16,293 bases of DNA from Promethearchaeota archaeon (GTDB lineage Archaea; Asgardarchaeota; Thorarchaeia; Thorarchaeales; Thorarchaeaceae), in NCBI GenBank assembly GCA_014728035.1, contig WJMJ01000105.1, positions 1 through 16,293 on the forward strand, in the 5' to 3' direction. How positions within the stretch are numbered: position 1 is the first letter of the stretch; each line of letters begins with the position of its first letter. Made by a program: the position numbers and the translations under genes. This document shows positions 1 through 16,293 of this stretch, piece by piece. The notes under the pieces were generated by a model. It had not been told where the DNA came from. It saw nothing but the letters and a program-made list of their open reading frames with translations, and did not search any database.

Positions 1-255
1 ATAAATATTCTCATATTCAACTACCGGCCAATTCCGGTTTGATGGTTCTGTATAGTTCCCCAATCTGTTCATTCTTCAGCTTTTACGAGAACACCTTACG
101 CTGGAGGATAGGGCAGGGAGATATCTAGCGAAATAAAAAAGGCAAAGGAAGGCACTCGGTGAACCCCCCCAGACTATTCTAACGAATCTTCAAGGTGTTT
201 TATCTTAATAGAATGATGTTTCATTACATTCTCCCCAGATTTCTCCTTCAATACA

Positions 256-789
256 TCACCGTGGGTCAGGGCAAGAATTATTATGCACACCACCACACCG
301 AGAACAAACTTCTTTGTTCTCTTCAGCCTCTGTCAACATCCAAAGCACATCTGTGGGTCGCACTGGTTCTCTTCCATCATACCCACAGGCACAAAGCATG
401 TTATCGATATACCACATGATATTGTATGGGCGTGGACTATTGCGATCCTCGTCTGATAACCATTCATAGTCGTAGATAAATCCTCTAAAACTCTGGAACT
501 TGTCCACTATATCAATCGAATGGAATTCCTTATCTACAGGGTCTTCTATGGCCCCAATGCCTCCATCCCAGTTTATCTTGAGTCGCGCATAACTTCGCTT
601 GGCGGTTTTGCGTGTCCGGAAAGAAAGATTTTTTACAAATGGAACCTTTGTATTCATTCCTTTCCACACAAAGAAATCACCAGATAGCTCGATTGGTTTC
701 CAATCATTTAGGATGGCTGCTTCTACTTCATCCCCAGCTTCTAAACAATTAATTATGTCTTCGTATGTGATCTCTTTCCACTCACTCAT
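256..789 (-). CDS. Hypothetical phage protein with a C-terminal Cys motif (CSRC...C)
   Basis: 177-aa ORF with protein-like composition, AGGA upstream of the ATG, same strand as its neighbours. No family recognised. Confidence 0.75.
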   Translation of the reverse strand: MSEWKEITYEDIINCLEAGDEVEAAILNDWKPIELSGDFFVWKGMNTKVPFVKNLSFRTRKTAKRSYARLKINWDGGIGAIEDPVDKEFHSIDIVDKFQSFRGFIYDYEWLSDEDRNSPRPYNIMWYIDNMLCACGYDGREPVRPTDVLWMLTEAEENKEVCSRCGGVHNNSCPDPR

Positions 790-937
790 AATGATTCCTA
801 TTTATAATCTTGCGAATTATCTGGCAATTCTGGGGATTTTCTTTCAGCTTCTTACTCGTGCACGTACAACCAATGTCTGTACAAATTTCTTGTAACTTCT
901 TTAGGGATTCATAAGTGATTGGTGTCTTTTTTATCAT
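782..937 (-). CDS. Small hypothetical protein (51 aa, MIKKTPITYESLKKLQEICTDIGC...)
   Basis: Translated by hand (not in the ORF track). AAGGTG lies upstream of the ATG; the ORF fills the gap and overlaps both neighbours. Confidence 0.45.
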   Translation of the reverse strand: MIKKTPITYESLKKLQEICTDIGCTCTSKKLKENPQNCQIIRKIINRNHYE

Positions 938-1151
938 TTCGCACCTTTGAGATCAACTTGGCTATGTGCTCAATCACACAAACAATGGGAAGTATTGGAT
1001 TGCAATACATGAGTGATACTGATAACGTATCTAATACTCGCATTGGAAAGACACTATCATAGTAATATTCTTTAACTAGGTTATGAATCGTGCCCACGAT
1101 GAGAGACACTATACACAATCCAGAAATTATATAACATACAATGATCAACAT
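909..1151 (-). CDS. Small membrane protein
   Basis: Start moved to ATG 1151 (MLIIVCYIISG..., AAGGA upstream) because the longer track ORF overlaps the tRNA. Two hydrophobic stretches. Confidence 0.6.
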   Translation of the reverse strand: MLIIVCYIISGLCIVSLIVGTIHNLVKEYYYDSVFPMRVLDTLSVSLMYCNPILPIVCVIEHIAKLISKVRNDKKDTNHL

Positions 1152-1162
1152 CGCTCTTTCCT

Positions 1163-1251
1163 TGGCGGATGGGGAGGGATTCGAACCCCCGGTGCATTTT
1201 GTGCACACTGGTTTTCAAAACCAGCGCCTTCGACCACTCGGCCACCCATCC
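1163..1251 (-). tRNA. tRNA-Ser (anticodon UGA), 89 nt, CCA encoded
   Basis: Acceptor stem GGATGGG/CCCATCC, D arm TGGCCGAGTGGTCGAAGGC, anticodon arm CTGGT-TTTGAAA-ACCAG, long variable arm, T loop GGTTCGAATCC, discriminator G followed by CCA. Confidence 0.97.
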
Positions 1252-1301
1252 ATGGTTTTTCTTATATATGTGAGAGGTATATTATCTATTTATTGTATAT
1301 A

Positions 1302-1814
1302 TCATATTGTCCACTGCCCTTGATCACAACAATACCAATAAGCCCAATATGGATCTTTCTTGATTGTGTTCTCGTCAGACCACCTACCCTTAATCACATC
1401 AAGGGTATAATAATAAGCCCAATATGGATATTGCTTGATTGTATCCTCTATCTCAGGCCACCTGCCCTTGATTACATGGCGAGCATAATAATAAGCCCAT
1501 TCTAGATCTTGCTTGATTGCTTCCTCACCTTCAGGCCATCTGCCATTGATCACTTCATGAGCATATGCATAAGCATAATATGGATCTTGCTTGATTGCTT
1601 CCTCACCTTCAGGCCATCTGCCCTTAATTACGTCACGAGCATACATATAAGCCCAATATGGATCTTGCTTAATAGTATTGAGTACTCTCTTATCATCAGG
1701 ATGCTCTTTGATGTATTCTATAGGATCACCAAATACATCCTCATCATCCTCATCAAATTCGAGAATGTCATCCTGTTCATCTAGGATTACCTTGGATTCC
1801 CTAGTTACGATCAT
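1302..1814 (-). CDS. 26-aa tandem-repeat protein, paralog B; last repeat degenerate or frameshifted
   Basis: About 4.5 copies of IKQDPxxAYxYAxxVIKGRWPExExx. The final VIKG reads in a shifted frame near 1330. Confidence 0.85.
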   Translation of the reverse strand: MIVTRESKVILDEQDDILEFDEDDEDVFGDPIEYIKEHPDDKRVLNTIKQDPYWAYMYARDVIKGRWPEGEEAIKQDPYYAYAYAHEVINGRWPEGEEAIKQDLEWAYYYARHVIKGRWPEIEDTIKQYPYWAYYYTLDVIKGRWSDENTIKKDPYWAYWYCCDQGQWTI

Positions 1815-2330
1815 AGGAATTTCCTCTCATACTTACGCCACCATTTTGGACTTTGCGTGATTGTTTCCTCGGCTTCAGGCCACCTTCCCTTGATTACATT
1901 ATGAGCATATTGATAAGCCCACAATGGATCCTTCTTGATTGTATCCTCTGCCACAGGCCATCTACCCTTGATCACATTATAAGCATATAAACAAGCCCGT
2001 TTTGGACTTTGCTTGATTGCCTCCTCGCCCTCGGGCCATCTACCCTTGACTACATAACGAGCATAATCATAAGCCTGTTCTGGATTTTGCTTGATTGTAT
2101 CCTCAGCCTCAGGCCATCTGCCCTTGATCACATTATAAGCATAATAATAAGCCCATTTTGGATCTTGCTTGATTGTGTCCTCAGCCTCAGGCCATCTGCC
2201 ATTGATCATATTATGAGCATATCGAAAAGCTAATCGTGGATCCTGTTTGATTATTTCCTCCCCTTCAGGCCACTTACCCTTGATCACTTCATTGGCATAC
2301 ATATAAGACCAGCATGGATTTTGCTTGATA
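1330..2330 (-). repeat. 78-bp coding tandem repeats in two blocks
   Basis: Recurrent CAGGCCATCTGCCCTTGAT and TTGCTTGATTG motifs at 78-nt spacing. A 54-nt block is identical at 1677-1730 and 2333-2386. Confidence 0.95.
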
Positions 2331-2455
2331 ACATTGAGTACTCTCTTATCATCAGGATGCTCTTTGATGTATTCTATAGGATCACCGAATATATCCTCTT
2401 CGCCTGCATCAAATTCGGGAATGTCAATCATAAAAACATCATTTATCATCTTCAA
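1811..2455 (-). CDS. 26-aa tandem-repeat protein, paralog A
   Basis: Six full repeats plus a capping unit. ATGA overlaps with both neighbours. Shares the N-terminal FGDPIEYIKEHPDDKRVLN with paralog B. Confidence 0.9.
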   Translation of the reverse strand: MKMINDVFMIDIPEFDAGEEDIFGDPIEYIKEHPDDKRVLNVIKQNPCWSYMYANEVIKGKWPEGEEIIKQDPRLAFRYAHNMINGRWPEAEDTIKQDPKWAYYYAYNVIKGRWPEAEDTIKQNPEQAYDYARYVVKGRWPEGEEAIKQSPKRACLYAYNVIKGRWPVAEDTIKKDPLWAYQYAHNVIKGRWPEAEETITQSPKWWRKYERKFL

Positions 2456-2694
2456 TATGCCAAATCTTCACGTCTTTTACTGATGTCATCTAGAAAGCTT
2501 TTAGCGCTTTCTAAAGATAACCACCTAGAACATTGTTCTACTTCTTCGCCAATAAATTCAAAAACAGCATAAGATGAAGTATCGCCCTCAAGCTCCTTAA
2601 TCTTTGCCTCCAATTTATTGATGTGCTTTTTCTTATCCCGTAAGTCTCTGAGTATATTTTCTCTGCTTGCCTGTATCTCTGTTTCAGGATTCAT
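2452..2694 (-). CDS. Small hypothetical protein with a coiled-coil-like N-terminal half
   Basis: 80-aa ORF with GGAG upstream and a heptad-like INKLEAKIKELEG; coupled to the downstream gene by ATGA. Confidence 0.75.
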   Translation of the reverse strand: MNPETEIQASRENILRDLRDKKKHINKLEAKIKELEGDTSSYAVFEFIGEEVEQCSRWLSLESAKSFLDDISKRREDLAY

Positions 2695-3655
2695 CTTGAT
2701 ACTTCTCCCGTATAGACTTTGGTAGATCTAAAATTACTCGATAATGATGTCCAGATCGTTCAGCTTCATGGGGTCCACGCCACACAGCATGCACATATGT
2801 TGGTGCAATTTCTATGGTGGAACCACGTTTTCCCTTAAATTTAGGGCTTCTAAGAGTGCGCTTATGACCGCTTCTAATATGTGCACGTCTTTCAAGAATC
2901 TCACGACCTTTATCATCAAATCGGGTTTTGGCTCTGGCAATCCCATCCGCCTGCGTGCTTCGTGTGCGCGTATGGCAGTATAACGTGGACGTTCATGTGC
3001 TTTTGGGTATCTAATCTTTTTGCTTCTCTTTTTGGTTGGTTGTTCCTCAAACACAAAAGTTGATAGGGTGCTCATCCTGATTAGCTCTTCATAAGATGAG
3101 GTGGCTGCTCGACATAAATCGTTATTTGTTTCCTCTTGTCCCTTCATAGCCATCACATCAATTGTCTCGTCACCGTCCACACATATCGACCCAAGGGCTA
3201 TCCCTACTGACTGCCATTTAAAAATCCCACTTAACCATTTATTACCAATAATGCCCCCATCTTACCGATACAGGTAAACGCTGCTTTTTTGACCATTCTT
3301 TTAAATCATCTATCATCTCACCAGAAATACTGCCATCCTCGAATGCACCATCTTGTAGATAATTCTCTATGCGAGCTACCTCCATAATACCACGCGGTTT
3401 ATCTACGCCAACAGCCCCTGGCTCTAGATCCCAAAGTATTGTGCATGATACTCTGTCCTCTATGGCAGTGACAGGAAATGGTAAGCACAATGTGTTCATG
3501 TGTTCATTAACAGTATCGGCATCAAGTCCATCGAAAGATTCTGTAGGCAACATATCAAAACAAAATAAGCGAGCAGTCCGTATGTGACGACGAAGCTCCT
3601 CTGGGAAATGATGCCTATATTGAACCAATAGATTGAAATTATCTCCGGGTTTCAT
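2684..3655 (-). pseudogene. Single ~323-aa gene broken by two compensating frameshifts (joins track ORFs 3242-3655 and 2812-3180 plus an unlisted C-terminus)
   Basis: Removing one base from the C5 run at 3254-3258 gives ...RWGIIGNKWLSGIFKWQSVGIALGSICVDGDET..., in frame with 2812-3180. A second shift near 2925 gives RFDDKGREILERRAHIRSGHKRTLRSPKFKGKRG...YQDES*, with the stop at 2684 overlapping the next start. Confidence 0.7.
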
Positions 3656-4737
3656 TGATCCTTGGTATCCTTCTGTTTGTGCTTCGATAATTCGTATTCA
3701 GTACCAATATATTTTAATATTACCCTTCCAATGTCCTGACATATCCTTTCTTTTATTGGTCTCACTACGATTCCTTCTCGAATATGATCAGCACCTTCAA
3801 CAGTGCTTTTGCCGTCAGAAAGTTTCTTCATCTTATCCATGCTCCAAGGACCGCGATAAAGAACGGGAACCATAGGAACATTGTGTGCTGAACAGAGCTT
3901 TTCAAAATCATAGAAATCAACATATGTACCATCAACCATGAGATCGAAAGCCCGGAATCCAAGTCCCTTTCCTTTGGGTATACCATATGATAAAGATTGA
4001 ACAGAACCACCATAAACCTCGCCATATAATATCACCACTTTATGAATTAGTGAACGATCCTGCATGAGATTGATAACGCTCTTGATTGTCCAAGGATACC
4101 AATATGTGTTGGACTTCATCTCTGGATCGTCAACACAGGCCAACACTCCTCTGTGATTCAAAGGACGCTGACGTCTGAGGCCCATGCTACCGGCATAAAT
4201 TCCCTTATCTTGAATGATTATCAATTTGCAATTGGTGCCGTGTAATTTCTCGGTGGCAATAACTTCCTCATCTTCTTCGAACACATCAGTATATATACGC
4301 CCATTTTGGATGTCCGTATAACGCTGAATAAATGGATCAACCTGATCATCATAAGGAGCAGCATCACCGGCAGTTGTTCTGATTGGCGGTTCATATTTCT
4401 CACACCCGAAATAATCAGCAACATTATCACCAACCTCCCAGGAATCTTCCTGAACTGGTGCGATCAATCCAAATGATGGTTCTCCACGTAGGGCAATGCG
4501 CCCTACCCTGTCTTTATTCTTACCTTTAAGAAAGTTCTTGACGCCAAATTTATCGGCCCATTGGTTAGGCAAGATGGTATCCGCTGGGAAGTAAACGCAC
4601 CGATCACCCTCATTGTGTCTTCCCTTAGGGATCACCATTTGATAACCAAGAACGTCACAAATATCAAGTTTATCCGCATTGGGGTGTGGTTTGATATTCT
4701 TCAGTTCAACCACAGGAACAATTAAATCACTAGCCAC
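3652..4737 (-). CDS. ATP-dependent RNA ligase, DRB0094 family
   Basis: N-terminal OB/tRNA-binding-like PHPNADKL, adenylation motif I TEKLHGTN, YGEVYG, FDL, REGIVV, LKY. GTG start with AAGGA upstream. Confidence 0.92.
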   Translation of the reverse strand: MASDLIVPVVELKNIKPHPNADKLDICDVLGYQMVIPKGRHNEGDRCVYFPADTILPNQWADKFGVKNFLKGKNKDRVGRIALRGEPSFGLIAPVQEDSWEVGDNVADYFGCEKYEPPIRTTAGDAAPYDDQVDPFIQRYTDIQNGRIYTDVFEEDEEVIATEKLHGTNCKLIIIQDKGIYAGSMGLRRQRPLNHRGVLACVDDPEMKSNTYWYPWTIKSVINLMQDRSLIHKVVILYGEVYGGSVQSLSYGIPKGKGLGFRAFDLMVDGTYVDFYDFEKLCSAHNVPMVPVLYRGPWSMDKMKKLSDGKSTVEGADHIREGIVVRPIKERICQDIGRVILKYIGTEYELSKHKQKDTKDQ

Positions 4738-4825
4738 ATTTATCCTTTCTTTGCTGACCCAAGTTTGCTACCAAGACCACGACCAACGCCCATATTCACC
4801 AAATATGCATTATTATCTATCTGCC

Positions 4826-4965
4826 TTAAATAAGTTCTCTATTTCTATCCACAATAAGAGCTATTTCTCGCAGAGCATCAACCGACGCGGACTCTTGATG
4901 TATTACTTTGTCCAGACTTCCATAATGTTCCTCTAAACATTGTAATAACAGTCGTTTGATTCGTT

Positions 4966-4966
<1 letters not shown>
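4826..4966 (-). pseudogene. Detached 46-aa C-terminal fragment of the nucleotidyltransferase at 6996-7760
   Basis: Hand translation ERIKRLLLQCLEEHYGSLDKVIHQESASVDALREIALIVDRNRELI*. It has no ATG or RBS of its own, is AT-rich like the backbone, and continues ...SDLQYGPSL naturally. Confidence 0.8.
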
Positions 4967-6995
<2,029 letters not shown>

Positions 6996-7760
6996 CAAAG
7001 AAGGTCCATATTGAAGATCACTGGAATGATATAAATCTTCCAGATGTTTTTCTTTCTGTTCAAAATATGTTGATAATCTTTCTTCGGTCCATTCTCCACG
7101 ACGAATTGCCTTCATAACCTCTCTTCGATCTTCTCTATCTAAGGTAAGATCGCCTTCCCTTAGAATCTGCTCGACTTCTCCAACAAGACGATATACATGA
7201 TATGCAAACTTGGTGTCCATGCCATATTTGTTCCGAATCTCATGTCTTTTGGATCCTGGTTCAGTCTTTTTGCTGCTCATTTTGTGAAGTTGTGAATAAG
7301 AATAGCCTTTGAATTTGTGATAAGATCCCTTGTGCAAAAACATTTTTCGGTTCTCACGGACAAGCTGCCCAACAATAGTATTGTGTAATATACAGCGTTC
7401 TGGTACGAAGAGCACATCAACCATATTGGGGTTGTTTTCCATACAAAGTTGGAAGAAGCGTACAATCCCATAAATACAGAAATCATAAGACACGCACCTA
7501 TCTGAGTCTTCAATGTGATGCATCTGCCATTGATTAAAACGCTGTATCTGCTTTCCAAGTCCCTGAATATGACCAGCTAGATGCGGAAAAACATCTGTCT
7601 TGGGCGGGATACAAAATCCACAAATGTCCATATCTGATGTATTTGATGATACTCCATAAGCCGCACTTCCTGTTAATACTTCATACATGAGATTATCAGG
7701 AAGGAATTTGGGTGGATTGATCAGATTTTTCTGTTTACATTCTTGCACACGACTACTCAT
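6996..7760 (-). pseudogene. Pol-beta-fold nucleotidyltransferase (RlaP-like), interrupted by the GC-rich insert
   Basis: GSAAYG...SDMDICG, NNPNMVDVLF, DTKFAYHVYRL, IRRGEW. ATG 7760 has GGAG upstream. The last 18 residues of track ORF 6939-7766 (IIPWA...RCW) appear to be read-through into the insert. Confidence 0.85.
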
Positions 7761-7774
7761 CTCCAATCTCCTAT

Positions 7775-8218
7775 TTATAAATCTAATTTACGACTTCCTG
7801 GAGACAGTACGATTTTATGTTGCACTGAAGTATGATTTTTGCGTTGTGGCTGTGGAGGTAATGCGATGTTTATGCTTGGAGTCCGAAATGCAGAATTAAT
7901 AAATTCCTTAGTATCATCATTTAAAATTTTCCAAAATTCCGTTGGTTTTACTGGTAATAATGTAGTATTTGGCATCATAGACATACTCATATTATTGATC
8001 TTGATGCGAATGTCTCTTATTACGTTTTTATCATAGATGGCCAATGTTTTATTGGTAGTAACTCCATTACTTGGATTGGTTAATTCCAACGTGACAATAG
8101 CATGACTGGCATTCACAGTTGGATATAGACTGACCTTGGTTATTCCTGATATGACCAAAGATGGAGAACTAGAAGACGATGAATACGATGAATATGAACT
8201 AGAATTAGATTGAGTCAT
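7775..8218 (-). CDS. Hypothetical protein with an N-terminal Ser/Tyr tract
   Basis: 147-aa ORF starting MTQSNSSSYSSYSSSSSSP. Confidence 0.7.
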   Translation of the reverse strand: MTQSNSSSYSSYSSSSSSPSLVISGITKVSLYPTVNASHAIVTLELTNPSNGVTTNKTLAIYDKNVIRDIRIKINNMSMSMMPNTTLLPVKPTEFWKILNDDTKEFINSAFRTPSINIALPPQPQRKNHTSVQHKIVLSPGSRKLDL

Positions 8219-8265
8219 ATTTTCAATTCACTATAGTTCTGATTTTCTATACAAAAAGCCATCTT

Positions 8266-8565
8266 TTACCACAGATCTCCAGAATTGATCCTGTCTTGAA
8301 TATGCTTGTGAGTTAAATATTCACAATCACTATCTACAATATCATCCAACACGCATTTGACGCCTTTACCACCAGATGACAAATGATCATTAATGGCTTT
8401 TCTAAGAGCTAAACACTTGTTCATGTTTTTCATTGCCTGTTTTGCGTATCCACCATTAAAATCATATGCCTCGGCAAAAGCATTTCTATCGTTAGCCGCC
8501 CAACGCAGTGCTTTGACCAAAAATCTTAATTCGTCTACCTTAATATATTTTGTATTATTGTTCAT
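8266..8565 (-). CDS. Hypothetical protein
   Basis: 99-aa ORF overlapping the upstream gene. Confidence 0.7.
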   Translation of the reverse strand: MNNNTKYIKVDELRFLVKALRWAANDRNAFAEAYDFNGGYAKQAMKNMNKCLALRKAINDHLSSGGKGVKCVLDDIVDSDCEYLTHKHIQDRINSGDLW

Positions 8566-8746
8566 TTCTTAACTCAGCAATCAACTTATCCTTTTCTTCC
8601 GTTGCTGCATCAATGGCGTGTTGTATGACTAACTGTGCCTCAAGGGGGTCATTTTGACGCCATCCATATCCATAACCTAGACGTTTCGACGCCTCAATTG
8701 CGTATTCGCCTATCTCAGTCGAACTTTGTATCTTGACTGTAAGCAT
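8555..8746 (-). CDS. Small hypothetical protein
   Basis: 63-aa ORF with a strong AAGGAG RBS. Confidence 0.7.
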   Translation of the reverse strand: MLTVKIQSSTEIGEYAIEASKRLGYGYGWRQNDPLEAQLVIQHAIDAATEEKDKLIAELRNEQ

Positions 8747-8808
8747 CTGTTAGTTCTCCTTCTGGTTACTTGTTCTCCTAGTAATCTATCTAGTCCTAGT
8801 CGTAGTTG

Positions 8809-8928
8809 TTAATCGAATGGCCATCGATATTGTTTGAATTGTGTGTTAGGCTTTGTTTTATTTCTATCTTTAAATATCAGGTGCCATTTCCAGAATTGCC
8901 ACCACCTTATCCTTGGATTTGCGCTCAT
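8809..8928 (-). CDS. Putative 39-aa Trp/Lys-rich peptide
   Basis: Hand translation MSANPRIRWWQFWKWHLIFK...; ATGA-coupled to the upstream micro-ORF. Confidence 0.35.
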   Translation of the reverse strand: MSANPRIRWWQFWKWHLIFKDRNKTKPNTQFKQYRWPFD

Positions 8929-8996
8929 CTTCCGCATGCCCAACCAATAATAACAAAAATGAACACCACAAACAAAACTATGGCGATCTTAATCAT
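8925..8996 (-). CDS. Putative 23-aa single-TM peptide
   Basis: Hand translation MIKIAIVLFVVFIFVIIGWACGR; ATGA overlaps at both ends. Confidence 0.4.
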   Translation of the reverse strand: MIKIAIVLFVVFIFVIIGWACGR

Positions 8997-9376
8997 GTCT
9001 TAAGCTCTTTCGTCAATATTTTTATGAGCTTATCGCATTGCTCTTTGCTAAACTTCGAAATATGAGCATTATCCTTGTCTAAATCCATGGTTCTGGCCAA
9101 CCATTTATAAGCTTCTTTGCGTCTCATAGTAGCTTCTGGTCCATTCCATAGTTTATCAAATAGATTATGTGCCTCTATTCTGCTTTGTTTTGTGGGTTTG
9201 TCAGCAGGAATGCCAAGTGGCTCACCAGTCTTTTTGTGTGCACCATGAGACCCATCACATTTTGGATAATTAGCACATCCATAAAATAGGCCATATTTTG
9301 AATTTCTCAATATCAATTCGCCACCACACTCCGGACATGGGTGTTTTAATATATGGCCAGGATTATACATTCTCAT
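8993..9376 (-). CDS. Zn-ribbon protein (topoisomerase C4-type zinc finger plus DUF3268-like region)
   Basis: CPECG...FYGCANYPKC...HGAH...PLG.PA...R..AH..FD.LW...AY.WLA...AHI. The start may be ATG 9370, using GAGG from array repeat 1 as RBS. Confidence 0.85.
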   Translation of the reverse strand: MRMYNPGHILKHPCPECGGELILRNSKYGLFYGCANYPKCDGSHGAHKKTGEPLGIPADKPTKQSRIEAHNLFDKLWNGPEATMRRKEAYKWLARTMDLDKDNAHISKFSKEQCDKLIKILTKELKT

Positions 9377-9567
9377 CCTCTCATGCGCACGTGGGCGTCA
9401 CGTCCAGCTATTTGGTTCGTTACAATACGCGAGAGACTATCCTCCCATGCGCACGTGGGCGTCACGTCTATCAGCGGAGGCAGTCATCCTCCCATGCGTG
9501 GGCATCACGTAATCGCCTGCGGTGGGGAAGAAACTTCCATCCTCCCATATGCACGTGGACGTCACAT
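9375..9567 (+). CRISPR. Orphan, degenerate CRISPR-like mini-array (4 repeats, 3 spacers)
   Basis: Repeats at 9375-9403, 9439-9467, 9486-9510 (4-nt deletion) and 9539-9567; consensus ATCCTCCCATGCGCACGTGGGCGTCACGT. Unique spacers of 35, 18 and 28 nt. Internal hairpin CCCATG-CGCA-CGTGGG. Confidence 0.65.
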
Positions 9568-9580
9568 TACACCCGTTGTA

Positions 9581-9643
9581 TAGTCTCCATCCGGAGATTA
9601 CTCACCATCGTGGGTGAGCTTAGGCCCGAGGATGAGGGCCTGA
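9581..9643 (+). ncRNA. Three abutting stem-loops next to the array (putative structured RNA)
   Basis: TAGTCTCC-ATCC-GGAGATTA (9581-9600), CTCACC-ATCGTG-GGTGAG (9601-9618), TTAGGCCC-GAGGATGA-GGGCCTGA (9620-9643). The non-Watson-Crick pairs are G:U only on the + strand. Confidence 0.45.
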
Positions 9644-9849
9644 ATTATATATCAAAAATGTCAATCCAAGTCCATGTGGACACTATAACGTGTGGGTCTA
9701 TATTCTTTGGATCTAGATACTCGATGTCCGCGTATTGCAGATGCACACTTATCTTGCTCAAATTTTGTGGCATCTAATCTTTCCACAATATCCCAAAATC
9801 TATACTAGAAGGCATGGCATCATATCTTACCCATGGTCTAATTGGCATC

Positions 9850-10233
9850 TTATTTCACAATACGTTCAGTAATCCATTTATTACTATGCCGATAAATGAT
9901 CTTCCCAACACCAGCTTTCTTAAGCTTTTCTTGACACACATTGCATGGACGTGATGATCCAGGTATCCCTTTGGTATATCTATAAGTAAGAACAGTGGAT
10001 CCTTTTAACGATACTCCCATTCGTGCCGCTTTGATTATGAGATGTTCTTCGGCGTGAATCGATCTTTTCTTGGTATTGTCAAATATGTTATAGTTATTGG
10101 CATGTAAAGTTGACACAATTTTGGGGTTTAAATGAGACGAAATGACAATAGCTGCCATTTTAACTTTACGCTGATTTGACTTTTTAGCCGTATTTATGGC
10201 TATTTTCTCTATGTCTGGAGTTAACTGGAACAT
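9850..10233 (-). CDS. Cytidine/dCMP deaminase-family zinc protein
   Basis: HAE and PCNVC zinc-binding motifs; adjacent to thyX. Confidence 0.88.
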   Translation of the reverse strand: MFQLTPDIEKIAINTAKKSNQRKVKMAAIVISSHLNPKIVSTLHANNYNIFDNTKKRSIHAEEHLIIKAARMGVSLKGSTVLTYRYTKGIPGSSRPCNVCQEKLKKAGVGKIIYRHSNKWITERIVK

Positions 10234-10856
10234 AAATCAGTAAATACCATACTAGCTTCACTGTTAAGTAAAATATCAAGAACCTGAAACATCAAAGATC
10301 TGATTTGTGGGTGTGCACCATCATCTAACCTCAATGATAATATATGACGCCATTGTCGAAAGTTGGCTGTCATAATCAATTCAGTTTTAAGACAATTCGG
10401 CAAGACCGACCTGGCATATTGTGGCGGCATGCCGTCAGATATCATTTGAGAATAAGTATTCTCCACTTGACGCATAGTATCATCAAATAATGGCTTGGTA
10501 TGATCCGAAATCTCAGGCATTATCATATCAATATCATTATACTTACAATATCTTGTCGATTCCTGCGAATATGAGCAAAGTCGGTGCCTGACTATCTCGT
10601 GAGAGATGCCACGATCAGTTATCAAATGAAACGTAGCATGTGCGTGTTCTAGAACCGATTCATGACCAAGTTTTAGTAATCTGCGCACAAATGTCTTGGC
10701 TCTATATAAACACTCTGGGCATGAACCAGTCGGTGTTTGATGGTCACATTTCATTCTATTCTCTGATTTATAACAAACCCTCCCACATCGTTCAATTAAC
10801 AAAATCGGATTTGGTGTCATTGATAGCAATGTAGCTTGTTGCTCCATGAAGTTCAT
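10221..10856 (-). CDS. thyX: FAD-dependent thymidylate synthase
   Basis: GRVCYKS, GHESVLEH, SHEIVRHRLCSYSQESTRY, ARSVLPN, ANFRQWRH...LR...AHPQIR. Confidence 0.96.
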   Translation of the reverse strand: MNFMEQQATLLSMTPNPILLIERCGRVCYKSENRMKCDHQTPTGSCPECLYRAKTFVRRLLKLGHESVLEHAHATFHLITDRGISHEIVRHRLCSYSQESTRYCKYNDIDMIMPEISDHTKPLFDDTMRQVENTYSQMISDGMPPQYARSVLPNCLKTELIMTANFRQWRHILSLRLDDGAHPQIRSLMFQVLDILLNSEASMVFTDLCSS

Positions 10857-11257
10857 CGCGACTCCTTAATAAATATGCTATTCGCTATACCCCACCGTCT
10901 TAATGAATTTTTATCTTCAACTATTTTAAAAAACGTGGTTGTACCAGGGCGGAAGAGTGGTTTGGTAATTTCTGAATCTATATTCATTATATCTTTGGAT
11001 TTCTTATATGATGACAGTATGACTAGTACGTTGTTGGATTTGATTCTATATAATTCTATATCTCGCACATGGGCATTGACAACAACTCCAGCTGGCGTAT
11101 CTAATTGTCTTATAATACCATAATCATTCTTTAGTTCTCTCCTATTGTTTATTATTGGAAACATTGATTCATCAATGGTATTATATGCCCATTTCGTGTT
11201 GCGAAACACTTTGAGGTCATCATGAAGTAATGATCTTACGATAAATTGATCTTCCAT
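10853..11257 (-). CDS. Hypothetical protein
   Basis: 134-aa ORF, ATGA-coupled to thyX. Confidence 0.7.
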   Translation of the reverse strand: MEDQFIVRSLLHDDLKVFRNTKWAYNTIDESMFPIINNRRELKNDYGIIRQLDTPAGVVVNAHVRDIELYRIKSNNVLVILSSYKKSKDIMNIDSEITKPLFRPGTTTFFKIVEDKNSLRRWGIANSIFIKESR

Positions 11258-11276
11258 TGCGATTCAAAAATCCATT

Positions 11277-11975
11277 ATGAGATTATCACGTATATATACC
11301 AACTTTATCATAATTTCCCCAGACAGCGCCATCCTAGAGAACAGAGATGTATTGTGCATATTAGAATCCAAAAACAGCACTGTGTTGCTCGATTTGGACG
11401 AAACTCTGGTGCATGTGGTTCCTATAACTACTGGATTAATAGAAGTCATGAAACGTGGTGGCACGAAACTAACAGCAACCCCAGGTAGCAAAGAATTTGA
11501 TTGGTATGAATTAAAAGAAGCATTAAACAATTATGATGGTGATGTGGTTGTAGCAGAATTTCCATATCGTGAACCATCTGTTATTGTATTTCGTCCGGGG
11601 CTATGTGAATTTCTGTCTAGACTACAATCAATGCAGGGCGATGAACTTAAAAACATAATTGTATTCTCGGCCAACATTGCAGATGATGTAAAGGTTATTC
11701 TAAATGCAATAAAAAACAAATGTGGTATTCAGTTGCAGGCGATTTCAAAAGGACAAAAATTCGACCCATCATCTATTATGGTTGATGACAATGTTGATGC
11801 CGCAGTAATGAAAATGATGGCCACTGGATTACTACCATCTATGCCGCGATATAAAAAGCCAAATGTATCTATGGATAAAATACTGCCAAGATTAGTGAGG
11901 GTGCCACCATTTAGGGGCGATTTGAACGATTCTTCTCTAAACAATATATTATCTAAAATTACACACAAGATGTAA
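11277..11975 (+). CDS. HAD-superfamily phosphatase (FCP1/NIF-like)
   Basis: LLDLDETLVH (DxDxT), FRPGLCEFL, IVFSA, IMVDDN, VPPFRGDLND. Confidence 0.85.
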   Translation: MRLSRIYTNFIIISPDSAILENRDVLCILESKNSTVLLDLDETLVHVVPITTGLIEVMKRGGTKLTATPGSKEFDWYELKEALNNYDGDVVVAEFPYREPSVIVFRPGLCEFLSRLQSMQGDELKNIIVFSANIADDVKVILNAIKNKCGIQLQAISKGQKFDPSSIMVDDNVDAAVMKMMATGLLPSMPRYKKPNVSMDKILPRLVRVPPFRGDLNDSSLNNILSKITHKM

Positions 11976-12201
11976 AATATGTGTCAACATATACTTGTAA
12001 TGCATGGATATCATGGAGCATGTGAACATCATTATATCCATAATGTGGTTTTCTTGTTAACACCATATACATATTAGGAGTCGTAATTATCATAACACAT
12101 GGCTCACCTTTTGTTATGATAATTACATCATCATATACTTCTTCCACTTGATAATGTGGAAACGGAAACAATTTTTTGATTGATTCTAAGATATCATTCA
12201 T
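11959..12201 (-). CDS. Hypothetical protein
   Basis: 80-aa ORF with a GGAGGT RBS. Confidence 0.7.
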   Translation of the reverse strand: MNDILESIKKLFPFPHYQVEEVYDDVIIITKGEPCVMIITTPNMYMVLTRKPHYGYNDVHMLHDIHALQVYVDTYFTSCV

Positions 12202-12369
12202 AATACACCTCCATATAATTATATATGTCTGTGGTAAAGATAAATTATCTTGCGTCGCAATCTAAGAATCAAAACAACCCAGGCGAATGTTATGTTTGCA
12301 ACGCCAACAACAATATCGTCATAACGCATATACATTCCCTTGTATCAAAAATATCAAAAAGGAGTAAAT

Positions 12370-12681
12370 ATGCACAAATTTACTGTATCAAAAAACGTCC
12401 AGGTTGTGTTGGATGGCCACAACATTCTATTGGAAAAAGGTGATATTATTGTCATTGAAAGCAACGTCGAAGTAGATGATAAATATTACGATAAAGAAGT
12501 GGAAAATCCAGTAGTAATGGGCAAATTTCCAAAGACAAAAGAAAGACTAAGAAGAAGAAAAGACAGGTCTCATCTAGAAAAGGACGAGTCCACAGAGACA
12601 TATGAGTATGATGACATCAACAAGCCAGATGGTGATGTGTCAGTAACCACGAATTTACCTACAAAGAAAGCCTCAGATTAG
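12370..12681 (+). CDS. Hypothetical protein
   Basis: Start moved to ATG 12370 (MHKFTVSK), which follows AAGGAG; 103 aa. Confidence 0.75.
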   Translation: MHKFTVSKNVQVVLDGHNILLEKGDIIVIESNVEVDDKYYDKEVENPVVMGKFPKTKERLRRRKDRSHLEKDESTETYEYDDINKPDGDVSVTTNLPTKKASD

Positions 12682-13217
12682 TCGTTATCAATGACATCTA
12701 TAATATAATATATTAGATCTATTCGATCATTATTAAAGTTCCATTTGGAACCAATATTTTTATCTGCCCATCCCTTGGCACTGCCACCATCTTGACCCAA
12801 TTCCTGTGACATGGCAGTCCAATCGCACACCATTTCTATAATATCAATATCAGACATACTATTAATATCATCGTGAAATTCGGGATGATGTCTATTATTT
12901 TGCACATGATGTAAACACGCAGCGTCTACTTGCGATTCAATCCCGGAAGGATATTCAAAGTCCTGGCCAGAATTTTGACATCTATAAAATTCTGTTAACC
13001 ATATATATGGCACCAATTCGACTTCATTTTGATATTTAGATTCATCGTGACTTTGCCCCCTACTAATCAAAACATCATGATCATAATCAGTACGATCATC
13101 AACCTTTTTCATATTTTGTATGACACGATCTATATGTTCACAGGTTCGATAATAAAAATAGTCAATCATTTCACTGGTAGGTTCTATAATTTGTTCACAC
13201 AATAATGATAATCTCAT
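12678..13217 (-). CDS. HD-like metal-binding protein (DUF5662-like)
   Basis: H..HDESK...HHVQNNRHHPEFH...IIEMVCDWTAMS; AAGGAG RBS. Confidence 0.85.
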   Translation of the reverse strand: MRLSLLCEQIIEPTSEMIDYFYYRTCEHIDRVIQNMKKVDDRTDYDHDVLISRGQSHDESKYQNEVELVPYIWLTEFYRCQNSGQDFEYPSGIESQVDAACLHHVQNNRHHPEFHDDINSMSDIDIIEMVCDWTAMSQELGQDGGSAKGWADKNIGSKWNFNNDRIDLIYYIIDVIDND

Positions 13218-13303
13218 CTTATCTCCTTAAAGGTACTTTTGCCCACCTCAGATACTATGAATATATCACAGCCGCATCAAATATATTATTAAGGAGATAA
13301 ATT

Positions 13304-13792
13304 ATGGATGTTGTGGCTAGATTGTCTGGTATAGTTGCGTATTCTGATGGATCTCATCAATCATTTGCTGTGATGATGGATGATGAAGGCAGAATATCAT
13401 ATAATGATAACACTGAATCTAATGACGCTATAGCACAAGCACAGGATGACACTACCTGGCTTCAAGATATGATGAATTTACTTGTGTATAATATTCCATA
13501 TCTGTTCGGTGAAAAGGGACCAGAAGACAAGCAGGTAATAAGTATGTCAGCACATTTCGCTGGCAGAATTGCATATCCTGAAACAGGAACATTCGAGGAT
13601 TGGTCAGTTGAATTCAGACATCCCAAGATAGGTGCTTGGACTCCTCTAAGCACAAGCCCTATGGCTTGGCTTGCTGCTAGTAACGCTAAGCCCAACGAAT
13701 TGAATTTAAGCTCATCATCATCTAATTCCTTATCGTCTAGTAGCTCATCCTACTCCAGTTCATCGTCTAGCTCGTCGAGTTCCAGTTACTGA
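13304..13792 (+). CDS. Hypothetical protein ending in a poly-Ser tract
   Basis: AAGGAG RBS; 162 aa. Its stop codon directly abuts the stop of the convergent gene. Confidence 0.8.
   Translation: MDVVARLSGIVAYSDGSHQSFAVMMDDEGRISYNDNTESNDAIAQAQDDTTWLQDMMNLLVYNIPYLFGEKGPEDKQVISMSAHFAGRIAYPETGTFEDWSVEFRHPKIGAWTPLSTSPMAWLAASNAKPNELNLSSSSSNSLSSSSSSYSSSSSSSSSSSY
13709..13789 (+). repeat. Poly-Ser coding tract, inverted homolog of 16025-16291
   Basis: 13763-13790 matches the reverse complement of 16144-16171 at 27/28 nt. Confidence 0.85.
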
Positions 13793-16291
13793 TCATCTAG
13801 CATTTGCATATTTGAATGGTGCTTCTGCCATTGCAAGGTAGATATATGTCTCAGAAACATTTGGATCGGTCGCAATACGCAACTTGAATCCGTTACTGAG
13901 AAAATCGATTTCGTCACCAGTGCCTTCAGCCGCAGAATTATCAGCCTCAAGCCTGTCGTTGTCTACGTTATAACCTTCACGCTTGTAATCATATATATGC
14001 CAACCAGACGTGCTATCCACAGACTTGCAAAGCACATAGGCGGGGCGGAACCCGCACCATATAAACGAACCATCGGCTGACCCATTACCCTCATAACTCC
14101 CCACTTTACAAAAACCATCAACACTAGCAAAAAGGTATGCGATATAGTCGTTAGTGTTAGCATTAGCGATATCGCTAGTGCCGAGTCCGAAAACACTACT
14201 AGTGGGTGCGGTATTCCATACAGTAGAATTACTTGATTCTGAGCCTGTGGTGTTCAGGAACATATAATACGATATGCTAGTTAAGTCTTTGTGCCACGAC
14301 CCCCAGTTCTTTGCGCCATCATCGCGGTTCTTAGTAATAATCAGTTCAGGCGTCACCCCAAGATTGTGGTTTATGGTACGGTTTGTGGCATTGCCAGTAT
14401 AGGACACAATATCAAACCCAGGTGTCGCACCCTCCTTCCACACCCATCCCACGGAATTACCGGATGGTGCGCTGTAAGTGGTCTCTGCTGCTGTCGTGTT
14501 TGACTGAAGAACTGCGCTTGTGCCGCGCACCGTATCAATTAGCTGATGATTGTTACTGTTGTCGCGATCCTTGATCCACTCAAGATAATTGCCGGTAAAC
14601 AACGCCTCCGCTGTCGTTTTGATATTAGCTCCAGTGTCGATCACAACATCAAAATAATCACTTGGATCAGCTATTGTTGGCGTGTCTAGGTTGGCAGAGC
14701 ATGGAGCCAGAAAACCAGATGGTGGTGCATATTCAAAGTTGCCATAACCATTACCGTCTGCGTTACCAGAAGTAATGGAGAATTGTGGGCAACCAAAATC
14801 CCACTGCGCATCAGACCCACCACTGTGGAAAACAATAGGAATGATCAATGATGGTAGATTAGTGAATGCCGCTCCCGTGCCAGCAGCCGGATCACCAGAC
14901 CATGTTCCATTTACACCGAACCAGAGATTTCCATTAGCTGGGTCTCCAGCAACCATTAATATATCGTTTTGACCCCAGTCGGTAAGAGTACCGCTAAGAT
15001 CGGTATATGTCGAGTCATTACAGGCTGTAGCTCTATCTGTTAGCACCCATTCCTGCGCATTAGCTCCACTACTAGTTGCGGGACTACCACCATATGCTGA
15101 CGTTCCAATCGTTGCTTGTGTTGCATCCCATACACCAGCAGCAATATTGTTGCCGACACTTGCTGTAAGGTTTTTAACCTCGAAGTAGAATTTATTATCG
15201 CATGCGAAGGAAGCTAATTGTCTACCAGTTGATGAACTCAAAGATGAACGCAGATTACCTTCAGACAGAGTGATCGCTGCGCCTACATCTTGCCATGTTG
15301 GTAGTAGCGTGCAGAAATTGTTTGTTGGTGAATCCTCAACGCTAGCAGGTCCACTCGTCACCGTCCAATCGTTGCTATTCAGGCTGTCCACACCAGTGCT
15401 GAGATCTGCAATGTGACAGGTATTGGTGCCTGTTGCTGTCTCATATGACTTGGCTACCCAATGGCCATTAGTATCCAATTCACCAAAGTTGGTAGCCGCT
15501 AAAGCGGTGCCATCAATGATATATAGATCAGACACATAACCATCGAAATACGATTCTGCTGCTGCTGGTCTGCGCCCAACGTAGTGTGGATCTGTGGAGT
15601 TATAGTATGTTGTTGCACTGTCAGCAGGATCTGTCTCAGTGGTAAAGCTTGTAATAAGCTCTCCATTGACTGTGATCTTGACCCGATCACCAGCCGTTCC
15701 GTTCGTGGTATCAAAAGTAACTACGATGTGCATGTGTGCACCTGGATCGCGGAACACAGCATTGGTCACATAATGATATGTGTAGCTACCGGTGTATTTG
15801 TAAACCACAAGTTGGTCTGAAGAGTTAAAGAAAATCACAGATTCAGCTGTACTACCAGTACCAGCACCGACAAGATATTGGGTGCTGCCCAGTGCCCCGC
15901 GTTTGACCCAGAACGATATGGTGAGTGTCGTTAAACTTCCTGCACTGCTGGGAGTCCTCGTAATATACTCGCTGCTTCCGCTATCGAACAATGCTCCTTC
16001 TAAGGTAGGACCAACTGATGTGGTGCTAGATGATGAGCTAGATGATGAGCTAGATAATGAAGAGCTAGAACTACTCGATGAATAGCTGGAGCTAGAAGAT
16101 CTAGATGACGATGATGAGTAGGACGAGCTAGATGATGACGATGAGTAACTAGAACTCGACGAGCTAGACGAGGAGCTTGAGTATGACGAGCTAGAACTAC
16201 TAGATGAGTAACTGGAGCTAGACGAACTAGATGAGGAGCTAGAGTAGGACGAGCTACTCGATGAGTAACTGGAGCTAGACGAGCTAGACGA
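13793..16291 (-). CDS. Large virion/tail-fibre-like protein (poly-Ser linker, LamG/ConA-like and SPRY-like regions); 5' end outside the window
   Basis: The frame stays open for 100 codons upstream of the track start (15991) to the window edge. TISFWVKR...HIVVTFD...FDGYVSD (LamG-like), KFYFEV...LWFGVNGTW (SPRY-like), FDIVSYTGN...HNLGVTP and a C-terminal FKYANAR typical of phage tail proteins. Confidence 0.85.
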   Translation of the reverse strand, partial: SSSSSSSSYSSSSSSYSSSSSSSSSSSYSSSSSSSSYSSSSSSSSSSSYSSSSSSSSYSSSSSRSSSSSYSSSSSSSSLSSSSSSSSSSTTSVGPTLEGALFDSGSSEYITRTPSSAGSLTTLTISFWVKRGALGSTQYLVGAGTGSTAESVIFFNSSDQLVVYKYTGSYTYHYVTNAVFRDPGAHMHIVVTFDTTNGTAGDRVKITVNGELITSFTTETDPADSATTYYNSTDPHYVGRRPAAAESYFDGYVSDLYIIDGTALAATNFGELDTNGHWVAKSYETATGTNTCHIADLSTGVDSLNSNDWTVTSGPASVEDSPTNNFCTLLPTWQDVGAAITLSEGNLRSSLSSSTGRQLASFACDNKFYFEVKNLTASVGNNIAAGVWDATQATIGTSAYGGSPATSSGANAQEWVLTDRATACNDSTYTDLSGTLTDWGQNDILMVAGDPANGNLWFGVNGTWSGDPAAGTGAAFTNLPSLIIPIVFHSGGSDAQWDFGCPQFSITSGNADGNGYGNFEYAPPSGFLAPCSANLDTPTIADPSDYFDVVIDTGANIKTTAEALFTGNYLEWIKDRDNSNNHQLIDTVRGTSAVLQSNTTAAETTYSAPSGNSVGWVWKEGATPGFDIVSYTGNATNRTINHNLGVTPELIITKNRDDGAKNWGSWHKDLTSISYYMFLNTTGSESSNSTVWNTAPTSSVFGLGTSDIANANTNDYIAYLFASVDGFCKVGSYEGNGSADGSFIWCGFRPAYVLCKSVDSTSGWHIYDYKREGYNVDNDRLEADNSAAEGTGDEIDFLSNGFKLRIATDPNVSETYIYLAMAEAPFKYANAR
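16025..16291 (-). repeat. Poly-Ser coding tract (at least 89 codons) with periodic Tyr
   Basis: Tyr at codons 9, 16, 28, 37, 49, 58 and 70 from the window edge; the alternating 12/9 spacing gives a 63-nt period. Confidence 0.95.
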
Positions 16292-16293
16292 GG

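Follow-up and report, generated by a model that had tools for sequence, protein, structure and literature searches.

The repeat-spacer array at positions 9375 to 9567 of the window (the whole 16,293-nt stretch of DNA that was analysed, which lies on contig C74 of a 4.3-Mb metagenomic bin) is probably one of six guide-RNA modules that serve a nuclease-dead Cas12f-like protein encoded by the same T4-like phage. An earlier note, made from the letters of this DNA, had described a phage-borne CRISPR-like repeat-spacer array, and this description was borne out; however, it had also proposed a plus-strand RNA of type I-E design that co-opts the CRISPR machinery of the host, whereas the conserved RNA scaffold, the effector gene and the homologous loci described below pointed to the minus strand and to a type V-derived system.

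A Four-Repeat Array Fused to a Three-Hairpin Element

The four repeats (9375-9403, 9439-9467, 9486-9510, and 9539-9567 in a plus-strand frame of 29 nt) and the unique spacers of 35, 18, and 28 nt between them were reproduced with the coordinates and spacings given previously, and the previous observation that the window holds no cas gene was confirmed. A scan of the window with the 29-nt consensus, allowing up to three mismatches, recovered copies 1 and 2 and gave no hit in 200 shuffles; copy 3 (9486-9510) carries an internal 4-nt deletion, and copy 4 (9539-9567) differs from the consensus by four substitutions. The array is real, the number expected by chance being none. It runs directly into a conserved 85-nt element with three hairpins (9568-9643), and the whole module occupies the 470 nt that separate two genes of the same direction. 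In the minus-strand reading, in which each repeat has a 28-nt core, the features of the region are as follows, together with the effector gene located outside the window.

9850-10233, minus strand: dCMP/cytidine deaminase gene (Pfam PF00383), upstream, context
9644-9654, minus strand: AT-rich box resembling a -10 element, immediately upstream of the scaffold, candidate module promoter
9620-9643, minus strand: scaffold hairpin 1, 6-bp GC stem, 8-nt loop at 9628-9635
9600-9619, minus strand: scaffold hairpin 2, 7 bp, 6-nt loop
9585-9598, minus strand: scaffold hairpin 3, 5 bp, 4-nt loop, 4 of 5 pairs covarying
9566-9584, minus strand: linker joining the scaffold to the first repeat, possible weak anti-repeat
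9538-9565, minus strand: repeat R4, scaffold-proximal 28-nt core, fused to the scaffold
9509-9537, minus strand: spacer/guide 1, 29 nt between repeat cores, unique
9485-9508, minus strand: repeat R3, 24-nt core, 4-nt internal deletion, both ends kept
9466-9484, minus strand: spacer/guide 2, 19 nt
9438-9465, minus strand: repeat R2, consensus copy
9402-9437, minus strand: spacer/guide 3, 36 nt
9374-9401, minus strand: repeat R1, terminal repeat, overlapping the start of the downstream DUF3268 gene (ribosome-binding site and start codon)
8993-9376, minus strand: DUF3268/topoisomerase-type zinc-ribbon gene (Pfam PF11672, E 7e-29), downstream, context and not part of the system
7211-8602 of contig C131: gene for the Cas12f-like protein (463 aa)

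The array in the window is partly decayed, with one deleted repeat and one 19-nt spacer. The earlier note had seen degeneracy rise rightwards, which holds for this array but not as a general trend, because the decayed repeats of the sister arrays on contigs C131 and C70 lie at the end distant from the three-hairpin element. These sister arrays have a repeat period of 61-62 nt, and the variant bases of R4 are shared by the scaffold-proximal repeats of the 57-kb array of C70. Over all six arrays, spacer lengths range from 18 to 36 nt with a mode of 32-34 nt, and the spacers have a GC content of 54%, compared with approximately 40% for the phage. Among the 13 full-length repeats, the end that abuts the guide in the minus-strand reading is nearly invariant and the opposite end is variable; the guide-proximal end is kept even in deleted copies. 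The repeat also contains overlapping short palindromes.

The three hairpins are supported by covariation across relatives: 5 of the 6 pairs of hairpin 1 and 6 of the 7 pairs of hairpin 2 covary, the latter with 100% of cells paired, and double changes were observed in 15 of the 18 pairs of hairpins 1-3. Overall, 93.9% of cells are paired, compared with 26-43% when the partners are slid, as counted on a model-fitted alignment in which the non-phage sequences number five, from two loci (L113 and L115); a scaffold match in a third locus (L114, E 0.016) fell outside the alignment cut-off. The six phage copies of the scaffold differ only in the loop of hairpin 2. This hairpin closes with a G:U pair in the phage copies, where the relatives have G:C, and the closing pair forms on the minus strand only. 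In the window, tRNA was the sole match to Rfam.

The loop of hairpin 1 shows complementarity to the guide-proximal repeat end, over 8 contiguous pairs in the phage and, in two relatives, over 6 pairs each; approximately 5% of loop shuffles reach each of these values, and the phage stretch is only 8 nt. An RNAduplex comparison of the phage scaffold with the repeat performed no better than with shuffled repeats, so that the short loop complementarity is what stands. In addition, RNAalifold proposed a fourth helix between the linker (9566-9584) and the first repeat; several of its pairs are G:U and can form on the minus strand only. We tentatively regard the linker as a weak anti-repeat, the favourable covariation counts having come from the model-fitted alignment. 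The AT-rich box at 9644-9654 has the same position relative to hairpin 1 in four of the six module copies and may act as the module promoter; a sigma-70 scan did not call it, for want of a -35 element.

Six Modules on Three Contigs of Probably One Phage

The search for further copies, which the earlier note had advised, was fruitful. The repeat together with the 85-nt element occurs six times, with 93-100% identity, and within the bin only on contigs C74, C70, and C131. The scaffold copies alone are 97-99% identical amid unrelated surroundings, and on C70 two modules bracket a gene cassette. These three contigs carry T4-type genes, including the bin's only gp23 (on C131), the gp20 portal, NrdD, ThyX, and a tRNA. 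From the common module and the complementary T4-type gene content, we infer that C74, C70, and C131 represent one T4-like phage genome; the effector gene and the array in the window lie on separate contigs, and the metagenomic bin that holds them, which is probably not the phage's host, has a contamination of 8.5%. No adaptation genes were detected on the phage contigs.

Outside the bin, the 85-nt element and the repeat gave no match in exact scans of IMG/VR, JGI metagenome contigs, and GTDB genome contigs, in a blastn search of GenBank phages, in 60 relatives of the bin, or in 80 IMG/VR loci from related T4-like phages searched with nhmmer and blastn.

A Cas12f-Like Effector with Lost Catalytic Residues

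On contig C131, the gene for the 463-aa protein is flanked by a scaffold-only copy of the module on one side and a scaffold-plus-array copy on the other, all on one strand, and it is present in a single copy in the bin. The earlier note had remarked in passing that the array might guide an unrecognised effector, and this protein now appears to fill that place. As a single sequence it matched a Cas12f chain (9nzq) with E 1.5e-6; with a profile of its 35-member family searched against PDB, the matches strengthened to E 4.5e-23 for 9nzq, approximately 1e-18 for AsCas12f, and 1e-12 for the natural dCas12f 9n9c. The protein family as a whole comprises 189 clusters. An AlphaFold2 model of the protein (pLDDT 86.6) had top Foldseek matches that were all Cas12f (AsCas12f, 7e-19) or dCas12f (9n9c, 1e-16). 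Aligned pairwise to 9nzq with HMMER, the protein has Ala in place of the RuvC-I Asp and Phe in place of the RuvC-II Glu. Moreover, the protein stops approximately 65 residues before the end of Cas12f, and the zinc ribbon and RuvC-III are missing; the family consensus shows the same catalytic replacements and the same C-terminal truncation. Judged from these replaced RuvC residues and the absent C-terminal part, the protein is probably nuclease-dead. Its phage partner protein (230 aa) is conserved and belongs to no known family; neither an rpoE gene nor an HTH partner was seen beside the effector gene. A search of IMG/VR with the single protein revealed no close relative, and tblastn found none in 50,697 GenBank phages.

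Homologous Loci and the Strand of the Array RNA

Homologues of the effector with 29-37% identity were present in metagenomic contigs. Among their loci, four have similar arrays, three have a structurally matching scaffold, and one has a common partner gene. In the layout of these loci, the effector-like gene is followed on the same strand by a partner-sized gene (L114 and L115), by non-coding DNA, and by an array; homology of the downstream gene to the phage partner was demonstrated in L114 only (E 7e-20). L115 carries three scaffold-plus-mini-array modules with truncated repeats, and in L116 an array of 29-nt repeats with a 61-nt period lies upstream of the effector-like gene.

A covariance model trained on the phage scaffolds only, in the gene orientation, gave six matches (E 2e-4 to 0.016) in L113, L114, and L115. 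All of them were on the gene strand and at the expected intergenic sites, with reverse-strand E values above 0.8, and there was no match within 1.07 Mb of related T4-like DNA. No scaffold was matched in L116, L117, or L118; L117 and L118 have very little DNA flanking the gene, and in L116, which has nearly 2.4 kb downstream, the array starts at the first bases of the contig, so that an upstream scaffold would be off the contig.

Because the covariance model matches only the gene strand in the relatives and the scaffold covaries, we consider that the array RNA is most likely read on the minus strand of the window, in the order scaffold, repeat, and guide, which is the polarity of type V systems. 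The nearly invariant guide-proximal end of the repeat and the truncated repeats of L115 likewise favour a polarity with scaffold and repeat on the 5' side and the guide on the 3' side, and scaffold, array, and effector gene are co-oriented. The plus-strand transcript of the earlier note runs counter to this co-orientation and to the scaffold matches on the strand of the relatives' genes, which corresponds to the minus strand here. The G:U pairs that it had taken to suggest the plus strand are not decisive, because a variant in copy 4 and in three sister repeats wobble-pairs on the minus strand only. Nevertheless, the constant wobble pair of the repeat hairpin favours the plus strand, on which the third hairpin followed by a T-rich stretch scores as terminator-like, and a scan for promoters and terminators allows either strand.

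Spacer Targets and the CRISPR Arrays of the Bin

A search with the spacers, which the earlier note had recommended against phage and host sequences, yielded no protospacer for any of the 15 spacers in the bin, the related phage loci, GenBank phages, or plasmids. Against the bin there was no match of at least 18 nt, and the best (17 nt, in a low-complexity stretch) is consistent with chance over 15 queries; against plasmids, a single match had E 0.2. Conversely, the spacers of the bin's own CRISPR arrays did not match the phage contigs. The repeats of the three CRISPR arrays in the bin are unrelated to the phage repeat. A search for Cas6e (PF08798) found no match in the bin; it was a weak search, in which the control was recovered in Thermus only and the E. 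coli control was missed.

A Model for the Phage System

Taken together, we proposed a model in which six modules scattered over one T4-like genome would be served by the single 463-aa protein and its conserved partner. In the window, the module would be read on the minus strand, in the direction of the flanking genes, and would consist of the AT-rich box, the three hairpins (9643 down to 9585), the linker, and four 28-nt repeats, each with a unique 3' guide. Following type V-F and dCas12f systems, the scaffold would bind the Cas12f-like protein and, after production and processing of the RNA, would serve the first repeat in cis and later repeats probably in trans, in the manner of a tracrRNA, assisted by pairing of the hairpin-1 loop with the guide-proximal repeat end. 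The sequence 3' of each repeat would then guide the complex to matching DNA, which would be bound and not cut, and this binding would probably block or redirect the transcription of host or rival-phage genes. The spacer lengths of 18-36 nt are compatible with guides that are read from the repeat-proximal end.

A more specific version of the model is tentative, and we regard it as possible though not likely: a virulent-type T4-like phage with programmable, non-cutting DNA binding, consisting of dCas12f, the partner, and six scaffolded mini-arrays, might use modules placed in different transcription units to release guide sets at different stages of infection, thereby silencing host or rival-phage genes. 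If so, the GC-rich spacers would record the targets.

Alternative Explanations

T4-type phages possess repeated regulatory cassettes that are spread by recombination. Our first idea was indeed a T4-type regulatory or recombination cassette, which was dropped once the link to Cas12f and the covariation had emerged. Another explanation is that the modules are vestigial or selfish, that is, remnants of a dCas12f locus spread between genes by recombination, of which only the scaffold-proximal guide or none is used and of which the array in the window is decaying. Such an origin would account for the deleted or substituted repeats and short spacers in the window and on C70, the distance of modules from the effector gene, the failure to find spacer targets, and the C70 cassette bracketed by two modules, and dCas12f loci with vestigial arrays have been described (PMC13472631). 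However, the scaffolds have remained nearly identical in unrelated surroundings, the differences among their copies are confined to loops, and deleted repeats retain the guide-proximal end; moreover, L115 has the same multi-module layout, including truncated repeats, which suggests a working design over decay. We therefore considered this explanation unlikely. Still less likely, in our view, are two others that involve different proteins. One is that the array serves the 245-aa ORF located between the dCas12f-like gene and the array on C131, a RAMP-like (stand-alone Cas7-like) protein whose glycine-rich segment resembles Cas7, Cas6, and Csm4 below the threshold, and the class 1-like geometry of the repeat would suit it. 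None of these similarities reaches significance (E 0.19-0.83), six loci with dCas12f-like genes, four of which have arrays, contain no homologue of the ORF, and the scaffold co-varies with the dCas12f family, so that we gave this proposal very little credence. The other holds that the repeats are DNA operators or iterons for a phage DNA-binding protein, with the hairpins as incidental palindromes and no RNA made. The short palindromes of the repeat and the position of arrays directly upstream of gene starts would fit, yet the three hairpins are maintained by compensatory changes even though the sequences differ greatly, the association with an RNA-guided protein family has been conserved, and the spacers are unique, GC-rich, and mostly 32-34 nt in length; we judged operators to be just as improbable.

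Type I-E arrays of the E. coli type have repeats with a central hairpin, and phage mini-arrays and Racr RNAs are carried without nearby cas genes. According to the earlier note, the array would be a plus-strand RNA of this geometry, cut by Cas6e and used with Cascade of the host, either hijacked as a mini-array that acts against competitors or serving as a decoy of the Racr type. Its parse of the repeat into 5, 6, 4, 6, and 8 nt is correct for the plus strand, the period of the sister arrays fits, the constant U:G pair of the hairpin and a variant pair in repeat 1 form on the plus strand only, the terminator-like hairpin follows the array on that strand, and the true host may carry any type of CRISPR. 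Against these points, the 8-nt handle that Cas6e would leave falls at the variable end of the repeat, its last two positions and three further ones varying among the full-length repeats, and the opposite end is the nearly invariant one; the spacers range over 18-36 nt instead of a regular 32-33 nt. On the plus strand the array would be antisense to all flanking genes, and the gene on the opposite strand has its start codon directly against the array, which leaves no space for a promoter. The conserved scaffold, its homologues beside dCas12f genes, and their strand all point the opposite way. In addition, repeats of 28-29 nt with a period of approximately 61 nt also occur in the dCas12f relatives L115 and L116, which makes the geometry non-diagnostic. 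A decoy of host arrays finds no counterpart among the repeats of the bin, which is probably not the host, and the weakly controlled search of the bin revealed no Cas6e. We thus considered the type I-E proposal quite improbable, and guide-RNA modules for the phage's own Cas12f-like protein remained the preferred explanation.

Comparison with Known Systems

That RNA-guided, nuclease-dead relatives of TnpB and Cas12 serve bacteria and a few prophages as natural regulators of transcription is a recent insight.

The array-associated dCas12f cluster (Hoffmann, Wiegand et al., Nature 2026, PMC13472631) comprises C-terminally truncated proteins with an incomplete RuvC and a nearby CRISPR-like array, a putative structured gRNA scaffold in the non-coding DNA upstream of the array, and guides of 14-16 nt located 3' of the repeat, and its proposed role is transcriptional control. 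The phage likewise has a truncated Cas12f-like protein, an array, and an upstream scaffold, and its protein family matches the solved dCas12f 9n9c. In contrast, the published cases are in bacterial genomes, with no phage mentioned, whereas the present case is in a T4-like phage whose six scaffold-plus-mini-array modules mostly lie far away from the effector gene, with a partner of no known family and no adjacent rpoE or HTH gene seen; even the shortest guide in the window (guide 2, 19 nt) is longer than the 14-16 nt of these dCas12f guides. In the dCas12f-sigmaE systems of Bacteroidota (PMC13472631, structure 9n9c), the arrays were lost and an ECF sigma factor partner activates transcription. 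These systems share with the phage a nuclease-dead Cas12f fold and an RNA of the single-guide type, with a stem-loop scaffold and a short 3' guide; however, the phage has kept arrays, and a sigma factor gene is absent beside its effector gene. The best functional precedent, by analogy, is TldR (bioRxiv 10.1101/2023.11.30.569447), a nuclease-dead TnpB-like repressor of prophages, which uses an adjacent guide RNA to bind and repress a host promoter. Both are phage-borne nuclease-dead proteins of the TnpB/Cas12 lineage with guide RNA, but TldR is TnpB-derived, has one omega-RNA-like guide without an array, and occurs in temperate phages, whereas the present system is Cas12f-like, has multi-guide arrays, and belongs to a T4-like phage.

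Compared with type V-F Cas12f (AsCas12f 8j12/7wju, OsCas12f 9nzq, and Un1Cas12f1 7c7l), the effector fold, the repeat-spacer arrays, and a structured RNA that would pair with the repeat are similar; the differences are the lost catalytic residues, the truncated protein, the absence of adaptation genes from the phage contigs, the repeats of 28-29 nt, and a much shorter scaffold (approximately 85 nt) that is fused to the first repeat. Type I-E arrays and Racr RNAs are similar in repeat length, central hairpin, the period of approximately 61 nt in the sister arrays, and phage carriage without nearby cas genes, but differ in the variable handle end, the probably opposite strand, the private scaffold RNA and private type V-like effector, and the lack of a match to the bin's CRISPR repeats. 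For annotation, this suggests that an orphan "type I-E-like" mini-array of a phage can serve a type V-derived effector that is unannotated and encoded far away.

We rated the phage array and its dCas12f-like protein as a variant of the known array-associated dCas12f and of prophage TldR. If the model is true, phages too use array-programmed DNA binding, for which host takeover or inter-phage competition are the likely purposes, and the known programmable DNA binders would gain a compact effector of 463 aa whose scaffold is very short (approximately 85 nt plus the 28-nt repeat).

Repeat Modules Dispersed over Three Phage-Like Contigs

The 470-nt gap between two minus-strand genes of the window is mostly occupied by a mini-array, and three consecutive hairpins were predicted directly to its right by RNA folding.

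Repeats and hairpins in the window
9375-9403, 29-nt repeat unit, copy 1
9439-9467, 29-nt repeat unit, copy 2
9486-9510, 29-nt repeat unit, copy 3, four internal bases missing
9539-9567, 29-nt repeat unit, copy 4, four substitutions
9585-9643, three consecutive hairpins

The four repeats and their unique spacers of 35, 18, and 28 nt, as described in the earlier note, were borne out by these coordinates and by a shuffle control, in which the repeat consensus (≤3 mismatches) had 2 copies in the region versus 0 in 200 shuffles; a gene scan likewise agreed that the window holds no cas gene. At its left end, the array runs into a gene for a DUF3268 zinc-ribbon protein, whose ribosome-binding site and start codon overlap copy 1. 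The other window genes are also phage-like, encoding a tRNA (1166-1251, minus strand; Rfam, 61.5 bits), ThyX, dCMP deaminase, RNA ligase, nucleotidyltransferase, and HsdM. The last is a complete type I restriction-modification methylase subunit gene (4966-6621) lying amid phage nucleotide-metabolism and RNA-repair genes, and neither HsdR nor HsdS was found among the window ORFs scanned.

The search for further copies, which the earlier note had proposed for the rest of the contig, was run over all 173 contigs of the bin (4.3 Mb) and recovered six occurrences of repeat clusters with an 85-nt, three-hairpin element (the scaffold), at 93-100% identity. One module lies in the window (contig C74), three on C70, and two on C131, one of which has merely a degenerate repeat; no other contig of the bin carries one. 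The repeat variants are specific to each array, the period is 61-62 nt in the C131 array and in the C70 array at 57 kb, and the gaps between 28-nt repeat cores range from 18 to 36 nt in all arrays (mode 32-34). The spacers of all six arrays are unique and, at 54%, richer in G+C than the phage contigs (approximately 40%) and the bin (39.5%), which makes the phage and the binned archaeon improbable sources.

Spacer-bearing spans
Window, 9402-9537
C131, 9754-9965
C70, 57759-58023
C70, 19460-20082

In all six copies the direction from scaffold to array is that of the flanking genes, which is the minus strand in the window. On C70, a 107-aa ORF whose product is predicted to contain a membrane helix (19530-19853; positions 1127-1450, minus strand, of the extracted segment L013) lies between two modules on the opposite strand and looks like a small inserted cassette.

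We inferred that the three contigs are pieces of one T4-like phage co-binned with the archaeon, because C131 encodes the sole T4-type major capsid protein gp23 of the bin, C70 encodes a T4-type portal as well as NrdD, intein-containing genes, and tail proteins, bin contamination is 8.5%, and the CRISPR arrays of the bin are unrelated. These arrays (C36, 6330-6600; C83, 8480-8815; C104, 40-230, adjoined by a Cas1 gene), genuine CRISPR loci belonging to the binned archaeon, have repeats unrelated to the phage repeat, and their spacers had no match on the phage contigs. The gp23 protein shares 70-79% identity with many IMG/VR contigs. Intein and LAGLIDADG domains occur in three large C70 genes, including NrdD (32928-37082, 29476-31527, and 54574-57396).

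A Predicted Nuclease-Dead Cas12f-Like Protein and Its Putative Partner

A gene that is single-copy in the bin lies between the two C131 modules, all on one strand.

The C131 locus and the partner gene
C131 6882-6977, scaffold-only module
C131 7211-8602, dCas12f-like gene, 463 aa
C131 9644-9980, scaffold-plus-array module
C131 10076-10768, partner gene (approximately 205-230 aa), after the array
Relative L114 3744-4361, partner gene, after the effector gene

The 463-aa protein had no Pfam match. Searched against PDB as a single sequence, it matched a Cas12f chain (9nzq, E 1.5e-6) and AsCas12f chains (approximately 1e-3). In the alignment to 9nzq, other residues take the place of the aspartate of RuvC-I and the glutamate of RuvC-II, and both the zinc ribbon and RuvC-III lie beyond the end of the protein. 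An exhaustive HMMER search placed it in a family of 189 cluster representatives (E ≤1e-3), and a 35-member family profile matched 9nzq at 4.5e-23, AsCas12f at approximately 1e-18, and the natural dCas12f 9n9c at 1e-12. The top structural matches of its AlphaFold2 model (pLDDT 86.6) were exclusively Cas12f or dCas12f (7e-19 to 1e-16).

Homologous genes on metagenomic contigs showed a similar organization. In the closest relative (L113, 37% identity), approximately 160 non-coding nt separate the gene from an array of 32-nt repeats that follows it; in L114, the gene is succeeded by a 205-aa gene, then by 276 non-coding nt, and finally by an array. Because the 205-aa protein is homologous to the product of the gene right after the C131 array (E 7e-20), this partner protein is conserved; it had no match in Pfam or PDB. 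In L115, a 219-aa gene and then three scaffold-plus-mini-array modules follow the effector gene, the repeats are 29 nt, truncated repeats retain the guide-proximal part, and the scaffold contains a 14-nt anti-repeat. Directly upstream of the dCas12f-like gene, both C131 and L113 (804-918) have a scaffold accompanied by one degenerate repeat, and this copy may be a single guide regulating the effector's own expression. A 245-aa ORF (8701-9438) separates the dCas12f-like gene of C131 from the array; it has sub-threshold RAMP-like similarity (Cas7, Cas6, and Csm4) within a glycine-rich segment and no homologue in the six relative loci.

Strand of the Putative Guide RNA

The earlier note had read the array as a plus-strand RNA of type I-E design processed by Cas6e. 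Type I-E-like geometry also occurs in a dCas12f relative, L116, with 29-nt repeats and a 61-nt period; thus, this geometry is a trait of the dCas12f-like family and no evidence for type I-E. The Cas6e family (PF08798) had no match in the bin, a weak negative, as the controls matched only Thermus and not E. coli. For the plus strand, the G:U wobbles said to form only there do so at a constant pair and in repeat 1, but the variant in repeat 4 and in three sister repeats wobbles only on the minus strand; a terminator-like hairpin is also present on the plus strand, with its T-rich tail absent in two of the six copies. The co-oriented genes, the scaffold matches on the gene strand, and the conservation of repeat ends favor the minus strand: in the 13 full-length phage repeats, the end abutting the spacer in the scaffold-to-guide orientation is nearly invariant and the other end variable. 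In type V biology, the guide lies 3' of the repeat and scaffold. This placement is described for Cas12f-type effectors (PMC13472631), and the dCas12f relatives agree with it. Since the plus-strand features are not uniform, the effector type needs a 3' guide, and the relatives agree, the minus strand appears, from sequence comparison, to be the better reading of the module.

A Conserved Putative Scaffold RNA

A covariance model was built from the six phage scaffolds with the first repeat, in gene orientation, and searched without filters against five relative loci. Six matches (E 2e-4 to 0.016) were returned, every one lying on the gene strand within non-coding stretches where a scaffold was expected; one is directly upstream of the L113 gene, like the scaffold-only copy of the phage. 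The best reverse-strand match had an E of 0.86, and related T4-like DNA (1.07 Mb) yielded no match. In the model-fitted alignment of 11 hits, to which few independent sequences contribute, standard pairs filled 93.9% of cells compared with 26-43% with slid partners, and both sides had changed in 26 of 33 pairs (15 of 18 in hairpins 1-3). Hairpin 2 closes with G:U in the phage and with G:C in the relatives, a combination that pairs only on the window minus strand. Judged by this covariation, the scaffold is most likely a structured RNA, conserved and read in the same direction as the genes. An AT-rich -10-like box is present just upstream of hairpin 1 in four of the six modules.

TnpB and Cas12f RNAs have a pseudoknot adjoining the guide. 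Here, the hairpin 1 loop can base-pair with the system's own repeat at the guide-proximal end (8 pairs in the phage, 6 in L113, and 6 in L115), which suggests a pseudoknot; in each of the three, approximately 5% of loop shuffles matched this pairing.

Proposed Mechanism and Comparison with Known Systems

We proposed that transcription of the module would accompany or resemble that of the flanking genes, with the scaffold and first repeat yielding a single-guide-like RNA. Repeat-guide units farther along would probably be set free and pair in trans with scaffold RNA. The dCas12f-like protein, perhaps with its partner, would then be guided to matching DNA and bind without cutting. The 19- and 29-nt spacers of the window are no obstacle, because guides in published relatives are 14-16 nt (PMC13472631) or shorter. 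No spacer targets were found in the bin, related phage loci, GenBank phages, or plasmids, as expected if the targets lie in rival phages or in a host outside these data.

Transcription regulation is proposed for array-associated dCas12f aimed at promoters and known for dCas12f-sigmaE activators (PMC13472631), and a prophage TldR represses host flagellin (bioRxiv 10.1101/2023.11.30.569447). No homologue of the 463-aa protein was found in 50,697 GenBank phage records or in IMG/VR. Nuclease-dead Cas12f beside CRISPR arrays with an upstream scaffold is known in bacterial loci, in a paper that mentions no phage (PMC13472631), whereas the system described here is probably carried by a T4-like phage. 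Taken together, the new features are this probable phage carriage of a dCas12f-like guide system, its dispersal over six scaffold-plus-mini-array modules that mostly lie far from the effector, a scaffold of very short length, and the conserved partner protein.
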